A DNA stretch of 64,000 nucleotides from Macrostomum hystrix. Its lineage: Eukaryota; Animalia; Platyhelminthes. The position numbers and the translations under genes are program-made. The stretch lies in NCBI GenBank assembly GCA_950097015.1, contig CATNEN010000038.1, positions 2,294,001 to 2,358,000 of the forward strand. The letters are read 5' to 3'. Below are positions 1-64,000 of the stretch, piece after piece. Every line of letters begins with the position of its first letter. Within the stretch, counting starts at the first letter, position 1. The notes under the pieces are model-generated. The model saw only the letters and a program-made list of their open reading frames with translations, ran no database searches and was not told the origin of the DNA.

Positions 1-3000
1 GGCGGGCAGCCGCTGCCGCGACGTCTGCGAAAGTACATGGCGGCCAGGGGGCTGCACTGGCGCGGCCGCGGCACCGGATGATAAAACGAGTTCTCGAATT
101 CGTACAGGTAGGCCTGGGGACGGTGTGGGCTGACAGAATTTAGCAAACAATAAATCACCAACTAACCAGCGATCTGAGGTACTGCTCAGACACCCAGTCC
201 AGCACCAACTAACCAGCGATCTGAGGTACTGCTCAGACACCCAGTCCAGCACCAACTAACCAGCGATCTGAGGTACTGCTCAGACACCGAGTCCAAGCGC
301 CCTGGCCGGTCCTCAGCAATGTGACAGTTGAATCCGGGACTGGGAGGCACAATGGCCATGTCCTTGGGAGTCACAGGAGTCACGCGTCGGATCCGGCCGA
401 ACATAAATTTGAAGGCCACCAAGACGATCTGCTCGCCATCGTCGCCGGTCTCCAAGGCGGCCTCCTGAAGGCAGACGTCGCCGTGAACGCACAGATGAAC
501 ACCGGCGATGCAATAGCCAAGCGAGTTTATAGGACAGAAGCGCACCTTCAGGCCTTCGCGAAGGGTAAGGTCAACGAGCTCTTCGCTGGCCGCTGCCAGG
601 AAGCCGTAGTGAGTTGACATCTCCTCCTGGGCCAGGCCTAGGCGCGAGAATTCGGCGCACCGCTCTGCAGAAATGCAGGAGGCGGGGTGGACCATGTAAA
701 TGATGGCGGCATAGACATCTGATGTTTAATTATAGGTGCGGCAAGGTGATTGGCGGCATAGCTCTTTGATGTAGGAATGTAGGTGAGGTGCGGCAAGGTG
801 ATTGGCGGCATAGCTCTTTGATGTAGGAATGTAGGTAAGGTGCGGCAAGGAGAGTGGCGGAATAGCTCTTTGATGTGGGAATGTAGGTGAGGTGCGGCAA
901 GGTGATTGGCGGCATAGCTCTTTGATCTAGGAATGTAGGTGAGGTGCGGCAAGGTGATTGGCGGCATAGCTCTTTGATGTAGGAATGTAGGTGAGGTGCG
1001 GCAAAGAGAGGCGGCATAGCTCTTTGATGTAGGAATGTAGGTGAGGTGCGGCAAAGAGAGGCGGCATAGCTCTTTGATGTTGGATTGTAGGTAGGGTGAA
1101 ACCAGAAACCTGGAGTAAGAGTAAAAGGCGACGGCTGATGGCGGCATTACCCTTTGATGTTAAACATGTAGGTGAGAAGGTTGAGGGTGGCACTGCTTTC
1201 TGACAGTCATTGAATATGAACATAAACGAATGCGCGGCGTAAAAACCGAAGGAAGATCAGGTTTCAATAGTCCCTGCTCAAAAAGATATAAATAATAAAG
1301 GGACTGACTAGCTACTTAGATTAGAGCGAGTAGAGGAAAACGGTAACCCCTTTGCAGACATGAGTGTCGCCATTAACTAAATACTAAAGTGTAAACCAAT
1401 CTAAAAAGCGCAAAAAAGAAAATCTTTGAGGTCGGAAGACCACGGCTACAATTCAAGTTTACTTCTTGTGTTGTTTTGCTAAACTATTAGCAATTTTATC
1501 ATTACTCAAATCCAACAATATCCCATCACCTCGACTGAAATCTCAAATCCCTTAAACATCCTGTTGACCGGTTGCCCAAAATTAAAATTACAGGATAGCC
1601 AAACTACAAGCTTGTCAGAAATACAAAATGCGAGGATTCGTGTCACAGCTTGTCTAAAATCCCAGAATATCCTGATTACAGTTTGTCTAAAATCTCAAAT
1701 CCCAGGATGTCCTGATTACAGCTTGTGTTGAAATCCCGAATCCCATGATATACTACTTACAGTTTGAAATCTGGAATCCCAGGATGTCGTGATTAAAGTT
1801 TGTCTGAAATCCCGAATCCGAGGATGTACTGATTAAAGTTAGTCTGAAATCTGGAATCCCAGGATGTCGTGATTAAAGTTTGTCTGAAATCCCGAATCCT
1901 AGGATGTCCTGATTACAGTTTGTCTGAAATCCCGAATCCGAGGATGTCCTGATTAAAGTGTCTGAAATCCCAAATCACAGGATGCCCCGAATACAGTTTG
2001 TCTGAAATCCTAGGATGTCCTGATTACAGTTTGTCTGAAATCCTAGGATGTCCTGATTACAGTTTGTCTGAAATCCTAGGATGTCCCGAATACAGTTTGT
2101 CTGAAATCCTAGGATGTCCTGATTACAGTTTGTCTGAAATCCTAGGATGTCCTGATTACAGTTTGTCTGAAATCCTAGGATGTCCTGATTACAGTTTGTC
2201 TGAAATCCTAGGATGTCCTGATTACAGTTTGTCTGAAATCCTAGGATGTCCTGATTACAGTTTGTCTGAAATCCTAGGATGTCCTGTCCTGGCCGCATAC
2301 AATTTTTTGGTAACAAGAATAGCTAGGCCACTTTAACAAGGCTTTCTAAGGAGCAGAAGTGCTCAACGTTTTTGCGAAACAGGAAAACAGCATGTACGAA
2401 TGCCCAGCGCAAAGAACAAAGCCAGACCAGGCTTCTCTAATCCTTGCTCGAACAGAAAGCCGAGAGCCGAAGCGCCCATGGGGAATTCGCAGTCAGTTAG
2501 CAATCAATCTAGCCATACCCAAGCCCTCGAGCGAGCCAAACGGCAGATCCTGCCTGGGGCATCGGCCGAGTTGACGAGTAGGCCGTTTTTAGTATTTTTT
2601 GAGTTATTTATACTACTGCAAGTAGAGCAAATAGCACCTGACATTATCAGTAAAGAACTACTTATTGACTAGACTGGTAAAAATGTATCAGAGTCGGTCC
2701 AATAATCAAAGCCAATTTAAAATTTTGCGAAGCTACAATTATTCAAGAGGACTGACAATGAATTAGTGGTTAATATTGTAGCACACGTGTCCCCTCGCAA
2801 GTGCAATTTAATTCAGCAGCCTTGCAAGTTTACTTACTGTGCAGTCAATTTTAATTTGCAATAATCAGGGAAGGATTTATCTAGATCAGTTAGTAAAAAT
2901 GTACAGCTTAAAACTGTAGCCTGTAGCAGAACTGAATGTTAAGCACTAAGATAGGGAAATATGTGGAAAAACAAACAGCAACAACAAACCGATAAACTCC

Positions 3001-3275
3001 TCTTCAAAGTACTGGTTCTCCAGCATCTCCAGTTTGACCAGGCGCCATTGATCCAATGTAGCTGTTAGCGGATTAAGAAAGCTGTCTACAAAGCCGCGAT
3101 AAATCTGCGTGGCATAGTCTGAGCCCAGGTTGACAGTCTCACGAATCACTGCAGAATACAGAAAGTACAGCAATGTGTTTATTACACTTGTATATCATTA
3201 AATTTAACTGGCTGCTTCTATAGAAAAAAACTGGAGTGTAATAATCTTACCCCTCCGTGAGGAGTAATTATCCAT
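1..3275 (-). CDS. TASOR/TEX15-like DUF3715 (pseudo-PARP) domain protein, 3' part outside the window
   Basis: Phase-compatible exons 3251-3275 (frame open to acceptor at 3310, so more 5' coding is possible), 2990-3148, 261-664 and 1-113. Spliced protein: MDNYSSRRVIRETVNLGSDY...LENQYFEEEFIERCAEFSRLGLAQEEMSTHYGFL...EGLKV...SLGYCIAGVHLCVHGDV...VAFKFMFGRIRRV...PPSPGFNCHIA...YLRSLAYLYEFENSFYHPVPRPRQCSPLAAMYF. This is collinear with the TASOR DUF3715 motifs as recalled (NELLEKEF, SYAFL, EKGLHV, LGSPSMGVYLS, IFKIMKGKIK, PTPKHECHV, YYFYEY, RPRHVCPYAVVSF). Confidence 0.8.
157..294. repeat. 47-bp tandem triplication spanning the exon 3' end and splice donor
   Basis: accaactaaccagcgatctgaggtactgctcagacacccagtccagc about 3 times; each unit contains CTG|GTTAGT on the minus strand. 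Confidence 0.9.
733..1080. repeat. ~52-bp intronic minisatellite
   Basis: gatgtaggaatgtaggtgaggtgcggcaaggtgattggcggcatagctcttt, about 6.5 copies. Confidence 0.9.
1655..2285. repeat. 33-bp intronic minisatellite (longer degenerate units at the left)
   Basis: gtttgtctgaaatcctaggatgtcctgattaca repeated; source of the spurious SEILGCPDYSL ORFs. Confidence 0.9.
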
Positions 3276-3659
3276 GAGCAGCCTTGTACTGGGAGGCACA
3301 ATTAAGGAATCTGAAACAGGTAATAAAGCACATGACATGTGACTTATCTGTGACAATTAAATGCCCTAAAATAGCTCATGAATGCAAAAGAACACATTTA
3401 TGATAACTGATATATTTCACTAGAATGTGTTATATTAGACCTGGTGCATTTCTTAAACCATTTTTAATCAAGTCTTAGTGAAAAAAAGCAGTTAAATTAG
3501 GATTTGTATTTTCACTAACATGGAATATAACTAATTGTCATCTTGTTAATTTAAGATGATCAAAAAATAAATAGGAAATATATCTAGACACATAATTACT
3601 CATATAACGAATACAAGAATTTTCCTATGTGCATTTTGTATAAAACAATGTGGAATGGC

Positions 3660-4062
3660 CCTGTTTTTCTTCTTTTTCTGTTCTACTCTCTGTTTTTATT
3701 CTCTTTCTTTTCTACTCTAATTTTTTATAATCTTCTTTTAAATCTGTTTTTCTTCTCTTTTTCTTTATGTCTTCCTTCATTCTCTTTGTCTTATACTCCC
3801 TGTTTTTCTTTGCTGATTCTTTCCCCCTTGCCTTTCTTCTCTGCCTCTACTCAGTTTTTCTTTTCTACTCTCTTTGCTTGTCTTCTTATTTTGCTCTTTT
3901 TATTTATTTTTTGTCTTTTCTTCAGTTTTTTCTCTCTTTTCTACTTTATAATTTTGTTTTTTTCTACTCTCTGACTTTCTTTTCTTTTCTATCTCTGTCT
4001 TTTTTATTTCTTGTGTCTTTCTTCTTTGCCTTTTTTCTCTTCTCTTCTCCCTATTTTTTTTC
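3660..4062. repeat. Pyrimidine-rich low-complexity tract
   Basis: Nearly pure T/C on the + strand. Confidence 0.8.
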
Positions 4063-5154
4063 CAGTGAGGGCGCAATGGTGCAGATAAAAGACAACTAAA
4101 TCATAAATAAGAAAAAAACCTAGAAAGTTTTAAAACTTCTTAAAATAGGGTCAACTGTTCTCTAGTCCCTTTTAGAAGACTTATAATCCTATACTATACC
4201 TACTCAGAAATGCATGCATAAGAATAAGTAGGCCTAATTGGCCAGAATAGGCCTAACTAAATACACTAACTAGACTAACTTAATACATAATCAGAATAAC
4301 TAACTACATCCACTTTGACTAACTATAAGCACTACCAGATTTACATAAATACAATACCAAGAAGTTATTTTAAATACATAAAATATATTCCCACAGTCCA
4401 CAGAGTCAGCACAGACAATTTCCAAGAAAGCCTAACAACAGCTTTGGAAAAATAATTATTGAAATTACTTAGACATTATATCAAAATACCTCTGTAACAA
4501 CTTTTTGTAGGATATTAAAAATAAGAACTACCACAACTTTGGTGGCATTGTGAAGATAAAGTTAGGATAGTAATTAACCCTAAGAGAACTTTGGTGACAT
4601 CATTGGGGATATAAGACTTTACTAAGAAATTAGGCTTGCGACTAAATTATTTATATAAACAATAAATTATCTATCATTGACATTGACACATTAGGAATAA
4701 ACTAAAATAGCCTAGGCCTTGGCTTAATGGGCCAAAAAATCCTAAATTTTCATTTTGGAATGTGCTAACAAAGGAATATGTTACATTACATATCATAGCA
4801 ATACAAAAAATGATACAAATCCTATCACAAAGCACTTCATATCACATAATATTTGACACCTAGTATCCTTTAAATAACAATACACTTGAAAGCAAGTTAT
4901 ATTTTAATATTAAGGATATTAAACATGTTAAAAATAAAGCACGTTTGTTAAAACATAAAGCTACATTTAACGACAAGAACGGTTTGCGTCACCTCAAATT
5001 CGGACAAATTGTGTTAAGAAACAGTGTAGCTAGAAAGATAGGATTGCTAGTTTCTTTCTTTTTGTTACTTTGTAAGGAAAGGTTTCTTTTCTTCCATATT
5101 AAATACTACCTATGTTAAAAGGCTGTATTTTAAAGCACTTGTGACGTTGTCACT

Positions 5155-5734
5155 TGTTGAAGGCACCCCTGCGCCCCTACAATATTACTCTATGCGTTAA
5201 TTATATGCTTAATTTCCAAATTATGTACTTGCGAGGGCCGTTTTAACTCATCGTATAATATTATCCAACTCTGTTAATTTATATTAGTAAGTCAAATTAT
5301 TAGTGCGCTACTGTCAGTAACCATAAACGTATATCGCGCCACTCTAGCTATTTACTACGCGTATCGTAATGTATTTTCCCCCCGGCCAATGAGCGTGCGA
5401 GCTCTGGTTGGCCGGAAGTATCGATCGCTTTGTTTTTCAATCAGCCTAGTTTACTTAACCAAGGGCTTCCGGCCCGCTCGCGCTCCACTGGTTCGTTCTT
5501 TCCGGCTGGTTCTGCGCTCCACTGGTTCTTTCTTCCTCACTTTCGTTCTTGCGCTCTTCCGTTATCGCCATTCTCGCTCTTCTACGTTTCGTGCCGTGAC
5601 TTTTCTCACTCACTACACTCCACTACATTCGGTTCTGACACTCACCATTACGAGCTCCTACGCCTTACATTACACCCTGCTTGTCGACGTCCCAGTGCAT
5701 ACGGAATAAAAGTGCTACCGCTACGTCACCAACA
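5155..5734 (+). mobile_element. Solo LTR (~580 bp)
   Basis: Termini TGTTG...CAACA are inverted; AATAAA at 5705 near the 3' end; flanks TCACT/TTACT (5-bp TSD with one mismatch); internal CCAAT and CCGGAAGT motifs. Confidence 0.7.
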
Positions 5735-6810
5735 TTACTGACTTTGAATTGCCGAACTTACAATTGCCGCTGCTCAGACTTCGACTTCGTCCTTTGTGTT
5801 TTAATCGTCACACACTCATTTTAAACATGAGTGCAAAAGTCAACCATAGCGATTAGTCTCTACAGACGGCTGAGTCAAAGCAAGAACATATATCCAAGGA
5901 CAACATGGAGTAACCACACACCTAGTGGTCCTTGCATACCGCATGCATGATTCTGTTATTGTTACATGGCTAGCACTGCAATGCATTTTTTGTTTATGTT
6001 AGGACCCATACAGGTAAATTAGCACTGGCTGATTGTCCAATTAGTTTTTTAGATATTTACAGATGGTCTATTCTTACGGGCATGTATTGCCTACAAAACG
6101 AGTTCAAACAGTTAACGTTAAATAATTTTCTGCTCTATCGAACAGTGCATTTCTGGCGCAAATACTGCGCAATAGAAAGAAAGAAAAAATCTGCGTGATT
6201 ATTTGTAAGTTTTATTATAACTATGAAATAAGCGAAGGCAATGACAATTAACTTTTTAATATTAGGGTTCCAAAATCCGCAGGTGTCAAACTTAGTTGCA
6301 ATTTAAAAACAAATAATTAAAAGCTCACGGCAAAAGTTACACAAGCAAAACACATTCCTATTATCACATTACAGCTAGTATTATATAAAAGTCCTTTGCA
6401 TTATGCACGCACTAACTGGCAATATACTCGTAGTTCACTATCAAATTACAAAGTCAATTGATTGAACAAAACTGATGCTTAACATTAGAGTCGCAATCAT
6501 TACTCCTGTATGCATTGGCAGGATAGAAACAGATCGAAACAAATTATCTTAAACAATTTCGACTTCACATATAATAAGGAGTACAGTACAGTACTACATT
6601 GGACTCATTGGCTTTATACTCAAAATAAAGAAAAGAAATAAATGAAAAAAGTGTTTTAAATAATATAGGTAATAAAGCGTAGGCCCAGTCACAGTAAAAC
6701 AAGATATTCGCACTTTGTTGCACCAGCAAATGCGGTTGTAATTGTGTTCTTTCAACAGAAACCCACTGAAATTCAAATTTAAACCTGTTTGCAATTCGAA
6801 TGTAACACCA

Positions 6811-7082
6811 TGGGGGTGAGTGGCAGAGCAATCTCCCACCAAGGTCCCCGAGCTCGATTCCGCGGAGAGGCCACATTCATTTGGGGCGCAGCCGCAGATA
6901 TAAGGCTTGGGGGCTTGTCGTGCAATTTACGCCATTGAGGGCCAACCTCCAAGGCACAGTGAAAGTGTACACTGCCTGACAATGTCAGAAAGTCAGGACA
7001 GAACTGCCTCCTCGCTGGCTGCGGGTCTGCTGCAACCAAATGAAGTGCAAGTTGCCACAAGCCCCCTGCAATGATTACTATT
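6811..7082 (+). mobile_element. tRNA-derived SINE-like repeat, family B (internally deleted copy)
   Basis: Shares long blocks with 57788-58155 (gagctcgattccgcgg...ggccaacctccaaggcacagtga.agtgtacactgcctgac); A-box-like TGGCAGAG and B-box-like GAGCTCGATTCC. Confidence 0.7.
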
Positions 7083-7967
7083 AACTAAGTCTATTATTGA
7101 TAAAATTTTGATAAAAAAACTTTTTGATAATTCCCTTTTGATTGAAATCTTTACTGCTGGGGCCCAAAAAATGGCAACACAATTAATTAATATTCCAAGA
7201 AACATAACTGATCTAAATATCGACATATTTTTAAAGTGTAACAAAAAATGTTTGTGCTAGAACAAGCCAGAGGGCAAATAATCAATAATGTAAATAACAC
7301 CTGATAATTACATAAGCAATCATTTATATTACCCGAAGGTGTCAAATTTAATAGGTCGTGTAGAAAAATTAAAACAAATACTTGGCGCAAAAGAGTGCAA
7401 AAAAGCCGACAACACTTAAAACTATGCAGAAAAAAAGAAAATTCAATAAACACATAAATTTAAACTTAGTCAAAATACCAACCAGTAACGGAGAAAAGAA
7501 CAGAAACACAATGACCACGCTGATGTATCTAATAGACAATTAGCTTAATATCGCAAATCACAACAAAACTGGTAGGATATGAGGATAGAAGTGACTGCCA
7601 TTGATTGGCGAGCGAATCAAAATGGTATTTAAGCGCTTAGAAATAACGTACTATTGGAGTAATAAAAGCTTAAAAATATATATGGCCAAATATAATAGTT
7701 ATAGCAAGATTGAACTCATACATCATACAAATATTGTGACAGATTTGACAGTGATTGATTGATGTTGATACAAAAATGACAGTACAGGCTAAATAGATTA
7801 CGAAATTTACTAACAATAATAATATCATACTATCGCACCAAGACCCGCGAAAAAAACTATTTATAATTTAACATTTTCAAGAGTTCGGTAAAATTTGGAA
7901 CTTGTTAATTAAGTCATTCGTCACAGCAGGTAATCAGCGAACAAATAATATACCGCGGTTTGACTCT

Positions 7968-10900
7968 TCAGCCCATGTTCGGCCGAGAAGGAATCGGCGG
8001 TGTACCAGACATTGGGCGCCTGCGGGAGACAGGGTGATTCGACAACTCGATAAATCGATAACTCGATAACTCGATAAATCGATAACTCGATAAATTGATA
8101 ACTCGATAAATCGACAACTCGATAAATCGATAACTCGATAAATCGATAAATCGATAACTCGATAACTCGATAACTCGATAAATCGATAACTCGATAACTC
8201 GATAAATCGATAAATCGATAACTCGATAAATCGATAACTCGATAAATCGATAACTCGATAAATCGATAACTCGATAAATCGATAAATCGATAAATCGATA
8301 ACTCGATAAATCGATAACTCGATAAATCGACAACTTAATAAATCGATAACTCGATAACTCGATAACTCGATAAATCGATAAGTCGAACGAAAATGTTAGT
8401 AAATGATATTCATTTTAAATATTTTTATGGAATTTTTATGGTTAAAATTTTAGATAAAATTCGCAACTAAACAAATATTGCGTGAATGATTGCAAGTAAC
8501 ATGCAAAGTAAAGCATGCAGTACTATATTTTATTGCATTCCTTAGAAAACAACAAGTACAAACTATGAAAAATATTTGGTATTGTTTTGCGTCTCATTAT
8601 TAGTATTTGAAAGAAGCAGAAAACGAATTATGAATAAACAGAACACCATGAAACTCAATTACAAATGCAGCTACAAAAACCTGACGCAAATAAAATCGAA
8701 CTCACGACGGAAGGAGAGGCGGTGGCAGACCGCCTAGACTTTCATTACTGAAAACTGCCCTCCTGTTTCACGTGGACAAGGCAGAGCGATTTCCATTTTA
8801 GCGAAACAGTTAAATCGTTGAACTGATCAAATTTCAAACAGGCTTAAGTCTCGTAAAATTGGGCTGAAACAAATAACTAGAAAAACAGACACCAGAGAAA
8901 CTGACAGACACCAGAGAAAAAATACTTTTTAAATAAACTTATCTGTTTTAAATCTAAAAAATATCTTCACTGAAAATATGCAGACCACAAAGCCATACAA
9001 ACTAGAAAATTTCTAAAAATTGTAGCTAAAAATAGATAAAAGACAATTCCTGAAACCGCTTTATGGCAACTCGTGACAAACATTCACATTGACTTTCGGA
9101 TGTAGAATACGGGAACTTGTGGGCCACATTTGGATTCAAATTTCGAAAAAAGACCGCTTGCATTTGATAAATAGGGTTTCAATTGAGATTTATAAATAAT
9201 GAATTTGCTTAGGAATTTTGAATAGCATGTTCAAGGGGATTTCTGAATAGGATGTTCAAGGGGATTTCTGAGTAGGATGTACAAGGGGATTTCTGAATAG
9301 GATGTTCAAGGGGATTTCTGAATAGGATGTTCAAGGGGATTTCTGAATAGGATGTTCAAGGGGATTTCTGAGTAGGATGTACAAGGGGATTTCTGAATAG
9401 GATGTTCAAGGGGATTTCTGAATAGGATGTTCAAGGGGATTTCTGAGTAGGATGTACAAGGGGATTTCTGAGTAGGATGTACAAGGGGATTTCTGAATAG
9501 GATGTTCAAGGGGATTTCTGAATAGGATGTTCAAGGGGATTTCTGAATAGGATGTACAAGGGGATTTCTGAATAGGATGTACAAGGGGATTTCTGAATAG
9601 GATGTACAAGGGGATTTCTGAATAGGATGTTCAAGGGGATTTCTGAATAGGATGTTTAAGGGGATTTCTGAATAGGATGTACAAGGGGATTTCTGAATAG
9701 GATGTTCAAGGGGATTTCTGAATAGGATGTTCAAGGGGATTTCTGAGTAGGATGTACAAGGGGATTTCTGAGTAGGATGTACAAGGGGATTTCTGAATAG
9801 GATGTACAAGGGGATTTCTGAATAGGATGTTCAAGGGGATTTCTGAGTAGGATGTACATGGGGATTTCTGAATAGGATGTTCAAGGGGATTTCTGAATAG
9901 GATGTTCAAGGGGATTTTTGAATAGGATGTTCAAGGGGATTTCTGAATAGGATTTCCATTTGATATACCGACTAAAACATGAAAACGCTCATGTGAATTA
10001 TTTAATATACTGTTTATGGGGATTTCTGAATAGGAATAGTGTTTGCTGAGTAGGATATCAACGTGAATTTCTTAGGAAGACAAATGTCCATCCAGCGTAA
10101 CCAGAAACCTGCATTGGCTGCCAAAGGCAAAATTTTTTGCCATAGCTTTTAGATACAATCTTAACTTCTTACGAGTAATAAGCCACCCCTGGCGGCAACG
10201 TGTGTCGATCTCTGTCGACGGCAGCAGCAGCCTCGAAGGTCTGGCTGAACGAGCTGGACGAGGCCGAGCGCTGCTGGGCCAGCGGCTTCCTGTACACGCG
10301 CGCACACGCATTTGACAGCATGTTGAAAATGCACAAAAATACTCTGCACTGCACTGACATTTTTACTAACAGTAGACTAAGCGAACATTTTTTGTTAATC
10401 TAACATTCATATTTGTAATGGAGGGGTCACTAACTAACTGACCGGATACGACAAATTCTCCGATGGAGTCTGCTTAAAAACACAGGGGAGTGCACTATTT
10501 CAGGAGCTCTCGGAGGCTCACATTAAAGCTTTGGCACAGAAGACAACAGGACAAAGGAGATATAGAGTGGGGATCAGGGAGACAGTCGGGATCAAAGAGG
10601 ACAGAATGAGAATCAAAGAGGACAGAAGAGTGGGGATCAGAGAGGGGATAAGGGAGGACAAAGTAGGAATCAGAGAGGACAGAGTGTGGATCAGGGAGGA
10701 CAGAGTGTGGATCAGGGAGGACAGAGTGTGGATCAGGGAGGACAGAGTGGGAATCAGAGAGGACAGAGTGGGGATCAGGGAGGACAGAGTGGGGATCAGA
10801 GAGGATAGAGTGGGGATCAGAGAGGACAGAGTGGGGATCAGACAGGACAGAGTGGGGATCAGACAGGACAGAGTGGGGATCAGACAGGACAGAGTGGAGA

Positions 10901-13900
10901 TCAGGGAGGACAGAGTGGGGATCAGACAGGACAGAGTGGGGATCAGGGAGGACAGAGTGGGGATCAGACAGGACGGAGTGGGGATCAGGGAGGACAGAGT
11001 GGGGATCAGACAGGACGGAGTGGGGATCAGGTAGGACAGAGTGGAGAGTGGAAAATACTATGGAAATCAAGGAGAAAAAGTAGTACCAAAAGGTGAGAGC
11101 ATGAGGAATGGGCATGAGGAGTGTGCATAAGAGCAGCGGAAGCGGCCGCAGCTAGTAATTTGGGCGGCAGACAGAGCTAGCGCAAAATCGCCAATTTATA
11201 GGCTGCCACAAGCGGTTACAAAAAGCGACGATTAAAGAAACTTTATAAAAAACTTACTCGGGCACCGGGGATTTCGATCGCCGTCTGGGTCGTTGGCGGT
11301 GGTCGCAGTCAGTTATTAATATATAATATTAATTTTGTACAGTACATAAACACAGAATAAAGAATTAAAAAGCTTTGTTATAAGTTAGGCTGTAGAGATG
11401 ATACCGTTGTGAACAAAAACTTCACCCTGGTTTCCATGGAAACATAACAGATAAAAAAACAGTGGCAAAGCAACTCACTGAGGTACCATCGGTGGTGGCA
11501 GCTGACCGCCTGGGGCGCCGCCGGGACGCGGCACCGACGGCGCCGGACGCGAGGGCACGGCCGGCCTGGCCTGAATTGGCGGCTGCATTGTCTGGGAGCT
11601 GCCGCCTCCGCCGACCGGAGTTCGCCGGCCCTGCATCGGCGGCGGCTGCTGCTGCGGCGGCTGCTCAGGCTGAATCCAGTCGTCCTTCACGGGCGGCGGC
11701 GTCGGTGTGTGCGTTGTGTTTGCCGAAACATCGCTGAGGATCTGCAGCGCCTCCTTGGTGGCTTTGTAGATGCGCAGAGTCTCTTCGCGACGCTGGGCCT
11801 CTTCGGGCGACTCCTCCATGAGCTGGCTCTGGTCGAAGCCGCCGTACAGCTGGGCCAGCATGGTGGACTTCAGGAAGTCCTTCAGCTGCGGGACAGAAAA
11901 AGGCGGCTACGGTTGGTGGGGAGCGTGTACATAGGGGGTTGTGTGTACATAGGGGGTAGGAGTTGTAGCGAGTGTACGTTTGGGATAGGGGTTGTTGGCG
12001 AGTGAGTGTACATTGGGGTTAGGGGTTGTTGACGAGTGAGTGTACATCGGGGTTAGGGGTTGTTGGCGAGTGAGTGTACATTGGGTTTAGGGGTTGTTGG
12101 CGAGTGAGTGTACATTGGGGTTAGGGGTTGTTGGCGCGTGAGTGTACATTGGGGACAGGGGTGAGGAGCCCATGTACAGTGTGTGGGGGCTGGAAAGGAG
12201 CTTTAACTTGTTGGGGTCAAGGTTGGTTGAAATAATATAAGCAAAAGCATTAAATGACAAATTTAATAGTAGCCATCACCGCAGCACTAATAATTCACGA
12301 AATTGCAGTAGTTATCAAATACAAATATGCACTAATGATTATGAAGCATTAAATTAACAAACGATCATAAGCAAATTAAGCAAACCTCATTGACCACAAT
12401 GTGAATGACAGTCTTGGGCACAATGTCTCGCTGGGTCTTGTCCACAATCTTCATGTAGGACTCAACCAGATTTCGAATGGTCTCCACCTGGCGCTCCATC
12501 TGGGGATCCGTGCTGCCCGTGTCCTGCTCCTGCTGCAGTTGGGGATTAGATTCGGGCGGATTACCAGAGGGGATTATTTTAAAGCGTTAATCAAAAGCAC
12601 ACTATCAGTCAATCAAAATGTCAATAGAAAAATCAAAGCCAAATCTAAGAAATCAATGAAATCTTAAAGCTTCTACCCAGCTGAAATAGCCTGAACTAGC
12701 TGCAGCACCCATCATACGCAGGTAACCAGCAGGTGGACAACAGTCTTTGGAAACAGGTCCCTGTGCTCGGAGACGCAGATGTCAAAGTAGCTGCAGACAA
12801 GATTGCGAATCACTTCAACCTGACGGTCCATCAGGCCGTCCGATTGTCGGCGCAGTTGGCCGAACTGCCCGGGCGGGTCGCTGTCCTCCCCAAAGCTATC
12901 CAGCTCCTTGTGCGGCACAGATAATTTCTACTTAAATATGCTAGGAGTATTATGCGTACTACTTCTGGACAGAAGTTTCAGTAGTGTGAGAGCATTTTTA
13001 CATTTTTGTACACATGAAATGGTAATATTTTTGGCAGTTTCACTGGGTGACTGACATAGAAAATAGCGTAAAAGTACGAGCGTATTTATAAGAAAATGTC
13101 ATGTATTCCAATATCCGAAAATATCAAATATCATGTACATCACCAAAATCTCATCAATACGAGACCCGGAATATCAACAATATGATACCCGAAATCTTAC
13201 CGATATGATACCTGAAATCTCACCGATATGATACCCGAAATCTCACCGATATGATACCCGAAATCTCACCGATATGATACCCGAAATCTCACCGATATGA
13301 TACCTGAAATCTCACCAATATGATACCCGAAATCTCACCGATATGATACCCGAAATCTCACCGATATGATACCCGAAATCTCACCAATATGATACCCGAA
13401 ATCTCACCGATATGATACCTGAAATCTCACCAATATGATACCCGAAATCTCACCGATATGATACCCGAAATCTCACCGATATGATACCCGAAATCTCACC
13501 GATATGATACCCGAAATCTCACCGATATGATACCTGAAATCTCACCAATATGATACCCGAAATCTCACCGATATGATACCCGAAATCTCACAGATATGAT
13601 ACCCGAAATCTCACCAATATGATACCTGAAATCTCACCAATATATTACCCGAAATCTCACTGATATGATACCTGAAATCTCACCAATATGATACCCGAAA
13701 TCTCACCATTATGATACCCGAAATCTCACCAATATGATACCCGAAATCTGACCAATATGATACCCGAAATCTGACGAATATGATACCCGAAATCTCACCA
13801 ATATGATACCCGAAATCTCACCAAAATGATACCCGAAATCTCACCAATATGATACCCGAAATCTCACCAAAATGATACCCGAAATCTCACCAATATGATA

Positions 13901-16900
13901 CCTGAAATCTCACCAATATATTACACGAAATCTCACCAATATGAGACCCGAAATCTCATCGATATGATACCCGAAATCTCACCAATATGAGACCCGAAAT
14001 CTCACAGATATGAGACCCGAAATCCCCCGCCAGTCTCACCTCCTCGGTCTCGCGAGCCTGCCTCTCCGGGTAGACGCCGGCGCGCAGGAAGGAGGCCTTC
14101 CAGCTGTCGACTTCGTCAGTGGACTCGGCGGCCAGCTCCAGAGTCTTGTAGTCTTTGTAGGTGTTGCTAGGCAACGGGTAGGTGTGAAGTACTGAATGCA
14201 ACTGTGAATTTTTTGGCTTCTGAAATTTATTCACAGGCTGCAAACACTCACCGGCCCTCCGAGTGAAACAGCACGAAGATGTTCTTCTTGCCGAAGAGGC
14301 CGCGAGATTCGCCGTCACGAATCTTGAGGCCGTCAAGGGGCAGCATGTACTTTTTGTCGCGCTCCTGCGGATGCGAAGGTTAGCAGTTTGTATTCTCTAA
14401 AAGTACTTTTTGGTGTCATAGGGTCATAGGTTTATTTGGTCATAGGGTCATTTAGTCATAGGTTTATATGGTCATAGGGTCATTTGGTCATAAGGTCATT
14501 TGTTCATAATGTCATTTGGTCATAGGGTCATTTGGTCAAAGGGTCATAGGGTCATTTGGTCATAAGGTAATTTGTTCATAATGTCATTTGGTCATAGGGT
14601 TATTTGGTCATAAGGTCATTTGGTCATAGGGTCATTTGGTCATAATGTCATTTGGTCATAGGGTCATTTGCATATAATGTCATTTGGTCATAGGGTCATT
14701 TGGTCATAAGGTCATTTGGTCATAGATTTATTTGGTCATAGATTTATTTGGTCATAGGCTCATTTGGTCATAGGGTCATTTGGTCATAAAAATAAAGTGC
14801 TGTTGCTCACCTCCTCGTCTTTGAACCAGCTCAGGGACTCGGCCGTTAGCACAAACCAGCACTCCTTGCCGCGCATGATTGACACATTGTTAATAGTCAG
14901 GTAGCCCTTGCGAATCACCTGCAAATGATTGGTATTGTTTGTATTACTGTGAGCAAAAAACTGAAATAAATCATCGGCATTTTAGGCCAACATACACGGC
15001 AACAAGAAAGCGTTCACTAAAAGAGTGAAAGCCGTCAGAGAAGAAAATCAAATAACTGGGGCAACACACCAGAGCTAGACTAAAACTAGATAAGAAGGCC
15101 AGCTACTCAGCCAGCCACTGCTGTGCTCAACACAAAAGCTCAGTTGCCCCACACTGAGCAATGCAACTCGCAAGACACATTTTTAAGTGGCACTAATCAA
15201 TTTGTGAAAAAAACGGCTTGAAACACTAAAGGACAAGCTAATTCTGTGTTTACCTGGTTGGCCACTCGCTCCTTTCTGGTGCTCTCGGTTCTCTGCTGAG
15301 CACTGCGGGAGAATAAAAGACAACGAACATTTGATTTTCATTGATGCTAGAAAACGTTTACTAGTGCCGTCGAACAAAATTTTTATCAATCTGCACAACC
15401 TTATTTAGACACCCTGACATAATGAAGAGTTTTGGGGATAACTAAGATGAGGACTTTTGTATTACAGCAAGGATAGATTCCTAGGGATTACAACAGCAAG
15501 GATAGATTCCTAGGGATTACAACAGCAAGAATAGTTTCTTAGGGATTATAACAGCAAGGATAGATTCCTAGGGATTATAACAGCAAGAATAGTTTCTTAG
15601 GGATTATAACAGCAAGGATAGATTCCAAGGGATTATAACAGGAAGGATAGATTCCTAGGGAGTATAACAGCAAGGATAGATTCCTAGGGATTATAACAGC
15701 AAGAATAGTTTCTTAGGGATTATAACAGCAAGGATAGATTCCTAGGGATTCTTACAGCAAGGATAGATTCCGAGGGATTATTAAATCGAGGAAAGATTGC
15801 TAAGGGATTATTACAGCATGGATAGATTCCTACTAAGGGATTATTACAGCATGGATAGATTCCTACTAAGGGATTATTACAGCATGGATAGATTCCTACT
15901 AAGGGATTATTACAGCAAGGATAGATTACTAGGGATTACAACAGCAAGGATAGATTCCTAATGGATTATTACAGCAAGGATAGATTCCTAGGGATTATTA
16001 CAGCAAGGATAGATTCCTAGGGATTATTACAGCAAAGATAGATTCCTACTAAGGGATTATTACAGCAAGGATAGATTCCTACTAAGGGATTATTACAGCA
16101 AAGATAGATTCCTACTAAGGGATTATTACAGCAAGGATAGATTCCTACTAAGGGATTATTACAGCAAGGATAGATTCGTACTAAGGGATTATTAAATCAA
16201 GGATATATTCCTAAGGGATTACTACAGCAAGGATAGATTCTTCTAAGACAGCTCTTGAACACAACAGTGGCCTTACTTGGCGAAGCCGATGAAATCCTCG
16301 TGATTGGTGTTCATGTAGGCCAGCTGAATGTCCACCAGCAGCATCAGCTGGGATTTGGCTCTGGTCTCCTGCTCCCTTACCCTGTTGGTGACGATGCTTT
16401 CAACGGCCTCGCGCAGTCTGGGATAGCAGGCCATGCGCTGAGTGCACTTGTGCACCACGTTAATCAGCTCCTCCACCACCATGTCGACGCACTTCAGCGT
16501 CGGCTCCTTCAGCCGGATGATCTGCTGCTTGACAATGCGCTCAAATGCCATGTCGGGTGTGAACAACCCGGTTCTGCGGGTTGGAGGGCGTTCGGTCATC
16601 TGGGATTAGTGATGTCTAGGGTGTAAAATCTGGGATTGACGATTTCAAGGAAATATAGTCAAGGATTAGGGATTTTTTAGAAATGCATTGTGGGATTCTA
16701 GATTTTTTAGGAAATAGAATACGCGATTAGGAGTTCTAAGAAACGGAATCAAGGATTAAGCATAAAGGATTATTGAATCGGGAATTGAAAATCTAGACTG
16801 AATCTTAGATAAAGGATCTAGGATTTTATCTGGGATTTAGGTTCTAGGATTTGATCTGGTTTTAAGGATCTAGGATTTGATTTGTGATTAAGGATCTAGG

Positions 16901-19900
16901 ATGATTTGATCTGGGATTAAGGATCTAGGATGATTTGATCTGGGATTAAGATCTGGAATTAAGGATCTAGGATGATTTGATCTGGGATTAAGAATCTAGG
17001 ATTTGATCTGGAATTAAGGATCTAGGATGATTTGATCTGGGATTAAGAATCTAGGATTTGATCTGGAATTAAGGATCTAGGATGATTTGATCTGGGATTA
17101 AGAATCTAGGATTTGATCTGGAATTAAGGATCTAGGATGATTTGATCTGGGATTAAGAATCTAGGATTAGATCTGGGATTTGATCTGGGATTAAGGATCT
17201 AAGATGATGTGATCTGGGATTAAGGATCTAGGATGATTTGATCTGGGATTAAGGATCTAGGATGATGTGATCTGGGATTAAGGATCTAGGATGATGTGAT
17301 CTGGGATTAAGGATCTAGGATGATGTGATCTGGGATTAAGGATCTAGGATGATGTGATCTGGGATTAAGGATCTAGGATGATGTGATCTGGGATTAAGGA
17401 TCTAGGATGATGTGATCTGGGATTAAGGATCTAGGATGATGTGATCTAGGATTAAGGATCTAGGATGATGTGATCTGGGATTAAGGATCTAGGATGATTT
17501 GATCTGGGATTAAGGATCTAGGATGATGTGATCTGGGATTAAGGATCTAGGATAATGTGATTTGGGATTAAGGATCTAGGATGATGTGATCTAGGATTAA
17601 GGATCTAGGATGATGTGATCTGGGATTAAGGATCTAGGATGATTTGATCTGGGATTAAGGATCTAGGATGATGTGATCTGGGATTAAGGATCTAGGATAA
17701 TGTGATTTGGGATTAAGGATCTAGGATGATTTGATCTGGGATTAAGGATCTAGGATGATTTGATCTGGGATTAAGGATCTAGGATGATTTGATCTGGGAT
17801 TAAGGATCTAGGATGATGTGATCTGGGATTAAGGATCTAGGATGATTTGATCTGGGATTAAGGATCTAGGATGATTTGATCTGGGATTAAGGATCTAGGA
17901 TGATGTGATCTGGGATTAAGGATCTAGGATGATTTGATCTGGGATTAAGGATCTAGGATGATGTGATCTGGGATTAAGGATCTAGGATGATTTGATCTGG
18001 GATTAAGGATCTAGGATGATTTGATCTGGGATTAAGGATCTAGGATGATGTGATCTGGGATTAAGGATCTAGGATGATTTGATCTGGGATTAAGGATCTA
18101 GGATGATTTGATCTGGGATTAAGGATCTAGAATGATTTGATTGTGGATATGATCTATGAAAGAAGCATTAGAAAACGGTTTAGGATGAGATATTTGAGAT
18201 TTTAACTCATGGATTAGGAACAAGGATGATATGTTAGTGAATTGGGATTCCAAAAAGATATTTTCAACTGAATAATTGTAGAATCAGACGCACCTGATAC
18301 CGTGCACATTGCGAATGGTGTAGCTAATCTCTTTGCGAAGTTCGCGCTCATCAGACTCGGTCTAGAAGAAACACATATTTAAAATGTTGTTTTAACTGCG
18401 CAAAAAAGCCTGCCAGCAACCATTTTGGTGTGTGTTAAATAAACTGCATTGAAATGTTATAGGAAAGCAATTTGTTAATCTTAAAGTTCATATATTTTAT
18501 TTTTTTCAAACGTGTACTTTGCGTTGTTGTTTTAAAGTTAAAAAACTAAACAGGTCATTTTTATGACGGGCCTATCCCCTCGCCTAAAGTTAACTAACTT
18601 TGCATAGATTTATTAGCTTATCCATACTTGATTAAACAAGCACAGTCGAAGTTACAAAAAACTCATAAATGACGGGTTATTACAGTTGTTGTTGTTTGAC
18701 TAAAATTAAAATTCAGACTAATAAATTAGGCAAAAACTAGTGTGGCACAGAGCGATACGCACTCGTTGTGTAGCGTTTAATCCCACAAATAGTGAAGCCT
18801 GGGTGAAAAAACGACCAATTATAAATTAGATATTAACAAAATACATAAGTCGGCCGAGTTATAAATTATGAAAGTTATGTAATGTTAGACTATATATATG
18901 AAATAAAAAAACATATTGACCAAAAAAATAATAAGTTTTTAATTAAAAGTAACGATGATTGTAACTGATAAAAAGTAACGATTCTATTTAAACGTGTCTC
19001 AACTGAATAAATAAGCAGGAAAGCAAAGGAACATGCGAAAAATGATTTATTAACAGTCTCACCTGATGCAGCATGTACATGAAACGCTCGTGGAAGATTC
19101 TATTGATTCTAGCACCGCCAGAGAGTTCCTTGGTGCTGACTTCGCCGGAGCCTTCAATAGACTGAGTGAACTCGTCAGTAAACTGGTTGATCATGCTGTA
19201 GTTGATTGGATATTGAAGGCTCATTGACACGAGTCGTGTAAAAATTACACGACTCCTTCAGTGACATTACACAGATATACAGGCAGGCAGAGGCACAGAA
19301 CATTCAGAGTGGTGAATGTGTAAACTCACGTCATCATAGCCTTAGTCTTAATGGTGGGATCGTCCGGACTAAAATTGGCATAGGCCCGGTAGTCTTTCTC
19401 CAAGGCCAGCATCTTGGACTGCAGTTCGCTGCGCAAGGAGGGCAGGGTCTCGCGAATGTGATTGGTGAGCTGCTGGTTTAGGCAGCGCTGCAGATAGGAG
19501 GTTCCCATGCGCTCGGCCATGTGCCGGTAGGACGGGTGCGACAGGAAGAACTTCCGCTCGGCTGCCATGGCGGCTTTGATGTCCTTGCGGCCTGGGGCCA
19601 ACAAGAAGGAAGAGTATTTTATAAATCCAAATCACCAATCCTTCAGGTGCAATCTACCCCGATCATCCAGGTGTTAGCTACCCCAATGCTTCAGGCGTTA
19701 TCTACACCAACTATCTAGGTTATATACCTAATTATCCAGGTGTTTTCTTCCCTAATTATCCAGGTGTTTTCTTCCCTAATTATCCAGGTGTTTTCTACCC
19801 TAATTATCCAGGTGTTTTCTACCCTAATTATCCAGGTGTTTTCTACCCTAATTATCCAGGTGTTATCTAGCCTAATTATCGAGGTGATATCTAGCCTAAT

Positions 19901-22900
19901 TATCCAGGTGTTATCTAACCTAATTATCCAGGTGTTATCTACCCTAATTATCAAGGTGATATCTAGCCTAATTATCCAGGTGTTTTCTACCCTAATTATC
20001 CAGGTGTTTTCTACCCTAATTATCCAGGTGTTTTCTACCCTAATTATCCAGGTGTTATCTAGCCTAATTATCGAGGTGATATCTAGCCTAATTATCCAGG
20101 TGTTATCTAACCTAATTATCCAGGTGTTATCTACCCTAATTATCAAGGTGATATCTAGCCTAATTATCCAGGTGTTATCTAACCTAATTATCCAGGTGTT
20201 ATCTACCCTAATTATCAAGGTGATATCTAGCCTAATTATCCAGGTGTTATCTAACCTAATTATCCAGGTGTTATCTACCCTAATTATCCAGGTGATATCT
20301 AGCCTAATTACCCAGGTGTTATCTACCCCAATCATCCCTGTGTTATTTGCCCTAAACACTTTAGATGCTATCTACCCTAAATACCTCAGGTTTTATCTGC
20401 CCCCCAATACGTCATGTTTAATCCACGCCCGAATCCATTAGGTGTTATCCACTCACGAATTATTCAGGTGTAATATACCCAAAAGTCATTCAGGCGTTAT
20501 CTACCCTCAATGCATCAGGTGTAGTCAACCCCAGTCCTTCAGGTGCAATCTAGCCCAGTCTATCAGGTGCTAACTCATACCCACCCAGTATATCAGCGAT
20601 TATCTACTTTCAGTCCGTTAATTTTTAACTATTACAATCTTCGAATTCAAGTTACTGATTTCTTTTTTTTTCAAAATGCTGTACCACACGAGCGCACCTT
20701 CGATATCCTTTTGTGATCTGTTGACCACACCGATGTAGCCTCGACGCAGAGGCAACAGTTTGTTTTCTAAGATCTCACGAGCGTCCGTGCCCTGATCCAT
20801 GAGGTCCAGCTTGGTGATGACGCCAATGGTGCGGGTGCCGCTTGGGTCCACCTGCGAGAATGTCAAAATCAAAGCATACGAGATCAGACAGTTTGTGATA
20901 GCACTAACTTTCTCTAGCGACAGAAGCTATGCAGATCCCCAAACCGCAGAAGCTATGCAGATCCCCAAACCACAGAAGCTATGCAGATCCCCAAACCACA
21001 GAAGCTATGCAGATCCCCTAACCTCAGTAGCTATGCAGATCCCCTAACTACAAAAGCAATCCAAATTTCTAAACTAGTAAAGCTACGGGTGACATATGAA
21101 CAAGTTAACAGCACAAGTTAAGAGCCACAGATGAAGGTCACGAACCTCCTTGGCGATCTTAAGCGCGTCACTGTTAGCCAGATCTGAGTTGGCAGGACTG
21201 ACAGCTAGAATCAGGCAGTTATCCTTGGTAATAAACTCCATTATCATGTTGCGAATCTGGATTTCGATATCGGGCGGCTGGTCGCCAACAGCAACTTTGG
21301 TCATGCCGGGCAGGTCCACCAAGGTCAGGTTGAGCACATGAGGGCTGTACACGCGGAGCATGATTGGAACATTGGAGATGCCCTTGTTTTTGCCAGTGAG
21401 GCGGTCAGTCTCAGCGTCAATCTCTTGGCGAACCTCTTCAAAGTTGACATATTTTCGGCCACGCTGATGACTGAACTCGGCATACTCGGCTGTGTTTTGA
21501 GGGGTGGAGAAATTTTTGAAATGAGAACAAAAAAAACTCAGATATATGATAGAATAATTTACCTTGTGGATTGTGAATCAACTGTAAAACAAGCGGCCTG
21601 CGAGTGACAATGCCTGAACCACGTGGCAGAAAATCTCTAAAAAATAGTTTGCAGTTGTAGTATTCCATGGTCTATGCATGACAAAGCAAATGCTGAGAAT
21701 GGTTAGAATTTTAACATGGCTTCTGACACACACAGCATGATCCTGACCATCTTACTGACAACTATGGCTGTAAAATGGTATAATCTAACCCAAAGTAAAT
21801 TGTGATCTCTTTAAACCTTGGGTTTAAAGAGGTTAGGAAATTCTGGTGCAAACTGAACATTTTGCGGTGCACACCAGCACTCATTGCCACACACTGGCAC
21901 AAGCCTGTGGTTACTCACATACAATGACATAATCCATTGCACACTGGATTGCTAGTTACACACATGTACACCGGAATCAACATTCAAGCCATTGCCCTCA
22001 TAAACAATGAAACTAAATTATAATATATTACAATTAACAATTTTGATGAACATTTATTTTCTGTGTTGTTGCCCCTTATAATATTCATACAATGACTGTA
22101 CATATAGAAAAATTGTTGATCATATATTTATACAATGACTATGATAAATCTTGAAAGTGTAACTGCTAAATCTGTTGCTGTATTGCTATGCCTTAACTAT
22201 TGTTGTTGTGTGGTGTGCATTTTATTCATAATTTGATTTTATAGGTATATTATTGGAAGATTGGATATAATTTGTCATTGCCACCATACCACATCCATTA
22301 CCAGAATATCTATTGCATATAAGATGTGTCATATAGAAAGCAAATCAGTTGAATTTCAAATACAAGCTTCTGGATCATGAGTTACAAAAATTGATGTTGT
22401 TGGGCTGAGACTTGGCTGCATGGCACATAGAAGTATCAGAGTTTTGATTAAATCTGCCTTACTCCCAAAGCTTGAATTTCAACAAGAAAATTTCAATAAC
22501 TTTTCTTGCAACATTGAATTGCCATTTTGCTATTTGAATGGTCATAGTAAAAGTGGTGATTTTGTATATTTGTTAAGTTTCACATCATATCACATCCTAT
22601 ATCATTGGGAATAGATATCATTGAATATACTAATTCTCTGCGGTACATGTCAAAATAGCAACAACGAAAACTGCCAGGTGACAAAATGGGCACAGGTCAA
22701 AAATGGGTGCTAATTAACAATATTAATTTGTACTATAGTATAAGCTTATCTTTTTAACTAAGTATATAAAACATGCATGCTTTTAATATGATACAGTTTT
22801 TATTAGTATATGTTTTTTTAATTATATGATATAATTTTTTAATATATTAGAATATTTATTTTTACATGTGGAAAATATAGAACAGTTTTATGTTGCTGTG

Positions 22901-23556
22901 TTGTGTTGCTGTTTCTAAATACACAAATTATTTTTGCTTAAATAAATTAATTAATGTAATTATAAACATACAAATCTGTTCCTTTTTTTGTAAAAATAAA
23001 TACAATTACACAATTATGCAACACATAATATTAAATATTAAATACACAAAATGCTATTTGTCCCACAATTGACAAATGTGGAATCTGTTCTTCATCATGC
23101 CCTGGTAACATCTTCAGCACTAAATTTATTATATTTTTAATACAAGTTGGAAAATTAATTTATAAACTTACTTAACAAATGAACTTCAGTTTAGGTAAAA
23201 AGGCATGGTGCATAGTAAAATGGTCTAGTCTGGTTTTATGAGCCTGTAGTTGCTTGGTTATGTGCGACCATTTTGACATGAAAGCAATTATTTGGATATC
23301 CAAAAGTCAGTTCACAAAAATTATGCCATTTTATGAATAATTGTTTAGCATGTATACTAAACAAAATAGCATCATTTTTAATTTAAACTTACCTTCCAAC
23401 AAAGTTTTCTAAAACACTACTTTTTCCAGCGCTCTGACTACCAACAACAGCTATTTGTGGCAAGTCAAATTTGTGGGCAGTACCAGACGAAGCACATGCG
23501 TCCTGTAACTTATTCATAATAAGAATAAGCTGTTCCATTCCAGAATTTCCTGCCAT
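7968..23556 (-). CDS. dnm: Classical dynamin (GTPase, middle, PH, GED, PRD)
   Basis: Exons: 23393-23556 ([11 protein letters not shown]...[23 protein letters not shown]), 21563-21636 ([15 protein letters not shown]), 21146-21489 (DLPG), 20698-20851 (TKLD), 19330-19591, 19063-19195, 18294-18361, 16277-16573, 15254-15302, PH 14811-14918, 14252-14364 and 14040-14166, GED 12386-12532 (alternative 12718-12906), 11479-11885, optional PRD cassettes, last exon 7968-8019 ([16 protein letters not shown]). All introns GT-AG. Confidence 0.97.
8038..8385. repeat. 8-bp tandem repeat (tcgataac/tcgataaa)n
   Basis: Direct reading; ends about 20 nt from the acceptor of the last dynamin exon. Confidence 0.95.
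8706..8762 (-). CDS. 57-nt dynamin PRD cassette exon ([19 protein letters not shown])
   Basis: aacag|...|gtgagt, phase 2-2, proline-rich. Confidence 0.7.
9220..9955. repeat. 25-bp minisatellite
   Basis: aggggatttctgaataggatgttca, about 29 copies. Confidence 0.95.
10173..10289 (-). CDS. 117-nt dynamin PRD cassette exon ([19 protein letters not shown]...AYYS)
   Basis: tacag|...|gtaaga, phase 2-2, open frame, GC-rich codons in AT-rich surroundings. Confidence 0.7.
10562..11043. repeat. 21-bp minisatellite
   Basis: gacagagtggggatcagggag repeated. Confidence 0.95.
11258..11284 (-). CDS. 27-nt dynamin PRD microexon (RRSKSPVP)
   Basis: cccag|...|gtaagt, phase 2-2, upstream CTGAC branch-like motif. 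Confidence 0.65.
11430..11443. promoter_or_regulatory. Perfect palindromic RFX X-box-like motif
   Basis: GTTTCCATGGAAAC in a dynamin intron; motif match only. Confidence 0.35.
11922..12158. repeat. ~34-bp G-rich minisatellite
   Basis: gagtgagtgtacattggggttaggggttgttggc repeated. Confidence 0.85.
12718..12906 (-). CDS. Duplicated alternative dynamin GED exon
   Basis: aag|GAG...TGC|gtatga, 189 nt, phase 0-0. Encodes [38 protein letters not shown], paralogous to [38 protein letters not shown] in the adjacent exon 12386-12532. Confidence 0.8.
13180..14024. repeat. 23-bp minisatellite
   Basis: gatacccgaaatctcaccgatat, about 36 copies. Confidence 0.95.
14415..14788. repeat. 15-16-bp minisatellite
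   Basis: ggtcatttggtcata(g) repeated. Confidence 0.9.
15460..16245. repeat. ~29-33-bp minisatellite
   Basis: acagcaaggatagattcctagggattatt repeated, with a variant carrying extra ctaa. Confidence 0.9.
16812..18140. repeat. 29-bp minisatellite
   Basis: gatctgggattaaggatctaggatgat(g/t)t, more than 40 copies. Confidence 0.95.
19715..20335. repeat. 27-bp minisatellite
   Basis: cctaattatccaggtgttatctac/tag repeated. Confidence 0.95.
20920..21047. repeat. Short minisatellite (~26-bp unit)
   Basis: cagaagctatgcagatccccaaacca, about 5 copies. Confidence 0.85.
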
Positions 23557-25922
23557 AATGTTGTCTTGTGTAGTCCGACAAAACGAAGAGCAGAAAAAAA
23601 ATGTAATGGGCCTACACTCTAGTCTCTACAGTCAAGGAAGTCAGCAATGCTAAAAATCAATGACGAGCTCAGTTACAGATGCGTCTCTAAAAGGCTTGTA
23701 CACAAGAAACCGCTTAAATTTTGTAAATTTTAAGACAAAACTGAAGAAATACAAATTTTATAACAAGACCGTATGCTCTACTACGTCTAGTACACAGGCC
23801 TGTACTAGCTAGTTCTAAACGAATTCAAAATTTTGACAATTAGGAATGCTGACAGTTTGAAAAGGTAACGTTCTAAGAAAATATCGTGTTTTCTGGGAAA
23901 AATGACTAATCTAGTGTACTTTTTAAACCAGATTTTTTTATCTTGTATACATTTTTACGCGTCCTGTGACAAAATCTTCCTGGCTAATAGCTATACGAGC
24001 CAGATTGTAGCATTTTTGTTTTAAACTATTGTAAGCATTTTACGGAATTTGATAGTCAAATTCCCTTTCTCGGCCAATCTTTCTCGTCTGTTTAATGGAC
24101 GCTTGCAATCGATGTCGATAAATCTCTTGGCGTACATATTCCAGAATGGTAGGCATTACACAAAACAAACTGATGCACAAATGCATATGCACGAACATTT
24201 ATGACGAATTTTCTTTGAAAAGGTCGATTGATCATATTTTTTCCAGACTTAGGCCACCCTTGCATGATTTCTTTTCTTTTCTTATATGCTAGCATGAAAA
24301 TCAAGACTTGGCAATGAATATTTTGGTTGTGCCATCAAATAAAAGGATCTAGTTGTGCGTGTCACAAAATAGCGATATATATTTAGTAAATGTAATTTTC
24401 TGTTATCAATGGAATCCAAAAAACGAGTTTAGCATTCTGAACGTATACATGAAAGCGCTAAAGAAATAAATTATTTTGGAAATAATGAAAAGGTATAAGA
24501 AATGTATAATAAAGAAAATGTGTAGGAGGTGTAAAGTATCATTTAATGTCTAATTATATTACTCCGTTGGGTAAGCGATAAAACAATGGTTGCTAGTAAG
24601 AAACTACAGTAGTACTTTGCATTACACATTCTTCGCGTAAATTGCGTAATAAAGTGCTTATGTAACAATAAAGGTAAATATTTTTCCTATAATGGGTTTC
24701 CAAGGTAATACCATTTCTCACATTTTTATACACTCGACCAGTCTCGTTTTAATTGGAATTTTACTAGTCAGGGACTCAGGGTGAAGGGATAAAGGTAAAA
24801 GGCATCGAGTGTGGCATATCATTTTACTCGTCTTTCAACAGCACCAGTTTTATTGCTGAATTTTTACTAATTCCTTCATGCCAGTTTAGTATTACATCTA
24901 TTGTAACACCCCGTGGCCGTGATTCATTACTCACCGTGTATTGTCAGCAATTTTCTTCCATTAAAATGCATAATCCTTGCTTTTTAATCTATTTAGGTAG
25001 CCGGTATAATTTTGATATATCGATATTGATATTGATAGCCTATATATGGATATATTTGATATAATTGATATATCATATTTACATTATGATATCTGTAAAA
25101 GCGAGACTGTTTCGCTTTTATTATTGAAAAAACCTAAATATCGGTTATAACCCTACTAATGATCAATAAAATTTCTGAGTGTAAATCAGCAAATTCATTT
25201 AACATTTTAGGAACTTTTACTACCTTGAGCAATGCTGTTTAGATTTTATACTTTGTATGCTCTTAAGACCAAAGCAACTCGAATGGCAAGACCATGTCCA
25301 AGTCCTTTATTTCTACCATAATAAAGTTGTACCAGTCTTTGTCTGGTCCTATACAATTGATCGTCAGGAAATTTTTGTTGCTGACGGCTTATAGTTTACT
25401 TAAAAATTCAGGAGTTAAAATTAGTCATAAAAATAAAAATAAACTATTTGTTTGTCTGCTTTAAATTTTAAATCATCTTTTGTAACTTCCATCTGTTACC
25501 TTGTTTTTTGTGTTGTGTTCTTTGAATGTAAAGTAGGCATGCACGCTTTAACTTTATGATTTATTTTGTTAGTGTAGCTAGGCAGAATACCTAATTAGCT
25601 ATTCTAATTCTAGCTTATGACTACAATGGATGGTTACTAAGTAGACTTAATTGTTTTTTTTCAGATAAAAAATTCAGAGGATTTTATTAAGATCATCCTA
25701 TCTAAATGCTGCTCTGCTGGCAGCAGTTGTTTTAATGAATTTCAGAAATACTTTTTTGGGAGTTGCTGTCTGTACAGTACATTTTTAAGGAAAAGTTGTT
25801 TATTCTTTTTTTGAGATCCTATTCTATGCTTTAAATTTAATATAATAACTAAGAATTCGTCTTTCATTGTCACTTAATATAGAAATTTTTAAAACGAATA
25901 AAATTATAAATTTCATCTGCAG

Positions 25923-28737
25923 GCTGACGAACGTTTTGCCCTCATAGCCGAGTGGTTCGATTCGCAGGCCGCCATTGTGCGCCGCTACCAGCTGCTCTAT
26001 TATGCCAACGATGGCACTGTCGAGATGTTCGACATAAAAAATCGGCGCTCCTTTTTGCGCCGAACCACCGTCGATAATCTGAAGCTGAGCGACCTCTTTG
26101 TTGGCAACACGGTCAACGTGCTGTCCCGGCAGCTCACATTTGTTGACTATGGCGACGAATTCACTAAGCGCCGATTGGGCCAGCGAACTGAGCGCACCTG
26201 CGCCCTGGTGAAGCCGGCCGCCTTCGCCAAGCTGGGAGCCATTCTGGAGGCCGCGCAAGCTGCCGGACTTGGCGTGGCCAACCTGCGCATGTGCCGCTTG
26301 GACAGGTGACTAAGCACAACTGCTCAAACTCTCTGTTCATAACTTCTTTTAATTGAAGCTTAAAACCCACAACTAAAAGCCCAACTTCTGCTTCATTGCG
26401 CAGAGCCGAGGCCTTGGAGTTCTACCGCGAGCACGAGGGAAAGTCTTTCCTGCCACAGCTGCTCAGCTCCATCACTTCCGGCCCAATCATGGCGCTTGAG
26501 CTGATGGGCCCGGATGCCGTGCAGGTAATTTTCTCATAAACCATTTGAGCTATGAGAAACAAAATTAAATCTGGCTCCGGCTGCTGTTAGACTTTAGATA
26601 CGTAGCTTAGTCGTGCGATTCTGTATCCGGGATCTGGGGATTGTGTATCTGGGATCTGGGGATTGTGATCTGGGATCTGGGGATTCTGTATCCGGGATCT
26701 GGGGATTCTGTATCTAGGATTTAGGGATTGTGTATCTGACATCTGGGGATTCTGTATCTGGTATCTGGCGATTGTGTATCTGGTATCTGGGGATTGTGTA
26801 TCTGGGATCTGGGGATTGTGTATCTGAGATCTGGGGATTCTGTATCTAGGATTTGGGGATTCTGTATTTGGGATCTGGGGATTCTGTATCTAGGATTTAG
26901 GGATTGTGTATCTGACATCTGGGGATTCAGTATCCGGGATCTGGGGATTCTGTATCTGGGATCTGGGGATTGTGTATCTGGGATCTGGGGATTCTGTATC
27001 TGGGATCTGGGGATTGTGTATCTGGGATCTGGGGATTGTGTATCTGGGATCTGGGGATTGTGATCTGACATCTGGGGATTCTGTATCTAGGATCTGGGGA
27101 TTCTGTATCTAGGATCTGGGGATTCTGTATCTAGGATTTAGGGATTGTGTATCTGACATCTGGGGATTCTGTATCTGGTATCTGGGGATTGTGTATCTGG
27201 GATCTGGGGATTGTGTATCTGAGATCTGGGGATTCTGTATCTAGGATCTGGGGATTGTGTATCTGGGATCTGGGGATTGTGTATCTAGGATTTGGGGATT
27301 CTGTATCTAGGATTTAGGGATTGTGTATCTGGGATCTCAGAATTAGGTATCTGGGATTAGAAAACTCAGTTATGACCATAATCTCACAGAATGACCACTG
27401 TGATTTTCGGTGGTTATGACTCTTTACTTCAATATAATGCAATGGTTGAGCCGTTGCAAAGTTATTTAACGATTTGCTAAGGTCCAAATAATGTTTTCGA
27501 GGCTTCCTAGCACACCAACCTGCTACAATATCTGAATTTGACTTGGTTTGTTTTTAGTGGAAAAATTCCATGACTTAGGCTTCCCAAAACTCAAAAACCA
27601 ATCCTCGTCCTTCGCCCCACCCCCACTCCGGCCGCAGGCATGGCGCAGTCTGATTGGCCCAACCGATCCGGCCAGGGCCCGCCAGGAGGCACCGAGCAGC
27701 CTGCGCGCCCGATTCGGCCAGGACGCCACCAACAACGCCGTCCACGGCTCCGATAGCGAGGCCAGCGCCGCCCGCGAGCTGGGCTTCTTTTTCCCAGCTG
27801 GCGGGCCGGCCAGGATTGCCAACACCTCCGGCGGCGGCGGCGGCAGCTGCACCTGCTGCCTGGTGAAGCCGCACTCTGTGGCCACCGGCTGTCTCGGCCA
27901 GATTCTGTCTGCCATCTCTGACGCCGGCTTCTCCATCAACGCCATGGCCATGTTCCGCCTGGACAAGACCAACGCCGAGGAATTCCTCGAGGTGTACAAA
28001 GGCGTGGTTGCCGAGTACAACTCCATGGTCATCGAGCTGACCTCCGGGCCCTGCGTGGCCCTGGAGATTGGCGGACCTGGCGACGTCTATAAAGAGTTTC
28101 GCGAGTTCTGCGGGCCAGCTGATCCGGTGGGTGTGGGATCATTATCACAGCAATAAATCCCACACGTGTCGTTAAAGGAATCCCATGTCTTAAAATGAGA
28201 ATCCCACAGGTGCCTAAAAAGGAATCCCATAGTGCCCGAAAAATATATTCCACAGGTGTCCAAAAATAAATCCCACAGGTGTCCAAATAGAAATCCCACA
28301 GGTGTCCGAAAAGAAATCCCACAGGTGCCTCAAAAAAGTACCAAAAGTGTCCGAAAAAGGAGTCCCACAGGTTTCTTACCACAGGTATCCAAAAAATGCC
28401 ACACTTTCCGAAAAAAGAGACCCACCGGTGTTCTCAAAACGGGAATCCCACAGGTGTCCGAGAAGATAAATCCTACACGTTTCTAAAAAGGAAACCCCAT
28501 ACCCAGAATAGCAGAACAGTTCCGTCAGCAGGTGTTATCTATCATAATTACATGCTGTCGATATGAAACAGTATTTTCCGCACCCCACCCCGCCAGGAAA
28601 TCGCTCGCCATCTGAGGCCGCGCACTCTGCGCGCCAGATTCGGCAAGGACAAGGTGCAGAACGCGGTGCATTGCACAGACCTGCCCGAGGACACCCAGCT
28701 GGAGGTGCAGTACTTCTTTGACATCCTGGACAAGTGA
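25923..28737 (+). CDS. NME7: Nucleoside diphosphate kinase 7 (DM10 plus two NDK domains); start-codon exon not located
   Basis: Exons 25923-26305 ([47 protein letters not shown]...ERTCALVKP), 26404-26524, 27638-28126 (NAVHGSDS; CTCCLVKPH; EFCGPADP), 28597-28737 ([32 protein letters not shown]...*). Confidence 0.95.
26615..27340. repeat. 22-bp minisatellite in NME7 intron
   Basis: ctgggatctggggattgtgtat repeated. Confidence 0.95.
28153..28490. repeat. Degenerate minisatellite (aaatcccacaggtgtcc core)
   Basis: Recurring aatcccacaggtg units in the last NME7 intron. Confidence 0.75.
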
Positions 28738-29836
28738 AGGCCTTGTCGCTAATTGCTTTAACCGCAGGATTTTTTATTTATCGATGGACATTTTCTAAGA
28801 AACTATTTAAGAAAATCTGCTTTATAAACAGCCAGCAAGTTGAGGTTTTTCAGAAATGAATTGTGCATGATGGCAAAATCTCAAATAATTATGTGGGTTA
28901 TATCAGCATTACAGTCTACTCAACATTGGCTGGTCCTTGGCCTTATTTGTGTATTTCTGTAGCTAAAACTGTTACATGCTGCAAGCCGTGGTGTTTGATA
29001 ACTGTTTGACAATTATATATTTATGTTTCTTATTCTCACGGTATATCTGAAGTGACAAAAATAAACTAACTAATTTCAGCCGTCCGCTACATATCTGTTT
29101 TATTAAATAAAAAATTATCTACTTATAATATTAAAAATATCGACCGCTTGCTTATTTACTACTCCGCATACAAAACGAGGCTGTAAAGCAATGATTAAAG
29201 CTTTAACAGTAGAACTACCAATGGGCGGAGGCCCCATGACAATAATTTGAGCAGCACCCGAACGTAACAGCGCAAGCACACAAAGTTTAAGAACACGGGC
29301 CAAATTTTTGTTGCGCATCTTCTGAAACATGAATCAAGTCGCCAGCTCTTCAGGCCGTCGAAATATTTAATATTTCTGGCCCAAGGCGGATTTCGCGTGT
29401 CGGCGCTAGTGTATTTCATACACCCCTATACACAAATTTGCACTGCGCCTGAGTACGGCCTTGCCAGGCCTCCAAAATGTATCGGCATGTCACCCAAATG
29501 TGCCTGCATCATCTCCGTCCTCGGTGGTCACCTACCTTTATTCTTGACGGACTGCTGGACCTTCAAGGCCTACAAATAGGCCACGTCAATGGACGCCCTG
29601 ACGCGAATTTCTCCAGATTCACTCATCAAGCCTAAATATTAGGCGCAGCTCAACCACAGTACACCATTGCCTAGTCTGTCAACCAATCAGTCGCTACTCA
29701 ACCCTGTTAGCATTCAGGTGCTGCCAAAAAAATTTTGGGGAGGGGAATTCAGCCCCTTGTTATAAAAACGGGCGGCAAAATGTCTTAGTGTTAATTATAA
29801 ATCTGGGCTGTAGTTGACTCCAGTCCATGGCATAAA

Positions 29837-30144
29837 GCAGAGGTTGTAGCCTAGTGGTTAGGGCGTCGGACTCACGACTTGAAGGTCGGGGGTTCGATTC
29901 CCGACTCCACTGGAACAATTTGCGTCCTTTAGCAAGACACTTAACTCTGCATTGCTTCAGTTCACCCAGCTGTTAAATGGGTACCAGCATCAGCTGGGAT
30001 AATTGAAGGTGGGTGTGGCGTCCCCCCAGTCCGTGGACTGAACAGCTGTACGCAGCCTTCAGATGCGCCGCGCATTAGCTGCGGCTGCACATCTGGCCCA
30101 ATTGGGGCAGGTGTAATCAATTATTATTAATTATTATTATTATT
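29837..30144 (+). mobile_element. tRNA-derived CORE-type SINE, family A, near full length
   Basis: A box TAGCCTAGTGG, B box GGTTCGATTCC, CORE-like agcaagacacttaactc...cacccagctgttaaatgggtacc, (ATT)n tail. Related copies at 35232-35490 and 60790-61049. Confidence 0.85.
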
Positions 30145-30616
30145 ATGGACTGAACAGCTCGCTGTACTCTGGCTGTTTAAATCTCTATCAAAGCAATTCT
30201 TTTAGACTCAAAACTGAGAAAAAATGCTAACGAGCTTCTCAAGGCTTTGTTTGAAATCATGAAACTTTCAGCAAAATCAAAGTTTCAACTTGACTCTTGG
30301 TGTAATTTTTAGAAGGAATAATCAAATCAGCGCAGTTAAGTAATGAAATACTGCTCATGCGGTGCCAATCAATAATGCCTGCACAATCGATGCGATCGTA
30401 AACTGACAGAAAACAGAACGAACGATACCACAGAATACATGATTTTAGTAGTTTTGTGATTGGCTAGAAAACAGTGACGAGTGAGCTAAGAATGATAAAT
30501 TACTGGAATATATCTATTGGGTCTAAATCACTGAGCACAAAGTTAATAATGGTTGATGATCTGAAAAATTATATGGAAGGATTCTATATACAATAAACAA
30601 AGAGTTCTGTAACTTG

Positions 30617-31000
30617 CATCTGGGATCTGGGGATTCTGTATCTGGGACTGGGATCTTGGGATGTGGGGATTTTTCATCTGGGATCTATAGGGATTCTGGG
30701 ACCTGGGGATCTATAGGGATTCTGGGATATGAGCATCTGGGACCTGGGGATTCTGTGTCTGGAGATCAATATATATGGATTCTGGGATCTGAGGATCTAC
30801 AGGGATTCTGTCTTCTGGGATCTGAGGATCTGGGGATCTAGGATCTGGGGATTCCGTCTGTGATCTGAGATGATGGATCTGAGGATCTACAGGGATCTGG
30901 GGATCTGGGATCTGGGGATCTGGGATCTGGGGATCTGGGATCTGGGAATCTGGGATCTGGGGATCTAGGATCTGGGGATTCCGTATCTGTGATCTGAGAT
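30617..31000. repeat. GGGATCT-rich degenerate tandem repeat
   Basis: Variants of (gggatct)n. Confidence 0.85.
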
Positions 31001-31257
31001 TATCTACCTGAGTATTATAAAGCATGGCGTATAATTCGATAGATTAGTATTTTGGATTCTGATTTTTAGTGCATGCCCTTATTAGTAGATAGCTATGAAT
31101 GTTGTAGAAAACCGAAGAATTTCATAGTGACTAAAACACCAGACTATCAGAGATTGAATTAATGTACGAGCAATTACTATTATAGTTGGAAAATGAATGT
31201 CAAATGACACAAAGGCACCTGTATGTGGCGCTAAATTCGGAGGTACACACATCTTTC

Positions 31258-31456
31258 ACAGATCATAAGTACAGATCATGAGCACAGATCATGAGCACAG
31301 ATCATGAGCACAGATCATGAGCACAGATCATGAGCACAGATCATGAGTACAGATAATGAGCACAGATCATGAGTACAGATAATGAGCACAGATCATGAGC
31401 ACAGATCATGAGCACAGATCATGAGCACAGATCATGAGTATAGATAATGAGCACAG
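31258..31456. repeat. 13-bp minisatellite directly after the AMT stop codon (3' UTR)
   Basis: gcacagatcatga, about 15 copies. Confidence 0.9.
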
Positions 31457-31458
31457 CT

Positions 31459-34400
31459 CTAAACTGATCTGACGCCGCCGGTGTAGTAGGTTGCCGGAAG
31501 GAACGGCATCTTGGCAACAATGCCGCGGTATTTTTTTCCTCGAATCTCCAGCCGCACCGGCTGACCGACGGTCGCATTCTCGCGTCTCAGGTAACCCATG
31601 GCAACCGGCTGGTTCAGGCTGGGGCTCATGCAGCCGCTGGTAATGACACCGATGGCTGGTTGAAGGGATGATTAACAAGTTAATAAGAGGTCAGTTATTG
31701 ATCCAATCTGGGAGATATCAGGGTACTGAAAAGACAGTAAATCCCGATCTGAGAACAATGAGAACACAATTATCCCCTTCTGAGAACAATGAGAACAAAG
31801 TTATCCCTATCTGAGTCAGTTGAACCACGCAACTTAAACTTACGATCGTCACCGGCGCCTTCGGCGAAGACGGCCGCGCCGTGTCGAGCCGGAGGGCCTT
31901 CGAGGCCCAGCAGACCCACTCGGCGGATCTCCGGCTGGGCTGAGGCGGCCGCGGCCAGCTGCTGACTGCCGAGGAAGGCCTCAGAGCCGCGTTCGCGGGC
32001 CTCTTCTCGACGCCGTTTTGAGATGGTCCACATGAGGCCCGCCTCGACCTGTAGGAATTATATGGGATCAGGATCTGGGATCAGGATCTGGGATCAGGAT
32101 CTGGGATCAGGATCTGGGATCAGGATCTGGGATCAGGATCTGGGATCAGGATCTGGGATCAGGATCTGGGATCAGGATCTGGGATCAGGATCTGGGATCA
32201 GGATCTGGGATCAGGATCTGGGATCAGGATCTGGGATCAGGATCTGGGATCAGGATCTGGGATCAGGATCTGGGATCAGGATCTGGGATCAGGATCTGGG
32301 ATCAGGATCTGGGATCAGGATCTGGGATCAGGATCTGGGATCAGGATCTGGGATCAGGATCTGGGATCAGGATCTGGGATCAGGATCTGGGATCAGGATC
32401 TGGGATCAGGATCTGGGATCAGGATCTGGGATCAGGATCTGGGATCAGGATCTGGGATCAGGATCTGGGATCAGGATCTGGGATCAGGATCTGGGATCAG
32501 GATCTGGGATCAGGATCTGGGATCAGGATCTGGGATCAGGATCTGGGATCAGGATCTGGGATCAGGATCTGGGATCAGGATCTGGGATCAGGATCTGGGA
32601 TCAGGATCTGGGATCAGGATCTGGGATCAGGATCTGGCATCAGGATCTGGGATCAGGATCTGGGATCAGGATCTGGGATCAGGATCTGGGATCAGGATCT
32701 GGGATCAGGATCTGGGATCAGGATCTGGGATCAGGATCTGGGATCAGGATCTGGGATCAGGATCTGGGATCAGGATCTGGGATCAGGATCTGGGATCAGG
32801 ATCTGGGATCAGGATCTGGGATCAGGATCTGGGATCAGGATCTGGGATCAGGATCTGGGATCAGGATCTGGGATCAGGATCTGGGATCAGGATCTGGGAT
32901 CAGGATCTGGGATCAGGATCTGGGATCAGGATCTGGGATCAGGATCTGGGATCAGGATCTGGGATCAGGATCTGGGATCAGGATCTGGGATCAGGATCTG
33001 GGATCAGGATCTGGGATCAGGATCTGGGATCAGGATCTGGGATCAGGATCTGGGATCAGGATCTGGGATCAGGATCTGGGATCAGGATCTGGGATCAGGA
33101 TCTGGGATCAGGATCTGGGATCAGGATCTGGGATCAGGATCTGGGATCAGGATCTGGGATCAGGATCTGGGATCAGGATCTGGGATCAGGATCTGGGGTC
33201 TGGGATCAACAACTTACCGGTGTCCTGGTCTCATCTATATCGTTGCCATAGAGACACAATCCGGCCTCCAGCCGCAGCGAGTCCCTGGCACCCAGGCCAA
33301 TGGGTTTGACCAGGTGGTTATCGAGCAGTGCGTGAGCCACCTTCATGGCGCCATCAGTTGGCACGGAGATCTCAAAGCCGTCCATACCAGTGTAGCCGCA
33401 TCTGTGGGAGTAGATTAGGCCAATTGTGCTCTGGTTGCTGCAATGCCAATATGAACCCATAGAAACGGGAAGTGCACCTGGTGACGCGGCACTCGGGCAC
33501 ACCAAAGACGGTGACATATCGACCGTGCATAAATGGCAAATCTTTCAGATCGAATCCGGCGATTCCCTTAGCCAGAACTTGTGCTGCCTTGGGTCCCTGC
33601 AGAGCCATCAGAGCCGCTTGAATGTACTCGATGCGAACATCCAGAGCCCTGGCCTGCAGAACGGATAGACAGGTTGCTCAGGAGGCGCAAAATTGAGCCA
33701 AAATTGCATTTTTTCGGAAACCCACCTGAAACACGCCGACCCAGTGGTCCAGGTGGGCGCGAATCTTCTCTGCGCAGCCGGCATTGGTCACCAGGTAGAA
33801 GTGCGGCTCGTGACACCGGCTGACAATCAGGTCGTCCATGATGCGACCCTGACTATTAAGAAATAGCGACAGGCAGGCCTACAATGCATTGGGCAAGTCT
33901 TGAAAGCGGTAGCTAACGAAATCCATGCGCACATGGGGTGGTGGGTGCAGTTTGGATGGTGTACCATGCGCACATGGCTGGTGGGTGCACCATGCGCAAA
34001 TGGGGAGGTGGGTGCAGTTTGGATGGTGTACCATGCGCACATGGCTGGTGGGTGCACCATGCGCACATGGGGTGGTGGGTGCAGTTTGGATGGTGTACAA
34101 TGCACATATGGGGTGGTGGGTGCAGCTAAAAAATAGCGGCGCACACCTGACCCGGTGCCAGCGCGTTCACGTCGGCCACGGTGAGGTAAGACACCAGGTG
34201 GTTCCTGTTGATTCCGCACACTCGGAGCTGCTGCATGTGGCTGACATCAAACAGGCCGGCGCTGTCCCTGGCGTGCTTGTGTTCAGCCACAATGCCACCG
34301 GTGTACTGCACGGGCAGCGAGTGTCCTGAGAACTCGACCATCCGGCCGCCGTTCTCCAGGTGCAGATCATACAGCGGGGTCCGCTTGGCAGCGGCGATCT

Positions 34401-34476
34401 TTGCGGAGAGGCGCCGTGAAGCTGGACAGAACCTCAGCGGCATAGCGCCGCACTGACGGAAGGCGCGGCTCAACAT
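31459..34476 (-). CDS. AMT: Mitochondrial aminomethyltransferase (glycine cleavage T protein)
   Basis: Exons 34147-34476 (Arg-rich presequence; [17 protein letters not shown]), 33726-33878 (IMDDLIV), 33478-33653 (ALQGPKA), 33218-33401 ([32 protein letters not shown]), 31844-32048, 31459-31655 ([10 protein letters not shown]...AMGY...KMPFLP). Confidence 0.96.
32062..33207. repeat. Near-perfect 13-bp tandem array filling AMT intron 4
   Basis: (tgggatcaggatc) about 88 copies, one internal variant (ggcatc near 32637). Confidence 0.97.
33922..34125. repeat. Composite minisatellite in AMT intron 1
   Basis: accatgcgcacatgg...ggtgggtgcagtttggatggtgt units. Confidence 0.85.
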
Positions 34477-34597
34477 CGCAATGGGATTGGTCCGATTCCA
34501 GTCGGCTTGAGTAGGGATCCGGGATGTTTATCTACCTCGCTGAAATATGGGCCATAATAACAATGTCCTGGATACACGTTCGAGTGCGTCACACCTA

Positions 34598-35202
34598 GTG
34601 GGATGTGCGAAGTGGGATATATACCGAATTGGGATGTGCGAAGTGGGATATATCCCGAATTGGATGTGTGAAATGGGACATATCCCGAATTGGGATGTGT
34701 GAAATAGGACATATCTCGAATTGGGATGTGTGAAATAGGACATATCCCGAATTGGGATGTGTGAAATAGGACATATCCCGAATTGGGATGTGTGAAATGG
34801 GACATATCCCGAATTGGGTTGTGTGAAATAGGACATACCCGAATTGGGATGTGTGAAATGGGACATATCCCGAATTGGGTTGTGTGAAATAGGACATATC
34901 CCGAATTGGGTTGTGTGAAATAGGACATATCCCGAATTGGGATGTGTGAAATAGGACATATCCCGAATTGGGTTGTGTGAAATAGGACATATCCCGAATT
35001 GGGTTGTGTGAAATAGGACATATCCCGAATTGGGTTGTGTGAAATGGGACATATCCCGAATTGGGTTGTGTGAAATAGGACATATCCCGAATTGGGTTGT
35101 GTGAAATAGGACATATCCCGAATTGGGTTGTGTGAAATGGGACATCACAAAGTGCGATGTGCGAAGTGGGACATATCCAAATTAGGATGTGCGAAGTGGG
35201 AT
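34598..35202. repeat. 29-bp minisatellite just upstream of the AMT ATG
   Basis: gtgtgaaataggacatatcccgaattggg(a/t)t, about 20 copies. Confidence 0.9.
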
Positions 35203-35231
35203 GAAAAGTGACGAACCCCAAAAACTACGAT

Positions 35232-35490
35232 AGGTAGCCTAGTGGTTAAAAGCTATGGACTTCTGACCGATGGGTCGGGACTCGGGGGAGTTAGAATCTC
35301 AGCACTTAAATCCCAATCACTTTAGCTCACCCAGCTGATAATTTGCTACCAGCATCAGTTGGGGAAGACATAGGGTTGGGAACGGCGGTTTCACAGTCCA
35401 TGGACCGAACAGTTGTACACAATCTTTAGGTGCGCCTTTGAATCGGTGCGGTTGCGTCATCCGACCCAACTGGGTAAGACGCCATTTTTT
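35232..35490 (+). mobile_element. Degenerate SINE family A copy
   Basis: gtagcctagtggtta...cacccagctg...taccagcatcag...cagtccatggaccgaacag, similar to 29837-30144. Confidence 0.7.
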
Positions 35491-36669
35491 ATCTACCTGA
35501 AACTAAATGGGGGGTTGTGTCATTCCCTAAAACCAAATGCCTAGATTCGAACAGGAATTACAAATGTTGGAGAACTGCAACTTGCAAATAATTTCAGAGC
35601 TTAAGCAGACAGTTTCTGATCACGTTAAAGAGAATCTCAAAGAGATTCTGAAGCCCTAGCACAGGTAAAAATGACAGATTTAATAATTTTCCACTATTTT
35701 ATTATTCAGACAAAAATTGCCGAAATTGAAAACATTGGAGACAACAAAGACAATTTTAACTTGTCTATGAACTGCGAATTAAAATCATAGCTTTTTGTTG
35801 CTGAACACACACACTCGAGACGCAATGCAGGGTAAAAAATGAAAAACTAAATAAAATTAAACAAAAGAAAATGAGTGACTCATGTAGATCTACTTTCCTG
35901 CATAAGTAGTATGCAGCGAGTCTGTCTGTAACGAACCTGTTGCTATATGAATCGGAAACTATGATTATTGGCTAGTTACACAATTACGAGTACATAGTGA
36001 AAGTTTACATAAGCCTTCTAAGTGCTTACATAAGCGCCGAAATCTAACACGAATGAATGGGCACAGTGGCCTATCCAATACACTGCAAACTTTGCATGCA
36101 TTGGTGTCGATGGTTCGATCCCAAATTACACCCTTTTGTGGCAATCTGAAAAGAAAATGGATTAACAGACCGATAATCTGAAGGGAAGTGGAAAAACAGA
36201 GATAATATGATGGGAATAGGGATAGCAGACTGAATGTCTAAAGGGAAGTGGGATTTTAACATGTGAAAATGTTATGGAAAGCGGGATACACAGACGGACA
36301 GACGAAAGGACCATATATATGACTTAAAAAAGTCAAAACGAATGCAATTCGGAGTTGAATGCAGAGTTAAATAAGTTACCGCATAAGCCAAAGTCGCATT
36401 TTAAGCAGTAATGATCAGCAGATAATTTTTCGCCCAAACGCACAACTTTTAAATGAAAAGTTTTATAGAAAGAAGAATCTGAACTCGAAATTTGTCTTAC
36501 ATTCCCGATTAAATTAGGTAGCACTGGGACGCAATATTAATTAGTATTAGGGCAGTTTCCTTCCAGCAAATTCTTGAGAAATTTCCTGCCAGTTGATTCT
36601 TGGGCAAATTCCTGTCAGCTTACTCTTAGTTTAAACAAAAAAGGGTTTTTGGAGAGTTTACTTTTAGCT

Positions 36670-37560
36670 GATTCTTAGGCAGATTCCTACAAGTTAATTC
36701 TTGGGCAGATTCCCTCGAGTTAATTCTTGGGCAGATTCCTTCGAGTATAGTCTTGGGCAGATTCCTTCGAGTAAAATCTTGGACAGATTCCTTCGAGTTA
36801 ATTCTGGGGCAGATTCCCTCGAGTTAATTCTTGGGCAGATTCCTTCGAGTATAGTCTTGGGCAGATTCCTTCGAGTAAAATCTTGGACAGATTCCTTCGA
36901 GTTAATTCTGGGGCAGATTCCCTCGAGTTAATTCTTGGGCAGATTCCTTCGAGTAAAATCTTGGACAGATTCCTTTGAGTTAATTCTTGGACAGATTCCT
37001 TTGAGTTAATTCTTGGACAGATTCCTTTGAGTTAATTCTTGGACAGATTCCTTCGAGTTAATTCTTGGACAGATTCCTTCGAGTTTATTCTTGGACAGAT
37101 TCCTTCGAGTTAATTCTTGGGCAGATTCCTTCGAGTTAATTCTTGGACAGATTCCTTCGAGTTAAATCTTGGACAGATTCCTTGGAGTTAATTTTTGGGC
37201 AGATTCGTTCGAGTTTATTCTTAAGCAGATTCGTTCGAGTTTATTCTTGGACAGATTCCTTCGAGTTAATTCTTGGGCAGATTCCTTCGAGTTAATTCTT
37301 GGACAGATTCCTTCGAGTTAAATCTTGGACAGATTCCTTGGAGTTAATTTTTGGGCAGATTCGTTCGAGTTTATTCTTAAGCAGATTCGTTCGAGTTTAT
37401 TCTTGGACAGATTCCTTCGAGTTAATTCTTGGGCAGATTCCTTTGAGTTAATTCTTAAGCAGATTCCGTTGAGTTAATTCTTAAGCAGATTCCTTTCAGT
37501 TAATTCTTGGGCATATTCCTATGAGATAAATCTTGGGCAGATTCCTTCGAGTTAAGACTT
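36670..37560. repeat. 26-bp minisatellite
   Basis: ttcttggacagattccttcgagttaa repeated. Confidence 0.95.
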
Positions 37561-38071
37561 CGGCAGCTTTCCTAAAAAACTATTTGGAGGCAGATACCTT
37601 CCAGTTGATTATTCGGCAGATTCCATCGGGTCGGTTACATGGCAACCTTATAATTAAGACGATGCTTATTTAGTAAATAACTTTATAAAACTTAACTACT
37701 TCCTAACGCGTATAAAAAGCATGCAAAAAGTGACAATCAATAAAATCTATAGTCTTAAGCAAACAGATATGTTGCTGATGATCAAACGAGTCTTGTTAGA
37801 AGCTAAACAAAAGCAATTCTGGTACAATAATGTGCATGCATATTTGAATTAGGCATTCGCATAATTACATGTTAGTTTATATATAAATATATTTCTAAAT
37901 AGCAGCAGTGTCAATCAACAAAAGAAGACTAGATACAAGATAAACTGATGAACAGGGGATTTACAGTGTTAATATGCTAATAGCATATCGATATCAGAAA
38001 ACTGTTTGTTCTTAGTAGAACAGATAAAAATTCATTAATAACTAGAGATTTCAATTCGGGATTCCGATGAC

Positions 38072-39905
38072 TCAGAAGGGAAACTTGAAGGTGGCTGGGC
38101 CGGCAGCCGTAAAGCAGGAGCCAGCAGCTGCGGCGGCGGCTGCGGCGGCGGCAGCGGCTGCCGCGGGCATCATCAGGCCCTCGGGTGTCGGATGGCCATA
38201 GGAAGTCGGATGCTGCTGCTGCTGATGCTGCTGCTGATGCTGGAGGGAAGGCGGTTGAGGTGCCAGCATTGCCACAGTGTGCGGAGGCAGATGATGATGC
38301 AGCAAATGCTGAGGTGGTTGGCTCAGTGATATAGTCGGCTGATGAATGGACAGCTGCTGCTGCTGCTGTAACGATGCCGGCAGCGGTTGCTGCTGCTGCG
38401 AATCATCTTCATCCTCATCATCATTGTCGTTGTCATCCTGATCGTCCAGTTTGTCGGCATCGTCGCCATCGGCATCACCGGTGGTGCCGGCGGCGGTGGC
38501 AGCGGAGCCCTTGCCGTGCTTAGCCAAGTGTTTGTTTAAATAGGTTTCTGAATTATAATTCTTGCCGCAGACCCGGCACACTAACAGTTTGTTGTAGCGA
38601 CCGTTGGCGTGCTTGGCAGCGGTGTGGCCATCCAGCTCCTCGCGGGAGTCGAAGCACATGTAGCACGCCTCGCACCTGCATGCGTTGGTGGGGTTTATCT
38701 AGCCATGATTTTTCTTCATTACAGTCCACACAGAATGCCATTCGCCACAGTCTATGGTCAGGCATTACAGTCCACACTGTAATTCGCCACAGTCTATGGT
38801 CAGGCACTACAGTCCACACAGACTGTCATTCGCCACAGTCTATGGTCAGGCATTACAGTCCACACAGACTGTCATTCGCCACAGTCTATGGTTAGGCATT
38901 ACAGTCCACACAGACTGTCATTCGCCACAGTCTATGGTCAGGCATTACAGTCCACACAGACTGTCATTCGCCACAGTCTATGGTTAGGCACTACAGTCCA
39001 CACAGACTGTCATTCGCCAGTCTATGGTTAGGCATTACAGTCCACACAGACTGTCATTCGCCACAGTCTATGGTTAGGCATTACAGTCCACACAGACTGT
39101 CATTCGCCACAGTCTATGGTTAGGCATTACAGTCCACACAGACTGTCATTCGCCACAGTCTATGGTTAGGCATTACAGTCCACACAGACTGTCATTCGCC
39201 ACAGTCTATGGTTAGGCATTACAGTCAACAGACTGTCATTCGCCACAGTCTATGGTCAGGCATTACAGTCCACACAGACTGTCATTCGCCACAGTCTATG
39301 GTTAGGCATTACTGCTGCAGTAAAGCATGTCGAAGGCCCACCTGTGAGGCTTGTCCTTCATGTGCTGGCGCTGATGGCTCTGCAGGTTGCTCATCTGGGT
39401 GAAGCTTTTGGCGCAGTGCCAGCAGCGGTAGGGCTTGTCACCAGTGTGAATCCGCTCGTGCTGTTGCACGTGCGACAGCTGTGTGAAACGCTTATCGCAA
39501 TATTTGCAGCCATATGGCCGCTGGCCGCTGTGAATGCGCCGGTGCTGGCTGAGGTAGGCCGATGTGGCAAATTGACGACCGCAGGTGTCACAGTGGTAGG
39601 GCCTGTTGTCGCCACCACTGCTGGAGGAGCCAGCTGCTGGCGGTCTAGCAGGAGCGCTGGCGGTTGCGTCCTGCTTGCCAAAAGCCAGCTGAGCAAGTAA
39701 GGGAACAAAAATGATAACGATGAGTAGATGACGAGGAACTTGGCTATGAAATTACAAAGTTAGTTACTCTTTGGGTTTACCCACAGCTCTCTCTCTCTCC
39801 AACAGAAACTATTAATTACAGAGATTATTACAGAGACTATTAATGGGAATCAATAGGAGTGGGCCATATTAGGCTTACCTTGGCAGATCTTTTATTGTTA
39901 GGCAT
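38072..39905 (-). CDS. C2H2 zinc-finger transcription factor, rotund/lin-29/ZNF384-ZNF362 family
   Basis: Exons 39879-39905 (MPNNKRSAK, in-frame TAA upstream), 39342-39670 (RPYHCDTCGRQFATSAYLSQHRRIHSGQRPYGCKYCDKRFTQLSHVQQHERIHTGDKPYRCWHCAKSFTQMSNLQSHQRQH), 38072-38675 (CEACYMCF..., CRVCGKNYNSETYLNKHLAKH, then acidic, poly-Q and poly-A tail). YLSQH, TQLSH, SNLQSH and ETYL match the family. Confidence 0.9.
38716..39312. repeat. 46-bp intronic minisatellite
   Basis: cattacagtccacacagactgtcattcgccacagtctatggttagg, about 13 copies. Confidence 0.95.
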
Positions 39906-40340
39906 TTTTTCTAGCTTAGCGCAAGCCCCAGATGAACTTCATCACAGGTGAAATGTTCAAGCAATAATGCTGGACTGTTCCTGCAGTCTGTGGTGACACA
40001 GATGCTAGAATGATTAAATATTTACAGTATTTACAATTTACAGCTCACAGCATGGCAGACCACTGTCCAGTGTACAAGCAAAAATATGTAAATCATTCAA
40101 ATGCTTAATTTATTAGTACAGTCTGCTATACTCTATTCATAAGTGAATTTTCTAGTGAAATGAGCTTTTAAATTCTTAAAAGTCAATACCTTCAGTCTTA
40201 GAAGCCTTGTAAAAGCATTTATAAAAATATAATGTAACTGTGTGAATGAACCTCATTTTGTATGCAACAGGCTTTTAAACAGCAGTCAAAACCCTGGCAA
40301 CAAAAACCCATTCAATAGAGCTCTTAGAGGGCATTCTACA

Positions 40341-40619
40341 CATACATGCGCAACACCCGGCCGACCCGGCCGAACCGGCCGGGTGAAACGAGGGCCAAGC
40401 AAGGTAAGTCACAAAAACCAATCGACCAAGCGCAAAAAAATCAAAGGGGGGACCAAGGGACAAAAAAGGAAGGCGTGAAGAAAAGGAAAAAGGGGAGAGA
40501 AAAAGAGCAAATGAGAGCAAACTAAGTCGTAAATAGAGCAATGAAACGAACTAAGTCGCAAATGAGAGCAAAAACTAAGTCGCACGGCCGGCTAAGATTT
40601 GGGAGGTTGCGCATGTATG
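40341..40619. mobile_element. hAT-superfamily MITE (279 bp)
   Basis: 14-bp TIR CATACATGCGCAAC...GTTGCGCATGTATG; perfect 8-bp TSD ATTCTACA on both sides; subterminal ccggccg and ctaagtcg repeats. Confidence 0.9.
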
Positions 40620-43134
40620 ATTCTACATATTTCCCTAAATTCAGGGAAATATTGACAGTGTTTACCCAGATTAGCTCCAAAACATAATCAAAATGTTCTC
40701 TATTTTTCATATTTGGAAACAAAATATTTTACTTTTTTAAACACTGTATAGTTTGCTTTAATTCACAAAATAAAATCTTAAATATATTTTGCTTAAATTG
40801 TACATTTTTGATAAATTAGCATTATTTGATTAAATGCCAAATGGCAGTTGATAAAAACAACATTCCATATGTTAACTAATTATAGGCCTATGTACAACTA
40901 AAAAAAGTTTTATAAGATTTTGACTAGGCCTATAGGCCTATTTCTCTTGTGAAAGAAATATTATTTTGTGGTTTTTAAATTGTTTTATAGCTAAGCTAAC
41001 CAAAACCCTTAAAGCATAATTAACCTTACAAATAAGAGGGTAGATAGACAATACATCATGGCATGGTAGCAAAGTTATACATTTCTTAAAATCTGGCAAC
41101 TGATAAAAATTATAAGTTAAATAGTCTAGGCTTAATATAGGGCCTAGCCCTTATATATAGCAATAGCATAGGCAAGGCATATAATTTAAACTTCAAGCCA
41201 ACCAATTTAGGCATAGGCCAAGGCCTAGGTATTTCAATTAGGCCTAGGCCTAATAGAAAAAACAGTGACACTATAGTGTCAGTGTCACAGTATGAACACT
41301 GCTGAACAGCTGCTATGCTATGCATTCAATTAAAACACTGGGTGAATGTGGCTACCATGCAAACAAGCTTTCAGTAGACCTAGGCCTAATTAGTCTGGCA
41401 AAGTGGCAATTGAGGTGGTGAGGTGGCAATGAGTCAATGACAATGACAAATAATAATCAGATAGGTCAGCTGGCCAGGCCCTAATGAACCTTATGGATGA
41501 ATAAAATGCATGTCACACCACAACAGTTAGACTAACATGACAAAAACAGCTTTAGTGATACTTTCATTATACAATTTGACATTTGTTAGGCTTAGGCCTA
41601 CTATTGTTGTTATCATTGTTATTGTATGAATAGGCCAAACCATTTTATTTGTACATTTACTGTCCTATAAATGTAATAATAAATGTACAGTAAATGTCAA
41701 ATTACTGTAAAATTTGACAAATAGTAAAATTTGCTATTTTTACAGTCACTGTATGATTAGGAATAGTGATTTTGCTATTTGTACAGTCACCATATGAACA
41801 ATAACGAACAAGTCTAATCTTGGCTATATAGACTAGACTAACTTAGCTTAGCTAGCTAACACTATAATTTTTCAGATTTTTTTTATTTAGCAAAGCCTAG
41901 GCTAGGGCAATGTATTGACAATTATTTTAACAGTCATTTTTAGGTGAAAAGCATAAAAATACACTTCCCTGGTATTATAACTCGCAAGCAATCAGCTCGC
42001 AAATTCCAGAACTATTAAAAGACGTTCCCAATTTCCGGGAAATAAAGCAGCAAGAAAACTTAATAAAACACAGGGTTATAGTATCTGTGGAGCCGAACAG
42101 CTTTTTTCTGTCAAGTTCTCACTAATAGTCACTAATAATTCGTTTGTTATTTGTGCTGTCGTCCTAATGGGCCGCAAAGTTATACTGCGCTGTTTCGCAG
42201 AATTTCCGCACAGATTTTTTTCGAAATCTTAAAAGCCAAGTTTAAAACGATCGTACAGTTACCACCAGCCAATAGCTCGACTGCGGCTGGTGGTAAATTT
42301 CGCCAGCGGCCCGCAAACTATTTTCTTCTTATTTGCGTGTCACTCACGACGCGCTTTTTCCGTCTATCTTTTGGAATCTGCGTATAGGTCAGCACTGGTC
42401 CAGGTGACGCAATTTCTCGATCCCTCCCAGGATGGCTGCGCCCAATTAAGTACTATGCATGTTCGCTCTAGAGCTAGAAGACACATCTGCTATTGATGTC
42501 GCCCCTTTTCTGGCCGCGTCTCGCTAAAACAGTAGGCGCTACTACCTGCTCCCAGCGCAGTGGGAGAACCGGCCTCATCCCTCCGTAACACTCCATCTCT
42601 TATGATATTGGAGCTTTGGTTGTGACTGCGTGGCCAAGATCCCAGGGACCAAGGGGAAAAGACCAGCCTGGTTGTAAACAAAATAGTTAGTAGTTCCTGC
42701 AGCTGGTTGTGAAAATGTAGAACCTTCATGCTGGGTAGCGCCAGCAGCACCACCAGCTAACCTACGGGACACTTTTGTTGCTTGTGGGTAAACTGAACCC
42801 TCTTTGTTAGGCCTAACTTACTTTAAAACTAAAACTCTTCCTCCTGGTGTCTAACAGGCAAGCTGCTTCTGTAGACATTTAAGGGATAAGCACAAGTCAT
42901 ATTAATTAATCTTTAATTATATCTTTGGCGAAAAAGATTTATGGAAAGCTTTATTAAAAGAGTTAAACACCCCGGACAGGCTGCAATTCAAGCTTCAAGA
43001 AACAATAGAAAAAGTTCAGGGGCTGAAAATTGCCGTCAAAAGAAGGCAAAGCTTCTAAAAGCCAGCGCACCAGGCTGCCAAAACCTAACATCAATGTTAA
43101 AAGTAGTAAAGACTACCAATGATGACGCCCATTC

Positions 43135-43392
43135 TGCTGGTGATGGCGCCCAGGCTCCCGGTGATGGCACTCAAGCTACCGGTGATCATGGCACTCAAGC
43201 TCCCGGTGATGACACCTAAGCTCCCGGTGATGACACCCAAGCTGCCGGTGATGACGCCCAAGCTCCCGGTGATGGCACTCAAGCTCCCTGTGATGACACC
43301 TAAGCTCCCGGTGATGGTACCCAAGCTCCCAGTGATCATGGCACTCAAGCTCCCGCGGTGATGGCACCTAAGCTACCGGTGATGGCGCCCAA
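43135..43392. repeat. 21/24-bp minisatellite
   Basis: caagctcccggtgatggcact repeated. Confidence 0.9.
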
Positions 43393-43403
43393 CATCACCC
43401 AAC

Positions 43404-45450
43404 TTGGCCGACAATGACCAAGGACGTGAAGGGCTTCGTAGCAACGTACGACAAGTGTCAGAAGACGGCTCGAATCCCGAGCAGCCACCGGGTGAAGCTT
43501 GTGCAAGTGCCTGGAGTGGAGGCCTTTACCAAAGATGTCATCGACATCAGCGGGCCGTATCCAAGGACGGCGAGCGGTCACCAGTACATCCTGTCGGTTA
43601 TCGATGCGGCTACTCGGTTTCCAGAAGGATTCCCACTGCGCAAGATCGATGCGGAGTCTTTGGCCAAGGCATTGATCATGGACTGCTTTGTGAGGACCGG
43701 CTTCCCGAAGGCCCCAGTGCGACAGAGGCACTAACTTCTCCTCGGCACTGCTGCAGGCCCTGTACCGGTGCACCAGAGTTGAAGGCATCCAGTCGACACC
43801 GTACCACCCGCAAAGCCAGGCGTAGGACCGACCTGGTGGAGCACCGAATCCGGACGACATCTGACCGCGTTGTGCGCATCCGGCCGCGACGGGAGCGGCA
43901 GGCGCATCGACAGGTGCTCCAAGAGGAGATCCAACGCATGCTGGACCTCGGAGTGATCGAACCGTCGGACAGTGACTACTGCTCTCCGGTTTGTCTAGTG
44001 GCCAAGAAGGACGGCTTGGTCCGATTCACTGTCAACTTCAAGGCGCTGAATGAGCTGGTGGCTTCCTATCCAATGAAGAACATCAAGGATCTGCTGGAGC
44101 GAGTCGCCAAGGCCAAGTTCATATCCAAGCTAGATTGCTGCAAGGGCTACTGGCAGTTTCCTCTGTCCGAGAAATCGAAGCGGCTGACGGCATTCGCGGC
44201 CGGTGGCAAGCTCTACCAATTCGCCGGGTTTAAACTGCAGCAGCGCAACGTACCAGAGGCTCATGGACAAAATGTTCCAAGGGCTGGGCAACGCAGACTC
44301 ATACGTCGACGACATCGCCGTGTTCAGCGAGACCTTCGAGCAGCACGTCCACGACCTGAGGGAGGTGTTAGGACGCCTCCAGGCTGCCGGTCTGACGGTG
44401 CAGCCACGCAAATGCTTCCTGGGCGGCAACTCGGCGGACTACCTCGGCTTCAAGTTTGGCGGAGGCCAGATCGGCACGAGCGAGGATCGAGTGTGGACTA
44501 TCACGGCACTGGCTCGACCCCAGACCAAGGCCCAGCTGCGATCAGTGCTCGGAGTGCTCAATCACTACCGTCGGTTCGTGCCCGGCTACTCTGACAAGGT
44601 GGCAGCCCTGACTGACCTCACTAAGAAGTCGGCGCCCGAGGACCTAAGAGCCGCCTGGGGAGAACAACAGACTCGAGCCTTCGAGACAGTGAAGTCTCTG
44701 CTGGCGAGCGAGCCGGTACTACGCGCGCCGGATTACAGTCGGCCATTCATTCTGGAGACGGACAGCTCGGAGACCGGCATCGGTGCGGTGTTAACGCAAG
44801 AGTTCGAGGACGGCCACCATCCGGTGCTATTCGTATCGCGGAGTCTGACTTCGGCGGAGCGGAGCTATGCGACGATTGAGAAGGAGTGCCTCGCGGTGCG
44901 CAGGGCGGTCGAGAAACTGCGCCACTACCTGCTCGGCCGCTGGTTCGTTATCAAGTCGGACCACAAGCCACTGCAGTACCTGCAGATGGACCACACCCAC
45001 CCGCGGCTCCAACGGTAGGCCTTCTATCTGGCTACGACTACGAGATCCGGTACCAGCCAGGCAGAAGCAATACGGTGGCCGACGGTCTCAGCCGCATCTG
45101 GACTGATTGATTGACCGAATGATTTAGTGACTGACTCAACATTTTGTGACTGTCCACGCGATTTATCGTACCAGACGGCTCAGTAACTGATTTCGCATTG
45201 CTGCTGGTTTAATAGATTTTGCAGTGCCGTAGGATCGATTGATTTGTAGTGTCGTAGTTTAAACGATTTTGCGTTGCCGATTTTGATTTTAGTTTTGCTG
45301 TTTCCTGCGATTCAATTCTGACCCGAATTTTGGTCCGGCTTCGTTCTTGTGGTGGAGGATGTGACGTTAACTTTTCTTTGTACCACCCCGTGGGGTCGGT
45401 GCTCTAAATACGAGATGTGCGTAGTGCTTAGAGGCCGTGCGTTTTTTGGA
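43404..45450 (+). mobile_element. Truncated Ty3/Gypsy pol with IN-RT-RH order (Gmr1-like) and start of the 3' LTR
   Basis: Integrase part (DISGPYPRTASGHQYILSVIDAATRFPE...PYHPQ) at 43414-43818; RT (VIEPSDSDYCSPVCLVAKKDG, KGYWQ, YVDD) from about 43820; RNase H (ETDSSETGIGAVL, YATIEKECLA, SDHKPL, NTVADGLSR then stop at 45110); purine-rich tract then TGTGACG at 45360. Frameshifted. Confidence 0.88.
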
Positions 45451-46733
45451 CCTCCGTGGCTCAACTTGGAGCCTGTGAATCGTGTCTCTCATTCTTATTT
45501 GATTAAAAGAATGCAACAGACTGATTGGTGAAAAAGACCCGGACAACCACGTTAGTCGCGCTGCTGCCAATGCTTGTTATCTTCCCCCACAGATCCAAAA
45601 TGAATTCCTCGATATTGCGTTGAAGTTACAGAGAGAGAAGTTCATCCTGCAAGTTCAGAATGCTGAATGCTGAGCTTTGATTGTTGATGAGACTATGAAT
45701 CTGCAGAAGAGAGCAGCTTGTGATCGTTGCCCGCTATAAGTCAGTCACCGCCGACGGCTCTGTGCAGCAGAATGAGGACCTTGTGTCAATGTTAGATCTT
45801 GTCTCTTACATTGCTGGCAGCACTGACTCACGGGAAGAAGATCGGCTTAGTGGTGAGAATATTGCCGCAGCGATAGTTCATCGACTAGATTTGACCTTGC
45901 ACGATGCGTGGCTCAGTGCTATGATGGCGCCTCTGGGATGGCCAGTGAGAGAGTTGGAGTCGCAGCACACATTCAGGCTAATTGGCTAAATCTGAGTGCC
46001 GTTAAATTCCCGACGGTCAGAAACCCGCTGGGTGTAATTCAATAAGTTTTAGCTGCATTTCAGACCAGTGGAAAAAACGTTCCTACTCAAACAGATTATT
46101 CAAGAGTCGCGGTATTTGGAGCGTCACACTGCCGTTGTAACATTTCGTCAGCTTTTCTGTCATGTGGTAAGATGCTCTGAAAGAAATGAAGACCTGGCGT
46201 GGATCGGAGGCAGCTCGATCACCGACAACTTCGCATGCTGTGGTTCACAACCACATCGTGGTCGTCGGTATGATACTTGAAAGACTTGCTGATTATGCTT
46301 GCCTCCGATGATGAGAGATAAGAGATGCCTCCTGTGGCTCGAAGGCTTCAAGCCTTCCATGAGGTGAAGGGGGTACTTTTAGTGCTGAAGGCTCAGCAAA
46401 GCGGGAATCAGTATCACAATTTATTTAATGAAGCACGGGCCCTCGCACTTAAGCTTGACATAGATCAGAAAATACGTCGACAAGGACGCCCGGTGGCTCG
46501 TCTTCCAGAATGCGCAGGTAAATCAAGTGCAGTCGCAGACTGTTATCTCTAGTGCGGAAGGCTACTTCAGAACTGCTGTGGATTATCCGGCGGTAGATGA
46601 TACTTGAAGTATTTAAGACGATATCAAGCTGCGGTTTGGAGTGCCACAGCGCCAGGCCTTTTATAGTCTGAGCTTTCTTCTGCCCGCAAATTTTGATGAC
46701 ACAAAATTAGATGCGCAACTTGTTCTTGTCCAG

Positions 46734-46976
46734 TGTAACACACTAAAAGTGGGGAACGAACCTCGCGCTGGCAGACCGAGACCAGTTTCTGGCTTGTTTG
46801 CCTTCGTCAGTCAGCCATAGCCACACGCAGTCCTCTCCCACCACTCTTAGTGTGCACAGAAGTCTCTTTTAAGCTTGCCATTTTTATGGCGATATTTTTT
46901 TAGTGTTATGTGAGAGTTTTTCAGCCAAGTCTTTGCTTTTCTACTGTTGTCAGTAGTCTGAATTGTATCTCTCACA
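46734..46976. mobile_element. Short solo LTR (243 bp), copy 1
   Basis: TGTAACA...TCTCACA with perfect 5-bp TSD TCCAG; highly similar to 54932-55179. Confidence 0.88.
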
Positions 46977-46981
46977 TCCAG

Positions 46982-47240
46982 GAAGCAGCACAGCAGCAGC
47001 CTTTTAAGGGATCCCTTTGCTGTGCTTAAGCGAGATTATCTGCTGTGGCCTCAGCAGTGGTCAACAGCCGCTTCCGAGGCTCGTGAACTGCAACGCCGAC
47101 TGCCAGGTAGTTCTGGTCGGTCCGGGCGTCTGCCAACTGCTCAAGTTCCCCGCTGTGCCCCACGAGCTGCTCAACATGCCGGGCGAGTTCTATGTTCGAT
47201 TCTAGCCATCAAGATGAGACCGTCTTCACTGGGCTGACAG
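46982..47240 (+). pseudogene. Orphan copy of the last exon of the WSC-domain gene
   Basis: NCNADCQVVLVGPGVCQLLKFPAVPHELLNMPGEFYVRF* and the following 3' UTR are near-identical to 50198-50355. Confidence 0.75.
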
Positions 47241-48049
47241 ACACATGTGCAACAAGGGAGCTAAAACATAATATAAAAATGCTGGCTTATATTTCTGAGC
47301 AACTCGGATTACTTAAAACTCTGGCCAGCATAAAATGTAATTATTTCCAAGTTTGCATGGATCTCAGTCTCAAAATATACTGACTAGGCTTTAGTAACAT
47401 CCTTTTGCAGCCATTGTAAAGCATTAAGTTCTTTTCAAACTTTAGGGGGCATATTTAGTTCACGTGATTAATAACATTAACAGCAATCAGTACCATGCAC
47501 AGATAATATATAACTCTGGGCGTTGAATGCTATATAGGAATGCTATATGCTATAGGAACAGCTATCTATATGCTATCAATATGCTATAGGACCTCAATGC
47601 TATAGGAATGCAGGAATGCTATATCCTGAACTCTATAGCCAGAGTGCTATAGGTTATATATTATCTGTGGTACCATGTCCAATAAATATTTTCTGCGTTC
47701 TACCCACGCAATCCTCGTTATAATTGGTGATGCGAACGTAGCAATAAACAAAACGCAATTTTCAAAGCAGCATTCCTACATAATTCATGATTTTATAACA
47801 TGAGTGGAGCTAACAATTGCCGTGGAAAAGATGAACGCATCAGGGGCGTGCGGAAGGCTCTCAGCTATATTTTTTGAGAAACAGGAGACGGGAAGCAATT
47901 AGTTGATTCTCAGTTGAATTTATTTTACCTCTGTGCTATAGGTGACAGTAGTGTACAGGGATAGAGGCATATATACAATGGCATTGGTACACCTCACTGT
48001 ATTATTAAATTAATCTCACATCAAGAAAATTATTATCCGCTGTCTCACA

Positions 48050-50320
48050 ATGCGACCACTTGCAGTCCTCATCCGCCACCTGCTCTTCAGCTCTGTCCTC
48101 CGCTGCGTATTGGCCGTTGAGTTCGGTCCTATCGGCTGCTACGTGGACAACACTGGCAGTGTCAGGGACCTCAACGGCCTGGCCGGCAGGTCAACCATCG
48201 GGCCCTACAACGTGGACACAGTCCAGAAGGGCGTCCTTATGAGCTCCATGACTTTGCAGTTGTGCAGCACCATCTGCAGCATCGGCAGCTTTGTCTACTT
48301 TGGTGTCCAGAATGGAGACAACTGCTTCTGCGGAAACTCCTTCGGCAGTCAGGGCGTTGCAGCTGCGTCCGACTGCAACAGGCCGTGCGTTGGAGATGCC
48401 AGCCAGATCTGCGGAGCTGGCGGTCGCAACTCGGTGTACCGACTGCTCTACCTGCGTCCGAGTGAGCACATCTATATATTAGTATTATTATTATTGAAGT
48501 TCGCACGCCGATTGCGTGCTGATTTTTTGTTTATTTGATGTTGGTAACAAAGCTGAAGGATTGGATTTAAAAAAATGCGATAGAAAAACAGTAGCATGCA
48601 TAAGATTAATTTTAGGTGAATTGAGTATTTGAAATTTGTAAAGAAAGGCATTAAAACAAAAATGAAATATTGAAATTTTAAGAGAAAATAAAAACTGAGA
48701 CTGAAATCACTTCGCTCCCGAAAGGAGAATAGCTTGTGTGTTTTTGCGAGTTACGATAAAATATAAGAAAACTAAAACTCAAACTACGAGCTATAATCAA
48801 GCATTCTAACTATGGGCCTCAGGGCAGTGGCTTTTTATCTAGCTTTAAGTATTATGCTTTCTATGAAGTCCACAAAACTTTCTTTTAACTCTGTGCTTTC
48901 CTGCGTCATTAAATACACAATTTTTTTTCATCAGCTGTTGGGCTTTCGAAATTGCGAACAGTGCCTGCCACTTTCTATATGAATTTATTTCTAAGTGGAA
49001 CATAAACGGACCAATCGCATCTAAAGAGAATATGAGTTTCGTTCTCTACCTCGACTCTACATTTTGGACATGTTCTGTTTTCATAGGCGATTTTCGGTCT
49101 TGAAGTGAGCAATGTCTCACAGACCAGTTTGTGGTTTCCTAGACGAAATCGGGACATTGTGCGCCTTTGTTCTGGGTTAGAGATTATTGTTAGGTACTTT
49201 TCTTTGGAGAAATATTTCTTAAACGTGTGGCTGAGCTTGGCTGATTTTCCCATCCTCTGAGTCCAGTGCCTTCGGAACTCTGACTCAAAGTTCTCTCAGT
49301 GCGTTTTGATGGACTTTGTTTTTCTAGTCTGTTGACGATTCCGCATTACTTCACTATTCATTGTTCCCCAATGCCAACATCGCTGCAGTATTCTGTATCT
49401 GCCACCAATTTCGCGATGATGGAGTCTGGTCGGCTCCGAACTGAGGACCAGTATTGAAGGCTTCTTTTTTGAATACTATATAATAGTGGTAGTCTTCCTA
49501 ATTCGGACCGAGCACCGTTGCTATCAGTGTTTGGACAGCGAAACAATAGATACAATAGAGTATCTATTGTTTCCCTTCACGTTCATGTGAAACCCAAGAT
49601 ATTTCCACTGCTGTACGGGTTCAACCAGTTGAACATGTAAAAACAGTCTATGTGTTGCCCTTGAGTGGAGATTGCAGCTCAGAAGCTGAGACCGTACTTA
49701 CCGTACTTATTATTGCTGGGTTCACGCCCAACTGCTTTAATCGTGTGACTAGGGTTGGGTGGTGAACCATGTCAAAGGCGCTTTTTAAATCAAAGAAAAC
49801 TAGATCGAAAGGTCTTTTCTTTTTCTTCTTTCTATGAATTAATGTCAATAGGGTTGCCATGTGATCGGAAGTCCGGCAAGCTTTTCTGTTTCCTATTTGA
49901 CTAGCCGATAGTAAGTTCAGGGCTTATATAAAGGGAATATATACACGGCAAATATGTCATTATTTATAGCATACTTATACGAGTATTTGCTCTAAGTATG
50001 ACGTAACGCATTGAATTATTGCAGAAGCACCTGTGACTTGGTATTTAAAGAAAAATGCTCCTTAACGAAACGCCTTTCCAGTTGGCACACCGCTCATCCT
50101 GCAGCAGACTGGCCGACTGTACCTGAATGTGAGCTCCTCCAGCGGACCGTTCTACCGCAGCCAGCTGCAGCCAATCAGGAGCGACGTGGAATGCTTCATG
50201 AACTGCAACGCCGACTGCCAGGCAGTTCTGGTCGGTCCGGGCGTCTGCCAACTGCTCAAGTTCCCCGCTGTGCCCCACGAGCTGCTCAACATGCCGGGCG
50301 AGTTCTTTGTTCGAGTCTAG
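48050..50320 (+). CDS. Secreted WSC-domain protein with a C-terminal cysteine (PAN/apple-like) module
   Basis: Exon 48050-48461: signal peptide and WSC motifs (GCYVD, MTLQLCSTIC, YFGVQNGDNCFCGN, CNRPCVGDASQICGAGGRNSVY), phase-1 donor gtgagc. Exon 50082-50320 continues in frame (...ECFMNCNADCQAVLVGPGVCQLL...*). Confidence 0.8.
48720..49915 (-). mobile_element. 5'-truncated, internally deleted LINE (L2/CR1-group-like) in the WSC gene intron
   Basis: RT motif FFDLKSAFDMVHH, SELGRLPL, and C-terminal SRFRLGNHKL...RTCPKC...ENETHILFRC. Confidence 0.8.
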
Positions 50321-50934
50321 CCATCAAGATGAGACTGTCTTCACTGGGCTGACAGGCACAGTGTGAACAAAATAGAGAGCTGCGAGCTACAAGCAAGCCA
50401 GGACTTTAAGTCATCAGCAGCGAGGATTATCTACAACTCTGAAGTGGAGAGCAAAAAACATTTTCAAGTTTGCCTAGATCTTGGCGTCAATTAGTTTTTT
50501 AGAATTATTACGCAACTTTAAAGTCTTCTCTGACACGGTTTAAACAAAGAATTTTCACAGCGCAATTGAAAAGCATGAAATGATAAAAAACGAATCCGTC
50601 TAAAGATCAGCGGGAAACTTTGATGCTATAAAGTATAAACTCTTAAAAATAATAAATATGATGCAGGGAGAACAGTGATTGTCCTGAGGTCAAAGTTTAA
50701 GTACGAAAGTATAGATGCGCTGAATCAATTGCTTGTTACAAGTTATATTTATTCATGGCACTGTTTTAGTAACATATATTTCGTTATACCTCTTGGTTTT
50801 GCTCTTATTTCGCCTCTTCTTTCCTTGTTACCTTTACCTACTTTCCTTATAAATATAATTTTTCTGTGTAGTCGACGAAACATGTTTTTGTTTTCAATTA
50901 AAAAACAAAATAACAGTATAAATATCAGCACTTA

Positions 50935-51170
50935 CATTGGTGTCCGCAGTGTGCGGGTGGAAGTTAAAGCGGTCGCTTAGGTCGGCGTACTTTGCAGCTT
51001 TACGTGTCTAGGCGGCGGCTGCGGAGGTCCTGGCGGCGACAGCCGAGGCATGTAGGTGGCTTCGGGTGCAGGTGAGAATGACTGTCGCGTCCCAGGCGAT
51101 CGGCCGCCCCCGCTTTTGTGATGCCGTTAAATCGCCGCGGATCGGGCGCCCACCGGGTTGTTCTTGACCG
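50935..51170 (-). mobile_element. Fragment of a restriction-like endonuclease of a CRE/R2-group non-LTR retrotransposon
   Basis: KRGRPIAWDATVI...ASAVAARTSAAAA*TRKAAKYADL matches the recalled WDAT...AA..E..K..KY motif. Confidence 0.65.
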
Positions 51171-51879
51171 GCGAATGATATTATGTGATTGGCCTGCTTC
51201 AGGGTTATTGGCCTGATTATTAACACTCAGTCTCATAAGGCGTTTCCAAGGACTCAGAGAGTCACCGCAATTCAGTCTCGAAACTGGTTTCTCCACGAGC
51301 TCCCTTTCTTTCTCACTTATATAAATGACATGCTTTAACTTTAAATAGTTTGTAAGTTGGCTCACGCCAATATATTAAACGGCAAAGTTGGTGCACGCTG
51401 CAGCGCTAACCCCCCACCCCCCACCCCAAACAAGCCGCGCGTGCACATCTAAGTGCACGCGCACTAACAAGCCAGACTACAAATTTATGTTTTCAGCAAG
51501 TCGAGATCCAGAAAAAAATCGAGAAAAATTCACAAGCAAATTGTTTTACAATTAAAACAAATCGACTTCGGATTTGAATACTCTTTAAAGCATTTAGGAA
51601 ACATCTAAATTAATTTTTAACCAGTGGCGTAGCTAGCATTTTGAAATGGGGAGGGATGAAAAAAGAGGCAATGAGTAAAACAAAATATTCTTTTTGTGTC
51701 AGTAAAAAAGAAAGCTAGCTTTTGGTCAGATAATTTGATAAAAGTTTTAAAAAGTCTGGACGCCATAAGCAGCAGGCAGGCTAGACAATTATTATGAAGT
51801 GAAATGATACATTACAATTACAACCCCATCCATACATCTGAATCTGATCAATCAGCCGTGTTGACGACTCTTAGGCTAC

Positions 51880-52262
51880 ATCGAACATGCGCGACGGTCG
51901 CCTAATAGGCAACTCCGAACATGTTCTTTGTTCCGAGAACATGTTCTTTTAAATCAATAAGGCTACTTAATGTATATTAAATACCGCTAGGTGAAGAAAA
52001 AATAATGAATAAAAAACTATGCCTTCCTTGGCATGAGGTCAACAAACAAGACAGAGTTAAACCATGTCTAGTAATATCCTAGTTCACCAGCACTTAACGT
52101 ACATATTAGCCAGCAATATAGTTTTCTCTCAACGGCGCATTCAGCATGTAGCTACATATATATATTTTACAATACGAAGCCTTATAAATCAAAAAGAACA
52201 TGTTCTCGGAACAAAGAACATGTTCGGAGTTGCCTATTAGCCGACCGTCGCGCATGTTCGAT
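51880..52262. mobile_element. MITE-like element with ~70-bp inverted termini
   Basis: atcgaacatgcgcgacggtcgcctaataggcaactccgaacatgttctttgttccgagaacatgttctttt at the left, reverse complement with one mismatch at 52192-52262; TSD not resolved. Confidence 0.8.
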
Positions 52263-52813
52263 TACCGTTTCTTAGACCCTATCTCTGTCAACACGGGTGG
52301 ATCAATCGTCATTCGTCATCATGTAATTTGCTTCGCTGATTCGCTTAAAGAAAAAGTCGCGTATTTTACTGAAGATTTATAACTTCGCAAACTTCACTGA
52401 ACTTCACAACGCCGAACATTCTTGCACTGTCCTTCACAAGTCCGAAACTTCATAAGGCGTTGTGAAGTTTCGGTCTTATGAAATTTCGGTTTTATGAAAA
52501 ATGTGTTTCGACGTTGTGAAATTTCGGTCTTGTGAAGCCACCCCTTTTTTAAACGTACTTAAACAGACAGTTCTTAGAAATATCTAGCAAGTTAAAACTA
52601 AACTAAAAAAGACTAGAAGCAAGAGTTTTAAAACTGCATTTAGAAAATAAAATGTTCGGTGGAGTCGCTGGTATGCAACACCTTGTAGCATAACCCCTAA
52701 TACGACCCTAATTTAGGAGAGCTAGTAACCCTATAATTCCGTCTGGCGATGAGTTTCGCAAGTTCTTTTCTTTCAAGTCCACATACACTGCACTCAGTCG
52801 AACGCAGCAGCCG

Positions 52814-53801
52814 TCAGTTTCTAATCAGGCACTCGAATGTCTTGATCGAGTAAATCCATTTGAAAACAGACGACGAACTGGGGAGCATGTAGTTGATACC
52901 TCCTGACAAGTCAGTCGGGTTCTGCTTGTACACAGCATTCGGGTCCATCGCTGCGCAGTGACCGTACCACCAGCCGGCTGATCTCTCCAGTGCGCAGCTT
53001 CCGCCACTCCAGATGTCATTGTCAGCGTCGACTGTGCTGAATTGCTGGTTGTTGATAGACCAGACCGAGTTAGTCACCTGGCCGACACTCGACCTGCTGG
53101 TGTCCGGCGGCCCCATCGAGGCCCTGTACCTGTCAGCCGCAGCGCCAACCGAGAACGGCGCATTCTCAGCCCAGTACCAGGTGCCGTTGAAGTCGCTGAA
53201 CTCCCACCGAACTCTCCACAGTCCGGAGGCGGTGATCTGGTGCAGCTGCTCCAGTCCCATCCAGAAGTTGAGGCTCTCGCCCTGACCGAATCCGCTCACG
53301 TACTCGGACCAGCTGCGTCTGAAGTTGACGGAGCCGTCCACTCGGTGCTGGAAGGTCCGCCAGCAGCTCGAAGGTGGCGATTTCAGCTGTATAGAGTAAA
53401 TTTCAAAATAATATTCAGCAAAGTCAAATTACAAAACTGCTGAGACCTTCCTATTCTGTGCTCAACTATATAATCTTGAGTAGTTTTGTGGTAAATAGCC
53501 AACTTGCCCAGAGCAGCGGCAAGCTCGAGCTGCTGGCGTGCCGGCACTTCCTGCAGCCGCTGCTCCCCAGACTGCAGGCTAGCAGCGAGCAGGAGGACGA
53601 GGCCGCATTAAAGCTGACCGCGTCCGCATTAACGGCCATCGTCATGCAGTGGATGTCGCTCAGAGCCGTCCTGACTGCCAGCAGCGTGTACTCGTCGAGA
53701 TTGTCTCGCTGCAACACCCAGTCCGAGGCTGTGGTCGATGCTGGCAGCAGAGAGCAGACCGCCAGCCACGCGCAAGCTGGCAGTAATGAATTTGGCAGCA
53801 T
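52814..53801 (-). CDS. Secreted fibrinogen-related protein with an N-terminal PAN/apple-like module
   Basis: Exon 53508-53801: signal peptide MLPNSLLPACAWLAVCSLL and SDIHC...AVSFN...CSL. GC donor TGG|gcaagt, phase 0. Exon 52814-53386: WRTFQHRVDGSVNFRRSWSEYVSGFG, FWMGLEQLH, FSTVDADND, CA...GWWYGHC. Confidence 0.88.
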
Positions 53802-54764
53802 TGCTATCGAAAATGTAAGGATGTCAGAATCGTCAACCAGTTTTCTAATCACTCGCGACAATGTCCAAGTCAAGGCTTCTTAAACAGTTGATTGCACGAA
53901 TATGACTATTTATCGTCCGCTGAGCTGCTTCCGGTCTCCAAGCAACCGTCCACAACCTTAGTGCTGGCATCCAGCTCACACTGATGAGTAGTGCTGGACT
54001 GATAGATGCGGAAGCAGTTGAAAATGCTTGTCTTGCAACTGTAGTGGCGTTCTTGTTGATTTAACTAATAGCGATGCGCATCTTCTCATAGCTTTTTATA
54101 CATTTATATCTGAAGCGTTGGAAATGCTTGCTGCTGAGATTTGGCTTGAGCAAAGTGGATCCTCTTGCAATGCAATCGTGAATACTGGGCAGTGTTTCAG
54201 CAGGCACCAATGCAAACAGAAGCATGAGGCGTAGAACAAGTTAGAAATGATTGAAATGCATCCCATTAAGGAAGGTTTTCGTAATTGCCGATACTGCTGA
54301 AGACCTGACAATAAAATTTTGTTGTTTACAATTACATTTCTTTTTCTTTTTTAGGCCTCTCCCATGTACGAGCTACCTTCCCCCTTCCCCAATGACTCCC
54401 CCTGCGCGACCTTGGGATGTTAGAATACCTCGCATGGACTCCTTACTTTCGGCCATGGACTCTGGGGTGAGCAAAAAGTACATTCTCTATTTAGAGCTGA
54501 AGCCCTATTCGTCAGGGTCAGTGGGTTGTGCTGTCCCACTTGTGGCTGGTGGCAGCCCTGCCTGCAGGTCCTACCTTTCACAACCCTGGTCTTTTCCCCT
54601 TGTCCCTTGGATTTTCATCCCTTCGATTGCTATCCCTCGGAAGCCGGTACCACCTTCATGAGCTAGAAGCTGGAAAGGGGCGACATCACTTGATAGCTAT
54701 ATCCATAGACAGATATTAATTGACCCATTTCCCACTGTTACATCTCAAAACTCATCAACGCTGG

Positions 54765-55240
54765 CTAGGGTCGAAGATCGAATACGAGAACTCGTAGAAC
54801 TCGCCCGGCATGTTGAGCAGCTCGTGTGGCAAAGTGGAAAACTTGAGCAGGTGACAAACGCCTCACAAGAGCTGCAGCCCTGGCAGTCGGCGTCGCAGTT
54901 CCAGAGCCTGTCCATGCCGCTCCTAGATGGTTATAACACACTAAAAGTGGGGATCGAACCTCGCGCTGGCAGACCGAGACCGGTTTCTGGCTTGTTTGCC
55001 TTCGTCAGTCAGCCATAGCCACACGCAGTCCTCTCCCACCACTCTCAGTGTGCACAGAAGTCTCTTTTTTAAGCTTGCTATTTTTACGGCGATACTTTTT
55101 AGTGTTTTGAGAGTTTTGCAGCCAAGTCTTAGCTTTTCTACTGTTGTCAGTAGTCTGAATTGTACTCGTATCTCTCACAATGGTTGCTGGCAGCTGGCGA
55201 ACCACAGGCTGCTGAAGGACGTCGTGTAGCGGCCCCCGGT
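54765..55240 (-). pseudogene. Second degenerate copy of the WSC-gene last exon, split by a solo LTR
   Basis: Minus strand reads WNCDADCQG...VCHLLKFSTLPHELLNMPGEFY with a frameshift. Confidence 0.7.
54932..55179. mobile_element. Short solo LTR (248 bp), copy 2
   Basis: TATAACA (TG mutated to TA)...TCTCACA with perfect 5-bp TSD ATGGT. Confidence 0.88.
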
Positions 55241-56554
55241 AATGGACTCTGCGCGGATCACGTGACCGGCCATGAAGCTTCGGACGGCGTTGTTACAGAG
55301 TCACTCTGGGAGGGCTGAGTGCTCAGTGTGGCCCGCTGGTACAGTACCTGGCTTGGTGACTCAACCGCAACGACGGTGAATGTTAAAAATGCATAGCGTA
55401 CAGCACAGGCTCGCCAGCACCTGCGTCACGGCACATGTCTTTGCGTTGCACCGAAGAGCACCGACCGCCTTGAATAATCGGGTCCCATTGTAGACAAGTC
55501 TGGTCTGGCAGGGCGTCGCTTCATGCAGCACGACACGGATTGCCCACGCAAGACTTCGGCGAGGTCGCAGCTCGATCGTCAAGAGTAGCCCAAGAGACAA
55601 CCCTTTCCAGGATACGAGTATGAACAGGGTGTGTACAGTACGTGCAGGATTCCGTATAGATGTGGTCATGTGGTGAAGAATTAGATTTTAAACGATTCTT
55701 GTCCAAGGCCCCAGTGACAAGATCAATTAACATTGCTCTGCACAAATCCGCTACGGCGAATCGACATTGGTTCAATAATAAAATCTGACAATATATTCAA
55801 ATATATGTTCAACAATAATAGCCAATATGGCTACATAATGAAATTTTGTAAGCAGAAAAAATAATGCCTATATCGGTGGCTTTTGCAGCCAGACACCCCG
55901 TCGAGAATCGTTGAATATCTCGACAGTGCCGACATATTGTGATTCTAAAAGTAGTTTTATAGGATAGAGCAGAAATATGTAGCCCATGTTCTGCATTTTC
56001 ATGGCGATTGGTTGAATACTTCGGGAGATACCGAAATACCCCGCGTGCATTTTCTTTCTTCCATAAGGCATTTCAAGCCTTCATCTAATATACTAATATA
56101 ATAATAACATGCAGGCGGGACATAGGTACTGGCACAATGGCAGACTATTCTAGCATTAGCTGCCTGTCATCCGAGGCTAACGGAAATGCTTTGTTAGCCA
56201 ACTGAAAGTATTGAGTGCTTGCACTGGCACGTTGTGGCTTGGTCAGAGCATCGGCAGTTTAGAGAGCTACTGCAATATCTCTCAGTGTAAATCTCTCATT
56301 GTAAACATAGGCTAAAAACAGTCGTCTATTTGGGCTTATGCCGTTTCGTGTTTTTTTCGTCTCGCAAATATCCCGCGAGACATTTAGGCTTCCCTCTAAG
56401 TTTACACTAATTTGTCACACGTTTTACCAATAGACTATCATTTTCATCGGCATTCTGCATAGACGAAAATATCAAACAAACAATTAAATCATAAATAAAA
56501 AAGGATCGGGCGGCAAAACCCTTTAACGCCTTAGTAGGCCATGTAACCCATCAA

Positions 56555-56990
56555 AACCTACACCATTAAACCCTTAAACGTCTAATCCCTACACCATCAA
56601 ACCCCTACACCCCCTAACCCTTAAAATCTCAAACCCCTACACCCCCTAACCCTTAAAATCTCAAACCCCTACACCCCCTAACCCTTAAAATCTCAAACCC
56701 CTACACCCCCTAACCCTTAAAATCTCAAACCCCTACACCCCCTAACCCTTAAAATCTCAAACCCCTACACCCCCTAACCCTTAAAATCTCAAACCCCTAC
56801 ACCCCCAACCCTTAAAATTTCAAACCCCTACACCCTCTAACCCTTAAAATTTCAAACCCCTACACCCTCTAAGCCTTAAAATTTCAAACCCCTACACCCT
56901 CTAACCCCTAAAATGTCAAACCCCTACACCCTCTAACCCCTAAAATGTCAAACCCCTACACCCTCTAACCCTAAAACTTCAAACCCCTAG
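56555..56990. repeat. 32-bp C-rich minisatellite
   Basis: aaacccctacaccccctaacccttaaaatctc repeated. Confidence 0.9.
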
Positions 56991-57787
56991 ATCTATGTCT
57001 AGGATGCTCTGAATAGAAGTACCTTAACTGCACAATAATGTTAACTCATCCATTCTCCACTCCCAGGTAGCAGAACTTTTCTGTCTGCCTGGCGGTTTCT
57101 CATAAAAATACCAACAAAAAATTCTGCTTGTACTGCTCCAAAACAATTAATTCGCTCAGAAAATAATTACCACAAGTCGACTTTAGGACAGAAAATTTCA
57201 ACAAAAACAGCTTTCTATTGTTGTTAACGTTGGTGGTCATTTAAAATAATCAAAAATGTATTGAAGAAAAAATTGATGTTATAAATTTAAACGGAAGCAG
57301 ACAAAAACTACATTATATAATTGCTACTCAAGCAAGTCGTTCTTCAAACTCTCGCTTTATCTACTAAGTACTTATAACAAGTAGTCAGCGCGCAGCCTAA
57401 TAAGTTTCTTGTAAATTATATAGATTAATCAAATAAAATCTTTATTGAATATATGGCTTATCAGATTACAAGACAGGTCATGCAGGTCATTAAATACATA
57501 GCAATCATGATAATGGGACGATTTTGTGGATTTGTTCTGGAATGTCGAACCTAAAATTCGCAAACTCGCACACTTGCATAAAAATCTAATTGTTTTATCA
57601 AAGGATTGCCAATCACCAAATCAGGGTTATCAATGAACAGTTATGACACAATAAAGACCAGACAGGGGCTCGACAGAAACAAGGACTAAAGGCGGCTCTA
57701 AGCGAAAATTCATTGAGGCGTTGATTGCCAAGGCGTATTTACGCCATGCGGTCTTTGTTTCAAATGATTAAGTGGCACCCATGAATG

Positions 57788-58155
57788 AGGGGGGTCAGTG
57801 GCAGAGCGGTCTAACGCGTTTGCCTCTCGCACCAATGTCACTGAGCTCGATTCCGCGGCGAGGTCATTTTAATTTTGGGGCGCAGCCGCGGAGCGAAGGC
57901 TTGGGGGCTTGCCGTGCAATTTACGTCCTCGAGGGCCAACCTCCAAGGCACAGTGAGAGTGTACACTGCCTGACGATGAAAAAGTCAGGGCAGATGTACA
58001 CACCTGTGTGAGCGTGTGCCTGCATACGGTATCTGCGCGTGTGTGCTCAGGAGTCAGCGAAATGGGAAGAATTGCCTCCTTGCTGGCTGCAGGTCTGGAG
58101 TCACCAAATGATGCGCCATCGCCCGCAGCCCCCCTGCAAATATGATAGCTATTCA
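57788..58155 (+). mobile_element. tRNA-derived SINE-like repeat, family B (longer copy)
   Basis: A box TGGCAGAGCGG, B-box-like GAGCTCGATTCC; body shared with 6811-7082. Confidence 0.7.
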
Positions 58156-58368
58156 TAATTTTTTATCTATGAATGAGTTAGAAGAACACTAAAATATATA
58201 GAAAATATTGTTTATAAAAGGGCTTTGTGTATCAATGAATGAGTTCGGTTAGAAAATTAAGATAATACTCCAAGATTGTACTCAATGCATTTTCGCTTAA
58301 AATCGCCATTTTCTACCAACTCAGTGTAGTCCTTGGACCATAACTATCAGAAACTATCAGAACAATGC

Positions 58369-61300
58369 TCAGGTCCTGAACTCCAGCTTGCCAGCTCTGG
58401 TGATGTACTTTACTCCTTTGAACGGCTTGTACTTCTGCAAAGTTGGCGAATGCGATGCAGACAGTTATGAAATTGGGTGTTAAAGAGTTCTCTAAACTTA
58501 CGAAGTTTACCTATCTCATCGCCTCTCTGTAACATCTCTCCTTTGGATCATCTCTAACCTGTCTGATCTCCCCAAAGTCTCATATTTCCTGTCTTATCTC
58601 TTTCCAGCATAGTCTCTTCTCTCTTTCATCCGACCCGTCTTATGTCTGCTAGTCTGATCTGCTAGTTCTGTTCTTGTTTGCAGTGAAGACTCAGGTGTCT
58701 ATCTATTTGGCTCAATTTGTTCGCGCATGTGAATTCAGAATGCAATCATTAATACGAGTACAAGAATTTGTAACAAAAAGCCATTTTGCAGTCTAAAAAT
58801 TAACTTTTCTCTCATGTCAGTCGCTGCTGCAGCAGATTTTAGGTCGTAACTGGCAGGTTCCTTGATTTTCTACTACTCATATTTGCGCTAAGAGGCTAAT
58901 CGTTTGCTCGGGTACTGAAAATTTCGAACCACGAAAACGCGCTGAAATTTAATGAAAATTGCAATCTTTTTGTGATCGTTTTATGTCACTTGCGCAGACA
59001 AGAATGATTCTGAAATTAAGCCTTCAAAAAGCATGCCAGCATTAAAACAAAACTACCCGCACCAATTCAAAATAGTTTACAGAAGTATGAGTAAAGAGAT
59101 TTTCATATTAGATCTTTTCAGGGGCCTATGAATCACAACTGACTTAAAATGTGTATCTTGCAGCTTAGACAAATGCGTTAAAATACGTTTTCAGTGAATA
59201 TGTATATGGTAATTCATTCCCCTTTTATTTAAATAAAGACAACATAAAATATTGTTTATTAATTCTAAAAACTAGCTGCCCAACCAACCCTTCACTAAAA
59301 TACTAGCTGCCCTATCTTACATGCATGACACCCAGCTGACCAACCCCACTTTCCTGACATCCATGCTGCACAACCCCACTTTCCTGACACCCATGCTGCC
59401 TAACCCCACTTTCCTGACACCCATGCTGCCCAACCTCACTTTCCTGACATCCATGCTGCACAACCCCACTTTCCTGACATCCATGCTGCCCAACCCCACT
59501 TTCCTGACATCCATGCTGCACAACCCCACTTTCATGACACCCATGCTGCCTAACCCCACTTTCCTGACACCCATGCTGCCCAACCCCACTTTCCTGACAC
59601 CCATGCTGCCTAACCCCACTTTCCTGACACCCATGCTGCCCAACCCCACTTTCCTGACATCCATGCTGCACAACCCCACTTTCCTGACACCCATGCTGCC
59701 CAACCCCACTTTCCTGACACCCATGCTGCACAACCCCACTTTCCTGACACCCATGCTGCCCAACCCCACTCCTCCTGACACCCATGCTGCCCAACCCCAC
59801 TCCTCCTGACACCCATGCTGCCCAACCCCACTTTCCTGACACCCATGCTGCCCAACCCCACTCCTCCTGACACCCATGCTGCCCAACCCCACTTTCCTGA
59901 CACTCCAGCTGCCCAACCCCACTTTCCTGACACCCATGCTGACCAACCCCACATCTGTCTTTCATTCCAAGACAGTGTCTAAGCGAATATAAAGTAGCAC
60001 TTTTCGTTTGGATTAAGAAAGCAAGAAAGACAGCAAATTACTGCTTTATTTTCCTATGTATATAAAATTGCGACCTGTTTTAGCATTAGAAATTGTATCA
60101 GCAGAAAAGCAAATAAAATAAAAAATTAAATTTGTAATAAGAGAGCTCGCCATTAAATTATCCTGAAGGACTGGCTTCTTCTGAAACAGGCAATAATTGC
60201 ATTACTCATTAACTAGCAAATCTTAATAGACAGAAGCAAAAAAATAAAAATAATGTACGCGCATGATGCATAATCTGTAAGCAAAGAGGTACTATTTATT
60301 GACCTATTACTGAGACCCTATGCTAAGCCCCATCTATTAAACTGGGTGCAACAAAGCCAAACAGCAGCTAATGAGGCTGGCAGGCGGAGTTCTGACTCAC
60401 CTCTCCCATCAGGTCCAGCCTGTTGACGCGCAGGCCGGAAACCGTCCAGCCGGAGATGCTGAAGTTCACCAGCACGCTGGGATTGCAGTCGGGCACAGGG
60501 GCGCCGGTTTGCAAGATTATCTGGAATGCGAATATGCAATCCGCAACGATTAGCGGGTTGCCTAAGCTATTTTTAGTATCAGGTACGCATGCCCGCGAAT
60601 TTAACTGTCATATGACGTCATCTGACGTCACTATCTATATTTAGAAATCCATGTGGCAACTCTGCCCCAATGGTTTTTTATCCAAATTTGGGCCCAGTGG
60701 GCAACAGTAAACTTGTCTAGTTGACTTAACTTGCCTGGTAAAAAATTTTCCGGTGAAACAACTCATAATTGGTCATAACTACTATAAATTCATTTGATTA
60801 CTGCCCCTGCCCCGATACGCCAAATCTGCAGCCGACAAAACAGCCACAGCTATTGTGAAGGCTGCGTGCGGCTGTTCAGTCCATGGACCTAGCTATAGTG
60901 CTGGCACCCAGTTAACAGCTGGATGAACTGAAGCGATGCAGAGTTCAAGTGTCTTGCTAAGGGGCAATAATTGTTGCAGTGGATTCGGAAATCGAACCTC
61001 AGACCTTGGATTCGAGTCCGACGCTCAGACTACTTGGCTACAAACCCCCTCATTTTGTTTGGTAAAACAAAGCGGCTCTCTAAAATTATTGCAGGGCCTA
61101 TTCGAATTCTCTGCATGGAATCTTGTGGTAGTCAGGCTTGAATACGAATACTCACGGGTCCCTTGATGCTGGGAAACTTCTGCGGCTCGAGTTTGCCCAC
61201 ATTCCAGGTGAGGGTGCGGCTGGCCGTATCGAAACTGTACTTGCCGACGCTGGGCGTCAGGCTGACATTGGTCACCGCCCTGGGGAAGGTCACCTGTACA

Positions 61301-63997
61301 GCCACCTCATCCACAACCTGCAATAAGGCGGTGAATTGTAGACTTTTAATTTTAAATCGCTTCTGAGAAAAAAAACTATTTACAGAAGACAAAGATACAT
61401 CCTGAACACACAGACAGACGCCCAGAAAATATAGACAGACACCCGGAACATATAGACAGACACCCGGAACACACAGACGGACGCCCAGAAAACACAGACA
61501 GACGCCCAGAATACACCAACAGACACCCCAGAATGACGGCCGCACCTTTCCAGAGACAGGCCTGGGAGTGAGGCAGATGTCCAAGCGGCTGGCGCTCTCT
61601 TTGAACTGGATGGTGTGTCGCAGGCTGAGCGGAATCATCTGGTTGTGACCGCCGCCAGCGCCGCCAGCCCGATAAGACATCAGCCGGAAGCTGCCATCGG
61701 GCGGTATGAAACTCAAGGCCCGGTCGTTTTCAAATCTGCGAAATCTCACGCACGGGTGCAGACTGACATCCTCCAGTAGGCGCGAATTGACAAACGTCAG
61801 CGTGAGGTCGGGCATGCCGGACAGCTTGATCAGGCATTCGATTCTGCCGGACACATCGCTCATGACCACATTGCCGGACCGGTCAACAATAGCGTCCAGC
61901 TCTTCAATGACATCAAAGTAGGCCTCGTTATTGGCGTAGCGAACGCCGATGCGACGCCAGGGAATGTTGGACAGCTGGCCGGTGGGCAGGCTGGCCGACA
62001 CGTTTGTACTTTTGCCGGTCATTGTGTCTGTGATGGTGCGCAGAAGATTTGGCGGCCTGATCAGCTCCTTGAGGATGTTGGACTCGGTTGCTAGGGGAAA
62101 GCCATTGTCAAGCATCTCGTCCAGCAGCTAATGCGGAATGGGAACTGATTAGGATTAGATCATAATTCTTTAAGTATTAGAATATAATATTGTTAAATCT
62201 TACCTCGTACACCAGCACGACATTGTCCTTGATGATGGTCTCCGTAACATCGTCGAAATAGTCTTTGATAATATCGGCCAGTCTGTGCAGGAATTCGATG
62301 ACAAACAGGGGCGGCACTTCACTGCGACAGACGGCCACAAAGTGCAGCTGGGCGCGATAGGCGCTGATGATGATGTGATTGGGAGTCTGGATCACTGGCT
62401 GCACATTCTCAGGCGATGAGGCCTGGCGAGGGAAACAAGGAAAACTGATTTAGCACCAGATAAGAAAGAGTTTACACATATTGTTCAAGCTTAAAACTAA
62501 AATTAATCCTTTCATAATTGTTACATCAAATTTAAAGCATTAATTTACGAATAGATCGATTAATTTGGATAAACAATAACTTACCTTAGCTACTTCATCA
62601 AAGAAGTAGTCACATACTGTCTTTGGGATGACACTTTTGTAATGCTTTTCAAGGAAAATGTCTCTAAAATGTTAAGTTGACAGAGAAAAAATCAATTAGA
62701 TTTTTAGTTTTCAGAGAAAACACAAAATTTGTGTTAGACGATTATCATATTTATGAGATTTAGGACAACAAAAAAGAGAAGTACAGGGACAGTTTTTAAA
62801 ACTAGTTCTAATTGACAAAACTAATAAAATGTAAATTAAAAAATAATAATATAGTTTTAAAGCATTAAAAAACATATTTATATATGTGACCATAGCTACT
62901 ACAGGTTAAAGATAAGAGCCTACAGGTTATTAAAAAAATAACTTTTAACTGTCAAACAAAATACTACACTCTACAAAAAAGCTCAATAAGATATCAAAAA
63001 GATTTTAGGGGCCTATAAATTATTTTTTGTTTGTAATTCTAAAGGTCACATTCAACTTTTCAGACAAATTACAACAAGCTAGAAATAGTTATCTCAAGTA
63101 AAAAATAGAACTACCTTAGATACCCATATAATTTTTAAATGAAATGATTATGATTAAAGGCCATTGCACATTAATAACTTAACTTAACTTAACATAACCT
63201 TTAACTTATAAGTGCAAAATTGAAAGTACAACAATTAAAATGAATGTAAAATAATTTGTTCCTTCTGAAGATTGCTATCCACAATTAATTATTTAATAAC
63301 ATAAAAACAATTAAGATAATTAATATAAATAAAAAAACATAACAAACAAACAATATTTTCAAAATAAAATATATTTTGTCCTATTACCATGGCTTTAACA
63401 TAGAATTATTTTTATATTATATTATAGAATTAGTTTTCCATGAAAAAAGTGGCCCAGTTATTGCCAAGGCATTAATGTAGAAGACACAGGAGTCTTTTTG
63501 TCTAGTCTTCTATACCAATAAGCAGGCCTGCTTGCCCCAGTACCATAGCTATAGTCTGAAAGTTATTGGCCTGGTACATGACAAATGGCAATAAGCACTG
63601 CTATCAAACATTTTCTACAAAATAACAGAAAATTATTAAATCAAATGATCAACTAAATTTTTCTTAATAAAGTAATTTATGCACAAAAGACAAGTCAATT
63701 ATCAGAGAAGAGCTGCCGAGTAGCCTAGCCTAAGAATTAAAAATCAATGCAAGTTAATAGTTGAAAGAAGCTTAAATGTTTAGCAAAAAATAAAAAACTT
63801 CTATTATTTTTATGCTAATACTTTTTTATACTAAGTGCTCTTAGTTTATTAGGCAGATACCATAGTATAGGATAGCCATAGTAGTAATGTGAGTATTTAA
63901 AAACATATTATTATTATAATTTTTCTTAAAAATTTTTTTTCTAATGACAGGAAATAACTCACCCTGAATTGTTAATCAAAAAAATACTGTGAATCAT
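58369..63997 (-). CDS. AP3M: AP-3 complex subunit mu
   Basis: Exons 63963-63997 (MIHSIFLINNSG), 62585-62663 (DIFLEKHYKS), 62204-62422 (EVPPLFVIEFLHR), 61546-62127 (EMLDNGFPLATESNILKELI, IPWRR, NNEAYFDVIEE, FIPPDG), 61156-61317, 60401-60520, 58369-58434 (KYKPFKGVKYITRAGKLEFRT*). Confidence 0.97.
59325..59952. repeat. 30-bp minisatellite in AP3M intron
   Basis: caaccccactttcctgacacccatgctgcc, about 21 copies. Confidence 0.95.
60790..61049 (-). mobile_element. SINE family A copy in AP3M intron
   Basis: Reverse complement carries gtagccaagtag...ggttcgatttcc...agcaagacactt...cagttcatccagctgttaactgggt. Confidence 0.8.
61395..61535. repeat. 21-bp minisatellite
   Basis: cagacagacacccggaacaca-like units. 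Confidence 0.8.
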
Positions 63998-64000
63998 TTT

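Follow-up and report, generated by a model that had tools for sequence, protein, structure and literature searches.

The DUF3715/RDTS domain is essential for HUSH, in the somatic and embryonic silencing of LINE-1 and retroviruses, and for the piRNA-directed silencing by TEX15 (PMC10578480). Domain swaps between TEX15 and TASOR give rescue, and one domain can replace the other across ~450 My (PMC10578480). A TASOR-like protein is defined by the order DUF3715-SPOC-DomI, and the architecture of TEX15 is specific to vertebrates; the domain itself, whose presence in invertebrates was published in 2023, is reported across metazoa (PMC10578480). Because the mammalian carriers are very large and TEX15 acts in the male germline only, structure-function work on them is hard (PMC10578480).

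The window analysed here is a stretch of 64,000 nucleotides from the flatworm Macrostomum hystrix (contig CATNEN010000038.1, positions 2,294,001 to 2,358,000 of the forward strand). A search of the whole window with Rfam returns a single tRNA. The left end of the window holds a genuine flatworm gene that is expressed and encodes a small protein with the dead-PARP domain DUF3715. On comparative grounds, and with a probability of roughly three in four, we read this protein as a member of a short spiralian family whose only domain is DUF3715, placed on the TEX15 side of the family tree, which would serve as a stand-alone RDTS silencing module; it is probably not the counterpart of the HUSH core. 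The features of the gene, in the order of transcription, are as follows.

3311..3312, minus strand: acceptor AG for SL trans-splicing, in the context ...cctgtttcag/ATTCC (cut at the slash).
3251..3310, minus strand: exon 1, with the 5' UTR at 3310-3276, the ATG at 3275-3273 and coding sequence at 3275-3251.
3149..3250, minus strand: intron 1, 102 nt, GTAAGA...TGCAG, its joint found in contigs of 3 runs.
2990..3148, minus strand: exon 2, the N-terminal part of the pseudo-PARP domain that lies outside the Pfam model (IRETVNLGSDY...NQYFEEEFI).
665..2989, minus strand: intron 2, 2325 nt, its joint found in contigs of 4 runs.
261..664, minus strand: exon 3, the DUF3715 core (Pfam PF12509), 134 whole codons.
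114..260, minus strand: intron 3, 147 nt, its joint found in contigs of 3 runs, with the first donor only.
1..113, minus strand: beginning of the terminal exon, exon 4, with the final strands of the domain (AYLYEF...RPRQCSPLAAMYF).

Transcript contigs identify positions 1-3310 of the minus strand as the 5' three quarters of a four-exon, SL trans-spliced gene with a predicted protein of 463 aa. The contigs of the public runs X2-X4 align to the locus with 0 differing letters. Their joints, at 4548/4651, 2064/4390 and 1512/1660 in the coordinates of the transcript locus (from which 1400 is subtracted to give those of the window, the 113/261 joint being the alternative '+1' cut of the alignment), lie at 3251/3148, 2990/664 and 261/113 in the window and are all GT..AG; the splice-site dinucleotides were checked, and the three introns are phase-compatible. 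These are exactly the junctions on which the earlier note, made from the letters of the window, had staked its gene model, and its four minus-strand exons lie where it had placed them, with all seven of the motifs it had quoted present in the translations. Tandem arrays occupy parts of intron 2 (52-bp x7 at 734-1092, and 33/66/99-bp at 1658-2286). A further array at 156-295 (47 bp x3, 98% matches by TRF) has as its unit the end of exon 3 together with its GT donor, intron 3 being largely two extra copies of this 47-bp unit.

Both ends of the gene are defined. Position 3310, previously taken as an internal acceptor, is the site of SL trans-splicing: the transcript contigs stop at window position 3311 and then carry 23 letters absent from the locus, whose reverse complement is the 3' portion of the published SL of Macrostomum (PMC8629364), and the genome carries SL RNA genes with the matching sequence followed by GTAAG. 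Exon 1 therefore opens the gene, with the ATG inside it. It encodes MDNYSSRR, where the M. lignano ortholog (P0001) begins with MDKYSSRR, and ends one base into a Val codon; no in-frame ATG is found in the SL or the 5' UTR, and the interval from 3311 to the end of a dynamin gene (~11475), searched for upstream coding exons, holds repeat-derived ORFs only. At the 3' side, exon 4 extends 688 coding bases to the left of the window, ending with a stop codon at C38:2293310-2293312 (267 codons in total), and the 3' UTR ends at about C38:2292830-2292845. A leftward extension of the gene had been proposed as the place to look for a SPOC domain; it consists only of this 267-codon exon up to its stop, and holds no SPOC.

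The N-terminal DUF3715/RDTS domain comprises ~225 aa, starting from about residue 10. Exon 3 alone matches Pfam DUF3715 at E 6.9e-12 and 46 bits (profile positions 2-108; gathering threshold 28.5 bits), and the start of exon 4 continues collinearly with it at profile positions 129-150 (E 0.0076), while exon 2 matches positions 7-56 of an extended domain HMM, built with the ortholog included, at E 5.9e-7. In a profile scan of the genome the window gene scores 44.8 bits with DUF3715, and the ortholog P0001 reaches 75 bits. Structure and tree were computed on this 90%-identical ortholog, standing in for the window protein. Its AF2 model has pLDDT >90 over about residues 10-228, and Foldseek returns as the best PDB match human TASOR (6TL1; E 1.1e-18, TMt 0.88, rmsd 2.5 A, 25% identity), followed by true PARPs, with tankyrase, PARP10, PARP12 and PARP1 at E ~1e-9. 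By phmmer, P0001 matches 6TL1 at E 1e-13, and its residues 28-62, the region of exon 2, align with the TASOR chain. The DUF3715 hit and, on the ortholog, the PARP fold expected by the earlier note are both in place.

Beyond the fold, seen in the ortholog, the likeness to human TASOR extends to a Leu at the position of the PARP His and an RPR(Q/H)xxP motif (here RPRQC.P) after the extended beta8-beta9 loop, which is similar in length to that of TASOR. Two positions of the PARP triad, His and Tyr, were mapped from the phmmer alignment with 6TL1 and the published TASOR residue numbers (PMC7532188). The position of the PARP His (L184 in TASOR) falls on the Leu of HYGFL and not, as had been supposed, on the His of that motif; that of the PARP Tyr (Y217 in TASOR, the only PARP residue retained there) falls on the His of GVHL. 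The aromatic Y305 of the extended beta8-beta9 loop, which is essential in TASOR, has as its counterpart the Phe of YLYEF in the MAFFT alignment and an Asn in the phmmer alignment. We infer that the domain cannot ADP-ribosylate. Dead PARP folds with a degenerate NAD+ site that serve as a non-enzymatic module are also known from ZAP/PARP13 and plant RCD1 (PMC7532188), but these are other families, and both Pfam and fold searches place the window protein in DUF3715.

Beyond the domain, which ~40 of the 267 codons of exon 4 complete, lies a C-terminal tail of ~240 aa that is rich in S, P, A and Q and has a few conserved islands, including one predicted helix, LAPDVASAVGSVLSELR. The remainder of exon 4 is predicted to be disordered in the ortholog and gives zero Pfam matches. 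Human TASOR has SPOC, DomI, DomII and PIN; Pfam searches of exon 4 and of the ortholog find none of these four after DUF3715, nor the TEX15 domain (PF15326). In the profile scan of the genome, PF15326 has no match and PF24630 (PIN) has none, a blank scan not being proof of absence, and the sole match of PF23314 (DomI / TASOR alpha-beta) is at C38:7974042-7974293, 5.7 Mb from the window gene, where a relaxed HMM scan finds no DUF3715 within 20 kb.

In M. lignano, the ortholog of the window gene is Mlig000758.g2 (BOX15_Mlig000758g2 = PAA83647.1 = UniProt A0A267GDX0; P0001, 488 aa). Exons 1 to 3 of the window gene are identical to it at 7/8, 46/51 (its residues 10-60) and 120/134 positions, respectively, and the two proteins also agree in the residues where exons meet, at the start (MD.YSSRR), in layout and in the conserved tail islands. 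Indels are frequent in the tail, for which BLASTP gives only ~44% identity, and the M. lignano protein has 25 aa more. UniProt labels the ortholog, by automatic annotation only, a 'TASOR pseudo-PARP domain-containing protein'. The gene itself is no surprise, with the domain already reported across metazoa and the ortholog already labelled, and its novelty is less than the earlier note held. In the literature, we find no paper that mentions Mlig000758 and none that links TASOR or TEX15 to flatworms.

Together with this ortholog, the window gene falls into a spiralian family (annelids, nemerteans, a brachiopod and macrostomid flatworms) of short DUF3715-only proteins, which provide the best matches of the window protein beyond M. 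lignano and have 430-660 aa and the same layout, an N-terminal domain followed by a long, low-complexity, disordered tail. Its named members, 24-38% identical in the domain (phmmer list), are CAH1772610.1 of Owenia fusiformis (661 aa), XP_009021406.1 of Helobdella robusta (532), ELU13889.1 of Capitella teleta (556), XP_013395306.1 of Lingula anatina (622), XP_074655125.1 of Tubulanus polymorphus (578) and XP_064643369.1 of Lineus longissimus (539). A regular-expression scan finds the tail motif NPxLxxIVxxINAK in Owenia, Helobdella, Capitella, Tubulanus and Lineus, as well as in the 432-aa P0014. The annelid and nemertean tails contain one or two copies, and Lingula has a degenerate form that the scan misses. 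The same scan gives no match in Macrostomum proteins, in which APDVASAVGSVLSE is at best a degenerate counterpart. DUF3715 is also the sole recognisable domain of another set of invertebrate genes, the 'truncated Tex15 homologs' of cnidarians (bioRxiv 10.64898/2026.09.07.749791), which however belong to another phylum; no cnidarian protein is among the named matches of the single-exon search at E <= 0.001.

In the ML tree, a bipartition supported at 100/99 marks the ancient split between a TASOR side and a TEX15 side, and the ortholog P0001 falls on the side of TEX15, across this split from the TASOR domain. It lies within a short spiralian clade (94/88) and an invertebrate grouping (90/81), outside the vertebrate TEX15 clade (99/97), on a long branch of 1.29, and the AU test leaves room for other placements. 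Vertebrate TEX15 proteins, on the same side of the split, are also the best vertebrate matches by phmmer (mouse isoform, E 8.8e-13, 34% identity), although they have 2000-3200 aa compared with 463 aa and the window gene lacks their PF15326 domain. The TASOR side is taken, with support of 99/96, by a paralogue on contig C8 of the same genome, the C8 gene, which consists of a DUF3715 exon and a 1123-codon exon and has M. lignano homologs of 771-786 aa. A search for SPOC in the globular region of the 1123-codon exon finds nothing in Pfam, among PDB sequences, by phmmer against all the collected DUF3715 proteins or in the ESM Atlas, and AF2, run on the M. lignano homolog P0081 with a 9-row alignment, gives that region a pLDDT of ~25.

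For the window protein, a silencing role is proposed by analogy with vertebrates, in which the domain of TEX15 and that of TASOR can stand in for each other in LINE-1 silencing. Working on its own as an RDTS module, the protein would take part in nuclear, RNA-directed transposon repression, with short motifs of the tail possibly docking it to a targeting partner of the PIWI or the periphilin type. A more specific and rather doubtful version of this proposal is that the short spiralian proteins are the stand-alone RDTS form and the invertebrate counterpart of the TEX15 domain, docked through the tail to a nuclear PIWI or a periphilin-like protein, beside the separate TASOR-side gene C8. Modelled as a complex, the tail segment 88-162 of exon 4 and the C-terminal domain of the C39 periphilin-like protein, taken twice, scored a median of 0.33 (mark 0.34), a value that speaks neither for nor against binding.

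The strongest competitor to a silencing module, although an unlikely one, is an adaptor built on the pseudo-PARP domain that works outside transposon control, for example in meiosis or DNA repair, as TEX15 was first described, or in ZAP-like RNA binding for antiviral or mRNA control. The molecular activity of DUF3715 is not established even in mammals (PMC10578480), the TASOR domain binds ssRNA weakly (PMC7532188), the cnidarian DUF3715-only genes are discussed in a meiotic (PRDM9) context (bioRxiv 10.64898/2026.09.07.749791), and outside the domain the short architecture has nothing in common with TEX15 or TASOR. The counter-argument is an indirect one: both experimentally studied carriers of DUF3715 act in RNA-directed transposon repression (PMC10578480).

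A flatworm TASOR ortholog, on which MPP8 and periphilin would assemble into a HUSH-type complex, is much harder to defend. It would fit the several MORC loci of the genome and its three strong Periphilin_C loci, with periphilin-like proteins at C39:18470366, C10:2779914 and C8:133085, and it draws on 6TL1 as the best solved match of the domain, although the PDB holds no TEX15 structure to compete; in addition, a tree with the ortholog on the TASOR side is not rejected by the AU test (p 0.198). However, a protein of 463 aa without SPOC, DomI, DomII, PIN or the mapped periphilin-binding segment lacks what surrounds the domain in TASOR, with PF23314 at another locus and PF24630 nowhere in the scan; the ML tree places it across the 100/99 branch, the TASOR side is already occupied by the C8 gene, and vertebrate TEX15 outscores TASOR in the phmmer list. 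On the same evidence, the 'HUSH-type factor' of the earlier note's headline is not supported, whereas its two-way wordings, 'TASOR/TEX15-like' and 'HUSH-like or piRNA-coupled', cover the outcome. Mono-ADP-ribosyltransferase activity as in true PARPs, for which the fold and the matches to these enzymes might be cited, is highly improbable, given that Leu and His replace the triad His and Tyr, that the pseudo-PARP family leads real PARPs by far in Pfam and fold matches, and that TASOR binds no NAD+ analogues (PMC7532188).

A stand-alone module of the kind proposed here, a domain plus a tail in 463 aa, would be a much simpler handle on the job of DUF3715 than the mammalian carriers, and the gene is expressed in a genus of small, transparent flatworms, of which M. 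lignano is amenable to transgenesis (PMC5173321). The window gene could tell whether RDTS-based silencing predates vertebrates, and a single flatworm genome with one gene on each side of the TASOR/TEX15 split, and with MORC and periphilin-like genes besides, offers a direct test bed for that question. If the docked form of the module is the true one, flatworms would have two parallel RDTS arms of transposon silencing, like mammals, in animals in which RNAi and transgenesis are routine.

A DUF3715 gene lies on the minus strand at the left end of the window (1-3310), and its last exon continues beyond the window edge. We put the probability that gene and domain are both real at about 0.97. The four phase-compatible exons proposed in an earlier note, which was made from the sequence alone, are borne out by transcript contigs and translation:

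Window 3310-3251, minus strand: exon 1
Window 3148-2990, minus strand: exon 2
Window 664-261, minus strand: exon 3
Window 113-1, minus strand: exon 4, in-window part

The introns (102, 2325 and 147 nt) are of the GT..AG type, and the frame is carried across the joins through split codons (g/TG, Val, and G/AG, Glu, the slash marking the join), with exon 3 finishing at a codon boundary. Followed leftwards from the window (C38:2294001-2358000) in the 220,453,370-base, 42-contig assembly (published as "~220 Mb ... 42 contigs"; PMC10468722), exon 4 is open over 267 codons to a stop at C38:2293310-2293312, which gives a protein of 8+1+52+1+134+267 = 463 residues. All seven motifs quoted in the earlier note are found in the exon translations, and its guess of a flatworm was right, the top protein match being from M. 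lignano (90% identity).

Transcript contigs from four public runs were placed on C38:2292601-2298400. In three runs, from one 2020 study, the contigs match the locus with zero differing letters and cover all four exons, by one contig in two of the runs and by two overlapping contigs in the third. Their joints (3148/3251, 664/2990 and 113/261), CT..AC on the plus strand and hence GT..AG on the gene strand, are the very junctions (3251/3148, 2990/664 and 261/113) on which the earlier note had staked its model; the fourth run, from a separate study, contains the 664/2990 joint. Since RNA is the only possible source of spliced contigs, the gene is expressed, at a level and site beyond what contigs tell.

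At window 3311 the contigs depart from the genome and go on for 23 letters, the reverse complement of which is TGCGAAGACTCAATTTATTGCAT. Together with the next G, this forms a 24-mer that the genome contains in 29 exact copies, most of them in tandem arrays whose period is ~11.6 kb; in the one copy read, on contig C1, CGGTCTCTTAC stands before it and GTAAG after it. Spliced-leader loci:

Window 3311 (-): spliced-leader site
Contigs C15, C17 and C42: spliced-leader arrays
Genome excerpt L012:1490-1530: spliced-leader site

The published 35-nt spliced leader of M. lignano has the sequence of the leader on this mRNA (PMC8629364). Because the contigs end at 3311 with that leader attached, 3311/3310 marks a trans-splice acceptor, with exon 1 as the first exon of the gene. 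The ATG that ends the leader is in another frame than the DUF3715 ORF and opens a mini-ORF of three codons; the ORF's own first ATG lies at 3275-3273 (MDNYSSRR), where the M. lignano ortholog P0001 (BOX15_Mlig000758g2, PAA83647.1, 488 aa) starts MDKYSSRR.

The locus is rich in repeats. A 47-bp unit present three times (98% matches, window 156-295) extends from the end of exon 3 across the GT donor into intron 3, most of which it makes up, and the donor is thereby triplicated; transcripts splice at the first copy only (261/260), and the remaining two would shift the frame, as 47 is not a multiple of three. Intron 2 is full of minisatellites (52 bp x7 at 734-1092; 33/66/99-bp arrays of ~10-18 units at 1658-2286), which produce the long repeat-derived ORFs of the ORF list. 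Further tandem arrays (8039-8386, 8 bp x43; 9215-9953, 25 bp x30; 10564-11044, 21/63 bp x19) separate the gene from an upstream dynamin gene in the same orientation, which ends near 11475 and has two similar GED-like ORFs (12365-12499 and 12712-12918):

Window about 11475-15000 (-): dynamin gene; PH, GED and proline-rich C-terminus seen in ORFs
Window 29840-29909 (+): tRNA; Rfam RF00005, 31.8 bits, one match

The DUF3715 call of the earlier note holds in Pfam, where, with each exon searched by itself, exon 3 matches profile positions 2-108 (E 6.9e-12, 46 bits, cut-off 28.5) and the opening 22 residues of exon 4 cover 129-150 (E 0.0076). Exon 2 lies N-terminal to the coverage of the Pfam model but belongs to the pseudo-PARP fold, since residues 28-222 of P0001 align to the TASOR chain 6TL1 (phmmer, E 1e-13). 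A longer HMM from our own alignment matches exons 2, 3 and 4 collinearly, and, as it includes P0001, this is a consistency check rather than independent proof. In the AF2 model of P0001, pLDDT exceeds 90 across about residues 10-228; the structure comparison suggested by the earlier note, run on this model with Foldseek, returns the TASOR pseudo-PARP domain as top PDB match (E 1.1e-18, TM 0.88 on target, rmsd 2.5 A), followed by tankyrases, PARP10, PARP12 and PARP1 (~1e-9). In TASOR, the place of the PARP His is taken by L184, and Y217 alone is conserved among the PARP residues (Douse et al., PMC7532188). Combining that residue numbering with the phmmer alignment places Leu of HYGFL at the PARP His position, four residues downstream of the His that the earlier note had wrongly put there, and His of GVHL at the PARP Tyr position. 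The essential Y305 of TASOR pairs with Phe of YLYEF in MAFFT and with Asn in phmmer.

The 267 residues of exon 4 have no Pfam match, and the tail after the domain abounds in S, P, A and Q. [quoted passage not shown] The P0001 tail is predicted to be disordered save for one helix (residues 305-321). Between M. hystrix and M. lignano, the domain exons are ~90% identical and the whole of exon 4 is 44% identical with many gaps, and the islands RRRRGSG.PPKPPQFLP, LAPDVASAVGSVLSELR, LDGIRGFLKNA, PRRNAFL and NRFHPY are kept. Whole-genome profile searches gave zero matches to PF24630 (PIN) and PF15326 (TEX15 domain). The sole match to PF23314 (TASOR_alpha-beta), at C38:7974042-7974293 (-) with 32.4 bits (excerpts L009-L011), lies in a GC-rich multi-exon gene, and DUF3715 was not detected within 20 kb of it.

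With exon 3 as query, HMMER was run in full against 1.84 billion representatives and returned 65 hits, led by a pair of M. lignano proteins and an unnamed fragment (54% identity), then Owenia (661 aa) and Helobdella (532 aa), and subsequently Lingula (622), Tubulanus (578) and Lineus (539), with Capitella (556) as a cluster member. These short spiralian relatives, all uncharacterized, share an N-terminal domain and a low-complexity tail. One or two copies of NPxLxxIVxxINAK occur in the annelid and nemertean tails, a degenerate form at most in Macrostomum, and none in the collected TEX15, TASOR and long mollusc proteins. Vertebrate TEX15 outscores vertebrate TASOR in this search. The genome holds a second DUF3715 gene, on contig C8:

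C8:4453682-4454059 (+): DUF3715 exon, 45.6 bits
Excerpt L008:774-4145: exon downstream of the DUF3715 exon, 1123 codons

For the ML tree (LG+C20+F+G4), the domain was cut from 54 proteins and the C8 exon was added, leaving out near-duplicates and fragments of <170 HMM positions, and long proteins were labelled by non-domain similarity and database names. A 100/99 branch divides the tree. On one side stand vertebrate TASOR, the C8 paralogue and the 'TASOR-like' proteins of molluscs, with which the C8 paralogue groups (99/96); on the other stand vertebrate TEX15 (99/97), long proteins of mollusc, brachiopod and hemichordate origin, and a short spiralian clade (94/88) that includes P0001. Placement of the Macrostomum protein on the TEX15 side is likely, not proven, since the tree has no root and a long Macrostomum branch, TASOR is under-sampled (the hit list being drawn by similarity to exon 3), and a tree with P0001 moved beside the TASOR side is not rejected (AU test, p 0.198).

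In the 1123-codon C8 exon, a globular region and a C-terminal helix are conserved, and there are also long T/P/A/V/S repeats and an RS-rich stretch. Its M. lignano homologues (771-786 aa) carry the domain and the following part in one protein, with a conserved, globular-looking middle region; no SPOC was demonstrated in the globular region of the C8 gene. The search for Periphilin and MORC2 that the earlier note had advised turned up Periphilin_C and MORC S5 loci:

C39:18470366-18470569 (excerpt L015:337-1722) (+): Periphilin_C (PF25234), 100 bits
C10:2779914-2780108 (-): Periphilin_C, 85 bits
C8:133085-133285 (-): Periphilin_C, 79 bits
C37:228211-228594, C38:9482959-9483345 and C32:950413-952436: MORC S5 (PF17942), 64-86 bits

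The 461-aa product of the C39 gene is RRM-like at its N-terminus and RS-rich in the middle, and it has the periphilin C-terminal helices; one MORC S5 locus has an internal TAA. With these loci and the C8 gene, a HUSH-like toolkit is plausible in M. hystrix, but its centre would be the C8 gene and not the window gene.

The window gene is thus expressed as a trans-spliced mRNA, whose 463-aa protein combines a catalytically degenerate PARP fold with a disordered tail. In vertebrates, the domain is essential for silencing and dispensable for complex assembly and chromatin localization (PMC7532188), and the TEX15 and TASOR domains are mutually replaceable (PMC10578480); by extension, the domain may be the effector and the tail islands docking motifs. 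The likeliest role would be nuclear, RNA-directed transposon repression, coupled to PIWI (TEX15-like) or a periphilin-type RNA binder, although we hold a silencing role only tentatively, at somewhat below even odds. We found no published experiments on any short family member. DUF3715 beyond vertebrates was described in 2023 (PMC10578480), cnidarian DUF3715-only 'truncated Tex15 homologs' appear in a 2026 preprint (bioRxiv 10.64898/2026.09.07.749791), and P0001 was already auto-annotated. New here are the verified gene model in M. hystrix, a short spiralian family with a tail motif of its own, and the suggestion that the flatworm retains both a TASOR-side and a TEX15-side gene. The window gene is of use mainly as an experimental handle.
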